Positions 1-64,000 of a DNA stretch of 64,000 nucleotides are shown in pieces. Source of the DNA: Vitrella brassicaformis CCMP3155 (taxonomy: Eukaryota; Protista; Chromerida). How positions within the stretch are numbered: position 1 is the first letter of the stretch; each line of letters opens with the position of its first letter. The DNA lies in assembly GCA_001179505.1 (NCBI GenBank), contig CDMY01000426.1, forward strand, positions 14,694 to 78,693, given 5' to 3'. The notes under the pieces were generated by a model. That model did no database searches. It was not told where the DNA came from and saw only the letters and a program-made list of their open reading frames with translations. Both the position numbers and the translations under genes were made by a program.

Positions 1-2
1 CG

Positions 3-1974
3 CAGCTGAGATACGAACAGGTCGACGGAGAACAAGAAGTGCTTGTGGGAGCGGAATTTCAGCCTGAGCGATTCCTTCTCACTCTCCGCCGCGTGGCGTG
101 GGTCATCTTGCGGCAAGTGGGTTATGCCCTGACGCTGGCGACACTGTGGGCTGGGCTCTTCACGCTCATGTGGCTCTCGTGCGAGGACGAGGACGGGGAC
201 TGGGACGGGGCAAACCGCACGGCCTACATCGTCATGGATTTCATCAGACGCGCCCTGGCCATCTTCGCGTACGCTGCCCTGCAAATGATCACTATCGAAG
301 GCGCTGACGGCCGTGGGATCATGCGCCGGCTGCGCAGCAGCTCGGGCCATTACGTGATCCCTCTTGCCTGTTCCCTCACGGTGGGCGTGGCTTATTTCTC
401 AGGCCTGCCCTTTCACGCTCACGGCATCTTCGGCCCTCTCATGATCATCTTCATCGGCCATGTCGCGCCTTTCGGTGTGTATCGGCAGGCGGCGGAGAGC
501 ATGGACAGCGTCAACAGGAACAACATATACGCCCTTCAGGCGACATTCATCTGGCTGTTGACTCTCGGAATAATGTCGCTTTGGCTTGGTATCATGCTGC
601 CCATTGGATTGAACGCTGAGAGTGACGGCCAAAGGATTAAGATTGCGCTCATCTGTCTCGCCGTTGGCAAGCCCTTTCTCTCTCTAGGTGAGCTGAAGCA
701 AGGAGGCGTCCGTCTTCTTGCATATAAGCAATTTCTGCGTCTCGCTTTCCTCAGTAACGAATACGTCTCGATTTCTCAAGGTGAGATCCGAGAAGGCAGC
801 ATGATCGACCAAGTCCATTGCACCGCTGTCTCTCGGGTGCATGTGTGTCTGTCGCGAAGGATGGCCCGTCGACGAACACCTCGCCTTTCATCTTTGTCGC
901 CGTGATCGGCTACCTGCTCGTGCCCCGTATCCTGCAGGCAAAAATGATGAAGCTCAGCACAAAGGTGCTGTTCTCCTTTCTCTTCGCCAGCCTCGACCTG
1001 CTGGCTGACATCCTTCTCCCGTACGGCGACCTCATCTGCATGGCAATCGGCCGCTGGTTCGCATCTCAGACATCCCAACAAACGCTGTTCCACCCCTTTC
1101 ATCGCATCAGAGCGGCCAGGCAACCCTCTGATCAAAAGCATGGATTCAGCGACATCGGAATCGACGGACTAGACGAGGATCCTCAGGCAAAGGCCGTGTC
1201 TCGAAACATGATCACATTGTCGCCTGCAGACATACCCCCTCAGCAGCTGGCGGGGCGCAGCTCCTCAAGCATCATCTCTGGCGACCAACCTGTGAGGCCC
1301 GGTCTCTCGCTGGAAAGCACGTCGTCCCGGCGGTCCAGTGATGGTCGGGTTATGAAGCGCGACCTGTCATTAAGAAGCACAATGTCTTCAATCGCCTCCG
1401 ACCCCCGTAGCATTTATGTGATGTGTGACGTGCATCCCCGATACTTGCGAGGTGAGCAAGCCGCTGCTTTCATCCAGACGTGCCTCGCATCTGTGTGGTT
1501 GTCTTTGTCCTGCCTGCAGCCATAAGCGACCAGATACATGGGTTCAACCTGAGTCAGCTGACGGTGCTCATACTGCTGAACCTGCTGCAACTCACCTTGG
1601 AGCAGATCATACAGCCGTCGTTTGGCAGGCTGGCGGAGCGGCTTTGGTTTCTCTTTGGTTCAGTGGATGACAAGAGTGAACAACCTGCCATTGCTGAAGG
1701 TGCAAAGACATGCAGACGATCTCGCACATGACACGTGATGGCTGGTCACCTCTCCCTGGCTCTTTTGCAGAGCGAGGAGGAGCCAAGGGTGGCCCTCACC
1801 CGCGTGGTGTCGCTCTTCTTGAGCTGCCTCGTGCTCTTCTCCTCGCTGTTCCCTTGGATTTTTCTATTCCTCCTTCGCTCCCTGGACGACCAGCATTTCG
1901 ACAAGAGCATTGACGAGATCTGTCCCTACTATAGCCAAAGATATAGCAGATACGTCGACAACGACAGGCTGTGA
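3..1974 (+). CDS. 5'-partial multi-exon multi-pass membrane protein of unknown function
   Basis: The frame is open from position 3. There are several hydrophobic segments (YALTLATLWAGLFTLMWL, IPLACSLTVGVAYFSG, FIWLLTLGIMSLWLGIMLP, RVVSLFLSCLVLFSSLFPWIFLFLL). GT-AG introns near 689-755, 781-858, 1452-1519 and 1699-1769 join ORFs 39..905, 818..1525, 1480..1731 and 1735..1974. Confidence 0.6.
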
Positions 1975-2399
1975 GCGATGCGTCGTGTGCCATCTGTCGT
2001 CGGTTTTGTCCCTGTTTGTGAGCAGTTTTGCCTGTGAGGCCTGTGAGACCGTAAGCCATGTATGCATGTGACTTGGGGACGATGCAATTCGTCACCCGTG
2101 CTCTACTGCATCTTATCCGCCGCCAGCCGCTCTGCCCACACATCAGAATTAGTCTCTCGCTCATTTCCACCAGTGTCGATGAGTCGAATTTCAAATTTTC
2201 CTCACATCTCCAGAGATGATGCACACAGGCCATGTTGTCTTGGCGTTTGGCTCAGCTGCGGTGGTTTTTGGGTGCGAGCCGGATCGCATGAGATCTGCGA
2301 GCTTAGCAAAGAGGAGAAACGCCGTTTTTCAGCAGATCTCCATAGTTACTTGGCGCCAGGAGCACAACAGCGTCCATCACATAGCACTGATCTCTCAAC

Positions 2400-4080
2400 A
2401 TGATGCCTCCGTCGCCTCTGCGACTCATCGCGATGTTTATCGGCATTGTTCTCGCTAACAGCGCTTCGCCGCCCTTATCGTCAGTACATGCCCGGCCCCC
2501 GCGGCGGCTTCACTGCATCCACGGCGGCATGAATCCATCGGATGACGGTCTCGTGGAGACCGCCTTTCCGCCTTCCCTGCCGCACCCTCCCCCACTATCC
2601 GCCATCATCGACGAGGCCGTGTGGAACGCATCGCTGCAGCTCGGCATCACTGTCAAGATGCTGCCGCCTGTCCCGCCACCAGAGCCGTCAGAGGACGCGC
2701 TGCGGACAGCTGAGTTGCCTGGCAAGAGGCACCGGGTGAACCCTCTGGCGGAGTTTGGCTATGGAGATCTATCGCAGGCTGCATTGCGCGAGCACCGCGG
2801 CTGGCTGCTGGGGCAGATGGAGGCGCTCGTGGAGACCTGCGGCATGCTGGAGAAAGAGCTGGGTGGCAAGGAGGAGGGCAAGATGAACAAGAAGGACGAC
2901 AATGCGGCAGCTGCTCAGACAAAGGTGATGCACGCCGTCACCTTGAAAACATATATATCCTGTGTCATGTTTGCGTCAGCCCCTATCTGCCCGCGGCAGT
3001 CGTCCCCTGGAATGGGAGTTTGCTCTCAGCACGGCGTCGAGCCCCAAGAGCTGCCTGATCAACATCGAAGCGGAGGAGGGGACCAAGGTGGCTGGGCCAA
3101 AGGGCACTGACAAGTGGGTCACCTTCTCACAGCTCAACAAATACAGGCGGAAGGACCCGCAAAAGGTGAGCAGGGCGGGGCGGGGTAGCGCAAGGTCGGT
3201 GATCTGTCTGCGCACATCGTTGTGTGGTCGTGCCCGGTGTGTGTGTGTGTGTGTGTGATTGTGTCAGTTGCGAGATTTGTGGTACGGGCAGTATGACGTG
3301 GACTTTGGGCCGATCAATGAACTCGCCTCCACACAGGTATGAGTGTGTGTGGCGTCACCCACACATAACAACACGCGGTGCTTCTGTGCTGCTTCTCATG
3401 CCTGTCCATCCATCCATCATCAGGCGCTTGCCGTGTCAGCGATGCTCGACTCGCCCGTGCTGATTCCCTCCTTAGTCATCCTGTCGATAGCAGGCGCCCT
3501 AGGCGTGTCTGCCGGTGCGCTGTGGGCGGTGCTGGTGCGGCTGCTCAACTCCCATCTCTGGTGGCGGAGCTACGGCCTCTGGAGCAGATTCCTCTATGTC
3601 AGCGCGCCATTCAAGATACTCCTCGGCAGGTCCGCAATGCTTCCACACTTGTTTGCGTAAGCGGTTGATTCATCTTGTGTGTTCGATCGCTGTGCGCGCA
3701 CCTGCAGGTGGGTGTACAGCAGCTGCCGCGATGTGGTCAAGGCTCTTGCGGACGTGGTGCGCGACCGGCTGCTGGACCTGGAGTCCCACCTGCTGCAAGC
3801 GTCCCTCCCCGTCCCACCCGAAGAGACCGTGCCGAAGACACAACGCGACAAAGGCCAAGAAGGAGACCAAGACGACCAGGGTCTCGAGGACGAGCCAGAG
3901 GAGGAGCCACCAGAAGAGAGTGAGGATGCACGCGACAGCCAAAGCAGTACAGAGCAGAGATGGTGGCCAGGGAGGGACCTATGGCGGAGGGTGCGGAGGC
4001 AGAGAGGGGGTGGACAGCGGGAAGGGGAGGACGCTGAGAGGGATGAGCAGCAAATGGAGGCGCAGGAGGGCGGGATATGA
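2400..4080 (+). CDS. Hypothetical protein with signal-peptide-like N-terminus, internal hydrophobic segment and acidic C-terminus (about 5 exons)
   Basis: N-terminus MMPPSPLRLIAMFIGIVLANS. A phase-0 intron at 2925-2979 links ORF 2400 to the ORF 2962 frame. Later exons encode LIPSLVILSIAGALGVSAGALWAVLV and an E/D/Q-rich tail ending at TGA 4080. Confidence 0.55.
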
Positions 4081-4884
4081 CTGACTGACTGACTGCCGTG
4101 TGTGTGTGGGATGGATGAATTCATCCAGTCGGTCTGATGAGACCAGACATAACGGATTGATTGATGTGCGGGTGTGTCTGTGAGTGAATGCTTCATGATG
4201 GTCCGTCCGCTGGCGAGCATCAATCGATGGCTTCTCTTCGAGGATATGAAAAAGGCTATAGAAGCGGTCGATGCTCGGGACTCATCCAAAGTGATCGGGG
4301 CTCATTGCGGCTGAATGATTGGCTCCTGACGAGCCCTGTGAGCCCACAGAAGGGCTTTCGCCCTCCTTTCCAGCCGATCGGTGCGAGCTGAGAGAGGGCG
4401 AGCAATTGAGGGCGAGAAGCAACTTGGCGAGAAGAACGAAACAATTTGTGCTTACCAGGCTTCTTGGTGAGCCAGTGGAGGCGCAGTGAGGCCCTGTTGA
4501 GCGGACGAGTCCGTCTACCCATCGCCCAGCCGCTTCTGTGCCCACCTGATCCATCAGCGGCCCTGCTGCGCAAGAGATCATCACGCCACGTAGCGCCATG
4601 TTGTCCGACGGTGAGTGGGAAGATGGGAAGATGCGGCGATTGGCTCACTCACAAGCACACCGCTGAGCTGTTTGCTGCCTGTGTGTGTTGGTGGTCTTCA
4701 GGTCTGCCTTGTCGACGGGCGGACTGGTTGATTGATTGAGGGCGTGTGCGCGGCTGGCCGCCGACTCATACGTTTGATAGGCAAGCACTGATGCACACAA
4801 CAAATGCATCAGGTGCCTGCAGGCCCATCTCTGTGTGTGTGGTTGGTGCAGCTGTATGCGTGCGTGAGTCGTCCCGACACCCAC

Positions 4885-7800
4885 ATGGCCTCTGCTGGCC
4901 CGGCCGACGGTGGCGATGGCGATGCAGGTACACTCTGCTCAGACAGATGCAGCACGTCACACACACACCATCATCGTGTGTGTGGATGTGTGTTCCTTTG
5001 CAGACGATGTAGCCGAGGAGGAGACCAACGGCTTTGTTTTATTTGACGAGGGTGAGCGACGAGCTGTGGGATATAGCAAGGCAGCACGGTCATGACTGCT
5101 CGTGTGTGTGTGCGTGTGTGCGTGTGCAGGTGTTGTCCGTGTTGAAGGGGGCCGCGGTGTCGGCGGGCAGAACCGGAGACGACAAAACAGAGGTAGACGC
5201 CGGCCGATCCACCGACACACAAATCAGAATCGGCCTCCAGAGCTCATCGTTAATAATCTTGTATGTGCCAACCACAGGTGCGCCGTTGCCAGACACCTGG
5301 TTCCCTCCTGGTGCCAGTGGCGCTAGCATACGGCTATCCGAGCGCATCCTCCGCCGCACAGTCATCGACGAACAGCATTTGACGGACGTGATCCACCAGC
5401 CTGGAGCCGACCCCAATGTGGAGCTGTGGCTACATCACGATGGGGACCATTCTAGCTACAGAGCTTATCCGCTGCTGGCGCTGTGCATTGACAACCTCTC
5501 GGACAACCGCGTGCCAGCCATCTGGGCAGCCGACGGGGACGTGGACGACGACGTGGATGCTCCTGGGTGTCCCATCGTCTCGTCTTGCCCATGTGGCAGC
5601 CCCCTAGCCTCCAGCTCGCCGTCATGCGGGGCCTCATCCAGGGAGGGGCGGACATCAATGCGGGTGAGCTCGGCCAAGCGAGTTGGCCCATCCTGGTGGC
5701 CATCGCCTCGTGCAACCGGGCCGCATTCGAACTCCTGATCGGCCAGCCAGGTGCCCACCCATTCACAGCACTCACGACACGGAACACATAGCATGGTGTC
5801 TGGCTGTCTGTCTGGCTGGCTGGTTGGCTGTCTGTTTCAGGCATCCAGCTGCAGGGGCGATGCGTGCTGAATGTGCCGCCTTCTCGTCAAACGGATCAGC
5901 CGACTAAGGCTGATGAGGCCACCCTGCTGTCCTTCTACGAGCAGCTCATCCAGCGGGACAGCACACTCGCAACAGAGACCGATGCCGACAATGGCAGCAA
6001 CCCGGTGCATTGGGCGGCCGCGAGACCTCCCGTTTGGTCCCAGCAGTTCATCGAGAGCTACATCGAGCTGCTGGTGACCAAGGGGGCGGACATCACGGCC
6101 GTGGACAATGATGGATGGACGCCATTGCACGCTGCGGCAGCCTGGGGTTCGCACCAGGCGGCTGCCTCTCTCTGCCGCCGTCTCACCGCTGCCGACATCA
6201 ACAGAGGAAGGCCGAGTGACACGCCCGTCACACCCCTCGCCGTCGCTGCCATACGGCTCGATGAGGTCACCCAACAGCTGCTGCAGGACGACACCACGGA
6301 GCAGGCCGAGAAGGATCGGCTCACCATCCTAATCCCGAACCTCCAGAAGACCGTCCGTGTGCTGCTCCAGGTGGGCGCTGACATCGCCCTCATGCCCACA
6401 GCCACAGAGCGAGACCGCCGGTGCCGCCAGCTGGTGTTGGCGGAGCGGGCGACCGTGGTCAACGAGCTGCCCATTCCCGAGCCGCGCCCCGCCACCATCG
6501 ATCGAGGCGCAGGATCGGCTGCAGAAGATGAAGGAGCACCGCGACAAGCGCAAGGGCCGGCAGGCCACACGACAGGCCAAGGAGACCCCCACAGAGGCCG
6601 AATTGGCGCGGCAGCAGCGAGAGGCCGACGCCAAGATGGCGGCCCTGATCAGAGAGGAGGAGGCGGCCAACAAGGAGAGGGCGGCGGCTAAGGAGAAGAC
6701 GGGCGGCAAGAAGAAGGGCAAGAAGGCTGGCAAGGGGCAGCCCAGCGCCCCCACCCCCACCTCCACCAGCAGCCCGCCGGGTGACGAAGATGACCAGGCG
6801 GACAGCAGTGGGGCAGCCGATGATGCTGGTGAGGACAGCGACGCCCTCCTGTTGGCGTCGGCCTTCGCCCAACGCGCCATCGAAAGCCAGAAGAAGGCCC
6901 CCAACGCGAAACATCAGAAGGCGGCCGATGTCAAGACCCAGCCAGCTGCCCACCCCGAAAGATCGACTCGTTCCCCCTCCTCGCCCTTCCAGCCCCCCAC
7001 ACCCAAGCACAAGACGACTCACCAGCCCTCGGCTGATCGTCTGCTGCTCTCTCACCCTAGCGGCGTGTCGACGGCCGACCAGACGCCGCGCGAGGAGCGT
7101 CTGCCGGGCCCATCGGCAGGTAGCAAGTTGGGCGGAGGCAGAGGGCTGGGCCTACCGGCTGCTGCACCATCCTTGTTCCCTCGGCCGGCCCCTCCAACTC
7201 ACCGGTTGCCGTTGGCTGAGGAGCTGCGCGAGTCGGCCATGCGGCGATCGTTTGTGTCGTCGAGTACATCCCACCTGTCCCCATCCCCTCGGCCCCTCCC
7301 CCTCGGTGCCGATGATCCATTCCCCCCTCTAGCACATGGGCCACAGCATCCGTAGGCAGACAGACACAGACAAGGGGATGAATGGATGGGCACAATGAAT
7401 GGCGCTGTTGTGTGTGGTCGTCTCTCTTTATATCAGTGACGGCTCGTTTCCCACATCCTCGAGTGGGCATCGTCCCTCGTGTCATCGGGGCCCTCCGCCA
7501 CTCGTCAAGTATCCCAAGTAAGGCACAGACAGGCCGACATGAGGACACCTGACGCACACACCGGTGGGGGGTTATGGTGCACCCGTCTTCTCATGCCGTT
7601 GGGGTCTCTTGTAGGCGTGTTGAGTCGGTGGCTGAGGAGAGTGTAGAGCGTGACGGTGGTGGCGACGTAGAGGACGCTGGTGCTGACGACGAAGACATAG
7701 ACACACAGCAGGAGAGGTCAACACAGCGAAGCTCACGCATTCACACTAACGCCCCGCTGTCACCCTCACTAATACCGACGGCATCCTCTCACGATTTACA

Positions 7801-9647
7801 GGCCAATGTCTGAATCTGCGGACACCACGCGGCCCTCTTCTCGTTCGTCCGGTGCTGAGCCTCTCCGGCCTCCCACCAAGCCTCAGCAGCGCAGAGGCAC
7901 GGCTGGGCAGGCCGGCAGTGGCGTGCGGGCGGTGTTGCACTCGTCTTCGGTCAGTAGCGCAGTGGCCGCATCGGTCGGAGCTGGGCCGGCTCTCATACCG
8001 GCAGCCGACAAGAACCATCGACCACACCAAGATGGAGACGATAGGTCCGTTACATGCCCCAGACAGCATCTCCACCACGGCACGAGTGTCATTTGTTGGG
8101 TGTGCAGTGAGGACGAGGAGGAGCATGACGAGCAGACACAGATGGCCATCGCTGCATCGCTGCACGACGCCACCACCGCTGCCATGATGCTCCCGCCATC
8201 CATCCACATGACGTCTGGCGGCTACGCCAGTGGCGCATCGGCAGCAGCAGCAGCAGCATCGCTCGGGCCTCTGAAGGATGCAGTGTGCAGGGCTATAGAG
8301 GAGCAGCGGAGGTCAGCAAAGGATCGATGGAGGGAATGGGCGGACGCTTGGCTGCGTCATGTGTGTGTCCATGTCATCCATCTGCAGCATGGAGCGTGCT
8401 TATGGCAAGGCGCTGGAGCGGCATTCGAGCATCATGGAGCGGACCAATGAGCTCAACGCGGCCATAGGGGCACTCACAGAAGCCACGCAAGAGCGACCAG
8501 ACACGTACAAAGATGGAAATGAAGCGCTCTGAATCATCTTCATCGATTCCTGTGGTACTTCAGGTTGACTCGCGATGCGTTGATGGCCCTGACGACGGCA
8601 GCCGAGGTCTGTGAGTTCGGTGAGAGGGTCACGCGCGAAGGCGAGCGGCTCGACCAACTCTACAGTCGTGCGTGCGAGTCCTCCCGCACCAGCAGTAGCG
8701 ACACACGTGCTGGCAACGGCAGCGGGTCCCTCTTTGGCCGTTTTTCGTCCCCATCCGCAGCATTTGATGCAGCGCGCAACAATGATCGCATTCAAAGGTG
8801 GGCAACAACGCCAAACACACGCACACACATACACACATTCACTCACACACAGGTGATTGATCGGCACTCACTCAGGCGCTCGCGTCATGACGAGATAGCT
8901 GACGAGGTCGATTCGGTGTCATCGGAGGGGCAGCTGCGCGAGATGCTGCATAGCACTAAGGCCAAGCTGCGACAGTAAGCACACGCACAAAGAAACAAGC
9001 AGTGGAGTATGTTCATGCTGCCCCTTGGCTCTCCTGTAGGCTGGAGGCGGACATCTCGACGGTGACGGAGGCGAGTGCGGCAGCCGAGGCGAAGATACAA
9101 ACACTCCAAGAGGAACACGACCGCCTGCTACAGATAGCCCGCACAGGGTGGGTAGACACACACGCACACAAACTTCGCCGCCAACGCCTCCTGGTTGCGT
9201 GTGTGCAGCCTGACGGAGCACCGGCTGTCATCCCTCCGCTCACCTGATGATGTGGAGGCCTTCAAGCGCGACATCACGAGGGCCAGGGCGGCACTGCGGG
9301 CACTGGGCAAGGAGGCCATCAAGATGGAGGGTCGGCTGGAGGAACGCGAAGCAGCGGCCGCCTCTGCTGCTGCGGCACCGCCGCCCCCTCCCCGTCCCAT
9401 CTGCGTCATCTGCAACAACAGCCCGCCCACAGTGCTGTTTGATCCCTGTGGCCACCTGTGCCTGTGTGCCGATTGCTGGCAGCAGTGGAAGGGCAGACAC
9501 GAGAGGGCCAAGGCAGAGAAGGCGCGGCTGGAGGGGGCGTGCAAGCCGGTGCCTGAGGAGGTGCGTCGGTATGCGGTGCTGAGATGCCCTTCCTGCCGGA
9601 GTGCTGCCGAGAAGACGATCACAGCGCATGTGCAGACGGAGGATTGA
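4885..9647 (+). pseudogene. Ankyrin-repeat / Lys-rich coiled-coil / UIM-like / C3HC4 RING gene carrying two frameshifts
   Basis: Ankyrin motifs GGADINA, NPVHWAA and GADITAVDNDGWTPLHAAA. UIM-like DEQTQMAIAASL near 8130-8160. RING CVICNNSPPTVLFDPCGHLCLCADC...CPSC at 9400-9600. The frame breaks at TCGTC x2 (5575-5584) and ATCG x2 (6497-6504). Confidence 0.72.
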
Positions 9648-9993
9648 GTAGATCAGACAGGCAGAGGGGAGGGGCGGGCTGTGTTGTACAGGTGGTGGAC
9701 GATGCCAGCTGTTGACCGACTCACTATGGGCAGCCAGCGAGAGTAGCTTCGCATTCCATTGCAACATTCCATTACATGTTCATACACGTATGTAACGGTT
9801 CTCACTTCTCACTACCGTCCTCGCGTCTCGAATGAGCCATGCGGACACATCATAGGTCTCCTCTCTCTCCCCTGGCGGCTCTCTCTCTCCTGCTCCTCTC
9901 CTCAGGCGAGCTTTTTTGCGAGCTTGAAGCAGATCTCTCTCTCGAGTTTAACCACTTACTTCCGGCATCTACGACGGCCTCAATACAGCAACG

Positions 9994-11495
9994 ATGGACT
10001 CGGATGATGACATGCTCAGTCTGGATGAATCTGCGCCGCCAGAGCAGCATGCGGCGAGTGACGAGTCGCGGGGCAAGAAGAAGAGGAAGGGCGGAGGCTT
10101 CCAGTCGATGGATCTCAGCGCCGGCGTGCTCAAGGGCGTCCTCAGGATGGGATACAAGGTCCCGACTCCCATCCAGAGAAAGTGCATCCCGCCCATTCTC
10201 GAAGGTCAATAGATACACACGCAGCGGAGTGAGGGTCATTCACCCGTGCCTCTGAGGATGCAGGATGTGGGTGTGCCTCTGTGTTGTGTTCGTTGTGTGT
10301 GTGTGTGTGTGTGCAGGTGTAGATGTGGTAGCCATGGCGCGCACAGGGTCGGGCAAGACGGCCGCCTACCTCATACCCATCCTGCAGAAGCTGCAGGCAC
10401 ACTCAGGTGAAGCGAAGGCAAACCAGGAGCCCATGCGCAACACGAATCTCTCTGTGTGTGTCAGTTGTTGTGGGTGTGCGGTGTGTGATCCTCTCGCCCA
10501 CACGAGAGCTGGCCATACAGACGTCCAAGTTCGCAAAACAACTCGGTGCGTCACGTCCATGAATGAGCCTCCAGTCGGCTCAGTGTCCCGATTGGCCATC
10601 CATCCATCCACCCATCCATCCATCCATCAGGTCGCTTCACGGATTTGCGTCTGTGTATGCTGATTGGCGGCGGTTCGATGGAGAGGCAGTTCGAGCGGCT
10701 GTCCAACAACCCCGACATCATCGTGGCGACGCCCGGTACGTGCGCATTCCATTCATGGATGCATGTGACTTATCTGTGCGTCTATGTGTGTGTGTGTGTG
10801 TGTATGTGTGTAGGTCGGCTGATGCACCACCTGGTTGAGACCGACCTGCGACTGACAAGGGTGCAGGTGCTCGTCTTCGACGAGGCAGATCGGCTGTTTG
10901 AGCTGGGGTGCGTTACCGGCCACATACACGGAGCATCGGACATTCTCAACCAATGCCGTGGTTGGTACGTGCGCGTGTGCAGGTTTTCCGACCAGCTGCG
11001 GGAGATCCTGAGCAAGGTCCCGTCCACGCGTCAGTGTCTGCTGGTGTCGGCCACACTCCCATCACAGCTGGTGGAGTTCTCAAAGGTGCGCAAAGGCACA
11101 CACACACATACACACCTGCACCTGTGGCTGTGGTGTGCGCAGGCCCGTTTGCGCGAGCCGGTGTTTGTGCGTCTTGATGTGGAAAACACGCTGTCGGATC
11201 AGCTCAAGCTGACATTCCTCTACCTACGGTACACAGGGAATGGCCTCACTCGTCTGTGCGCATCTGTGTCCGTCTAAGTGTGTCTGTCTGTCTGCAGGTC
11301 TGAGGAAAAGCTGGCCTGCGTCTTATTTCTGTTCCGCCAAGTCATCAAGGTGACATCGGCCACCAGACGCAACGCACACACATGGATGGATGTCCACGTG
11401 CGCCGATGTGTGTGTACACAGGCTCCCGACAAGGCCATTCTCTTCGCTGCGACGCGCCATCACACAGAATTTCTCGGGGCTCTGCTCAGAAAGGT

Positions 11496-11526
<31 letters not shown>

Positions 11527-14494
11527 GTCATCGTTTCCACGCACTCTCTGTCTGACCAGGTCGGGGTGTCGTGTTCCATCGTCTACGGGACGATGGACCA
11601 GACGGCCAGAGAGCAGCAGCTCGCGCACTTCCGGAAAGGCGTCACTCGCGTGTTGGTGGTGACTGACGTGGCGGCAAGGGGGCTTGATATACCATTCCTC
11701 GAGTAAAGGGAGACACTGGGACACCCGTAAACACGCACACACACGTGTCACACACAGGTATGTGGTTAATTTCGACTTCCCCACCTCGCCCAAGCTCTTC
11801 GTCCACCGGGCGGGCAGGACGGCTCGAGCTGGACGGTCAGGCAGCGCCATATCGTTGGTGACCTCTCCCGACCTGCCCTACACGATGGAGCTGCTGCTCT
11901 TCCTCGGCAGAAAGCTCAGAGTCGCCGGCCATGGCCATGAAGACCCCCAACACACCGACACACAGCAACAGGATGACAGCGACAAGTGAGCTGGGAGTGT
12001 GTGTGTCCCTGCATCACCATGTCTGTCTCGTCATTGTCCGTTGTTTGTCAGTTCGTGTGTGTATCTGGGAGGAGTGCCTCACCTAGAGGATGACACCGAG
12101 TGGATCAGAGCGCAGATCGGCGGCGGCAAAAAGGGCGAGGAGGCGTCGGCCGCTGGAGGCGATAGCGAGCTCAAAAGGCTGTACGGCGCCATGGACGGGT
12201 ACGCCAGCCACAGATACAGACACATGATGTCCTTCCCACACAGATGGCCGCCGTGTGTGTGCATGTGCCAATCAGGGCTTACAAGTTGTATTACAAGACT
12301 CGCCCCTCTGCGAGCAAGGCCTCCGTGAAGCGCACCAAGGAGCTGATCCAGCAGGTCGGCGGCGTCGCCAAGCTCGGCAGCACGCCACACCCAGATTTCG
12401 GGACACAATTCAGCGAAACAGAGGTCAGTACGTGAGAGCCCACATGGATAAGAGGTCTGTGTACACCGATCTGTGGTGTGCTGTGCTGTCCGTCAGGCCG
12501 CCCGGGCGCATTTCATCGACGACCTGCGTCGGTTTCGGCCGCGCGCAGAGGACAACAAGGGCAGGGTCTTGTCGCCGGAGATACTCCAACGTACGACACT
12601 CCAGTGGCAAGAGAAATACGGGCGTCCATTTACACGTGTTGGTGCACGTGTGTGTGCGTGTGTGTCTGTCTGTTCGTGCCCATGGCAGGGATGCAGCAGC
12701 ACAGGGACATTCACACGCTGCAGCACTACTCAACCAAGAGACAAGAAGAAGACGAGCAAGACGAGCTAGGTCAGACGAAAGCACCACAGCCCACACACAT
12801 AGGCACCTCTCATGTGCCTCCCTGTTATCATCACGCAGACCAAAGCGACGACCAGGACGAAGGTGACAGCGCCCCCGCGACAATGGCCCAGCGATCACAT
12901 CAGACCACCACACCGTCCCCCACACCCGCCCACCCTCCCCGGCCCCGCATGAGCAAACGGCGCCGAAACAAACTGGCCAAAATGGGCGGACAAGCAGAAA
13001 ACGGCCAGCAGGACCTCGAAGCCATGGAGGAGGAGGGCATCACTGTGGCTGTGGGCGCTTACGGCGACACCAAGGCGCACCAGCTGCAGCAGGAGCACGA
13101 GGTCGATCAGGATGGGGCGAACGTCTTTGAGCGGACGACAAAGGTGCGTACCGATGCACTCGACACACACAACCATACACACCGACACAGATCGACGCAT
13201 CTTTCCATCCATCAGCGTGACCCGACTTTTTATCTTTCGGCCACGATGGACGCCCGCAACGAGGCCAAGGAGCGGGGCCTGCAGCTGGACGCCCACCGGC
13301 TGGACTTGGTGCCCGACGAGTCCACCGACATGAAGAAGAGCAAACAAGTCATGAAGTGAGTGAGCACGCCAGCCGCCGCTTGTGTGTGGGGGGGGAAGAT
13401 GCATGTGTCTGTGTGTGTGTGTGTGTGTCTGTCTGTGTGTGTGTGTGTGTGTGTGTAGGTGGAATGCCAGGAAGAAAAAGTACATGTTGACTGACGTCGA
13501 CGCGAGCGGCAGGGCACTCAAGAGGAAAAACGAGGCGGGCGTCACCGTCAAGTCAGCCACCCACACCGCAGCACACACACAATATTCTCACACCCCCATC
13601 CATCCATCCATCTGTGTGTATCTGTGTGTGTCTGTGTGCGTTAGGGGCGATCGCGACGTGGAGGGCACCTACAAGAAGTGGGCGCGCGAGACCAACCGCC
13701 GCATACAGGCCGTCGGCGAACAGGAGGAGAAGCAAGAACACACACACACCGGTAGGCTACCCCACGCAGCCACACACAGATCGGTGCGCTGAACGCTGTG
13801 GGCACGTGTCAATGGCCATGTGTGTAGGCCGCAAGCGGCCGCGTGATGACGAGAGTGAAACCGATGAAGATGGCGACGAGCCGACAGAGCCGCCCACACA
13901 GGTGCAGCGGACGGCGGGCGGAAAACGCGACGCAGGTACGCATCGCGCGGGCAAACGTGTCTGTGGTGCACTCGTTTATGCCGCACGTGTGTGTCGCGCG
14001 TGTGTGTCTGACGCGTGTGTGTAGGTCTTCGCGAGGCCGTCGAGAAAGGCTTCACTCTGACGCACAAGCAACAGCGGAAGGCCAAGAAGATCGGTCTTCT
14101 GCCAGGCGGCAAACAGCCACAGCCACACGCAGCCAAAGACGCCGACGCGACCCAGCTCAAAACCGCCAAAGAGGTCCGTCCGCATACCACCAGACGACCA
14201 CACACATGGGGCCGTCTGTCTCGTCATGTGTCTATGGTGTGTGTGCAGATCGCCAAGGCCAAGCGGGAGCAGCAGAGGATGAAGGTGCGGACGACACCGA
14301 AGCTGCGTCAAAAGGCGGCCAAGAGGGCCAAGGATGCGTGGATGAGCAAGCAGCGTGACAAGGCCGCCATGAAGGGGGCGCCCAACCGCAGCATGCTCAT
14401 TGTGCGGCAGGGCGGCAAGAAAGGATTCAAGGGATTGGGCAGGGGAGGCGGCAAGGGAACAATGGGCAAGAAGGGCGCCCGAGGCAAAAAGTGA
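9994..14494 (+). CDS. DBP10: ATP-dependent DEAD-box RNA helicase DBP10/DDX54 (60S biogenesis), multi-exon
   Basis: Q motif GGGFQSMDL...GYKVPTPIQ, motif [42 protein letters not shown] and HRAGRTAR. C-terminal DBP10CT-like segment LDLVPDE...WNARKKKY and basic tail. Confidence 0.95.
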
Positions 14495-15118
14495 GAGAGA
14501 GAGAAGCCAAGGACGGCTGGCTGATGGTGGGCTGAATCGCTGGTCGTGTGTGTGTGTGTGTATACGAACGAACGGTTGGTTGGTTGCGATTAAATCAATA
14601 GCAATGTAGCAACATGATGCACTCAGTGATCTCACTCATGATGCACACACTGCAACATACACACACACAGGGGCTCGGTCTCAGTGAAAGGTCTGTGTGT
14701 GGGTGTTGGTTCCTCACCGCCTCTCTGTCGCCGTACTTGCTGTCTTCCCAATGAGGCAGATATGCACGTGCCGACCGACAGCTGTACACTCGCGCTGCCG
14801 CGTCTCTCTTACTTGGACACCAGGCTTAAATCAAGATCATAGCCGCCCTAGTGTCACACCTCCCGCCCTTCACTCTGTGGCCTGCCTTCAGTCCCTCATA
14901 TAACTCCCATGCGAACGACTGCAAATCGCGCAGCATGGACTCGAGTCGTTATGGTCACAGATAGACGAAAAACCAACCCAATCCACACACACAGAACCCG
15001 GTCAATCAGTCAGACCACCTGTTCCCCGTTGATCCACTGAGGGATTGATGCACACAGCCCGCCAGTGTCAGTGAGTGAGATAGAGGCGAAAAAAGAAAAA
15101 TCACTCTCACTCACCCAT

Positions 15119-16941
15119 TCACAGCCTATTCCCCAGCCCGTCGCCGAACAGCACCTCCACATCGGCCCCCATGACCTCACGAGCCACTCTCACTGTCTGA
15201 GGGAACCTGGCGGCACCCTCCTTGCCCGACACGGGACACTCCGTCGTGTAGAGCGTTGTTTCAGCATGGTTGTGCCGGCCGCAGATCATGACGTGAGCCT
15301 CGAAGGTGTGGTGGGGCTGGTCGCCTTGGATCACGATCATGCGGCCGAAGTATCCTCCGGGCGACTCGCGAGTGCTGACAGTGTGGCAGGTCTGCCACAC
15401 GGGGGGCGGCTGCCAGCGGAGAGCCATCTGAAATGAAAGAGAATGGGAGAGACAGATGGATCGATGGATCGATGGACAAACAGGATCGGTGTCAGTGAGT
15501 GTGTGTGTGTGTGTATGCGACTTACCAGTCGGGTAAGGCGCTGCGAACTGGGTGCAAAAAACTGGTGCGCCACAACACGCCCGTCGGTGGTGGTCCCACC
15601 GATCCCACCGACGGGTGGTCCTGACCTCATCCTGACCAGACAGACAGACAGACTGACCGCGTGTGTGTGCATATTCCTCTCATTATTGTCTTCTGAGTCA
15701 CTTGTACAACACGGCGGCGCGAACCGAATCATAGTCATTACCTGCCCACACACAGACACACAGGCAGGCAGCTTCAGACACGCACCCAAATGGTGGATGG
15801 ACAGATCGGTTCTCACCTCCAAGTTGGCACACAGGGTCGGTCTCGTCGAATCGAGCTCGGAAGGAGCTGTCGGCCGGCAGTGTCTGCAGGGTGCGAATGG
15901 TGAGACGATATCCATCCAGCCATTCCTCGCCAAGCATTCGTTGCAGCGTCATATGCAGTGTGGTGTCGCCTTGCAAGTGACGCCAGAGAAGGGAGAACTG
16001 CCGCAACGGCTCGCACCGCCCGTCGAACAGCGCCCTGCTGCCCACCCCTTCGAAATCCTTTTCGCGCAGCGGTATCGGCAATCCCCAAAACACCCGCCCA
16101 TGCTGCTCGGCCACCCTGAGGATCGGCGTCCACCTCGACCACTCGCCCCCGTGCTGGATGATGTACAGAATTTTCTGGAGCAGGTCGAGGGATAACGTCG
16201 ATTCCCAGCTGTTCGGATGATAGCTGACGAGGTCCTGCATACGCTTGGCGGCGATCTGGCGGTCAATCACCGACGTGAGTGTCGCCTCGGAGATGCGCTG
16301 TATGCCGAGGGTGCACGTGCGTCGGAGGCGGCCGAGGCCGTCGGCGCCCACTAGAGGGAAAATGACCTCACACTCGATTTCATAGGGGAGGTCGAACAGC
16401 CGAAGCTGCTCGTCATGCTGAAAAAGGCGGAGAGACAGACGGCAATGAGAAGCGTGTTGCTCGTGGCACTGCCTTTTGTGTGTCTGGTACCGTGTTGCCG
16501 CCATCCCGAGTCACAGGACCGTTGGCAACAAACCGGAAGCCCTCGTGCACCTGCACACTCAGTCGGACGGATACGCACACATCGTGAATTGATCCAGAGG
16601 TCGTATGCCTGTCTGTCTTCGTGTGCACCTGTTGGGCGTGCGGGGATCTGTTTTTGTGATGCGGCACCACCACACGGAACTCCTCGTGTCGGCCGTCCAC
16701 CTCCCGCATCCTTAGCGCCGTCCCTTCATTGGTCTCCTCTGTGCGATAGACAGCCGCCACCACCCACTCCTGCTCGCCCTTCTCGCGCCCGGCCGTCACC
16801 ATCCACACGCGAGCGCCCTCCGGGTGAGGACGAGCCGCATGAGGACGAGCCGCATGGGAGAGGGGCTCCATCTGACGCATTGATGAAACACAACCAACGA
16901 ATGACCAACTGAAGGAATGAGAGGGGTGCATCATTCATCAC
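15119..16941 (-). CDS. Lineage-specific expanded-family hypothetical protein; start codon uncertain
   Basis: A large exon lies in ORF 15698..16504 (LRLFDLPYEIECEVIFPLVGADGLGRLRRTC). It splices in frame to exons near 15527-15625 and 15119-15427, and a probable first exon ends REGRAG near 16772. Confidence 0.6.
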
Positions 16942-17129
16942 ACCTGTGTGTACCTGTGAGGCGCGAGCACCTCAAATGCTCAAAAGGCGGGTGGTCGCCA
17001 GATGGATTCGGAGGGCTTCTCGGGCGTCAATCACCTGCATCCGTCTTGAGTAGATTCCTCGTTTGTCTTTCCACTTACTAAGCCAGATTCTTACTAAGCC
17101 CCTAGCATCCCCTTCAGCTAAGCTTGCGG

Positions 17130-17423
17130 GCCTGAGGCTGGCCTGCTTTGTTGCCCTTCTGGCCTCTCTTTCCTCTGCTGTCTGGCTGTTCTGTGCATCT
17201 GGGTGTGGGGTGGATCAGTCGTGGGTGATGGGGCGGGCGTGCACTACTAGGCAGCTATGTTACTTCATCTTCAGCCAGTGTGTGAGGGGGACACACACAT
17301 CATCTCATCGACAGCATCTCATCGACACAGCATTCTTACTTGCCTGCACGTTCTGCGCCTGAGGCTGGCCTGCTTTGTTGCCCTTCTGGCCTCTCTCTCC
17401 TCTGCTGTCTGGCTGTTCTGTGC
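17130..17423. repeat. 67-bp direct repeat at 17130-17196 and 17357-17423
   Basis: GCCTGAGGCTGGCCTGCTTTGTTGCCCTTCTGGCCTCTCT(T/C)TCCTCTGCTGTCTGGCTGTTCTGTGC occurs twice with one mismatch. Confidence 0.92.
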
Positions 17424-17566
17424 TGTCGGCTGGCGAAGTGTCTTCCTTTTCTTTTCAAGAACGAGCAGTGGCTAATTTTTCATCTGAGCGCTGGCCACTT
17501 TAGACTTACGGACGCATTGATTGGACACACCATCTGCCCTCAGGGGCCGGGGCCTCGGTGCCCGTT

Positions 17567-17594
17567 AACGAACGAACGAACGAACGAACGAACG
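17567..17594. repeat. (AACG)7 microsatellite
   Basis: Read directly. Confidence 0.9.
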
Positions 17595-17853
17595 GGACGA
17601 GAGGTCGCCAAACAGCTCGCAAGCCATTCATTGCTCCTTCGAGAGATCTGATGTCGGCATTAGTCATCTGCATCGTCAACCTTGAGCCGATTCCTCGTTT
17701 GTTTTTCCACTTGCGCACGAGAGGTGTGTTCTGACAACTCTTCATGTCGACGGCGGCGAACAAAGAGCCACTGCAGGAGTACCAGTGAAGCGACAGGAGG
17801 GTTCGCGTCGTGCCGCCCCGCCGTTTTCTGCCGTTGCGGCTGGAGTACCAACG

Positions 17854-18457
17854 ATGGCAGCCCAAGATGAGGACGAATATGGCGAATCCGAAGGTAGTAT
17901 TGCTTATTGAGGACGATTGCAGCGAGGACAGGCATCCTTGCGTTCGCTCAGGTGACAGTGGTCGCGGTCCCACGCCGTTTTTCTTCCGTCCATCAGCTGG
18001 TGCGGCCAAGGCCAAACCGGCGGCCGCCAAGGCAAAGACGGCAGCCAAGCCCGCAGCCATGGACGAAGATGACGACGCCACAGGTCAGCCAGTGCACAAG
18101 ACGGACAGACAGACAGGCAGACAGACAGACCACTCTGCGATCTTGGACATCTAATTCAAGTTCGGTGTCATTCAGACGAGGACGATGGTTCAGAAGAGGA
18201 CCTGAAGGATAACAAGGAAGGAAGGAGTAATTCACACTGATCGGCACCCGAACAAACATTCGTGTGCTTGTTTCGTCCCTCTGTGTCGTGTCTGCTCGTT
18301 ACTGCGTGCAGCCAAGGCTAAACCCAACGCGGCACCCAAGTCAGCGGCATCTAGGCGCAGCATGAAGGCCTCACCGAAGAAGCCCGTCGATGACGACTCG
18401 GAAACCGGTCTGTCAGTCAGTCAGTCCGAGCACACACGCCAGACGTGAACACTTCTG

Positions 18458-18491
<34 letters not shown>

Positions 18492-18953
18492 TATGTGCAG
18501 ACGAGGATGAGGCGCCCCGACAGAGGGCTCCGAAGGCCGGCGACAAGCGGAAGGCACAGCAGGCAGTCAGCCAGCTTGCTGAAGCCACCAAGGGAGGTAC
18601 GCTGGTTGGGGTGGCGGCGGGGTAAGGAGGACTCAAAAGAAATCTCTCTTTCCTTTCTCTCCCTCTCTCTCTCTGTTGGTGCGTATCGAACAGGCGATGT
18701 GTGTGGCCGCAAAGTGTACGTGGGCAATCTGCCGTCCGGTGTGACAGAGAAACAGCTGCGCGAGGCCTTCAGTACTTGCGGCAGGATCGAGGAGCTTCAC
18801 GTCCCCGAGAAAGGGGAGAGGGGCTTCGCCTTCGTCACATTCGCACACCTGGCGGGCGCCAAGAGAGCTCTCGAGTTCCGCGGGGCAGTCTTCCACGGCA
18901 GAAAGGTAAATGTCATGACACACAGCGCAGGGAAGGCATGGCATCGCAGAGCC

Positions 18954-18987
<34 letters not shown>

Positions 18988-21024
18988 CAGCTGCGCGTCG
19001 CCCACCCAAACAGTGGCAGACCAAAAGGACCCAAACCTGACAGGGTACCCCCTACTCGTTCATTCATCCATCCGCGCATTAATGTGTGTGTGTGTGTGTG
19101 TGTGTGTAAAATGCGTGTGTAGTTGAAGAGTTTGCTGCTTCACAACCTGGCCAAGAATGCCACCGAGGACGACCTGCACAACGCCTTCGAGGTTGCCGGT
19201 GAGATCGAAAACGTCCACATTCTCAAGAACTGGGAGACGCAGGAGGTGAGGGAATGACCACACCAGGACACACGCATTCACACGACCATCGGCGGCCATC
19301 ACCTGCCCGCCTGCAGTCTCGTGGAGTGGCGTTTGTGAATTTCGCGACCGAGGAGGGCTGCCTCGCCGCCAGCCAAATTGATGGCGTCCGCATCAAGGGA
19401 CAAACCATATCGGTCAGTCAGGCGGTCTGCCCACTGCACACAGACGCCACGTATGCACTTACGCGTTGTGTGTGTATCGGTGTGTAGATGAAATGGGGCC
19501 ATGACAGAGGCGCTCGGGGCCGCGCCGCTGCTGCTGCGGCGGCCAATGGAGGTACGGGTGAATGCATCAAGATGGGATGGGATGAAATGGACACTCTTGT
19601 GTGCTGTTGTTCAGGTGAGGTCAGCGTCCGCGCTGTGGCGGTGAAGCGTGAGCACGACCCCTACGATGGCGAGGACGGGCAGGGGGGTGCGGAGGACATC
19701 AAGCAAGAGAGAGAGGCCGTCAAAGACGAGCCGCATGACGTCAGTGCGAACGAGGAGGCCGGTGAAGAGGATCTGCAGGACGACGGTGCGTATCAACGAC
19801 GCACGCCTGAGTGTCGGTGTGGCTCTCTGTTTCTGCTCCTGTCACTCATGTGTGCAGACACCCAGCAGTGGGAGGCACGCCTCCGTGCGGCCTTCACCCG
19901 GAAGTGCACACACGGCTCCAAGACGCACGACTCAGCCTATGACGACCTCACCCTGGTCGCCGTCGACCGTAACACCAACTGCACGGTTGGCTTCTACGTG
20001 ACGGTCGGGCCATTCTTCACCGATCAGGACGAAGACGGCCACGGGGTATATGTCAGGGCAGGAGTCTGGTGCGACTCGAGGAGCCGCATATGGGACTTCA
20101 GGGGGCTGACCACGAGGCTTCGCCGCGTTCGGGGCGGCGCCAGCTTGCAGGATCTCCTCGCCACGACAAAAAAGATGGTGCTGGGGCCAGATGGGAGGAA
20201 GATCATCAAGCACGACAAGGACACCGCCGGTCAGCGCAAGAGGGCGGCCAAGAGGTCGATTGAGAACGGCAGCGGCGAGACCCCTCCAGCCAAACAGCGC
20301 CGCGAGTCAGGTACACAGTAGAGGGACACACACAGAAAAGGGCTGCGTCACCATTGCGGCTGTGTCATTATGTGTGTGTTCTCGTGTCATCAGGTGTGTC
20401 TGCTGGATTGTCTGGTCGTCATGCAGCTGCCGCTGCTGCTGCTGCTGCTGCTGCCGCAGCAGCAGCACCTGAGCAGCTGAGTCAGATGAAGGCGCTGGTG
20501 CAGCTGACTCGCCGAGAGCTGATGAGGGCCATCAAAGTGGACCCTGACGACCTCATACGTGACCTTGCCGAGACAATGGACACGGTGAGGGAGAGAGGGC
20601 GGGTCGGGTCTGGTTGTGTGACGGCTGATAGGACTCAATGTGTTGTGCTGTCTGCCATGCCTGCCTGCAGCACAAGATGAACGGCGCTGCGTTGGCCGAC
20701 ATCGGCCAGATGGACAAGGAGGAGATGCTCAAGGACATGGAGCACTTAGGCATCACGGCATATGGCCAGCAGCGGGCCCTCAAGCGATGGATCAAGCACG
20801 CCATGGACAGCGGCGGGGTACCACACCACACACAGACTATGTGCGTGGATTGGCCGATGGATGACATGTCGTTCTTTTCCTTGGTCAGGTCCGTGTGCCA
20901 AGTGCCAAGGTGGCCCAGACCGACGCATCCATGGAGAGAGGCTGATAGTGCGCAAGCACATTGGGATGAGGTGATGTCATGCAAGCCATTTTTGCCTGAT
21001 GATGTGGCCTCCGGCGTTGGCTAG
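17854..21024 (+). CDS. RNA-binding protein: Ala/Lys/acidic low-complexity N-terminus, two RRMs, unassigned middle domain, poly-Ala and SAM-like domain
   Basis: Exon 1 MAAQDEDEYGESE splices in phase 1 to AGAAKAKPAAAK. RRM1 has RNP2 KVYVGNL and RNP1 RGFAFVTF. RRM2 has LLLHNL and RGVAFVNF. SAM-like segment HKMNGAALADI...DMEHLGITAYGQQRALKRWI near 20670-20800. Confidence 0.8.
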
Positions 21025-21430
21025 CTTCAAGTGTGATGGTGCCCTGCCGCGGTTGGGAGTGATGGTGCGGTGAGATCGGGATGTATGTGCGTTGTTTTTC
21101 TGGACCCTCGTTGACGCATCGAGTGGCATTTATGGACATTCAGAGTCCTGACACATGCATCATGTGGATTCACTCATTCTTGCCTTAAGACGGTAGGAGT
21201 GAGCGAGCGGCCAACCAGCCGTCAGCCATCAGCCATCAGTGCATCCGCCGATGAAGCCACACACTCACACCCAGCCACATAAGAGAGAGAGAGATAGAGA
21301 GAAAGACATAAGACAGACAGAGAGAGCAAACAACCAACCGAGCATGGCGCTCAATTCGCTTGGAAAAGGCAGCAGGCAGCAGGTAGCTACGATACACGCG
21401 AAAAGTCCCCATTTCATTCTATCTCTCTTA

Positions 21431-21761
21431 CAGCCATCGGCCGTCGCTCGATCGGAAGTCGCTGGTGTGTTCGTCTGTTAGGTCGACCACGCCATCCGCC
21501 ACATCAAGAGCGATGGTTGTCGCTCTCGACGCCACGAACAACATGAGTCAGCAACAGACGAACACCCAGCCACTTGACGGACACACGGAAAAGCCCCCCG
21601 TCATACACAGACAAGACATTCGCCATCCCCCGTTTGTGGACAAAAGATACCATAGCATTCGCGTCTGTCTATGTGTGTTGCAGCCTTCCGCCGTCGATCG
21701 ACCGCCACTGGGTGTGTTCGTCTGTTGTGTCCGCCACCCCCTCCGCCTCACCAAGAGCGAT
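21431..21761 (+). repeat. Two degenerate copies (about 21431-21515 and 21680-21761) of an exon-like segment
   Basis: Shared CAGCC.TC.GCCGTCG...GGTGTGTTCGTCTGTT...CAAGAGCGATG. Each copy begins after a pyrimidine-rich CAG. Confidence 0.7.
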
Positions 21762-22207
21762 GTCGACGAGAGGGAGAGAGTGGCCAACATACCAGACGAA
21801 CATCCACGCAGGGCGAGACTCGACAGACCACATACACACCTACGCGTAAACAAGGCGGTCACCCAAAAAGAGATGCAATAGAAAGCCAAAGAGATACACG
21901 CATAAGAGAGGGAGAGAGAGCCAGGCAGGCAGGCAGGCAGGCAGGCCGCCAAAAATATCAGAGCAAGCTGAAAGGCGCTCGCTCGATGTCTGTCTGAGTC
22001 TGTCCCCTTCCCTCCCTATGCACACAGATACTCTCAAACATACACAGCCATGTGTGCATAAAAACCGTTGTGCATTTCGCTAAGTGCATCCATCCATCCA
22101 TCCATCCCGCCACCCCACCAAACCACCTCCCCAGCCATGTAGCCGCTATCTACCGAGGCGTGCGTCTTCAACAAGTCGTCTACCGACCCGTCCGTCCGTC
22201 TTGTTCG

Positions 22208-23015
22208 TCATTTGTCGTCGTCGCATGGTGCGACGTGGACGCCTTTGCACGCCTTGCTGTACTGCTGCTTGAACCGGCTCAGCTGCTCCCGCACCTGGTG
22301 CTCAACCCGGTCACGATACCTACACACACACACACGCACACACACACACCAGAACCACACAATGAGGCACACCACACCCACGTGCGGCTCTGCTGTGCAT
22401 TTGTGTGAGGTGTCCATCTCCTCACCTGAGCTCAGCCGGCGTCATCTGGTGGAACCTCTGCGGGTGCGTCAGATGGTCCAAACCCCCTTCCCCGCCCTCG
22501 CCCCCTCCCTCCCCCTCACCCAACATCATGTCATGCTGCCCGTGGTGACCCTGCTGGTGTGTGGGCGTGTTGCCGTTGGATGACAGCTGCAGCCGGTCCA
22601 TGCCCATGTTGAGGTCCATTGCGATGCCCACGTCGTTGCCCGATGAGGGAGGGGGGAGGGGGAGGGGGAACGGGACGGGCAGGGGCACGTCGACAGGGCG
22701 GGCGGCGTGGCTCTGCTGCTCAGCCCACAACTGGTACTTATAGCTCATGTTGTCGCTAAGACGAAGCCGCTTGGCCCTAGGCAGTGAGAATGGCCGGTTG
22801 CCGCTGCCGCTGTGGTGGACCGGCCTCCCCTCCCTCTCGTCGACATCCATGTCTACGTCACCACCGCCGCCCGAATCGCCGTCATGCGGCCGGCTCTCGC
22901 CCCTGTCGTTCTGGTAGATGGACGCATGGGACCGTTTGAGCCTCACAGGCGTGGAAGCCGGCGCGTTGGGCACGCTGGGCGGCTGGTGGTGGGCTGGGAA
23001 GTGGTAGGGGTCCAT
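22208..23015 (-). CDS. Small low-complexity hypothetical protein with NLS-like motif (2 exons)
   Basis: First in-frame ATG at 23015 (MDPYHFP). Contains PRAKRLRL. An intron at about 22427-22321 joins AELR to YRDRVEHQVREQL, with the stop at 22208. Confidence 0.6.
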
Positions 23016-23336
23016 CGGATCAGCCGGACGAGGGGTGAAGGTCTTCACACATGACACGCCGACCCTCTACGAACGGTTGCGGCGGCGAGTGGGGTGCCGG
23101 TGTTCGCCAACAGACGCCGAAGAGCGCCAAAAGAGCGCTGAAGAGAACGCAATTGGCGAAGGTTGAAAACGGTGTGCTCCTCACAGGCTCCTCACATCAA
23201 CAACAAGCCTTGAAGGCTCCTGTTCCTCTTTTCCCTTTTTGCTTCGAGCTCGCAAGACATTTGTTTTCCGGTTTGTTGGAGTTGAGAGTTGTTGGAGTCG
23301 AGTTGAGAGTTCGTGTCCATCGCCTCTTGACAGATC
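23016..23336. promoter_or_regulatory. Short bidirectional intergenic region with an E2F-like site
   Basis: Lies between divergent ATGs at 23015 (-) and 23337 (+). GCGCCAAAA (reverse complement TTTTGGCGC) at 23124-23132 is flanked by the inverted pair TTCGCCAA (23103-23110) and TTGGCGAA (23153-23160). Confidence 0.45.
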
Positions 23337-24438
23337 ATGAGCACAGCGGTGGACGCCCAGCCGGCAGCTCCCGCGCCGCATGCCGAGCACGACGATGACG
23401 ACAAGTTGGTCGAAGAGGAGGTGGTGCATGGCGACTGGGCCACGCCACAGGTGCGTCACACAGGCACACATCACACACACACACGCATCCACCCACATCC
23501 GCAACTTCATGCAGCTGTGATGTGATGCCGGGAGAGATGGGGAGGCGGGGAGACAGTTACCATGTGTGTTGGCGTTGGTTGGTGCAGGTAGAGGTGCATG
23601 AGGTGGAGGCCGCTACGGGTGAGGAGGAGGAGGACGCCATCTGGAAGCAGCGCGCCAAACTCTTCCGATGGAGCCCGGGCACAGGTACTGCACACGACCT
23701 CACTCACACGCCGAGAGCGAAACGACGCACGCATATGTGTGGGTGGTGTGTGTGTGGATGGGGTGCGTGTGTGTGTGCAGGTGATGACGGCAAGGGTGAG
23801 TGGAAGGAGCGCGGTCTGGGGGAGGCCAAGTTGCTGCAGCACAAGACCACCAAGAAGGTGCGCTTCCTCCTGCGGCAGGAGAAGACACTCAAGGTCGTCG
23901 CCAACCACTACGGTCGGTCAGACGCACAAACACACGAACCAACGAGATACACACACGCACAACCACGACTCATGCCTCCGATTGCGTGTCGTGCTGTGTC
24001 GTGCTGTGTCGTGCTGTCGTGTGTTGTGTGCGTTTCTCATCAGTTACGGACCACGAGGGCTACTGCAACCTGGTGCCCAACAGCGGCAGCGACAAGATCT
24101 TCTGCTGGACCGTTCCCGACTTCGCCGAAAACGAACTTGTCACCGAACAGTTCGGACTCAAACTCGGCACAACAGAAAGTCAGTGAGCCAATCGCCCTCA
24201 CCCACTCCTCACTGCACGGCCCAGATAGATGCATCTATCTGGTGTGTTTGTGTCTGTCCCGTTGTGTGCAGAGGCGAATGAGTTCAAGGATATGTTTCTG
24301 AAGGCCAAGGAGATCAACCGAGAGGCCATCGCCGCCGCCAAGGGCGAGGGAGCCGACACCGACAAGACGGAGGCCGCCGAGGACACCAAGGACGCTGCGG
24401 CAGACAAGCCTGACACCAACGGCGACAAGAAGGAGTGA
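23337..24438 (+). CDS. RANBP1: Ran-binding protein 1 (RanBD/RanBP1 domain), 5 exons
   Basis: TGEEEEDAIWKQRAKLFRW, EWKERGLGEAKLL, KVRFLLRQEKTLKVVANH, WTVPDFAENELVTEQFGLKLGT and ANEFKDMF. Introns include 23451-23587 and 23684-23780. Confidence 0.95.
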
Positions 24439-25461
24439 TCGCAGGAAAAACGGGTGTGTGAATAAGCTAGCTGATAGCGTTACAGCAGTGGGGATGGGGA
24501 TGTGGAGAGGGGGAAAGGGGGAGGGAGAGAGAGGGGGCAGTTTAAGGGCACATCCATATGTATGAGAGGGGTGATGCGATGGCATGCAAGACGGTGTGCG
24601 GCGGCGGCTGGCTTTTCTACCCAGAATGCACGCACACGCCCCTGTAGCTGACTGGCCGTTCTGTCTGTCCGTGTAAGTTTGTCAAAGTGAGTCTCTATGT
24701 GTTTGGGGGATGGATGGATAGTACGATGAGGCCGTCTTCGCATTCGACGGCCCCTCATAGATCGTGCTGCCCGTCCACCTCCTCTCGCAGACACGTAGAG
24801 ACTGCACACGACGCACACAAAACTACATATCAGTGACTCGTTATCTTTGCCACATGATTTGTGTATCAAATCTACTCAGCAAGACATGAATGCGCCAGCA
24901 GCAGCGTTTACCTATTCATTGAATCTTATTCGTCCCATTCATCGTTTCATGCTCTTCCATCGTGTGGATAGTTGGAAGGAAGGAGGAAAGAATAGACAGA
25001 CAGCCGGATTTTTGCCTGCCCTTCCAGGTCTACAGGTCTGACACAAACCCATCAGTAGAATGGCCTCAGTGAGTGAGTGATGAAAGCAATGAGTGGCAGA
25101 ATGACCTCCCATCAGTTCATCACATATCTGTTAAATATTCATCTGCCCAGAGGCAATGTGTGTGTGGGATGTCCGCCACCCCCCACCCACCCACCCACTC
25201 ACCCACACACACACACGCACGCACTTGCTTATATGCAATCGGATGCCCGCGAGTCAACCAGCCCGTCAGCCATTCTATCTACAGCCTACAGTCAGTGTCT
25301 GGTCACTCCTCCGCAATGCTGCCGGCACAAGGCTAGATATCGATACGCCAACCTGACACGACACAAACGGTGCGTGCACATCCCCCCGCCGCCCTCCCGC
25401 CTCCTTGCCCGTCTCATCTCTTTTGATGTGCGCACCAGGTCGTGTGGCATGTGTGCATCTT

Positions 25462-27985
25462 CTATGGGCGTCTCGCGATGGTGAGGCAGCTGCCCACCAT
25501 TTCCATCTTGTACTTGTCGCTCAGCAGGTTGAAGGTGGCATGGCGGTCGTTGAACAAGCGCCGCACATCCAGCTGCAGCCGCGCAGCCCAGATAAGGGCC
25601 GACGCCTTGCGCGCGGGGGGTCTGGAGCCAATGGGTCTGGAGACAAAGCCGGCAAGCACCGCTACCAGCGACCCATAGAACTTATCGACCGTCACACCGA
25701 CACGCGGATTCTCTGCGAACGGCACATGTCGTTTGATACATATTTGCCTGCCCCCCTGCCTCCCTGTGCTTTGTGCTTTGTGCTTTGTGTGTATTTTTGC
25801 GCCCCTTACCGTACACATGGAACTTGACTTCCTTGAAGGCCGGCCGGTTGTGGCTGGCCCACTCCTGCAGAGGCCGGCTATGCTCCAAGATGCTCGATGC
25901 CGACGTACTAATCGTCAGTGATTCGAATGCCCTCTTGCTCCCGCGCAGCTGGCGCGTCATTGCGTCGAGCAGCGACATGACCTGGATGAGTGACGCGCAA
26001 GGGGGCCATGGCCCGAAATCGATGTGGTTGCATTGGGGCATGCCGGCGGTGACGGCCTTGGCGAGGCTATCGACGGTCTGCTGGGAGGGGGGAGTGTCGG
26101 TGTTGTAGGTCAATGCGTAAGCGCGGGGGAAGTGTGTGGTAGTGGCAGTGCCTGTCAGGTCTCCACCACTGTACCGCACGTCGCGGACGAGGCCGACAAT
26201 GTCACCCACAATCTTCTGCACTTGATGGTCGACAGCAGAAAGCAAAATCGTCCCCGATGGCGTGAAAGTACTCCACCCCGCGGCCAATCCAAGAACAAGC
26301 TTCTGCACCTGATGGCATACGGACACGCATAGATCATATTTGCCCCACGGGTGTCGTCACGGTGCATGTAGCAGGCACACACACCTGAGGTGACTTGTCG
26401 GCTGCCCATTCGACCAGCGATATGTCTGCTCTACAGTTCTGGGTGACCGTCAGCTGGTCGAGGGCCTCTGGCCGCATCACCGCCTCCGCCAACCGCCCCA
26501 CCTCAAGCAGCAGCTTCTTGTCCTCTGCGTCGGCGGCATCAATGTGCAGCTTGCGAAGGTTGTGGCGGCAGCCCCGGCTAACGAGCGTCTCACGCAGCGC
26601 GACGACCGTGTCGCTCTCAGCTCGGTACAAATCGATGGGGCCGATGGACTGGAGGCGGGAGAGGGACCTGCCGTCCTTGGGGGCCGTGGACAACAGGCCT
26701 TGCTTGACGCTCAAGAGAATGACAACAGGCCTTGCTTGACGCTCAAGAGAATGGTGTCCACATCGAACTTCTCCAGATGCTCGCACGCCTCCATCCAGCA
26801 GCTATGATTGCTCTTGATGTCCTCTACGCCATAACCCTGCTCCCGCCCGAATGTCAGGACTCGCAGACGCGGCGCGCGCCACACCCGCCTGCCGGCGCGC
26901 ACGGCCGCATACTGGCAGGGCATGTTGTGCACCTCCTCCAGGTTTGACAGGTCGACGGGGGAGGGGGGCAGCGGCTCCGCCGACGTGTCGCAGCGAAAGC
27001 TGCTGTCGTGGTCGTCGTCGAAGCTGATGACTTTGATGGACGAAGCGGGCTGTGGCACATGGTGTGCCGGCCGTGCTGTCCCCTCCTCACCCCCCTCCTG
27101 CTGCACCTTCTTCTCCTCGTCGTTGATGGCCTTGCGCGCCGCCGCATTGCCCTCGATCAATGCCACCCAAGTGCCACGGCACCAGCGGCTGATCGACTCG
27201 AAGGGCAGGATGGTGTGCAGATGCGTCAAATGGCTCGCGCGCTGCCCCCACTTGTAGGCTGTCTTGTGGGGCATCCGCCCCCACAGCTGGCGCACGCCGC
27301 CCTTGGCCGATCCGTCGATGGTCAGGTGCGTGTAGTTGGCGGCCGCCGCGTCGAAGAGGGCCTGGCCAAGGACGCGGCGGCGATGCGTCAGCTCCCAGGG
27401 GTGGAAGGAGCCGAACACGTTGGCGAGCTCGTCACGAGAGAGACGGAGCCGGCCCTTCAACACAGACAGACACGTTGACACAAAGGTATATGATTGAGTG
27501 TGCAGAGGTGGCGGGTCGTTCGCTTCGTGTTCTCACCGGCGGCTGGTTGGGTGGCTGTCGTCCCGATACATGGACCTGTCGATATGAAGGCTGCTGTGGG
27601 GCAGCGACACTCAAATCGGAATCAGCTGCGGCCACCTGAGTCAAGCGCAATGACAACAACGAACACAGAGAACCGTCTCCACCCCTTCCCTCCAACTCAT
27701 TGTCAACGTGTGTGTGTGTACCTCAGCGGCTGGTCCGTCTGGCGATGCGTCGACAACATCCATCTCACCACCACTCCCACTACCACCACCGACAATCGCT
27801 GCAGCGGGCGAGCCGGAGTCGTTCGTGTGCTGTGGGCCATCTAGCGCGGCCGCAGCTGTGCCGCTCGCCTGCTCTGTCGGATCTAATGCTGCCACTGTGG
27901 TGATTGCCTCCAGCCCCGCCGACACAGCAGACTCGGCAACTCGGAATTGACCCGACGCAGCCCCGAGCGAGAGCAGCGCGGCCAT
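25462..27985 (-). pseudogene. Expanded-family hypothetical gene frameshifted by an exact 32-bp tandem duplication
   Basis: Exons run from ATG 27985 through RLSRDELANVFGSFHPWELTHRRRVLG. Duplicated unit at 26689-26720 and 26721-26752. Both flanking ORFs contain ILLSVKQGLLS in different frames. Confidence 0.75.
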
Positions 27986-28311
27986 CGTGTCACCAGATGC
28001 ACCGCCCTGACGTAGACGCACATCGCAACTCAGCTGCCACATTGCACAGACGAAAGGGAAGACAATTGTGTGTGCTCGGTGCCGGGAATCTCAGGCACTC
28101 ACCTTGATTTTGTTATGCAGCTGCCGGATCTTCTCAAGCAATACATCCCCCTCGGCACGCAGCTGCACGACAACACACAGGAAGCAAGACAGCCGTGTGT
28201 GAGCAGACCCACAGATAATCACATGCGCGTGTGGTTGGGCTGTTGGCTGTCTGTACCTCGCTGATGCTGGCAGGAGCCATACTCGCACCGGCCGCCTGAC
28301 CCGACCCCGCC

Positions 28312-31300
28312 ATGAAATCCTCCGATGCATTACGGTCGGTGATCCTCCATTGCCGACAACAAGAGCTACTGGATGAGTCAGGAGGCCGCTCGCTCATGGC
28401 CATTCCTATCGACGACCTCCGAATGTGGCGGCGGGGAGATGGAATGAAGCAGGGTTTCGGGTCAAGGGTTTCGGGCACGACAAGACGCCGCCGACGAATG
28501 GATGAGTCGATGAGTACCAGATGGTGTCTGATGGTGATTCTTGTATGTGCCGCCTTTCTTGCCCTCTCATCGTCGCTCGTGGCTTGCTCGCCCATCCGGC
28601 GAATCCTCCAGCCCGCAAATGATTCGGATCTCTCTCATCCCCTCCCTCCCGGCTGGCGTGATCCAAGGCGGCTAAGGCTCCTGCAACTCTCTCCGGTCTT
28701 CCGTCCCGCTGATGTAGATGGCGAGGTCGACAGTCACTGCTGCGACAACATTCTTCCCTATACCGAAATGGAGGAGCTGGTTCGGTGCGATTCGTGTCAG
28801 GAGGATGCGGCGGCTCTGTTCAAGTGGTCTCGCGAGGCCGGATTGGTCGACAACGAGACCAAGTCCATATTTGAGGACAACCTGTGCGTCGTGTTCTTCA
28901 TCACGTGTGTGCGGCTGAGTGAGGCGCTGGCGGACGGCGGTCCCGGGGAGGGCTACATCATCTGGCTGTCCAACCACATGGACACGGATGTTTATCTGGT
29001 CTTGCAGCAGCGAGGCTGGAAGCCTCTCGTCTTTTCGGGATCTTTCTATCGGCTGCGCCATGTGGTGTGCTTGTCAGCGTATCAGTTGCCTATGCAGGGA
29101 AGCTTGAGTGATGAGATCGCCAAGGTGACTTCGCTTCGTGCTATCTTCCTGGCCTATATGGTGAGTCACATCTGAGGCAAACATTCATTCACACGCATGC
29201 TCGTGCGTATGTTGCTTTGCAGAACGGCATGGAAGGGATTCTTCCAGCTAGAATTGGCGAGCTGCCTTATCTCAAGGGCTTGTACCTCTGGGGCATGAAT
29301 ACAATTGGACCTTTCCCATCGTCCATCACGAAGCTATCCCGCCTCGAAGCTCTCGATATCGCGGGCACCAATATTTCAGGGCCCATCCCTCAAGATATCG
29401 GCAGGCTCCGGCGCTTGCGCGTTCTGAGGATGTGGGCTAACGAGCGGATGGAGGGCCGCTTTTCGGCCAGTGTTACGTCTTGCCGTAACCTCTCCGAGAT
29501 GAGCCTCCTGGCAACGGGCCTTACAGGCCCTCTGCCCGGCGATCTAGGCGCCCTCTCTCGGTTGGTCGAGCTGGATCTTACTGGGAATTCGCTTACCGGG
29601 AAACTGCCTGAGTTATTGGTACAGCTGAGCCGGCTGCAGAAGCTGGTTCTAGTCAATAATACCTTTAGTGGCCCACTGCCCAACGGACTTGGCACCAACA
29701 TGGACAGCCTAAAATCGCTCGGTCTCACACACAATGACGTAAGCCACAACGTGTGGAGACATGTGTTTAGACCGACACGTGAATCTAGACTGCTTTTCTC
29801 AGTATTCCGGTCCGCTGCCGTCTTCCCTGGGCAATGCGAGAAACCTGACGGGACTCTGGATCGAAAAAACAGGCCTGAGCGGCGTCATTCCATCAAAACT
29901 AGGGCAGCTGGCTAAGCTTCGCGAGGTGTATCTTTCTAACAATCAGGTAAGAACCCGTTAACGGTTTTATGCCACATCTTGCCCTGCCCATGTTTGCTGC
30001 TTATGCAGCTCTTCGGTGACCTCCCGAATACGCTGAATGGCTGGAAGTCGGTCGAGCATCTCAGTTTACATAACAATAACCTAAGCGGCACCCTCGAGCC
30101 GCTCAGCGCTCTCACGTCGCTCAGGACACTGTGGATTGGCAACAACTCGGTGAGAACCATCATATATAACAGGTCGACAAGAGTTTGTATCTCATATGGC
30201 TACGTTTCAGTTTGAAGGGTATGTGCCTATCGGCTTCCGCGATTTTGAGAATCTCACTGAAATATCCGCAGCCAACAATAGGCTGGCCGGTTGGGCCGAT
30301 TGGACGGGCGGCAACCTCAGTGTGAGGGAGTATCACAGCCTTCGTCAGCTATACATGTCATCCAACCGAATCAATGGCACTCTGAAACCTTTAAGCCATC
30401 TCATATCACTCAGAACACTGTTGATAAACAACAACTTGGTGAGACCAGACAACGACAAAGAGACGTATGACATAGAACACTACGAGTTGCTGTGTCATCG
30501 TGCTTTGTATTGCAGCTGTCAGGGTCGATACCAGCTGAGCTTGGCCAGCTGACCGAGCTCCGGAAAGTGTACCTTCATGACAATCAGGTACAAAACCTAA
30601 ATACATGACTTCGTGTTCTCCATTTTTTTCTGTGCAGCTTTCCGGTACGCTGCCGGACACATTGAGTGGCTGGAAGTCGGTCGAGTATCTCGCTATTGAT
30701 CACAACAATTTTTCTGGCACCCTCGAGCCGCTCAGCACCCTCACGTCCCTCAGGCAACTGTGGGTTTCCGACAACTGGGTGAGGGCCATGAATTATAATT
30801 GGCAGTGAGCTGGTGAAAGCTTGTGCGTGCTGTGGCTATGTTTTAGTTTGAGGGCTACCTGCCTGCCGGCAAGTTTGAGAATCTCAGTGAAATCCACGCA
30901 GCCAACAACCGGTACGCTTCACGCTACACAGACGCTGACGCATGGGCCTGTGAATTGATCGGCAGGTTGGTCGGTTTGGTAGAGGAGCATAGCCTTCATG
31001 GCGCGTCGTATGAGAGCCTTCAGTTGTTGCGTCTGCCTTCCAATCGTCTCAACGGGTCCGTGAACTTATCTGTCTTCCCCAAGCTTGAGGAAGCCTATCT
31101 TGGGAGTAATCTCATTACGGGGCTCACCGGCAACCTCCCACAGTTGTCAGTGAGAGACAAATTCCGCTCACACAAAGGAAATGCCAGATGTGCTGTGACT
31201 GTGACTGGTGTTTTGGGTGTCAGGTTGCAGTCTTTGAACTTGCGCAACAACCTGCTAACCACCTTGCCGCAAGGCTTCCGCTCAATGCCCAACCTGAAGA

Positions 31301-34300
31301 GACTATACCTCGCCAACAATCGCATTAGCCAGTGGCCCAAGTGGGGCTCTACACCGGAAGGCGTCTGCCACACACAGGAAGGGCTAAGTGAGCTGAGACA
31401 AGATACACGCACACACACACGCACACACACATGCAGCTCAGGGTTTGTATGTGTTCATTGTGTGAATCTGTGTGAGAGAAGATTGGGGAGAGTGGAATAT
31501 GTCCAGTTTGCTGTCTGCCGTGGATCCGCCTGACTGGAACAGCCTGTATGAATTAGACGTCTCCAACAATCCGATCATGACAGACGTGACTGACTTCCTC
31601 ATGCCCCTTAAATGGCAGGACAAGTAAGTGAAATCCAATGGCTTTCTATCATTCGTTTTCAGATCCGTCTCTTTGTGTGCGTGACAGTTTGATGGCGCTG
31701 GATGCATCAAACTGCAGTCTTCACGGTGCGATGCGTTGTGAGGCTTTCCTGGTGTTCCCCCGTAGAATGCTGAATCAATCCGCATATGTAATCTATCATT
31801 CACATACACAGGCACACGCATAAAACATCACTCTTTTCTGCGTGTGCACAGATTGAGGACCTGTTTCTAGTAAAGACTGCATTTTATCAGCTGGGATCCA
31901 TCTCTTTGAAGGACAACAATATCACCGCCATCGAGACATTTCAGGCGTTTTACGCGTCCGACTCATCGCTCTACCACGTCGACTTCCGCAACAACTCACT
32001 AATAAGAGTGGGAAGGCTCGACTCTGTCTTGTTTTCATCCGACTACGCAAGATTCACACAGAACCCGGACTTGAAAAGAACGCAAACCGGGGTATGTGTC
32101 AGCGATACACCCATTGAGGTGAGACAAAGACGAGCGGAGCGCTTATATACGTGTTGGTGGCCGATATATATGTATTTCTCTGTGTGTTGTGGGGGTATGT
32201 ATGTGATTTAGAAGTGTCAGGATTTCCGTCGATCCAGCAGTACGCATCACGCCTTCAGCCGATGTCCAGCATTGACTGCATACGACAAGCCACAGGTGAC
32301 GCCACTACTGCCTGACCCGCAAGGTACGACAGGGTTCTCCTTGCAGTGTAGTGCACATCATTGCGCTCATACACATGGTTGGTGCAGGATATGTCGTGCA
32401 GAGGTTGGACAATGGTGAGGAGCGCTTTGAGTGCACGGAGTTCTGCTCCGTATTCAACAGACTTGAGGTACGGAGAATAACACAAATGCACAGCACTCTC
32501 CGCGTACTGTGCTCACTCGCCACTGCTCGCACAGGTCGACTACACCTTCGACTCGGATGCCCTGTGTCGGTGTCTGCCTGGATATGAGGGCATTGGCATC
32601 AACTGCACCAAGTGCCCACCTGGCACATACAGCAATAGACAAAACGGCACACAAAGGTGCAAACAATGCCCTGATGATGCAGGTCAGACGCAACAGTCAT
32701 ATGACAGTAAGCTGAGCCCTTGCGATTTTCGTTGTTGGTCTGTTTGTGTGTCAGCAGGTTCTGATGAGGGTTTAGGTGCGTGCTATTGCCATCTTGGCCA
32801 CCAGCGCGGCGAGGAGCCGTGCGAGCCGTGCATCGCTGGGTCAGTTGGCGTGCGCAAGATTGGTAGTGGCGGCAGTCGCAGCACGTGGATCTGCCAAGAT
32901 TGTTTGCCTGGATTGAACTGCTCTGTTCCCATCAACTATAATGCGAGTGTGCTGCCGGGATTCTTCCAGCTCACTGTCCAGCTGCAATCTGACGATTCAT
33001 CTCACAACGCCACACGGGAAGTGACAACGTAAGATAAGCGTTTTGTCAGGAGCCGTGTGTGAGAGTGGCAATGTTTTGGTGTGTCTCAGATATGCCGCTG
33101 GGTTGACCCTCTTGCCAATAGCCATGCAGTGTCCATTGGCATCGGCCTGCAAAGGCACCAACAAAACGGATGGGCTCAACACATGCTTGGTAAGTATGCG
33201 TCATCTCTGAGTGGAGCTATTCTGGTGTGGTCCTTTACACTCTTGCCTTGTCTGTGTCAGGAAGGACATGAGGGTTTTGTATGCTCTCGGTGGAAGGCGG
33301 GCTTTTCGCGTCATACGCCCCAGCAGCCGTGCGCCCGATGTGTCTCACTATGGCAGATTATCCTCTTCAACGTGTTATTCGTGGTTGCCACTCTGATAGC
33401 CATCTTTATACTCACGGCACTCGCAGAAAGGTCAGCACTCAGCGATGCACCTGTCACAAAAGTCCGCTGATCGATCGATCTCTGTGTTGTGTATGTGTGT
33501 GTGTGTGTGTTTCCTCAGGGCTTCGTCGTCTCCGCGCGCTGAGATCCCCTCTCAGCTGATCAAAATTGGACTCTCGCACATCACCGCTGTGCGTGAAGAG
33601 ACGCACAGACACACACACTCACCTCTCATTGTCTCCTTGCTGTCACTGTGTGTATGCAGGTGTGTGGTCTGGCCTTTCTCGTGTTTGACGAGTCCCTCTG
33701 GGGCAACCAGATATCCTCACTGGTCGGCAGCTTCTTCGCCTGGAACTGCGGCGTTCCTCAGTCGTATCAAGTGTGGGAATGTCTGTTGAGGCCATATGTG
33801 GGCGATAAATGCGTGCTGTACCGACACGCCATGTGGCTGGCTTTGCCACTCGTCTGGCTGACCGCTGCGCCACTGATTGGTGAGCAAACACAACTACTGT
33901 AGTCTGCAGGCTATGCATTGTGGTCGTTTCTGCCCTGTCGTTTCATGGCTGCAGCGAGTGGATTTGACAAAGCGCGTGATGCCTTCAAGTCGAGGCGGCG
34001 CATTGGCAGTGACGAGTCGACCTCATTCGCGACCATCGACAGCTACTTCCGAGCCCTGTCAGCGCCTGCATCTGTGATCACTGGCAAGGCGGACAAGGCT
34101 GCGGCACACGGGCCTCACCACCGATTGGTCACATTTCAGGAAGACATTCGGACCGAACCAGTGACGCCTCCGTCCTGCCAGCATTCGTCAGCGGAGCCCT
34201 GCAAGAGCGGCCGATGGCGGCAGTGGCTGGACAGCCGGGGAGGCATGATGGTTGTGATCCTCACATTTATCCACCCAACCGTGACCAAGAGCATGCTGGC

Positions 34301-36444
34301 CCTCTTGCGCTGCCGGCCTTACCCCTATGTGGACGCGATTATCCCTATCGCCTCAGGAGAGAGTGTCAGCCTACTCTCACCCAATCCGATGGATGACACG
34401 CGGCCTGGGATGGATCTCGATTCCCGTGTCATCTGCCGATCGGGCGAGCATGCCCCTTTCTTGTGGATTGCCGTGGCTGGTCTCTTATTGTGGACCTTCG
34501 CCCCAGTGGTATGCGGCGTGGCATTCCTATGGCGGTACAGAGACAGCCTGGACGACCACCACACGCGTAGAAGGGTGGGCTTCCTGTATGTCGGGTATCG
34601 CAAAAGCTTCTACTATTGGGATTTCGTGCTGGCCATGAGGCGCGTATTGGTGTTGTTGATAGCACAGCAAGCGACGGCGCAGCCCCGCCAGCAGCTGCTG
34701 GGATGGACTGTGGTCGCCAGTGTGTGTCTGGCGCTGCAATTCGCTATTTGGCCGTTCGACCGGGGCAGCATGGACATACTCAATCAGTCTGAGCTGCGTG
34801 GGCTGCTGGTGTGGCTCAGGTCGCTGTTCAGCATGCACTTCGTCGTCATGCTGCCCGAGGGGACCTCTCTTGTGCTGACGATCGGCTTCGTGCTGGTGGT
34901 GATTGCGGCCAATCTGGTGCACTACATCATGCTGGTGGCGCAGATATGTCGGTATGGTCTGCTGCATGCCACAAATACACGGCACTCGGTGACCGCAAGA
35001 AGGCTATCGGTGAGCAGCGGAGCAACACAGAATGACCATCTTTGTTTACCTGCCTGCTGGTGTCGTCTCATATCGTTTCATTTAGCCCGTTTGCTGGCTG
35101 GTTGTTTGACGGGCCCTCTGGTGTCGTGGCTCATCAACAGAGAGGAAGACAAACGGCGCGTCTCGCCCAAGGTCTTCTATGACTGGTCCACCGCGGCCCT
35201 CTCTGCCGACGGCCCCCCCACTGCGTCATGGCGGTGCCTTCCCTCTTTTGGCCGGCCGGTGCATCGTGTGGTGACGGCCATGCAGCTGACGTCAGCCGCC
35301 GTGCAGGACGCCATTGAGGCACTCAAACTCACACACGTGCCCAGCGACTTGTAAGCACACGAACCGGTGAGGGCTCGTTTAATCCTTCTGCTGTCTATGT
35401 GTGTGTATGTTGGTTTGTTCAGCCACGAGTTTCTGTGGAGCCACGCTTTCCTGGTGCAGAGCCTGCGACAGAAGCGAGTAGAGACGCGCAGCCGATGGCG
35501 AGGCCATGTGGTTGTCCATTTGCCCAGACCTGACGACCGCACAGTCACGGTAAGTAAGGCGAAGGAGAGAGGACCCCCGTGTGTGTGGTCGACCAACCCG
35601 CGTGGGTGTCCAGGGTCTGAGGCACATGAAGACGAGCGACCTCTCCAATGTGTTTCGCATTCAACGCTCTAGCGACGGTTGGTTTACTGCCTCCGCAGTG
35701 ACACGCACCACACCTATCGGCTCATGGTGTGAATTGATTTTGATGTGTGCAGTGTCGACGCAATTGGAGGCCGGCAAGACGTCCAACGATGAACCAAGTG
35801 GCCAGCCGGAGCTCTCAGACGTGTCGTCGGGCATCACATTGCACGACCTACAGGCCAACTTGTGCTATGTGGTGGACGAGCTCGGCAGCAGAGAGCAGAT
35901 GCACCAGGCGGCTTTAAGGCGGACGGCCGACAGCAGCGATCTGGAGAACGCCGACACCGAGGTCCCGACAGACCAACAGCCGCACACTGGCGGATGGCGG
36001 GGGCTCTATGAGGCGTTCCGCAAGGCCAAACGAACACTCATCGAGGAGGGCAGCCCACCGGTCAGTGTGAGACAGTCACGTTTGGTGCTCGTGTGTGTCT
36101 GTGCATTTGGTCCCCTGTGTTGTTTGTTCTGCTTCCTGCAGGATGCCATCCCGGAGGTTCTCGCGAGCTTCGCACCCACTGTGGCCACAGTGGTGGAGCC
36201 GCCATGTGGCGATGCAGAGGATGTGCCGATGAGTGGTGAGTCGTCGCCCGTCAGCTCGACCCAATCGCGGCACAGCGACGCTCACACCTCCGCCCTGACG
36301 CCCCCCTGCAACCTAATGCGAGTCGATTGGCATCGGCTGAGCAGTGACGAGAAGGACAGCGTGGCATTGTCTGTGTCAGCCGAGGCCGTCTATGATGCCT
36401 GCAGTGGCCTTTCTGCATCGTGTTCAGCCAACAGTGACGATTGA
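28312..36444 (+). CDS. Large LRR + Cys-rich (GCC2/GCC3- or TNFR-like) + multi-transmembrane receptor-like protein; no kinase domain seen
   Basis: Signal-like MSTRWCLMVILVCAAFLALSSSLVA (ATG 28510; upstream ATG 28312). Plant-type LRRs (LxxLxLxxNxLxGxLP) at 29200-31600. CxxCxxG repeats at 32500-33340. Multiple hydrophobic helices at 33350-34950. Low-complexity tail to the stop at 36444. Confidence 0.8.
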
Positions 36445-37082
36445 TGATGTTTGTCTCCGCCAGAAACGTCGTAGTCGACGTGTCTACTATAGCTGAGTCA
36501 ATGGCCATGGGCACCCGACGGCTTTTTTCATGCTGTGAGTGTGTGAGGGCGCATTCCTTTTCGTCGGTCGAGGGCAATCAATACACTCGATCTGCGCATG
36601 TATATACATCGTCGCATCGATCGATCGGGTGTTGTGTAGTGTGAGTCACTTTGGCCGCATTGTTTTGACTGGCTTGGTCGCCTGGAGGCCTTACTTAGGT
36701 GCATACAGTCACTCATTTGTATGGCAGGGGAGAGAGAGAGTCGCATGTGCGTCGTGACCGTGATGCGACTCTTAACGGTGTGGAATCCAACCGAGGCAAC
36801 GCAGCGATTGAACATCAACACTCACGTACCAGTCATTGATGTACGAACACATCACCTCAGTATAATGTCTGCGGTCTACGCATCAACGCAGACAGTCAGG
36901 CCAGGCAGCAGCAAACCGACCCACACACCACGCAACACACCGTGTGTGTGCACTGAAGTGAGAGCTTGATGGGCGGTGTTGGTCGCCGCGTCTCTGCCTG
37001 CACGCCGCTTCTGTATGTACACTTCCACCTAGCCGAACTGATCTTTCCCCTACACAGCCGCCTCAATCAAAGCCGCAGGTAG

Positions 37083-39290
37083 CTACCGTGTCGTTGTCCG
37101 CCCTCTCTGGCCCGCTCGAATCAACCGCCATCCGCAAACACGACTAATCTGACCACGCGCACACACACGTACACATCGAGAGGCAGCCGCATCCACACAG
37201 TCAGACCCGCCCGTATCGTACCTGACTTCATGCCAGCCAGTATGTCTGATCTCCTTCACTGTCACTGGGAAGCGTCCGATGCTCGAGCCGTCAGGAAAGG
37301 CGGCACGGATGGAGGGCAGGACAGCTCGACAGTACGCGAACAAACCAAAAAAGGAGATGTCCACAGTCTGCAGCCCGGGGAAGAGGCTGAAGAGGGCCGA
37401 CAGGAGGGTGGATGTGAAAACGGCACGGATGCGACTGCCAGCATCCTCCACAGACACTGAACACACAAGTAGACGAGACAGCAATGGACAAGAGATATGG
37501 ATCGCACGATTGTCTTTGCAAACTCACTCTCATCTAAATCGAACTTGAAACACAGGTTGTCTATCATCGGCAGATTGGTCAGGCCGGCAGCAGCTACCAC
37601 GATCTCCTCCGTCCCCAGCTCCCCTGGGTCAATCGACACCTGTCGCACAACCCTCCCGCCCCCCAGCCCACCCAGCACGCCCAGCGCATCAACGGCAGGC
37701 GGGCCCAATGTTTCGACCTTGGCAACATGATTGGCCAGTTTGTCAGCCAGGAGACGACCGGCACTCACACCCAACCTGTCGTGGATGAGCAGGGTAGTTG
37801 CCCTTGGGAGTGGCTGGAGGTGCTCGATGATGGTGGGCTGAGGCGAGGGGGTGTGGGATGGGGGCGGCTGCTGGAAACTGGCCTGCACGAACACCGCCGC
37901 AGCGCGATCGAATGAGAGGCTGGAGGCGACGTCGACGGCCGCATCGCTGGGGCTGTCGACGGGGTGGGTGAGGTCATGCTGAGTGATGGTGTAGAACACG
38001 CGTGAGGTCTGGCGCGCGAGGTGCTGCATGATGGTCTTGAAGAGGGGGGAGGGATTGGGGGGGAAATCGTCGCTGTTGAAGATGGACAACTCGAAACTAC
38101 CCACAATCGAGTTCTCGAATATGACTGGTGCGTCGGGTCGGCAGCATGCCCTGTGCAGCGACTCCACCGACTGCATGAGGGGAAGGACACTGCTGTAGAC
38201 AGAGTAGAAGCCCATCCGCAGGGTGAGCTGGGTGAGCGACTGGCGGCATCCACGCGACCACAGCGCTGCCTGAAAGGCACACATGATCGAGACCATGAGA
38301 CAGCAACATATACGTCATCCTTCATATGTATCGGTAGCTAACCCGCAGTCGGTCCACCGCTGCACGAGGGTGGGCAAAATCGCCGCCTAGAAGGACCGTG
38401 CCTATGCATTCCAGACGTGCCAGGGGCCCCGGCTGCCCGGCCACTGCCACCGGCATGCGCTCAAACGCCGCCGCCCACTCGCCATCCTCAAACGTCCCAT
38501 CCACACGCCGCAGCGACTGGGACGAGCCGACGAGCTGTCCCACGGCACTCACACCCCACCCCTACTGGGCAAGGCGCTGGAGTGACGGCATCAGCCACCC
38601 TCTGCTGGCCAGACCGGAATGAGCTAAAGTGACGCCGGTGACAGTCTCGAGGGCATCAAGGGAGGGGGGCGGGTGCAGGGTGGACGGGAGGGGCGGTTGA
38701 TGTCGCTGCAGTGACTGCATCTCCCTGCTGCTTAGGTGGGCGCCCTCCAATAATTGGATTGTGTGTCCTCAGCGTGCCGCCCTGCATGCTGGCTGCCCGG
38801 CGGCCGGCAATGTACCCCTCGATCATGGCTATGAAGACGTCGATGCACCAGAGGGCGGCATTCATGGGATAGCGCAAGACGATAGCTGCCAGCCGTGTAA
38901 GCCGGGCCGCCCATTTGGTGACCAGATCCAGAGGGACACGCTGCCAGATGCGCCGCTCGGCCGCGCCACTGCTGTCGATGGTGACGGTGTGATGCTTCGG
39001 CAGTGAGTGCTCCCATGTGTTGCCGGACAGCTGGACGAGTAGACAGAGGGGGAGGAAGGCCGTGATGCAGGTGAGCAGACCCGGCTGCACAAAACGAACA
39101 CAAACAGCGACAGTGAGCCATCGCCCGTCCATTGTTGTGTGCGTGATTTCCTCACCGTGTCTGAGATCTTCTGCCTCAGTTCCCTCTCCCTCTCCTCTCT
39201 CTGTGCCCGTCGCCGCCCTTGGTCGCTCGCAGCACCAGGAGTACCAGCAGCAGAAGATGACGGCTCGGCGGTGCGGAATCGATGGGCCTA
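37083..39290 (-). pseudogene. Expanded-family hypothetical gene (paralogue of 52569-54878) with one frameshift and one in-frame stop
   Basis: Exon PGLLTCITAFLPLCLLVQL...GGTLRT shifts frame at the CA run at 38760-38766 into IQLLEGAHLSSREM. In-frame TAG at 38562-38564 (AQ*GWGVSAVGQL). The rest is open in ORFs 38322..38552, 37262..38296 and 37083..37484. Ends approximate. Confidence 0.75.
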
Positions 39291-39714
39291 CAACGATACA
39301 CACAAACGAGTGAACGACGCCGACTTACACATCCAGACACACACTATGGCAGGGCGTCCATTCATCGTGCAGCAAAATGCAGCCTCACCTGACGGCCGTC
39401 ATCGGCAGTTGCAGCATCAGACATGGTCGTCCATCACACGATGAAGCGAACAGCAGACTTCGCTGCGGATGAAGAACAGACATGTCGACGCCGTTCAACA
39501 AAGCACCTGCAGCATGAGAAAGAATGCTTGTGATGGATGCTTTGCGTCCGTCGCTGTTTGTCCGCCTCCGCGCACACTTACTTGTGTCGTTCATCGGTCT
39601 GTCATCGATACGTCAATGGAATGCAGTGCATTCTGATCAGCGAGAGCTACGTAGAGCCACATCTCGCTGCTGTCAAGCTGCTTTTGGCCTTCGATCGCTG
39701 CTGTCAAGCTCGCA

Positions 39715-40553
39715 ATGGCGCCTTGCTCCCGCCTCCGCTCCGCGCGCAAGACGCCACGGTGAGGGGAGAGGGTTCCCCACATACCGAAAAAATTGAAAGA
39801 TCTGTGTGTTTTTGTGTTTGCAGAATCGTGACTTCCCTGCCTACCTGGGTCGGAGGTGTCATGCGTGTCCCTCTGGCCGCCAGCATTGCGTTTCTCTGTG
39901 CGTTGATGGGCATGGCAGCCACTGGTATCCCTTCAGAAAGGCAGGCCTGCCTCCATGGCCATCGAGATCTTTCAGCACGCTGTCTGTTGTGTGTGTTGCG
40001 TTGGTCTGTGCAGGCGAGTCACCTGGCGAGACGTCTGGCGAGGCAGTCGCTGCTGCTGCTGGCGATGGACAGACCAATCAGCATGGTGTGCACTCACACA
40101 TGCGACACGCCCGTCTCTCTTCACACAGACATTGCACCCCTGATTGATGTGTCTGCATCTCTTTGTCAGATGGCTCCCTCCGCCGAGGCAGAGCGGCAGA
40201 GGCTGACGAAGCAACTTCAAGGGGGTCATCATATCAACAGACGAGCATGACAGACACATCAAAGCAATCCCTATGTCTGCGTGCCCACAGGCAGGGCTCT
40301 CGCTCCGACAAGCAGCTTGGTCGAAACAGGTGATGATGATGGCCACCACGGTGAAATCGGCAACAAATATGGCATTGACGATCTTCGAGAGCCGGGCCCT
40401 GTCGAAACAGGTCATCGCGACCACGTCGAGCCAGACCCACCTGATGACGATTACGAAGACGATGTCCCCAGTGGTGTGTATCTTTCGACACTGTCCTGTC
40501 CTGTCCTGCTGACGATTTTGATCGCCTCCTTGATGTCAGCCTGTTCATGCTGA
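39715..40553 (+). CDS. Small acidic secreted protein, possibly GPI-anchored
   Basis: Exons splice consistently: MAPCSRLRSARKTPR|IVTSL...LAASIAFLCALMGMAATG|ESPGETSGEAV...|DGSLRRG...|RALAPTSSLVETGDDDGHH...PDDDYEDDVPSGVYLSTLSCPVLLTILIASLMSACSC*. Both termini are hydrophobic. Confidence 0.55.
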
Positions 40554-41267
40554 GAGATATGGTGCGGGCAAGGCCGACACTGAGGGCCCATGCGAAAGTC
40601 GACAGCAGGACAGATTATAAGAGTCGACAGCATGGGGACGGCAGCCGTGAGAGGGTTTTCGTGTTTGCGTTGGCTGCCATTTCCAGCACGACACCGTGTC
40701 TATCTGCTCACCCTGACAGAAGTGGTGTAAGCGGGCCGACACGAGAGGGATACGGAAAAGTCGACAGCATACAGTTGCCGTGGATTGATGTGCCTCGAAT
40801 TAGCCTCTGAATTCGTCTCTGCGTGTGCGTCTGCGTGTGCGTGTGCGTGTGCGTGTCTGTAACTATGAGGCGTCCTGGTGTGGATTGCTGGCGTGAGAGA
40901 CTGCTCGGGTGTCGAGCAAATGCGTGTATAGCTGTTAAGGAGACCGAATGGTGCTCACCGTTTCAAGGCACTCGAGCGCTACACAATCGTCCGTCTGTCG
41001 CACCACTCACACGAACCATGCATTGCAATATAAAAGTGTCTGTCTGTCGGTCTGTCTCCGTCCGTCCGTTGCGGCCAGCCAGCCTGCCTGCCTGCCTGCC
41101 TGTCGGCATCCATGATCCATCCATCCATCTGTCGAAGGCCGTCCGTCTACCAAGTTATTCACATCACAGACATGCAGCTCACTCGCGTCAGAAGACGAAA
41201 AAACCGGCATGTACATCGGGGGAGGGAGGAGGGAGGGAGGGGGAGAGGGGCTGGGGTGGGTCAATCT

Positions 41268-42481
41268 TCATCTTGAGGATAGCCTGAACGCCGATGAGGC
41301 CGCCGTGTCGTCATCGTCGTCGTCGTCGCGATCGACCAGACCGAAATTCTCCTCGGTCGTCACCTTCACAAAGACAAACGACAGCAGGTACATTTGATAC
41401 CACCCACTTGTTGATGCGTCTACCGGTGTGTATCTGTATGCGTGTCGTGTGGTCATCTTGATCTCGGCCGCCCGCCACGCGATGAGCAGCAGGATCGCGA
41501 CCACACTCAGAACAAAAGACCACCCCAACACGCCCCACGCACCCATACCCGTCCTGACAACAACAACATTCACACCACCACACACATAATCAATGCCCCC
41601 AGTGTCACAATCTTTCTCCCGAATGGACCTGACCTCATTCTAGAGTCTGCCGGTATTGGGTCGCACATGCCGGTGACGGGGTTGATGACGAACCCCTCCC
41701 CACAGTGGATCTCCTGCTCAGCCTTGATGCTCACACCACCAGCCTCACCCAGCCCCGGCAGCCTATCCTGACCGCCGACGGGCTCATGCACTATCACGGG
41801 AGGGGGAGGGGGCGGCGGTGGGGCGGCTGGTGGGAAGGCCGGCGGCCTCCTCGGCTCGTCCTGTTTCCCCCATCCTCCTCCTGCTGCTCCTGGCTGCTCC
41901 ATGTAGACCTCGCCCGGCCGACCTGGACCCCTGTCGCCGGTTGTGGTGCCTCTACCGGATGATGACTCGGATGAGACGCTCCCAGGAGCACCCCCTGGCG
42001 GCCTGATCGATCACACACACACGGAGGAGAACAACGGACATGATGCGTCTGTCGTCTGTCATTAATGTCTAGATGGCTGTCTGTCTGTCTGTCTCACCGG
42101 GCGCCCTGTTGAGTGTGCCATCCGTCGCCGAGCATCGACGCTGACCATGCAGAAGGAACAGGGGGGCCGCCGGTCCACGGGAGCTTGTCTGGGAAGTCGG
42201 GCGTGGTGGCGATTCTGTAAGTGATGGGCTCCTCTATCACGTAGGGCCGCCCAGTGCCCTCTGACACAAATCCCTGCGTGTCAAAGCCGACAGAATGCAT
42301 CCCCGGGGTCTGCCTGTCATGTGTGTGTTGTGCGCTTACGTCGCTGAGTGTGAGAGTAACGGTAGGTGCGAGTGCCTGGAGGACCTCGCCTATCCAGACA
42401 AAGTTCCAGAGGTAGCCGCCCTCCTCCTCCAGACGCAGATAGTCTGACGGCGCCACACGCTGGCCACTCTGATGGAACACA

Positions 42482-42520
<39 letters not shown>

Positions 42521-45500
42521 CCGAATGAATGGATGCAGGAAGCAACAAGGAGCCGGAGCTGCGAAGCATGTGGACCTACCTGGCCTTGAAGCGCGATGAG
42601 CCTCTGCGCTTCAGCCGGGGACGCTTTGGCGGGCGACGAGAATCGAATACTCAGCTGATATACACAGCACACACAAATGGCGTCCATGGCATGCACAGAA
42701 ACAGCAGCACGTGTGTCTGTCTGTTGTGGTGCGGCGGTTCTCACCATGAGGTCCTGGCCATACATGAGCGGCATCGACGGCTGGGGGTGCACCGAGACCA
42801 CCTTAGCCGATGCAGCCGAGGACACGCCATAGCTGGGGGCGCCCTTCCTAATGACGGGGTAGGTGCTGAAGGAGAACTGCAGCGGGAAACACTGCCGCCC
42901 CGAGCCCGCCCTAAACTGGCCGGGGAAATGGTCGTCAGCGATGCGCGCCTGGTACTTGCCCCTGCAGACAGCAGAAAACGAATCAGAAACGATACGCGGG
43001 GATATGTATGTGTGTGTGTGTGTGGTGGATGTTACTTGGGCAGGTACAGAGCGACCCATTGTCGTGCGTTGACCGGGCTTGAGGCGCCGTTGACGAAGTC
43101 GATTTCGCTGAACATGATGGACTTGGCTTTGCGGGGGTCGGCGTCGCCGCCGATGATGTCCATCTCCACGTGGGAGAGGAAGAAGTTGTACCCGATAGAC
43201 GCTATCACCACCGAGTCCTGCCACCATGCACACACCCAAACACAGGGGCTCGGTGCCCACATGCCTGTGTCTGTCCGTGCTAAGTGTGCTGTGGTCACCT
43301 CTCCTAGGGTGAAGGGAAGAGTCTCCAGGAAGCCGCCCGCCTCCTGTGCCACGTTTCTCACGCCGCTGTCGTACCCATTCTCCGCCCCGCGACCACTGAG
43401 GGCAGCCGCGGCCACTCGCTGCTGGTCGAACAGCGCGTGGAAGTCCTCCGAGCGGCCCAGACCGTTGTTGGAGCACGACAGCATCTGATGAATTACAAAG
43501 ACCGTCGGGATGCGCCTGTGGGTGGTGTGGGGGTGTGGGTGTGTTTGGTGCTGACATTGTCCATGTCTGTTTTTGGGAAAGCGGCGATGGCGAGATCGAA
43601 GATGGAACATGACTTTTCCATCGCTTCCCTGCACCCATCCATCCATCCATCCATCCATCCACACACACATGTGCATGCGCTTTCTCCCAACACCACACGC
43701 CAGACGCACCTGTGCTCATGGTGGAAGATGAGCCACACGGATTTCTCCGACAGCGTGAAGATGCGCTCCCACGCCCCGGGCACGTTCCAGTCGAAGTCGG
43801 GCTGGATGGGCTTGTGGTCGGGACCCACCACATGGAGATTCAGCGAGTTGAGCTCATCCGAAGTCCCAATCGTCACGCCGATCTTCAGAACCAATGTGCG
43901 GCCTGCATATAGACACGACAGACGCCATGGACGCACGGCGGATGGATGGATGGAGGCGTCTTGGTCTTGGCTGACCTTTTGTGTCGAGGTAGAGTTTCTT
44001 CCTGCCGTCGTGCATGTCGGTGATGACCACCCTCGACCGGATGAGCAGTCTGCCGTTGGAGTCCACCGGCCCGCCCAGCACCGCCGCGCCCCCATCGCCC
44101 CCACTCAGGTCAAGCGGCAGCGGCATCGCGCCATAGGACACACACTCGCGGCTCGTTCCTATCAACACAATCGCGCACATGTGGTTGTGTGGTGTTAGGA
44201 AGGTGTTAGGAAGGCACCTACCTGGTGAGTCTCTGCTGAGCGGTGTGAGCGAGATGAGTGACGAGAAGGCCACGCAGAAGGGGAACTTGACGGGTGGCGG
44301 CTCCGGCTGTGAGATCTGGACGTGGTAGGTGCCTGGGGGCACCTCGATGCGGAGGGCGTTGATCATGGCCCGCTGCTCGCCCACCCATAGCCCTTCTGGC
44401 ACGTGCACACCTATCCTGTGAAGCAAGGCAACACAACAACAGCACAGAGGTGCGCAGGGGAGTGTGTGCATGTGGGTGTTGGGGCGAGGGGGAGGGGCAG
44501 GGGTGTCTGTGTGTCGTACCTGACGAATTGGAGCAGGAATGGGGATCCCAGCTCGATGTAGAGGAGGGAGGGGACCTTGGCCTGCACCGGCACCTCCATC
44601 AGCTGACCCTGGCGATAGACACGTCACACACACAGAAGAAATGCACTTGTGTCTATCGGCGCTGAATGATGTGCAGGTTGACCTTGTTCTGAGCAAAGTT
44701 ATGGTCGAGCCTGATATTGGTGTAGCCCTGAAGGAATCGACACACGGCATGAAAACACCCTTCTGTGCCCTCTTGTGCTGGCGCACCGTTGACCATTCCG
44801 TCTGCTGCTGCCCTACAAGCGCGCCCGAGCCACTGCCCGGCACCGGCAGGGTGGGCACCGTCGCCGAGCACCCCTCCTTGCTCGCAGAATGTGCGTCAGC
44901 CTCCAGCCGATCCAACGCCGACATGCCTGCATAGATAGGATCACACACACACACACACAAGTGCGTGTGTGTACACATACACACACACAAGTGCGTGTGT
45001 GTGGGGGACACACAAGTGCGTGTGTGTGTGGGGTGTGGTGATTGCTCGGCGACTCACCTAGGGTGACGAGGAAGGCCTCTGTAGCCTGGACGTCTATTCT
45101 GTAGTAGCCCGGCTGCAGCACCGCCACCATGTGGCCTAGGCTGTCGGACTCGGCTATCTGGCTGCCGCCGTCCATCACACGGACGTGGATGTGCGCATTG
45201 GACAGATCCGCCGGCTCGCACACAAACCTGTTGACCGCAGAGAGACATGCACACACATGGATGTGATGCTCAAATGGCCTGCCTTTGTGTGTGCCTTGTT
45301 TCTGACCTGATGAGCGTGGGTTTCTGTATCTGCAGCTCAGTGGTCTTGACTTTGTCGAAGGTGAAGATGTTGGTCGACAGCACCGGGGCGTCTGGCAACG
45401 ACAGGTAGCCCACCATGTTGAGCGACTGACACATCCACCGTACAACACCACACACAGAACAACGCACTGACAGAGCTGTTCCATCGCTCTCCTTTGTCGA

Positions 45501-48500
45501 CTCACCGGTGGCAGTGGCTGGATGGCCAGCAGGTCAGGCAGGTCAAGCAGCTCAGCCCGCAGCTGGTTGACCAGCAGCTCGTCTTGTTCACCAATCTACA
45601 CACACACACACACACAGAAGGGGATGGAGCATCACACACACGCGTCAAGGCACCCGACTCACTCACCTCAGCGTTGATAGTTGCGTGTGCACAGAGGGTG
45701 GCCATGGCCGAGATGGCGTCCCTGTCCTCCGTCATGCGCAGGACCAGCTCGTACTCGCCCCGGTCGACCTCCTCGTCCATCAGCAGGATGCGGCTCTCCA
45801 TCAGCTTGCCCACAGAACTGCAGACAGACACAACAACACACAACACAACACACATGCGAAGGAAGAGTGTGTGGAAATGTGATGTGTGTGTTGGGTTTGT
45901 GGTGGGGCGCACCGTGGTTGGTTGGGCTTGGTTGATGTGTACTGCGATGGCTTGGGGACCAGCTCGATGGCAAGAGGGAGCCATGGCGGGTGCAGCTCTA
46001 CCTCTACCTATCAAATACACAGACAGCCGGCCAGCCAAACACATATGAGTACAGGTGACCTCGTTGTGTCTCTATGTGGTCTCTCTTTCTCGCTACCCTG
46101 ACGGCCACGGGCTGGTCGGCGACAGTGAATGGGAAGGACGTCTTCATGTCGGGCGACATCCAGAACTGAGTCGGCTTGGACACCTCCAGCTTGTGGCTCA
46201 CCTTCCTGCACACAACACACGACAAACAATGCGCTGTGTCCTTCTATCCATCCATCCATCCACGGTGTATGTGTCGCTCTCATCCTCACCTTGGCACCAG
46301 GTTGAGCAGCACCGATCCCAGGTGGTCGGCGGCCGCCTGCTGCGCCCTCGTGGAGTCCATCAAAGCGCTGAACGAACCAGCCGCCCACGGACACGCTGCA
46401 CGAATGCACACACATGCGTCAGATGAGTGTGAGCGTGTGTCTGTGTGTGTGTGTGTGTACCAGGTATGAGGTCAAGCGGCTCAACCACCATATGCAGCTG
46501 CACCACCGGGCACACAGTGGAGAAGTCGGTCGCCTGGCTGAGCACCATGTGCAGCTGGTACGAGCCGCCCTGGTCCAGCCTCGCAAACAAGCTGTTGGTG
46601 CTCTCCTGAACCACCTGACCGGGCTGCAGCAACTCCATGCCCCCACCGCCCCCATCAGCGGGCGACCTCACGCCGCTGGGGTTGGTGGCCAGGCGCATTC
46701 TGACGGTTGATTTGAGGCCGACGGTGGTGATCTTGATGATGGACGGGGCGGCGATGTCGAGAAGGGTCAGGTGGCGGCCGGATGGGGGGACGATGAACTG
46801 GCTGTCGATGACCAGCTCCTCCCCTCTCCTAGTCGATATCAAAGCAGGCAGCTCAGACGTGCCTGCATACACACACAGGGAGGGGAGAGAGAAAGGGGTG
46901 CACACCAAGACACCGATTCATGTGTGTCTGGGGTCTGTCTCACCAGCTCTGCACAGCCAGTCCTCGCCCCTCAGCTCCTCGCCAGTGCGCTCAATCAGCC
47001 GCATGTCCACCCAGAAAGTGGCACAGGTCACCAGGTTGTCGGCCCATCTCGTCTCGCTCGCGTCGAGGAACTTGTTGCCCGACCCCCCTTTGCTGGGGTC
47101 CAGCTTGGGCCGCCCGACGTAGTAGATGTCGACAGTGTAGCTGCCCGGCTCCAGCGGCCCCAGCAGCTCCGCATAGCCGTTGGACGTCACCCTGGGCTCG
47201 CTCACGTGCATGCCTTCACGATTCAGCTGCAAGCATGGAACAAGGAACACGACACAGAGAGATGGGTGGTCTCTGTTGCCTGTCTGTCTGTTTGTCTGTG
47301 TGCGTGTGTCTGCGTGTGTGCGTGCCTGTAGCCTGAAGTCGCTGGTGAGGTAGTCGCTTTTGATGCCCATTTTCAGGTAGGTCGCCGGGTCGTGGGGCCC
47401 GATGTTGAACGACTTGGACGCCAGGATGTGGGGCTGGGCTGCAGGCAGACAGCCGTGACATAATTGCAGGAAATGCGTGAGTGCACATCATGTTGGTTCT
47501 CTTTCCCACTTACTTACCTGTGGTTGACGGGATGGGTTTCTCGAATCGCTGCCAGTTCTCCCGTTTGCTGCGGAGCATCTCGCCCAGGTAGACCTGACCA
47601 CTGTCCACACACGAACCACTCTGACCACACACACACAGACGCAGGCACACAGCGAGAGGCGAGTCATTCATCTGCAGCCCCTCCCTCGTCTCCCCTCGCC
47701 CATTCTCACCTGCTTGACCAATTCCACAGGTTTCAGCGCCACTTGAACGAAGAAGCCGTCACACGGATGCAGCCCGCCCAGCGGGTAGTCGGCGAAGAAT
47801 CCCAGCCCGTACTTGCCCGGCGGCAGTGGCGTGTGAATGGTCTGGTCGTTGGTACCGCCCAGGGCGTGCATGCGGACCGGCGGGGCGATGACGCGCGGCG
47901 GGGCGTCGAGCGTCGTCAGGATGATCCGCAGGTCGACCGACGACTTGTGTGTCGTCACGCGGAAGAGACTCGGCTCCCTGCACTCGTTGAATGGCACATT
48001 CACACACATCCGTGTGTGGCTGCGGAGGGGAGGGCAGGAGGGTACCTGACGTCAAGGGTGACGACGTGTTTCATCTCCTCGAGCTCGTCGGGCGGGAATC
48101 CAAACCAATCGCGGATGTGCAGAGCGCGGCCCTCGATGGTACCCACCTGAAGATTCAAACATGCACACCTACTCACAAGGACTATGCTTGTTGTGCGCCA
48201 TTCGCTCACTGACCTCCAGGTCATCGGTGTTGTGCGAGTCCGACTGTACGATCTTGGCCGGCAGCCGGGCGTTGGTGCACATCCACGACTGCGGGCCGAC
48301 CTCGAAGGGCGTCAGCTTCGACTCATACTGAATGAATGTGCGACACACACACAACCGAGGAGCGTTTGTGGGCGTGTCTATGGGCAGCGGCAGATGTGTG
48401 AATGGGTGTGTGTTTTGCCTGCCTTGATGTCGACTTCGAGGTCGAATTCCATGCAGTGCGTCTTGCTGTCACTCAGGTACATGGGCTCGCCCGCCAGCAG

Positions 48501-50270
48501 CCACAGCTGCACCACTCACATACACACACACACACACACACAGGGTGCATCGGTGCTCTCGGCGCGTGAGATCGTGTGTGTGTGTTCTTTCTCTGCGCTG
48601 ACCTTGTATGTGAATCCTGAAGGCATGGCGTGGTCCATCACCTGCCCGTTGTATATAGGCGTCGCCCCGATGCACCTGCATAGCACGGATCCGTGTGCAT
48701 CGATTGATAACACAGTTGAGTTTCTCTCTCTCTCGCGCACCCCATTTGGCATGAGGGCTCGGTGGCAGTCTCGTCAGGTGTGGTGTTGAGGTCGAACAGC
48801 TCTATGAGTATCTGGAAGGGGCCGCTGATGAACCTGAAGGTCGACCGGAGGAAGAACCGCACGAACCGGTGCAACCTGATGACACATACACGCAAACACA
48901 CACACAAACAGAGAGAGAGAGGGACGTGGTCTTGTTGTGGTGTTGCAGCCGTGTGTCGGTATACCTCGGGGGCACGTCGACGACGAGTGACCACACCTCC
49001 TGATGAACACAAGTACAGACGTCCATGTGTGGAGGCGTGTGTGTCACGGCGGCCTCCCATTGATCATTTTGAAAGCTCACTCTCTTGAAAGGGTTCCACA
49101 CTCGGTCATGCGTGAAGACGTACACGTACGGCTTGGCTGCATGAACCATACAGAGACCATAAAAGGGCATGCACACGAGTGTGCGCGTGTCCCTGTGTGT
49201 GTTACATGGCGGGTTGCTATCGTGGAAGCCCTTGTCGTCGAGGGTGATCTTCTCGCGCTTGACGGGCAGCCCTGAAGTGCCCGGACAAGAACTGGGGATA
49301 TGGTAAGGCATCCCTGACCACACACAGACATGGAAAGAGAGTGACATCCACCCATCGACGATTGAGAATGCGGCTGCCGACTCACTCCAGATAGCCACGA
49401 CAGTTATGTCGACGCGTACAGGGAAGCAGGATGACTTCCGCCTGGCAGACACACGCGAATGAATGAATGGATGAATGCATGAGTCGGACTGCTTCGGGGT
49501 CGTTACCATCTTGCATCTGCCCCTGGCTCGTCCTGAGCAAGGTCCGCAGCTGACAGACAGACACAAGAAACAAGAACCGCCGACCGATCGATCACCCATT
49601 CACCCTCCCCGCCTCCCTGTGTGCCTCCTTTCTTACTGATTTTGAACACGAGGCGATAGTCCTCCCCCTTGTTGTCAATATCCCCCGTCAGGTAGCACTT
49701 GGCGTTGTCCCCCCCTGCCCCCGGCATCTGGGTGCCCCACAGGACCGGCTTGGCGTACTCGCCCGACACGTGGTTCTCGCTGCCCTTGTAGAGGTCCACC
49801 TTGACCTCGGCCAGTGAGTCGCGGTGCACCTCGACTGATGCCGTGATGATGGAGCGCTTCTTGACCTTGAATGCCAGGGTGTGCTCGTGGACGTCGTCGG
49901 GGATGCCGAATACGTCACCCAGGTAGACCTCGCCTGAAGAAAGAAAGAAACAGACGGACGGGCAGCAGATGGATGTATGTGTGATGGGAGCATGCACTCA
50001 GTGCGTGCGTGCGAGAGTACCGTTGTATTGGAGGTATCCAATTGAGTCGAAAGTAGATGGGATGGGGTGGTACTTGCACGACTTGGGGTTGTACTTCTCC
50101 GCTGCTTGATTCAGCTCTGCATCGCTCACATCGCCATGGCAAACCCCGATGAACACTGCCGACAGCAGCAACAGCAGCATCGCAGAGGCAACACCCATGA
50201 CGGATCTCTCTGGTGCATCCCGCCATCTTCGTCGCTTCGCCCTTGGAGTGCTCGCCTCCATCAATTCCAT
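41268..50270 (-). CDS. Very large multi-exon type I membrane protein with extended ectodomain, Pro-rich stalk, EGF-like Cys motif, one TM and acidic cytosolic tail
   Basis: N-terminal hydrophobic segment VASAMLLLLLSAVFIGVCHG. Dozens of minus-strand exons with GT-AG boundaries. Juxtamembrane HCGEGFVINPVTGMCDP, TM GVLGWSFVLSVVAILLLIAW, and tail YRYTPV...EENFGLVDRDDDDDDD. Not every exon was checked for phase. Confidence 0.72.
44953..45027. repeat. Three copies of ACACACAAGTGCGTGTGTGT inside intron 44927-45057
   Basis: Copies at 44953-44972, 44983-45002 and 45008-45027. Confidence 0.85.
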
Positions 50271-50537
50271 CACCAGCAGCGCCTGTATGCACGTCAATCA
50301 AGGATGCTCTCTCGATGTGCTTGTTCCATAGCTAAGATGAATGGCTGGCGGTGACGCTGGCATCATGCTCATCTCAATTGACATCGGTTTCATTTGCGAG
50401 CTCACGAAAAACGATCGGGAGAGAAGGCGAGGAAGACAGAGAAAAGGGTAGACAGAAGAGGGCGCTTTACTCCCTTGTCTTTCGCACGGTGCAGGTGCTT
50501 GCCTTGGCGAGAAGTGAAGAAGAGAACAACAGAAGCG

Positions 50538-52253
50538 ATGAGTGACTCAGATGCTGCCGCTTCTTCGTCAACGAAGGCGTCGCACAGCGTCAATGTCAAG
50601 GCCTCTGCGCGACAGTTCATCCAGCGGTTCATCGGAACTGTAGGCCACGAAGCAAAATCCGCTTGCCAAAACAGATGCATGGCACTCATCATTCCTCTTG
50701 TGTGTGCTGTTGTGTGAACGTGTGTGTGCGTTCAGCCTGTGGCTGGTAGGACGGACGTCGAGTCGACGCTCGAGCCGGGCCTGCGCGCCACCGTCCGCAG
50801 AGGCGAGCAGCAGCCCATCCCGCTGACCTCCCCGAGTGGCAACCCGACCGGTGAGTCGGTCGCACCCGGGGACAAGGTCGTGGTCTTCGAGACCGTCCAG
50901 AAAGGCCTGGTTGCGGTGGACCCCCACAATCGGCGCTGGGGACGGCCCGTCGACCACGTGGTGGGCTACGCCCCTCGGGCTGCGTTCGCCTTGCCCGCGC
51001 CTGACGGACTGCTGGGGAGCGTGAGGTTCCCGGTGTCTCACAAGACCAGCTGGACCCGGCTGCGAGAGGTGAACGTGGCCATGCTCAGAGCCCCCAGGCA
51101 GCGGCTGTCCGGCGACTGCTCCCTCCTCGCCGCCGTGCGGGCAGCGCAAGCTGCGGCCCCAGACCGCATCTACGACATGGTTACGCTCATAGACCGCCAA
51201 TGCGCCACGGGCCCCCAGCGAGCCAAGGTCCGCTATTTCTCAAAGGATCGCCACGGGCGGTTTCAGCCGGAAGAGGTGACGGTCACCACTCGCCGCCTCC
51301 GCGCCCAGATCCCCTGCTTGCCCCACATGATGCGACCCCGCTTCGGGGCCACGGTGGAGGGACAGGTCGCGGAGATCGGCTGGCCGCTGCTGGGACGGCC
51401 CAGACATGAGCTGGGCTGGATGCTCATCGAGAAGGCCCGGGCCAAGACCATGGCGGATGGGACCTGGAACGCGCTCGCCAACGAGGGGCAGGGAGTCGTC
51501 GAGACCTTCGAGTGGCTGCTGGGGTGGCGTACCGAGACTATCTCTCTCCCCAAGGACCGGCCCCTCACCGATCTCTACGAGGAGATCCGCGCCGCGTATG
51601 CCCGGGGGGAGCCGGTGGTGGTGGTGGCTGGAAACGACAAGTACTGCCACGCCTATCCGCTGCTCCGCATCTCCGGAGGGGGCCGGGCGGTCCTGGGGAC
51701 CGGCCATTGGTACAAGTCGCGCAAGAGTCCAAGTCGCGAGGTAATCGCCAAGCTTCGGCTCGACGGCAAGCGGGATTTCTTTGGGCCCCCCGTCGGCATC
51801 GTTAATGGTATGCTTATCCTTGGGATCACGATCGCCCGCCGGGAATACCTCACGGCCCCTCCCATCATCCACGCGTCGTGGTATGTGAGTTGACTCACTC
51901 GCACGACAGCAGCCATGACACATATACAGTGATCCCGCTTATGTGTGCAGATTTTCCACTTCGTCTGGAGATCCCACTGCAGCTCCCTGCTCGATTGGAG
52001 CCGCATCATATCGACGTGCACTGGTGCAGCGCGGATGTGTTGGGCGGCTCTCATTCCTATGCGTGCCTTCGAGTTTATTGATGGTGACCTTGCGGAAGGC
52101 GAAAACTCTGCTGGGAGGGCCGGTCAGGAGCGGCTGTGCCAGAGGATGGACATTGAATGGATGTCCCAGAGAGACATACCGGCAAGGGATGACATTGCAT
52201 TGCGCGCGAGAGACGACCTCATGCTCAAGCGGCTGGATGACAGATCAGTGTGA
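50538..52253 (+). CDS. Chimeric gene: family-type exon 1 fused to an intronless calpain-like (peptidase C2 / CysPc) cysteine protease domain
   Basis: Exon 1 at 50538-50639 and a phase-0 intron at 50640-50735 are in frame with ORF 50724..51893. Motifs QRLSGDCSLLAA (Cys 51117), WMLIEKARAK...WNAL...ETFEWLLG and HAY (His 51648). A possible last exon (51951-52253) follows donor GTGAGT at 51885 and is uncertain. Confidence 0.7.
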
Positions 52254-52568
52254 CTTTGCTGTTGCGTATGATGGTTGACAGGGAGGCATGTATCATGCAT
52301 CGTACATGGGACTTACGTGAAGGGTTGCCATTGGGTCGATGTGAATAGTGGTGGATTCACTGATTCATTCGTTGATTGTCCTGACCCATGTGAACTACTG
52401 GACAAGCAAGTGTAGATAGAAAAACGAATGCACTCAAAAGAAGGAGCGGTTCAGTGACAGGATCCTCCGGTTACAGACACGAGTCTCGTAAACACAATAA
52501 CCAACCAACCAGGAGCCGTTTGCACAGTTCAGCCTTGCCTTTTGAGAGAGAAGAGAGCTAGCATAGCA

Positions 52569-54878
52569 ATGAGCGAGGCGGCTGCTTCTTCGTCGACCAA
52601 GACATCCCACAGCGTCGATCTCGATGCCTTTGCGCGGCAGTTCACCGGAATTGTAGGCTGCAAAGCACAAAGCGAAAGCCGCCTGCGCCACACGGTGCTC
52701 GTCATTTCTCTTGTGTGTGGTTACGTTCGTTCAGCCGGCCATCATCGGCTGCGTCTTCTCGTTCCTGTCGCTCCATTTGATGGCGCAGCTGCCCAAGCGG
52801 CTGTGGCGCCACGTCGGCGCACGTGTCACACGCCTGTTCATCAACACCTGCAACGGGGCGGAGCGCCGTTTCTGGTGCGGGCTGTCCTTCGACGCTGCCT
52901 TCAGCTTCGGGCGGCTGCTGACGCAGATCGAGTGCATCGTCATCCGGTTCCCTAGTGGCAGCTACGTCAGAATACGCATCCCACCCAGCTCGTGCGGGCG
53001 GACATCTTCAGGACCGTCGATTCGCTACTCGAGAATTCTTATTCGCCGAGGGGCCGACATTGTGACAGCGTTGGTGGAAGGGCACTGCGACCGGCAGAGA
53101 GGTCAGGCGGCACGAAGCACACTCGAGTCAATCGAGTTCAGCACCTCCCAGTTGAGGCTGAGCCTCGACGATGATGAGTACGACCAGGCCGAGTCTGTGT
53201 GGCAGCATGCGGCCCTCGCCCCTCCCCTCGACACGCCCCCTACTCTGCATTCCCTCACATCCATCTCGGGCTTCGGCGAGCATGACTTTATGCCAGCGTC
53301 TTTCTACCGCCAGGATCGACATTGGCAGCTTCCGTCCCTCCAGAGACTGCAAACACTGGCAGACCGCCCTTCAGACAGGGATGGGCAGCCGTGTTGGGGC
53401 GTGCCGCGGTTGCTGCTGCGGGCGTGTCGGAGCCTGCGGGAGGTGGATATGGCGATGCCGCCTGGTCATGTGGCCGAGGCCTTGGCGGAGATACCTATAG
53501 CACAGGATGGGCAGCCTGGCCCCCTGTCGCAGCTGCAGGATATCGGCCCTCTCATCTGCATGCATCACCATCCTGTCGATGTCATCACTGCCGGGTACAA
53601 CGCCGGATGCACTATCATTCCACCGGACGAGTGGGCGGCGGGGGTGGGGCGTCTGCAGGTATGCGCGTACAGAAGAAACAAAGCAGAGAGGACCGTGTGT
53701 GTCTTTGTACGATGTTTCTCGTCACCGCCGTTTGTCGTTTGTAGGGCGTGCTTGTCGCTCGGGGGTGCCGTTCGATCAAGAGCGTCACTGTCGACCTTGG
53801 ATGGCATGAGCCCGTCGACAGCAGCATGTTCGAAGCGCTGTCGGCCATCGAGGCCTTCACACGCACAGTGTGTGAGCGCGCCAGCGTCCCCGTCCACATA
53901 TATCGACATCCAGACAGGGGAGTCCTTTCCGGATCTGGACCCCCTTGATCCAGACGACCGCCTGCTCTTCGACCTCTCCCTCCTCTGCGACGTGCCCGTC
54001 CACCCCGTCGCCTCTCCCTTCGTCCGGAGGCACCTTCTCCAGATGGCGGCAGACGTGTCGAAGGTGTCCTTCCTCATCCAACCACAGCATGTGACGGCTC
54101 CCCTTGACACACCCACCCCCGCTGCCAAGGCCCTCGCACAGGCCATGAGGTTCCCCAAAGCGACCAGTGTCAAGGTCATCGACTTCCCAGATATGGAGGA
54201 GCTCGAGGCCGACACGCCGCCGCCCGACCCGCTCGTGATCGACGAGCTGCCTGACGCTGCCTTTCCCACGGCATCGCGCCTCACGATTGGCAGGAGCTTG
54301 GGCAGCGTCATAGAGCGTAAGCTGGTGACCAAGATGCCTGTTCTGGCAAAGATCGAGATCGGTGGCTCATGGGAACTTGTCGAGACGAGTGAGGGGGTAC
54401 CAGAGGCGGATGCGGTGAGGGTGCTGGAAGCAGTGGGTGCGGACAGGCACCTGGATCTCTTTCGTGTTGATGACTCTTGCTTTGTCACGGGTGTGGGTGA
54501 GGGCGGCGTGACGTGGGGCGAGAGGACTGACGAGCTGCCCAGCATGGAGAAGCTGGAGCTTAGTGTGGAAGGTGAACCGCACTGCACCCAAACTGCACAT
54601 TCTGCATGTCATCTCTCTCTGTTTGGGTGCGTGCAGTTCCCGAGCATCTGGCTGACAGCGATGCTGCTGGTGAGTTTGGCATTACCTGCGTCAGGTCGCT
54701 GCTCAAGATTCGCGGCCTCAAGGAACTCGCCTTAGAGCCGCGCCCCTGGAGCGCCTTCGCGCGGCTCGTGCAGGAGAGGAGACATGGGGACAGCATCGAG
54801 GGCGTCCCGGGCCGATTCGTCATAGGGTGGCGCAGGGGAGGCAGCCTTGTGCTCAAGCCTCAACATGAAGACACCTGA
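52569..54878 (+). pseudogene. Expanded-family hypothetical gene (4 exons) with a frameshift in exon 3 when normally spliced
   Basis: Exon 1 at 52569-52652. Exon 2 starts at 52735 (PAIIGCVFSFL). Intron 53659-53744 leads to GVLVARGCRSIKSV...VPVH, and the frame changes at ATATAT 53898-53903 to IDIQTGESFPD. Last exon ends ...LVLKPQHEDT* at 54878. Confidence 0.65.
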
Positions 54879-55180
54879 TGGAGGGAGGACGACATATATG
54901 TCGATGCGACGACTGTGCTTCTGTTTCTTGCAATGGTATTGTGTGTATTGTGCGTATGTCGTTTCAGGTGGTCCACTGCTCAGCTGGCCGAGCTCTTTGC
55001 AGTCTAGACCAGTGCATTGATTGTGTGGCGAACATTCATTCATTCATTCATGGATTCGTTGATTGTCCTGACCCGTACGTGCGAACATCAATGCGTCTCT
55101 GCAGCTGCTGTGTATCCATAGACACACTCACTCCTAAGTAAGTACTCACGTGAGTCAGTCCATAAATGCAGCCAATCATT

Positions 55181-55413
55181 CACCCAGCCACCGCCGAGCC
55201 ACCCGTGTGTTGCTTCACGAATCAGCCGCATTAGGCACACGGTCAGACGAAGGACAAGGTTGGAGAGATAAAAGCCTGGATGGACACCCTCCATCACCCA
55301 GCCACCGCCCAGCCACCCGTGTGTTGCTTCACGAATCAGCCGCATTAGTCACACGGTCAGACGAAGGACAAGGTTGGAGAGATAAAAGCCTGGATGGACA
55401 CCCTCCATCACCC
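55181..55413. repeat. Tandem repeat, 114-bp unit x2 plus the start of a third
   Basis: Units at 55181-55294 and 55295-55408, two mismatches. CACCC restarts at 55409. Confidence 0.92.
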
Positions 55414-56315
55414 GCACCAACCAACACATGCACACACACACAGACAGACAGACACAAACCGATCATTGTGTGTGTGGCTGGCTGGCTGGCTGGCTGGGGA
55501 TAACGTGAAAAACTGCCCGCACGCCTTCCTCGCTGTATATGTTACTTCAGTCAAATGAATGAATGAATTGATATCACATCACGGTCACGAAAATGAATAG
55601 AAAAGGGCTCACCCACCGGTGGATGCGCCCTCCCTCTCTCGCCCACAGCAGGCTGCTGTCTGTGACTTGGATAGGTAGGCATTAGACAGACACACACGAC
55701 ATGAATGAGCAGAGAGACAGACGGACAGACAGAGACGCACGAACACATGAATGGGTAGATAGCCACGTGGGCAGGCAGGCAGGCTGGCAGGCAGACCGAC
55801 ACGAACGGTTAGATAAACGGACGTGCATACGCCTCAGTCATGATGTGTGTGCACATTCAGATATACAGACACACAACACGATGTGGCGTTGCTTGCTACA
55901 TCTACAGGGGAGACAAGGAGAGAGGGAGAGAGAGAGAGACGACACGTGCCATCCCTCAGCCATCCAGAGGCCTTGTCTGCCCGAATGCCGTTACAGAGCC
56001 ATGCAATAACAAGGATGAGGATGATAAAGTACACACACATACCATACACAGACATCCAGCCATTCGCACGTTCGTATCTACGCGCGCCACCCCAGCAGCC
56101 AGGCAGCCATGCCACCCATGCCACCCGACCGACCGCCATCCACCAAAATGATCATAAAAGACACCTAGCGGCAGAATTAAGACCGTACGCTCTTCTTGAC
56201 TATCGCCATTTCCATGTCTGCAGCCCGGCTCATAAAATTCCCGCTACGCGGCGATCCATCCATCCATCCATGTAGGTGAAAAAAGGAAACAGCGGCTGGC
56301 GTGCTCCCCTCTCTC

Positions 56316-58742
56316 TCAAGGGAGCAGCTTCTTCAGCAGCAGCTGCCGCTTCAGCTCAGGCTGGGTATCAAACACCATCATCAACTGACACACACACACA
56401 CACACACACACATGGGCAGAGAGAGAGCGAGAGATACAGACGTGCGTCATTTGGCTTACGTGCTCATGGTCTTCCAGCAGCTCCGGCAGGTGGTCGCTGA
56501 TGACTCCAAGGCACTGCTTCCTCAGCTCGTCAAAAGCCGCGTCGTCCCGCTGCTTGGATGCGAACACCCACCACGACACCGCCTGCAGCGCAATCGACGA
56601 CGGCGGACCGCCGTCACACGACACCACACCGGTGGTCGACCGGCCCCTCACGCAAATGTCCGTCGACGAGCCAGACGTCGACCGGTAGACCGTCGTGCAT
56701 GACGAGAATATGCCGCCAGTGGTCCTTCTGGGTGTGAGTGAGGGGGGCGTGGAATGGCTGCTGGTAAGCAGGGCTGCCGTGGAAATGGACGAGGGGAGTG
56801 TGTGAGGGGCGGTGGCGACGGTGGCCAGGAGCTCGCCCATGGCACGGACGCACCGGTCCACCAGCTTGTCGAGCATCAGACGGTGGGCCAGCATCAGCAC
56901 ATCCAACACCTGCACACACACAGACACACACATTCACACACACAAGACACGTGTGTCTGTCTGGTTGGTCTGGCGGTCGATATGAGTGCGTGAGTGGATG
57001 GGTGACCTCGTCAGGCCGTGGGTCGTATTCGTTGGTGTAGATAAAGGCCAAGACGCCCTGCATGGCCGTCGGGGTCGTGTCGCGGATCTCTATCGCCCGT
57101 TTGCCCTTCTCGTTGAGCGCCGTGCAGAAGAGGCCGCGGAAGAAGTCACACCGAGCGGCGAGGATGGCTCGGTGCACGGGGAACCTGACAGACACCAGCA
57201 AACAAGGTGTGAGTGTGCGAGGCTGCGACACCATTTGTTGATGGATGCACTCACGTGTGCCCGTCCACTTCGAGTTCCATATCGGACAGGTCAGTGTCTA
57301 CACACACACGCGCAGAGAGAATGCACAATCGACACCGTCTGCGAGCCCATGTCGGTCATCCCCTCCCTCTCTGTCTGACCTCCGAGGAGCCTGCCAACGC
57401 AGAAGTCGTCCCTGCCTCGCCCGAGGAAGCCCTCCTTCTTTGGGTGGGGGCGCGCCGCCAACGGCAGAAACCGGACACTCCACTTCTTGGGGCTGTTGGG
57501 GTGCGCGTCCACCACCCACATGTTGCCGAACGGATCTATCGTCAACCTGCACCCAGCCACGCACACACATGCGCTATCTCCTTTCGTCCCTCTGTTTGAG
57601 TGTATCTGTGTGGCGTACGCGTAGGGTCCTTCAAATGCAGCAGCGGTCGCCACGCCGTCGCAGCTCTCGATGCGCCCGTCGCCGGCCAGAGTCCTCACAT
57701 TGCCGCAGGGCGACACGCACCGGATGCGGGCGTTGAGCGAGTCGGCCACGTAGATGTACCCCGACTGGTCCACACACAAATCCTGATGGACTCAAGACAC
57801 AGCAAAAGTGAGCAAATGGCATGGATGAGTGCGTATGTGTGTCGGTGCCTCGGCTGCCTGCTGACCCTGGGGCAGTTGAACTTGGCCTTGACGCCGAAAC
57901 CATCGCTGAATCCCTCCTCCTGCCCGCCCGCCAGTGTGGTCACCTGCCTGGTGAGCGGGTCGATCCGCCTGATGGCGCTGCCGCAGCCCATGTCCATGAC
58001 GTACACCGTCCCTCCGCCCACACCCGCCCCTCGCGGGTCGACACAGATGGCCTGCGGGCAGATGAAGGACGCCTCGGTGCCTTTGCCGTCCAGCCGCTCC
58101 AGCCGCCCTGAGCCTGCCAGGACCGTCATCTGGCCCGTGTGGTCGATTCGGTAGATGATGCGGGCAACTGAATGCAGGAAGAGAGAACACGCCATGCAAT
58201 GCAGTGAGAGAGCGGTGTTTGTTCCCGTGCGTCTGTGTGCGCGTACCAGGGTCGGCAACGTATATGACGTCCCTATCGTGTGCAACGGTGGTGACGGCGA
58301 CACGCACAGGAGCGCCCCCCGATAGCAGCGAGGCGAACGGCGCCAGGGACGTCCCTCTCGTATGGATGACGAGCGACCGTATCGACCCATCCTCGGGCAG
58401 CCGGCGCATGATCTTCCGCCGAAAGTCCAGCCCGTACACGTCGCCCCTCGGCGACACCCCGACGGCAATGCACGCATTCACCACGCTGGGCAGGCCGATT
58501 AGGGAGGTGACGTTCTTGACTCCCACGCCCGTCAGCAGCTGAGGCTCGCCCTCCCCGCCCTTGAGCGCCTCCCCGCCAGGCCGCCGTACCGGCAGCCGCC
58601 AGACGGTGAAGCGCTTGCCATCGGCGACGTACAGGCTGCCCTTCTTGTCGGAGTGGATGCTTGATGGCACCAGGGAAGACCCCTCGCGGCCTTTGAAGGG
58701 CACGCGGTAGGTGGTGACGAACAGTGGGCGCTCCGACTGCAT
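56316..58742 (-). CDS. NHL-repeat (beta-propeller) + BTB/POZ domain protein
   Basis: NHL motifs GSLYVADG, TTLAGGQEEGFSDGFGVKAKFNCP, ICVDQSGYIYVADSLNARIR and LTIDPFGNMWVVD. BTB segment FPVHRAILAARCDFFRGLF...IEIRDTTPTAMQGVLAFIYT, followed by a BACK-like helical tail. Stop at 56316. Confidence 0.88.
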
Positions 58743-58996
58743 GAGGAGGGGGAGAGGGGTTGCTGCGTTGTAGCTGTTGATGACAGCTCCCTCTACCGGC
58801 CTTGTAGAGGCTTGTGTGAGGCCGTGAGCTGGAGATCTCTCCCCTTTTGAAGCTTGCGAGCTTACAAATGGCGATTTTTGAAGAGCCTGGACCAGAGCGT
58901 TCATCCACGAGCAAACGAGGTAAGCATGCATCAAAAGGGTCCGAATGATGTGCTGTATCTGTGTTGTTGCTGCTGCTGTGTGATTCAGGTTCACTG

Positions 58997-59827
58997 ATGA
59001 GGTTATCTGTCACCTTCCCTGCAGCTCTCGCGGTCAGCTGGCTGGCCATGGGCATGGCCTTCCTCATCCCATCGCCTCTCAGGATGCCACCGAGGACGAG
59101 AATGCGCGCGCGCATTTCGATGATGGTCACATCAGCAGCAGAAGTCGCCTCCCCGCCCACCACCGCAGGCCTGCAAGGTCGCCGCTTTCTCCTCGACTTC
59201 CAGGTCGCCGCAACTTCCCTCGCGGGCACATACCGGTGCGTCATCTATCTGCGGCCAGGCAACCAGATCTCGCTTGAGCAGGGGCTGTTTGCGGACACCG
59301 ATGAGAAGGGCGACGAGGTGCCGGGCACCTGGCGGGTGACCAACGACGAAACGGGGAATGCGTATCTGGAGTTCTCTATCCGGCTGTCTGACCCGATGCG
59401 GAACTTGCTAGAGATCGATGGGGAGGAGATGTTCTGGCGAGGGCGGATCATCCCGCCCGCCACACTGGAGGACGTCTTCACTCTTGCGGACGGGCAGATG
59501 CTCTCCGAGCGCAAGAAGGTCGGCAGTGGGTCGGATTTCATCCGAGAAGGGACCTTTACCGGCACGCAGCTCAAGAGAATGATCCGGCTGGAGGAGCTTC
59601 GGGAGGAGGAGAGGGAGAAGAACAGAGGGGCGGATGAGGTTGTGGACGTTGACGGCGCGGCAAAGGCCGACCGTCTGGAGCAGCTGCTGGATGCGTGGGC
59701 TGAGGACGACAGCATAGCTGCCAAGAGGTTCCCATCCGACATTCTCGCTGTCATTGACCAGAGGGGGAACGTCGACTTGCCGGGGAGGGGGCAGAGGCAG
59801 GGCAGCATCATCAGGAAGCTGAGTTGA
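58997..59827 (+). CDS. Probable plastid-targeted hypothetical protein with a bipartite leader; coding region intronless
   Basis: Signal MRLSVTFPAALAVSWLAMGMA, then Phe at +1 and an Arg/Ser/Pro-rich acid-free transit-like stretch (FLIPSPLRMPPRTRMRARISMM). 5'-UTR intron near 58920-58988. Confidence 0.65.
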   Translation: MRLSVTFPAALAVSWLAMGMAFLIPSPLRMPPRTRMRARISMMVTSAAEVASPPTTAGLQGRRFLLDFQVAATSLAGTYRCVIYLRPGNQISLEQGLFADTDEKGDEVPGTWRVTNDETGNAYLEFSIRLSDPMRNLLEIDGEEMFWRGRIIPPATLEDVFTLADGQMLSERKKVGSGSDFIREGTFTGTQLKRMIRLEELREEEREKNRGADEVVDVDGAAKADRLEQLLDAWAEDDSIAAKRFPSDILAVIDQRGNVDLPGRGQRQGSIIRKLS

Positions 59828-60301
59828 ATGAAGAGTGAGGGGGATGGATGGATGGATGGGTAGATGGTGTCATCGCACAACGACAGATTGGATGACGGAG
59901 TGTCGCAGCACAGACCGATTCATCTCAATGATTGAATTTGTCAATCTGCACGACCGGGGTGTGCTTGTGGTTATTTGAGTACCCCGGTCTCTTGATCGAT
60001 ATCGATCATAATCCTTCACCCTCTGTCCTACCATATCATGATGCATGCGTCCATCCATCCATGGGCACGTCACACCGCTCAGACATAGGCACAAGAGACC
60101 GCAGGCAAATCCGCCAACACCTACACCCAGCAGCCGGCGGTCACCTGTGTTGACGTGCACGCGAGGCCTGCAGCGAAGAGCACTGCAAACCCCGCTGCGG
60201 CGCCCTGCAAACCTACTCTCTTAACATTTTTCCAGGGTCGCATTGGCGAGGACAGACATTCGCCAGGAAGCTCCTCCTCGCCGCGGATCATTCTATTGAG
60301 G

Positions 60302-61510
60302 ATGACTTATCAACCATCCTTTGCGGCTCTTGCCTTGGCATCTCTCTGCTTCCTCGTCGCTTTGGCGCATGCTGAACCGGTCACAAGATCTGTGGATGCC
60401 GAGTACATCCGCTTCTTCCAGCGTCAGATTGAGGAGCAGCAACGGAGCTCCCCTCCTCAGTCCGACGAGCAGCGATGGAGCTCTCTCTTCAAGCTGATAG
60501 ATGGCTTCAACCGCACGCCACCACTCTCGCCCTCCGTGCTGCCATCTCTGGTGGAAAACCGCACGGAATCCAATGCATTGCCGGCCGCCCCGGCCGCTGC
60601 CGCCCATGCCGAAGCGTCAGCTCCCGGCGCATCTACCGCACTCAGCCATCCATCTGCGGTGGCCCTTCCGCTTGTGGAGGCCATGACGGACAAGTCCTTC
60701 GTCGTTGCAGTGGATTACGGCACAGACCAGTTTGCGTTGTCGGTCATGCAGCGGCTGTCGAGAAAGGGGGGCATGCTGCTGCTCGCCAGCAGTCAAGAAG
60801 CCGTGAACAAGGCCATGGCCAGCTTCGTGCTTTCAGGGAGGCCCAATGCATTTGCATTTCATGTCGAGCTGGCTGCGAGGGAGGAGGGAACCACGGAGAG
60901 CATTGGAGCTTCGTTTGATTGCGGCCCCCTGTGCCCTCCTCGTCCTATTGGCCTTCTGCCGGCTGGGTGGCAAGCGCCAGTGCGGGTGCGGCTGGATGAC
61001 CTGAAGCTGCAAAGAGGAGACCTGATCAGGTGATGACACACACACACAAGGGCGTCTTTGCACTTCTGTGATGCTGCCTTTGCTTTGTCATTCAGGTTCT
61101 CTATGGATGCGGAGCCGCTGCAGATAAAGGCTAGATGGAACAGCGCCCTTCATGCGCTGGATGGCGGCCTCGACATGCTGACAAGACTCAGACCAACCAT
61201 CGTTATGGACTGGTGGGCCACACTGGAAGACGGGCCATCGGAGGCCATGGCTCTCGTGCACAGCTGGCAAGGGCGCCTGAATCGCATGCTGACGGGTGAC
61301 GATGACCGGGAGGAGAAGGCAAGTAGAGCTGTCATGGTGTACAGGTGTGAGCTGTTCAACACTGAGAGCGTCTTGGTCGGCACAATGAAGACGCGGGAGG
61401 CGACAGAGGAGGAAAGACGAGAGTTCAGCCGTCTTATGGAGCTGCTGAGGCAAGATGCTGGCTACATGAGGGTGCTGACTGTGTGTCGGCCGCGTGATAT
61501 GACACTGTGA
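60302..61510 (+). CDS. Secreted-type hypothetical protein with a weak Rossmann/SDR-like middle region (2 exons)
   Basis: Signal MTYQPSFAALALASLCFLVALAHA. A phase-2 intron at 61030-61095 joins ORFs 60155..61033 and 61058..61510 in frame. Confidence 0.65.
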
Positions 61511-62778
61511 TTCATACCGAATGGATCGTAGAAGTGATAATAGAAACCATCATGGAAGAATCCATCAACACGACACCAAGATATAAAATGTAGGCAGAGA
61601 TTGCTGCTGCTCGCCGAGTGCAGCACATGATCATCTGTCGCCCACCACGAGGCCACGAGGCCCACCCGCATAGGCAAAACACACCACAGCCACAAGCAAA
61701 AGACGCCAGCAAGCCGTGTGAGTGAGAAAAGGGGGCAGAGTGGGAGTGGGCACGTACACGGCTCTGTTGTGTGTTTGGTGCAGGTTCAGGTGACTACATG
61801 GGCGCGGTGGCTAAGGTGCATCGGATGGCACGGGGCTGGTGGTGATGTGATGTGATGCGGACGATGGGGGCGATGCAGCCAGTAGATGATGTTGTGTGCA
61901 GTCAGTCAGCCGATGAGCTGAGGCTCGTTTGATCATTCGTGGGCGTGAGACGTATTCACGGACAGAGGGAGACATGGTCTGTTGTCATGTGATCGATCGT
62001 CGTTCGTGCGCGTGACAGTCTTAGGGCACTGTCGTCACATATAAAACGTAGGCAACGATAAGCTCCTGCCTTCCCCTCCTACCCTCCCCTCTCAAACCAC
62101 CACCACCACCACCACGCACGCGTATCGATGGCAGGAACGTCACGAAATATAAATTGTAGGCAGAGATCGATATACCTTTCTCCCTCCCTCCATCCCTCCC
62201 TCTTTGACTGTCTGCGATGGCCACCTGCTGCAACTTCCTCGACAACAACTTCACTGTGCGCCATCACTTTCATAGACAAACCATACACCCGGCACACAAA
62301 TACGGACAGATCATAGACACACACACACATCACACACACACACGAAGGCATCGCCCCTAACTAGGGGAAAATGCGGCATTGAGTCCATTGACCGAGTCGG
62401 ACAGATCATACACACACACACACACACACACATCACACACATCACACAGCACAGCCATCCAGACGGGTCACATCCATCCATCCATCCATCCATCACATAC
62501 ATACCACAGGCAGCCATCCATCTCTCTCTCATCCCCCATCATGCAGCCGTCCACTGACCGTGAACCCATCCCATCACATCCCATCCACGAGTCATCAGAT
62601 GCCATCACGACAGCCAAGTGTATGCAGATCGATGTGCTGTACGCCACACACAGACACGCTCCCCAGCTGACCACATCATGTAGCCACACAGACGCACCGT
62701 CCGGCCATCCACCCCGCGATGCAGGCAAGTTGTGTGTGTAGACGAGCCGCCAGCCAATCCAAACACACCACTACCACC

Positions 62779-63153
62779 TTAAGCACGCCGGGCCGACTGG
62801 CGGCTTAGAAGGGATTTTGTCGCACGACAGTACACGCCTGCTGTTCTATCGAGAGAGGGCAAATCGAGAGACGGTGTCTTGGTCTGGTTGATTGGAGAGA
62901 AAGGGTCTTGGTCTGGGAGGTGAGGGCGAGATGGTCTAGTGACAGCTACTATGGACGAATGGATCAACGGGAGATTGTAGTGGCTGCAAGCAGAGACACA
63001 GCAGCCACACGTCAACAGAGGACACAATCAGCCGTGACCAGGATTTGGCAAGTTGTGCTCGTTCGTTAGGAAAACTGATAGCGCGTACGGCAGGCCCAAG
63101 TAGAGCAACAGTGTGAAGGGCAATGGCACACCCATGGCAACAAAATGCCTCAT
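62779..63153 (-). CDS. Possible short secreted peptide gene
   Basis: MRHFVAMGVPLPFTLLLYLGLPYALSVFLTNEHNLPNP splices in phase 1 to DQDPFSPINQTK...SARRA*. An upstream GTGAGT donor at 63241 suggests a 5'-UTR intron. Weak support. Confidence 0.25.
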
Positions 63154-63547
63154 GCCTTCATCCCTACACATCATCCACGCACCAAACCATCACCACACCC
63201 AAGAAACATGACGCACGAAGCCACACTCATATGTACTCACCTGACGGAGGCGGATTATGCGAAAAGAAGGCGCGTGCGCACTCTGCAGGCGCCAGGCAGT
63301 CGCCAGCCGCTCCACAGAAGGCAGGGCGCCACCAGGCGAGGCCTCGCCCGGGTACGCCCGGGGCACGGCAGTGGAGGAAAAAAGTGGCGGGTGAAATCCG
63401 GACGAGTTGGAGGGGTAGAGGGAGGTGCGGCGGACAAGATAAGCCAACAACCAGCCGAAAAGAAAATGAAACGGAGGATCTGTGGCTAAAACAAGGCCGC
63501 AGAGCCGAACGCGGACGGAAAATGAAGAAACGGCTTCAGACCGCAAA

Positions 63548-64000
63548 TCATTTGTGTCTCCGTCTCAGCTCGCAAAGGTCTCGCCACGTTTTGAGTTTCG
63601 TTTTCTGCGACAATTGGCCATTAAAGGCAGACAGAGGCAGAGAGGATGGCTGCTGCCGCAGATGAGGTGAGATTGCGTGAAATCCGCTCACCTTGATGCG
63701 ATCTTTCACTTTTCGCAGCCGGGGGGCGGGTGTGTTGAGGGCAGCGGGGGTCTCTGCGATGGCTGCTGCATCGATGGCCGCTGGAAACTACCCGAGCAGT
63801 GAGCCACCAAACTCACAAACCAGACACGCAGATGGATGCATCTCCCTCTCTCGGTGATAATCTTCCGTTGTGCAGAGCGGGGGAAACTGTCATTAACCGT
63901 AACACTCGTCTGTGTGTCCGTGATACTCATACAAATACAGTCCCATCAGCACGCAGACTCAAACAGGCTCAAGGGGAGGAGGGATCAATCCCCGCCCCAT
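63548..64000 (-). CDS. 3' end of a gene entering from beyond the window, with a basic C-terminus
   Basis: Exon ...TPAPRLRKVKDRIK (ending at 63692) splices in phase 0 to KTKLKTWRDLCELRRRHK* (63604-63548). Confidence 0.4.

Follow-up and report, generated by a model that had tools for sequence, protein, structure and literature searches.

The window analyzed here is a 64,000-nucleotide stretch of contig CDMY01000426.1 of Vitrella brassicaformis CCMP3155, and the question raised by one of its loci is how an exon with motifs of the calpain catalytic core came to be placed behind the first exon of an unrelated family gene, and whether the two are expressed as one transcript. The original prediction was that a tandem duplicate of the neighboring gene had its body replaced by an imported protease domain. 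The locus is termed gene A and the neighbor gene B, whose ATG (52569) lies ~2 kb downstream of the gene A start. Gene A is very probably an expressed chimera composed of a copied exon 1 and intron 1 joined to a divergent calpain-like exon, the origin of which is considered below. The features are listed with their coordinates in Table 1.

Table 1. Features of gene A, the duplicated blocks, and the adjacent repeat fragment, in window coordinates
Feature	Position	Strand	Evidence or remark
Gene A, whole	50538-52456	+	
5' UTR of gene A	50426-50537	+	Contig starts 50426 (X7) and 50431 (JGI L001)
Block D1 (last ~57 nt of 5' UTR, exon 1, intron 1, acceptor)	50481-50737	+	Paralogous to D2
Coding stretch of exon 1 (MSDSDAAASSSTKASHSVNVKASARQFIQRFIGT; 34 codons, phase 0 end)	50538-50639	+	
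Intron 1, 96 nt, GT..AG	50640-50735	+	Spliced in X7 contig, retained in L001
Exon 2, 1145 nt, 381 codons plus 2 nt	50736-51880	+	
Q-R-L-S-G-D-C, with predicted oxyanion-hole Gln (exon 2 residue 122) and nucleophile Cys (residue 128, codon 51117-51119)	51099-51119	+	
Predicted catalytic His (exon 2 residue 305, in CHAY)	51648-51650	+	Column invariant in 61-row alignment
Gly323-His324-Trp325 in the Asn-Pro-Trp columns of the family	51702-51710	+	
Intron 2, 70 nt, GT..AG	51881-51950	+	Spliced in X1, X7, and L001
3' UTR	51951-52455	+	In all transcripts seen
LINE-like 3' fragment, 57 nt, 5'-truncated	52456-52512	+	TSD 52443-52455 and 52513-52529
Block D2 of gene B (5' UTR end, exon 1 52569-52652, intron 1 52653-52734)	52519-52736	+	

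Contigs of four public runs (X1, X3, X5, and X7) were placed on positions 50300-55100. One RNA-derived contig of X7 carries the joints 50639/50736, 51880/51951, 52652/52735, 53656/53743, and 54569/54635, all with GT..AG borders, and the first of these is the in-frame splice from 50639 to 50736 that had been predicted. The joint 51880/51951 recurs in X1, one contig of which begins exactly at 50736, and the JGI transcriptome contig L001 matches 50431-51880 and 51950-52456 with intron 2 removed and intron 1 kept. Exons 1 and 2 are thus truly joined in RNA, in phase 0, and a form that keeps intron 1 occurs beside the spliced one; in the retained intron the exon 1 frame reaches a stop (TGA 50715-50717). 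The contigs of X3 and X5, which are from different studies, are unspliced and identical to the window. These contigs are DNA and collinear with the window, which excludes the misassembly that had been put forward as a check on the prediction. The fused protein is a product predicted from the contig joints.

The reading frame starts with the ATG at 50538, and it ends earlier than had been predicted. All three transcript assemblies (X1, X7, and L001) place the second joint at 51880/51951 and not at 51884/51951, and the stop codon of gene A is a TGA made across this splice (51879-51880 plus 51951). The position of the TGA at the intron 2 junction gives a predicted protein of 415 amino acids (34 + 381) with the C terminus ...PPIIHAS, and what was read as a coding exon 3 is 3' UTR in every transcript seen. 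The 100-codon ORF behind that reading (51951-52253) is in frame only with a donor at 51884/51885, which is absent from the contigs seen; its codon periodicity is only mild (GC3 0.65), and the ORF has no Pfam match and no relative in the genome. A minor isoform using the 51884 donor may exist, as contigs drop rare variants, and would be longer by 102 amino acids at the C terminus. Exon 2 is arranged as an N-terminal extension of ~115 amino acids with no match followed by the divergent calpain-like catalytic core, and coding periodicity runs along all of it, with GC1/GC2/GC3 values of 0.685/0.514/0.835 and a GC3 of 0.81-0.85 in each third. It is present as a single copy in the 72.7-Mb genome (1064 contigs). 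An Rfam search of 49500-56000 returned nothing.

The 5' module of gene A is clearly paralogous to that of gene B. Exon 1 aligns at 80 % over 70 nt (50550-50619 compared with 52575-52644, E 3e-13), an intron core CTC[A/G]TCATT[C/T]CTCTTGTGTGTG is common to both genes at 20 of 22 nt (none of 500 shuffles as good), and in both genes intron 1 opens with GTAGGC and closes with CGTTCAG. The match in the 5' UTR (50481-50517 compared with 52519-52556) is weak but collinear, with 4 of 500 shuffles as good. The ~57 nt of 5' UTR in the block agree with the ~60 bp of upstream paralogy predicted together with exon 1 and intron 1. Further upstream there is no homology between genes A and B, and past the acceptor the starts of the two second exons have no similarity (201 of 500 shuffles score equally), in agreement with the predicted switch to an unrelated exon right after the acceptor at 50735. 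The length common to both genes is 220-260 bp, and the event that formed the chimera is old, since identity between D1 and D2 has fallen to about 75-80 %. The chimera had also been placed under the promoter of the family; however, the first nucleotides of the transcript contigs (50426-50431) precede D1, where the homology begins at 50481, which leaves a shared promoter without support.

Exon 2 of gene B belongs, as a normal member, to a very large lineage-specific family that has at least 158 matches across the genome and no Pfam domain, and in which exon 2 always opens with a hydrophobic P-V-V-V-A-Y-V-F-S-F segment. The paralogue noticed earlier at 39 kb (PGLLTCITAFL) is a divergent member of this family on the minus strand, with its exon start at 39084. 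A genome-wide search with the exon 1 peptide, which had been suggested as a way to find other first exons fused to foreign domains, returns genes A and B only. Gene B is frameshifted with respect to its own paralogues, yet it is transcribed.

The exons of gene A were queried separately in searches and folding and were joined only for reading-frame checks. The motifs from which the calpain assignment had been made (QRLSGDCSLLAA, GWMLIEKARAK, and CHAY) are present in exon 2. In targeted comparisons prompted by these motifs, 80 bacterial calpain-like loci were fetched and 71 domains from them assembled into an HMM, which scores exon 2 at 36.0 bits (E 2.1e-13) with the best of 3000 shuffles at 4.1 bits; with 26 of the sequences drawn at random the score is 27-36 bits. 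The hhalign comparison with the bacterial alignment extends over 316 columns at a probability of 96.7 % (E 3.6e-10). With a profile built from 26 eukaryotic calpain cores the score is 4.4 bits (single-comparison E 8e-4), a value equaled by none of 3000 shuffles, and hhalign gives 79 % (P 1.5e-5) against eukaryotic calpains and 60.8 % (P 8e-5) with a 15-sequence eukaryotic calpain alignment. By sequence comparison, exon 2 is established as encoding a very divergent homologue of the calpain catalytic core (clan CA, family C2-like).

Formal membership of Pfam PF00648 does not extend to this homologue. The gathering score of PF00648 is 23.8 bits, and hmmscan of the whole exon 2 and of its sub-regions at E <= 10 finds neither this profile nor anything else beyond noise. 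A genome-wide PF00648 scan at E <= 10 gives 29 matches elsewhere with this locus missing, so that the Peptidase_C2 hit expected from the original prediction did not appear; the canonical calpains of the host match the profile with E values down to 1e-43 on at least nine contigs. There is no match to exon 2 in NCBIfam or among PDB sequences, a word search with exon 2 retrieves only itself, and phmmer against 1.84 billion representative proteins (E <= 1e-3) returns itself plus one artefact and no true relative. The artefact, P0002 (E 7.7e-4), is a 12-fold repeat protein matching residues 24-65 by score summation and was rejected as spurious. A calpain-like core missed by curated profiles and by a scan of this size points to unnamed protease diversity in routine annotation. 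Pfam also finds no domain III (PF01067), EF-hand, or Ca-binding module in gene A, and the protein ends 56 residues past the Trp325 column.

Language-model features of residues 100-345 have values of 0.93-0.94 to PF00648 clusters (29 of 30 matches), which is a lead and not a test. The AF2 model calculated with a 61-row MSA of bacterial homologues has a pLDDT of 72 and a pTM of 0.74, and in a Foldseek search its top 38 PDB matches are all calpain cores (E from 2e-7, TM 0.5-0.58). This model is driven by the family MSA, and because the rows are themselves members of the calpain family it is consistent with the assignment but not independent evidence for it. A single-sequence AF2 model of exon 2 (pLDDT 35) was set aside.

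The calpain active site is formed by a Gln together with a Cys, His, and Asn triad (Rawlings 2015, PMC4631099); Asp can stand for the Asn, and a few homologues are without it (PMC4631099). Six columns are invariant in the 61 rows of the alignment (Gln122, Gly126, Cys128, Glu232, Ala234, and His305), all six are kept in gene A, and the site residues occur in the calpain order of Cys then His. The column of the triad Asn holds Gly323, followed by His324 and a retained Trp325, in an N-P-W segment that is at least 90 % conserved in the family. The predicted relationship to the calpain catalytic core is upheld by the custom HMM, by hhalign, and by the Gln, Cys, and His columns; the catalytic Asn is not kept. 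Replacement of this Asn by Gly makes activity doubtful. His324 might act as a stand-in for the Asn, and activity with Gly-His at this place would broaden the range of active sites known among clan CA peptidases. The product is probably a soluble cysteine peptidase with lowered or changed activity, or else a pseudo-protease that binds substrates; a short Ser/Ala-rich N-terminal tail would replace the membrane anchor of the family.

The bacterial-type calpain homologues (C2 single-domain proteins; PMC4631099) are the best profile match to gene A, although true members of the group score at least 164 bits on the HMM. Like gene A they consist of the core only, with no domain III or EF-hands, and they share the order of Gln, Cys, and His and the motifs QxxxGDCxxLAA, ELWxxLxEKAYA, and HAY. 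Gene A differs from them in having Gly-His-Trp for Asn-Pro-Trp, in the large insertions that separate its Cys motif from its EKA helix, and in the unmatched N-terminal extension, and its coding sequence is eukaryotic and follows a spliced first exon. The eukaryotic calpains, including those of the host, share their superfamily with gene A and, to judge from the family-driven model, appear to share its fold; in host calpain L004 the WMLIEKAxAK helix is nearly identical to that of gene A (8 of 9 residues). In contrast with the eukaryotic calpains, gene A has no PF00648 match, scores only 4.4 bits on the 26-sequence profile, and lacks domain III. Non-peptidase or variant calpain homologues such as those in Frankia sp. 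EUN1f and Caenorhabditis elegans (C. elegans F47F6.5; PMC4631099) resemble gene A in keeping Cys and His where Asn is not conserved. These variants are recognizable by sequence, and gene A differs from them in this respect and in having a His beside the vacant Asn column.

With a paralogous 5' module, an unrelated body, and an in-frame spliced transcript, gene A is a chimera formed by exon shuffling. Chimeric genes of Drosophila and rice (PMC5460883, PMC3673630) likewise have a duplicated 5' module spliced onto an unrelated body, and the case of gene A differs in that the partner is an orphan domain, the block has diverged by ~20-25 %, and the host is a chromerid. Both the class of mechanism and the protein superfamily are already known; the divergent domain, the changed active site, and the mapped breakpoints are what recommend the locus as a good case study rather than a surprise. 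It is a clean, transcript-verified example of a gene born by exon shuffling, here in a chromerid, one of the photosynthetic relatives of apicomplexan parasites, with the breakpoints of the chimera mapped to a few nucleotides.

A unique 1.7-kb segment (50738-52518) lies between D1 and D2, which flank it as direct repeats, and two routes to this arrangement can be envisaged. In the first, a local duplicate of the gene B 5' module would have landed in front of a resident calpain-like ORF; in the second, the 1.7-kb segment would have been inserted at the start of gene B exon 2 with a long flanking duplication. The tandem duplication of a whole gene followed by replacement of its body, as originally proposed, would need both breakpoints to fall exactly at the block ends and has no support at the 3' side, where nothing beyond the 220-260 bp is common to the two genes except a 33-nt block (52355-52387 matching 55042-55074). 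This block forms one edge of a dispersed repeat, another copy of which lies on contig C632 (91 % over 273 nt), and for this reason it is no evidence for a whole-gene tandem duplicate; retention of the gene B 3' end in gene A was rejected on the same grounds. The LINE-like fragment between the genes belongs to a family of at least 126 candidate copies with a common (CCAA)n 3' end and variable 5' truncation. The fragment has its own 13-17-nt TSD and thus came to lie between genes A and B by a separate insertion. A chimeric retrocopy formed by LINE template switching was considered and rejected, given this separate TSD and the spliced intron inside the segment.

An import of the domain into a tandem copy of the family gene with replacement of its body, whether by bacterial horizontal transfer or as the cargo of a mobile element or retrocopy, is unlikely. 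It would account for a single-copy exon so unlike the canonical calpains of the host, for 36 bits on the bacterial calpain profile compared with 4.4 on the eukaryotic one, for short bacterial calpain-like proteins being the nearest clusters in feature space, for the absence of domain III, and for a unique segment that resembles an insertion between its direct repeats. The eukaryotic calpains, however, themselves reach 137-200 bits with the bacterial HMM, which undermines a bacterial affinity drawn from this score, as the gap between 36 and 4 bits may reflect only a permissive profile. No donor or parent copy is found in the genome or by phmmer over the 1.84 billion representatives, and a single one of 401 sampled Actinomycetota genomes gives a match, which is partial (23.6 bits). 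The tree that had been suggested as a check (the query with 18 eukaryotic cores and 46 rows labelled bacterial, a single one of these falling among the eukaryotes) splits the bacterial from the eukaryotic group with an SH-aLRT of 96 and leaves the query on the backbone between them at the end of a branch of 3.59 changes per site; the grouping of query and eukaryotes is one side of a branch with a support of 69. From this position the tree cannot place the domain, and phylogeny was discarded as a test of origin. The suggested comparison of GC3 likewise gives no foreign sign, since the value of exon 2 falls inside the range of host calpain exons (0.66-0.935; family exons 0.76-0.81) and coding composition accounts for the 0.68 GC island. 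A retrocopy is unlikely because the genome has no parent copy, the locus shows no poly(A) remnant, and a spliced intron follows the ORF, and delivery by a LINE is opposed by the separate target-site duplication of the nearby fragment. With no relative at E <= 1e-3 among the 1.84 billion representatives, a query left on the backbone of the tree, and a host-like composition, the locus does not have the marks of a horizontal transfer.

Nor did exon 2 arise by recent duplication of a host calpain, and the segment could derive either from an ancient import followed by amelioration or from a fast-evolving resident gene. A more specific account is that a calpain-superfamily gene of foreign origin or from an unsampled lineage was inserted into the 5' end of the family gene with a ~220-bp flanking duplication, thereby acquiring at once from its host a first exon, an intron, and a start codon, and that it encodes an active Cys-His protease with His324 in place of Asn; taken as a whole this is quite improbable. 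If this whole account were true, gene A would represent a new C2-like subfamily and an example of chromerids domesticating acquired ORFs via a spliced leader exon.

The preferred reading, an expressed chimera, also has to be weighed against two views of its product. It is unlikely that the fusion is a side product, with the intron 1-retaining form dominating, exon 1 acting as a uORF, and translation starting inside exon 2 (ATG 51081) to give a core-only protein of ~266 amino acids. Such a protein would come close in length to the short homologues of bacterial type (247-262 amino acids), L001 keeps intron 1 with its stop, and the break of the X1 contig exactly at 50736 is as expected with both forms present, but the region upstream of that ATG (50736-51080) is fully periodic with a GC3 of 0.852, and the spliced form exists in phase 0. 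Unlikely as well is a transcribed, decaying relic encoding a dead protease, its frame open because GC-rich DNA has few stops. The replacement of Asn by Gly, the extreme divergence with no relatives in the 1.84-billion-protein scan, the antisense ORFs of 210-227 amino acids that show how GC-rich DNA stays open over the same stretch, and the example of a frameshifted but transcribed gene B next door could all be read in this way, and no orthologue of gene A was found for a purifying-selection comparison. Decay is, however, at odds with a 381-codon open frame, for which we estimate a chance probability of ~2.5e-4 at this GC content, with strong codon-position periodicity throughout exon 2, and with the family residues, Gln, Cys, and His among them, being kept at all six columns invariant in the 61 sequences.

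A single RNA-derived contig of 4275 nt from the public run X7 extends over window positions 50426-55099 and contains the chimeric gene A, the intergenic piece of a LINE-like repeat and the downstream gene B, with all five introns spliced out. This contig could reflect read-through transcription or assembly through overlapping UTRs. In a second run with RNA-derived contigs, X1, coverage of 52393-52553 is zero.

The family of gene B is lineage-specific and very large, with at least 158 matching exons, often clustered (contigs C309, C1036 and C13 of the assembly), and no Pfam domain was found for it. The family members differ in their first exons, and exon 2 opens with a conserved hydrophobic segment, PVVVAYVFSF(V/L)SLHLVAALP, which looks like a membrane anchor. 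With the splicing observed in RNA, the gene B reading frame ends at a stop at 53946-53948 (region 53745-53950), giving a product of 403 amino acids. The paralogues maintain a single frame through the region of this stop and the family-conserved frame of gene B switches between ~53900 and 53941, and gene B therefore looks frameshifted, which would make it a transcribed pseudogene or the source of a truncated product. RNA and DNA contigs both agree with the window sequence at the frame change. The 39-kb paralogue, a divergent family member, differs in its upstream exons, carries one or more in-frame stops within the matched part, and may be a pseudogene.

Features of the gene A-gene B region and the 39-kb paralogue
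Feature	Window position	Strand	Related copies or loci
Divergent member of gene B family (39-kb paralogue)	38388-39084	minus	
Piece of dispersed LINE-like repeat, 57 nt	52456-52512		L035-L041
Gene B, family member	52735-54878		L017-L027
Second dispersed repeat, directly 3' of gene B	55033-55300		G000:C632:16387-16655

The LINE-like repeat has at least 126 candidate copies across the genome at 88-95 % identity, all with the common terminus AACCAACCAACCA and with variable 5' truncation, such that copies have from 70 to more than 660 nt in common. The copy between genes A and B is flanked on both sides by a target-site duplication of 13-17 nt. The repeat is present at ~34-fold depth in DNA runs and is plentiful in the RNA run; nothing in Rfam matched it. 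The second repeat matches its copy on contig C632 over 273 nt at 91 % identity and starts with (CATT)n and a 21-nt block, ATTCGTTGATTGTCCTGACCC, that also occurs in the gene A 3' UTR. Tandem duplications are seen after its start, at ~55150-55400.

At gene A intron 2 the donor in use, GTATGT, and a GTGAGT lie in tandem 4 nt apart (51881-51888). Use of GTGAGT, seen in none of the contigs, would bring a 100-codon ORF (51951-52253, GC3 0.65) into frame, with a predicted protein of 517 amino acids.

In MAGs that carry the labels Gammaproteobacteria, Bacilli, Clostridia and Mycoplasmatales, four calpain loci on short contigs (L042-L044 and L046) share 29-41 % identity with eukaryotic calpains. These bins are likely contaminated by eukaryotic DNA, and L046 falls with the eukaryotes in the tree.
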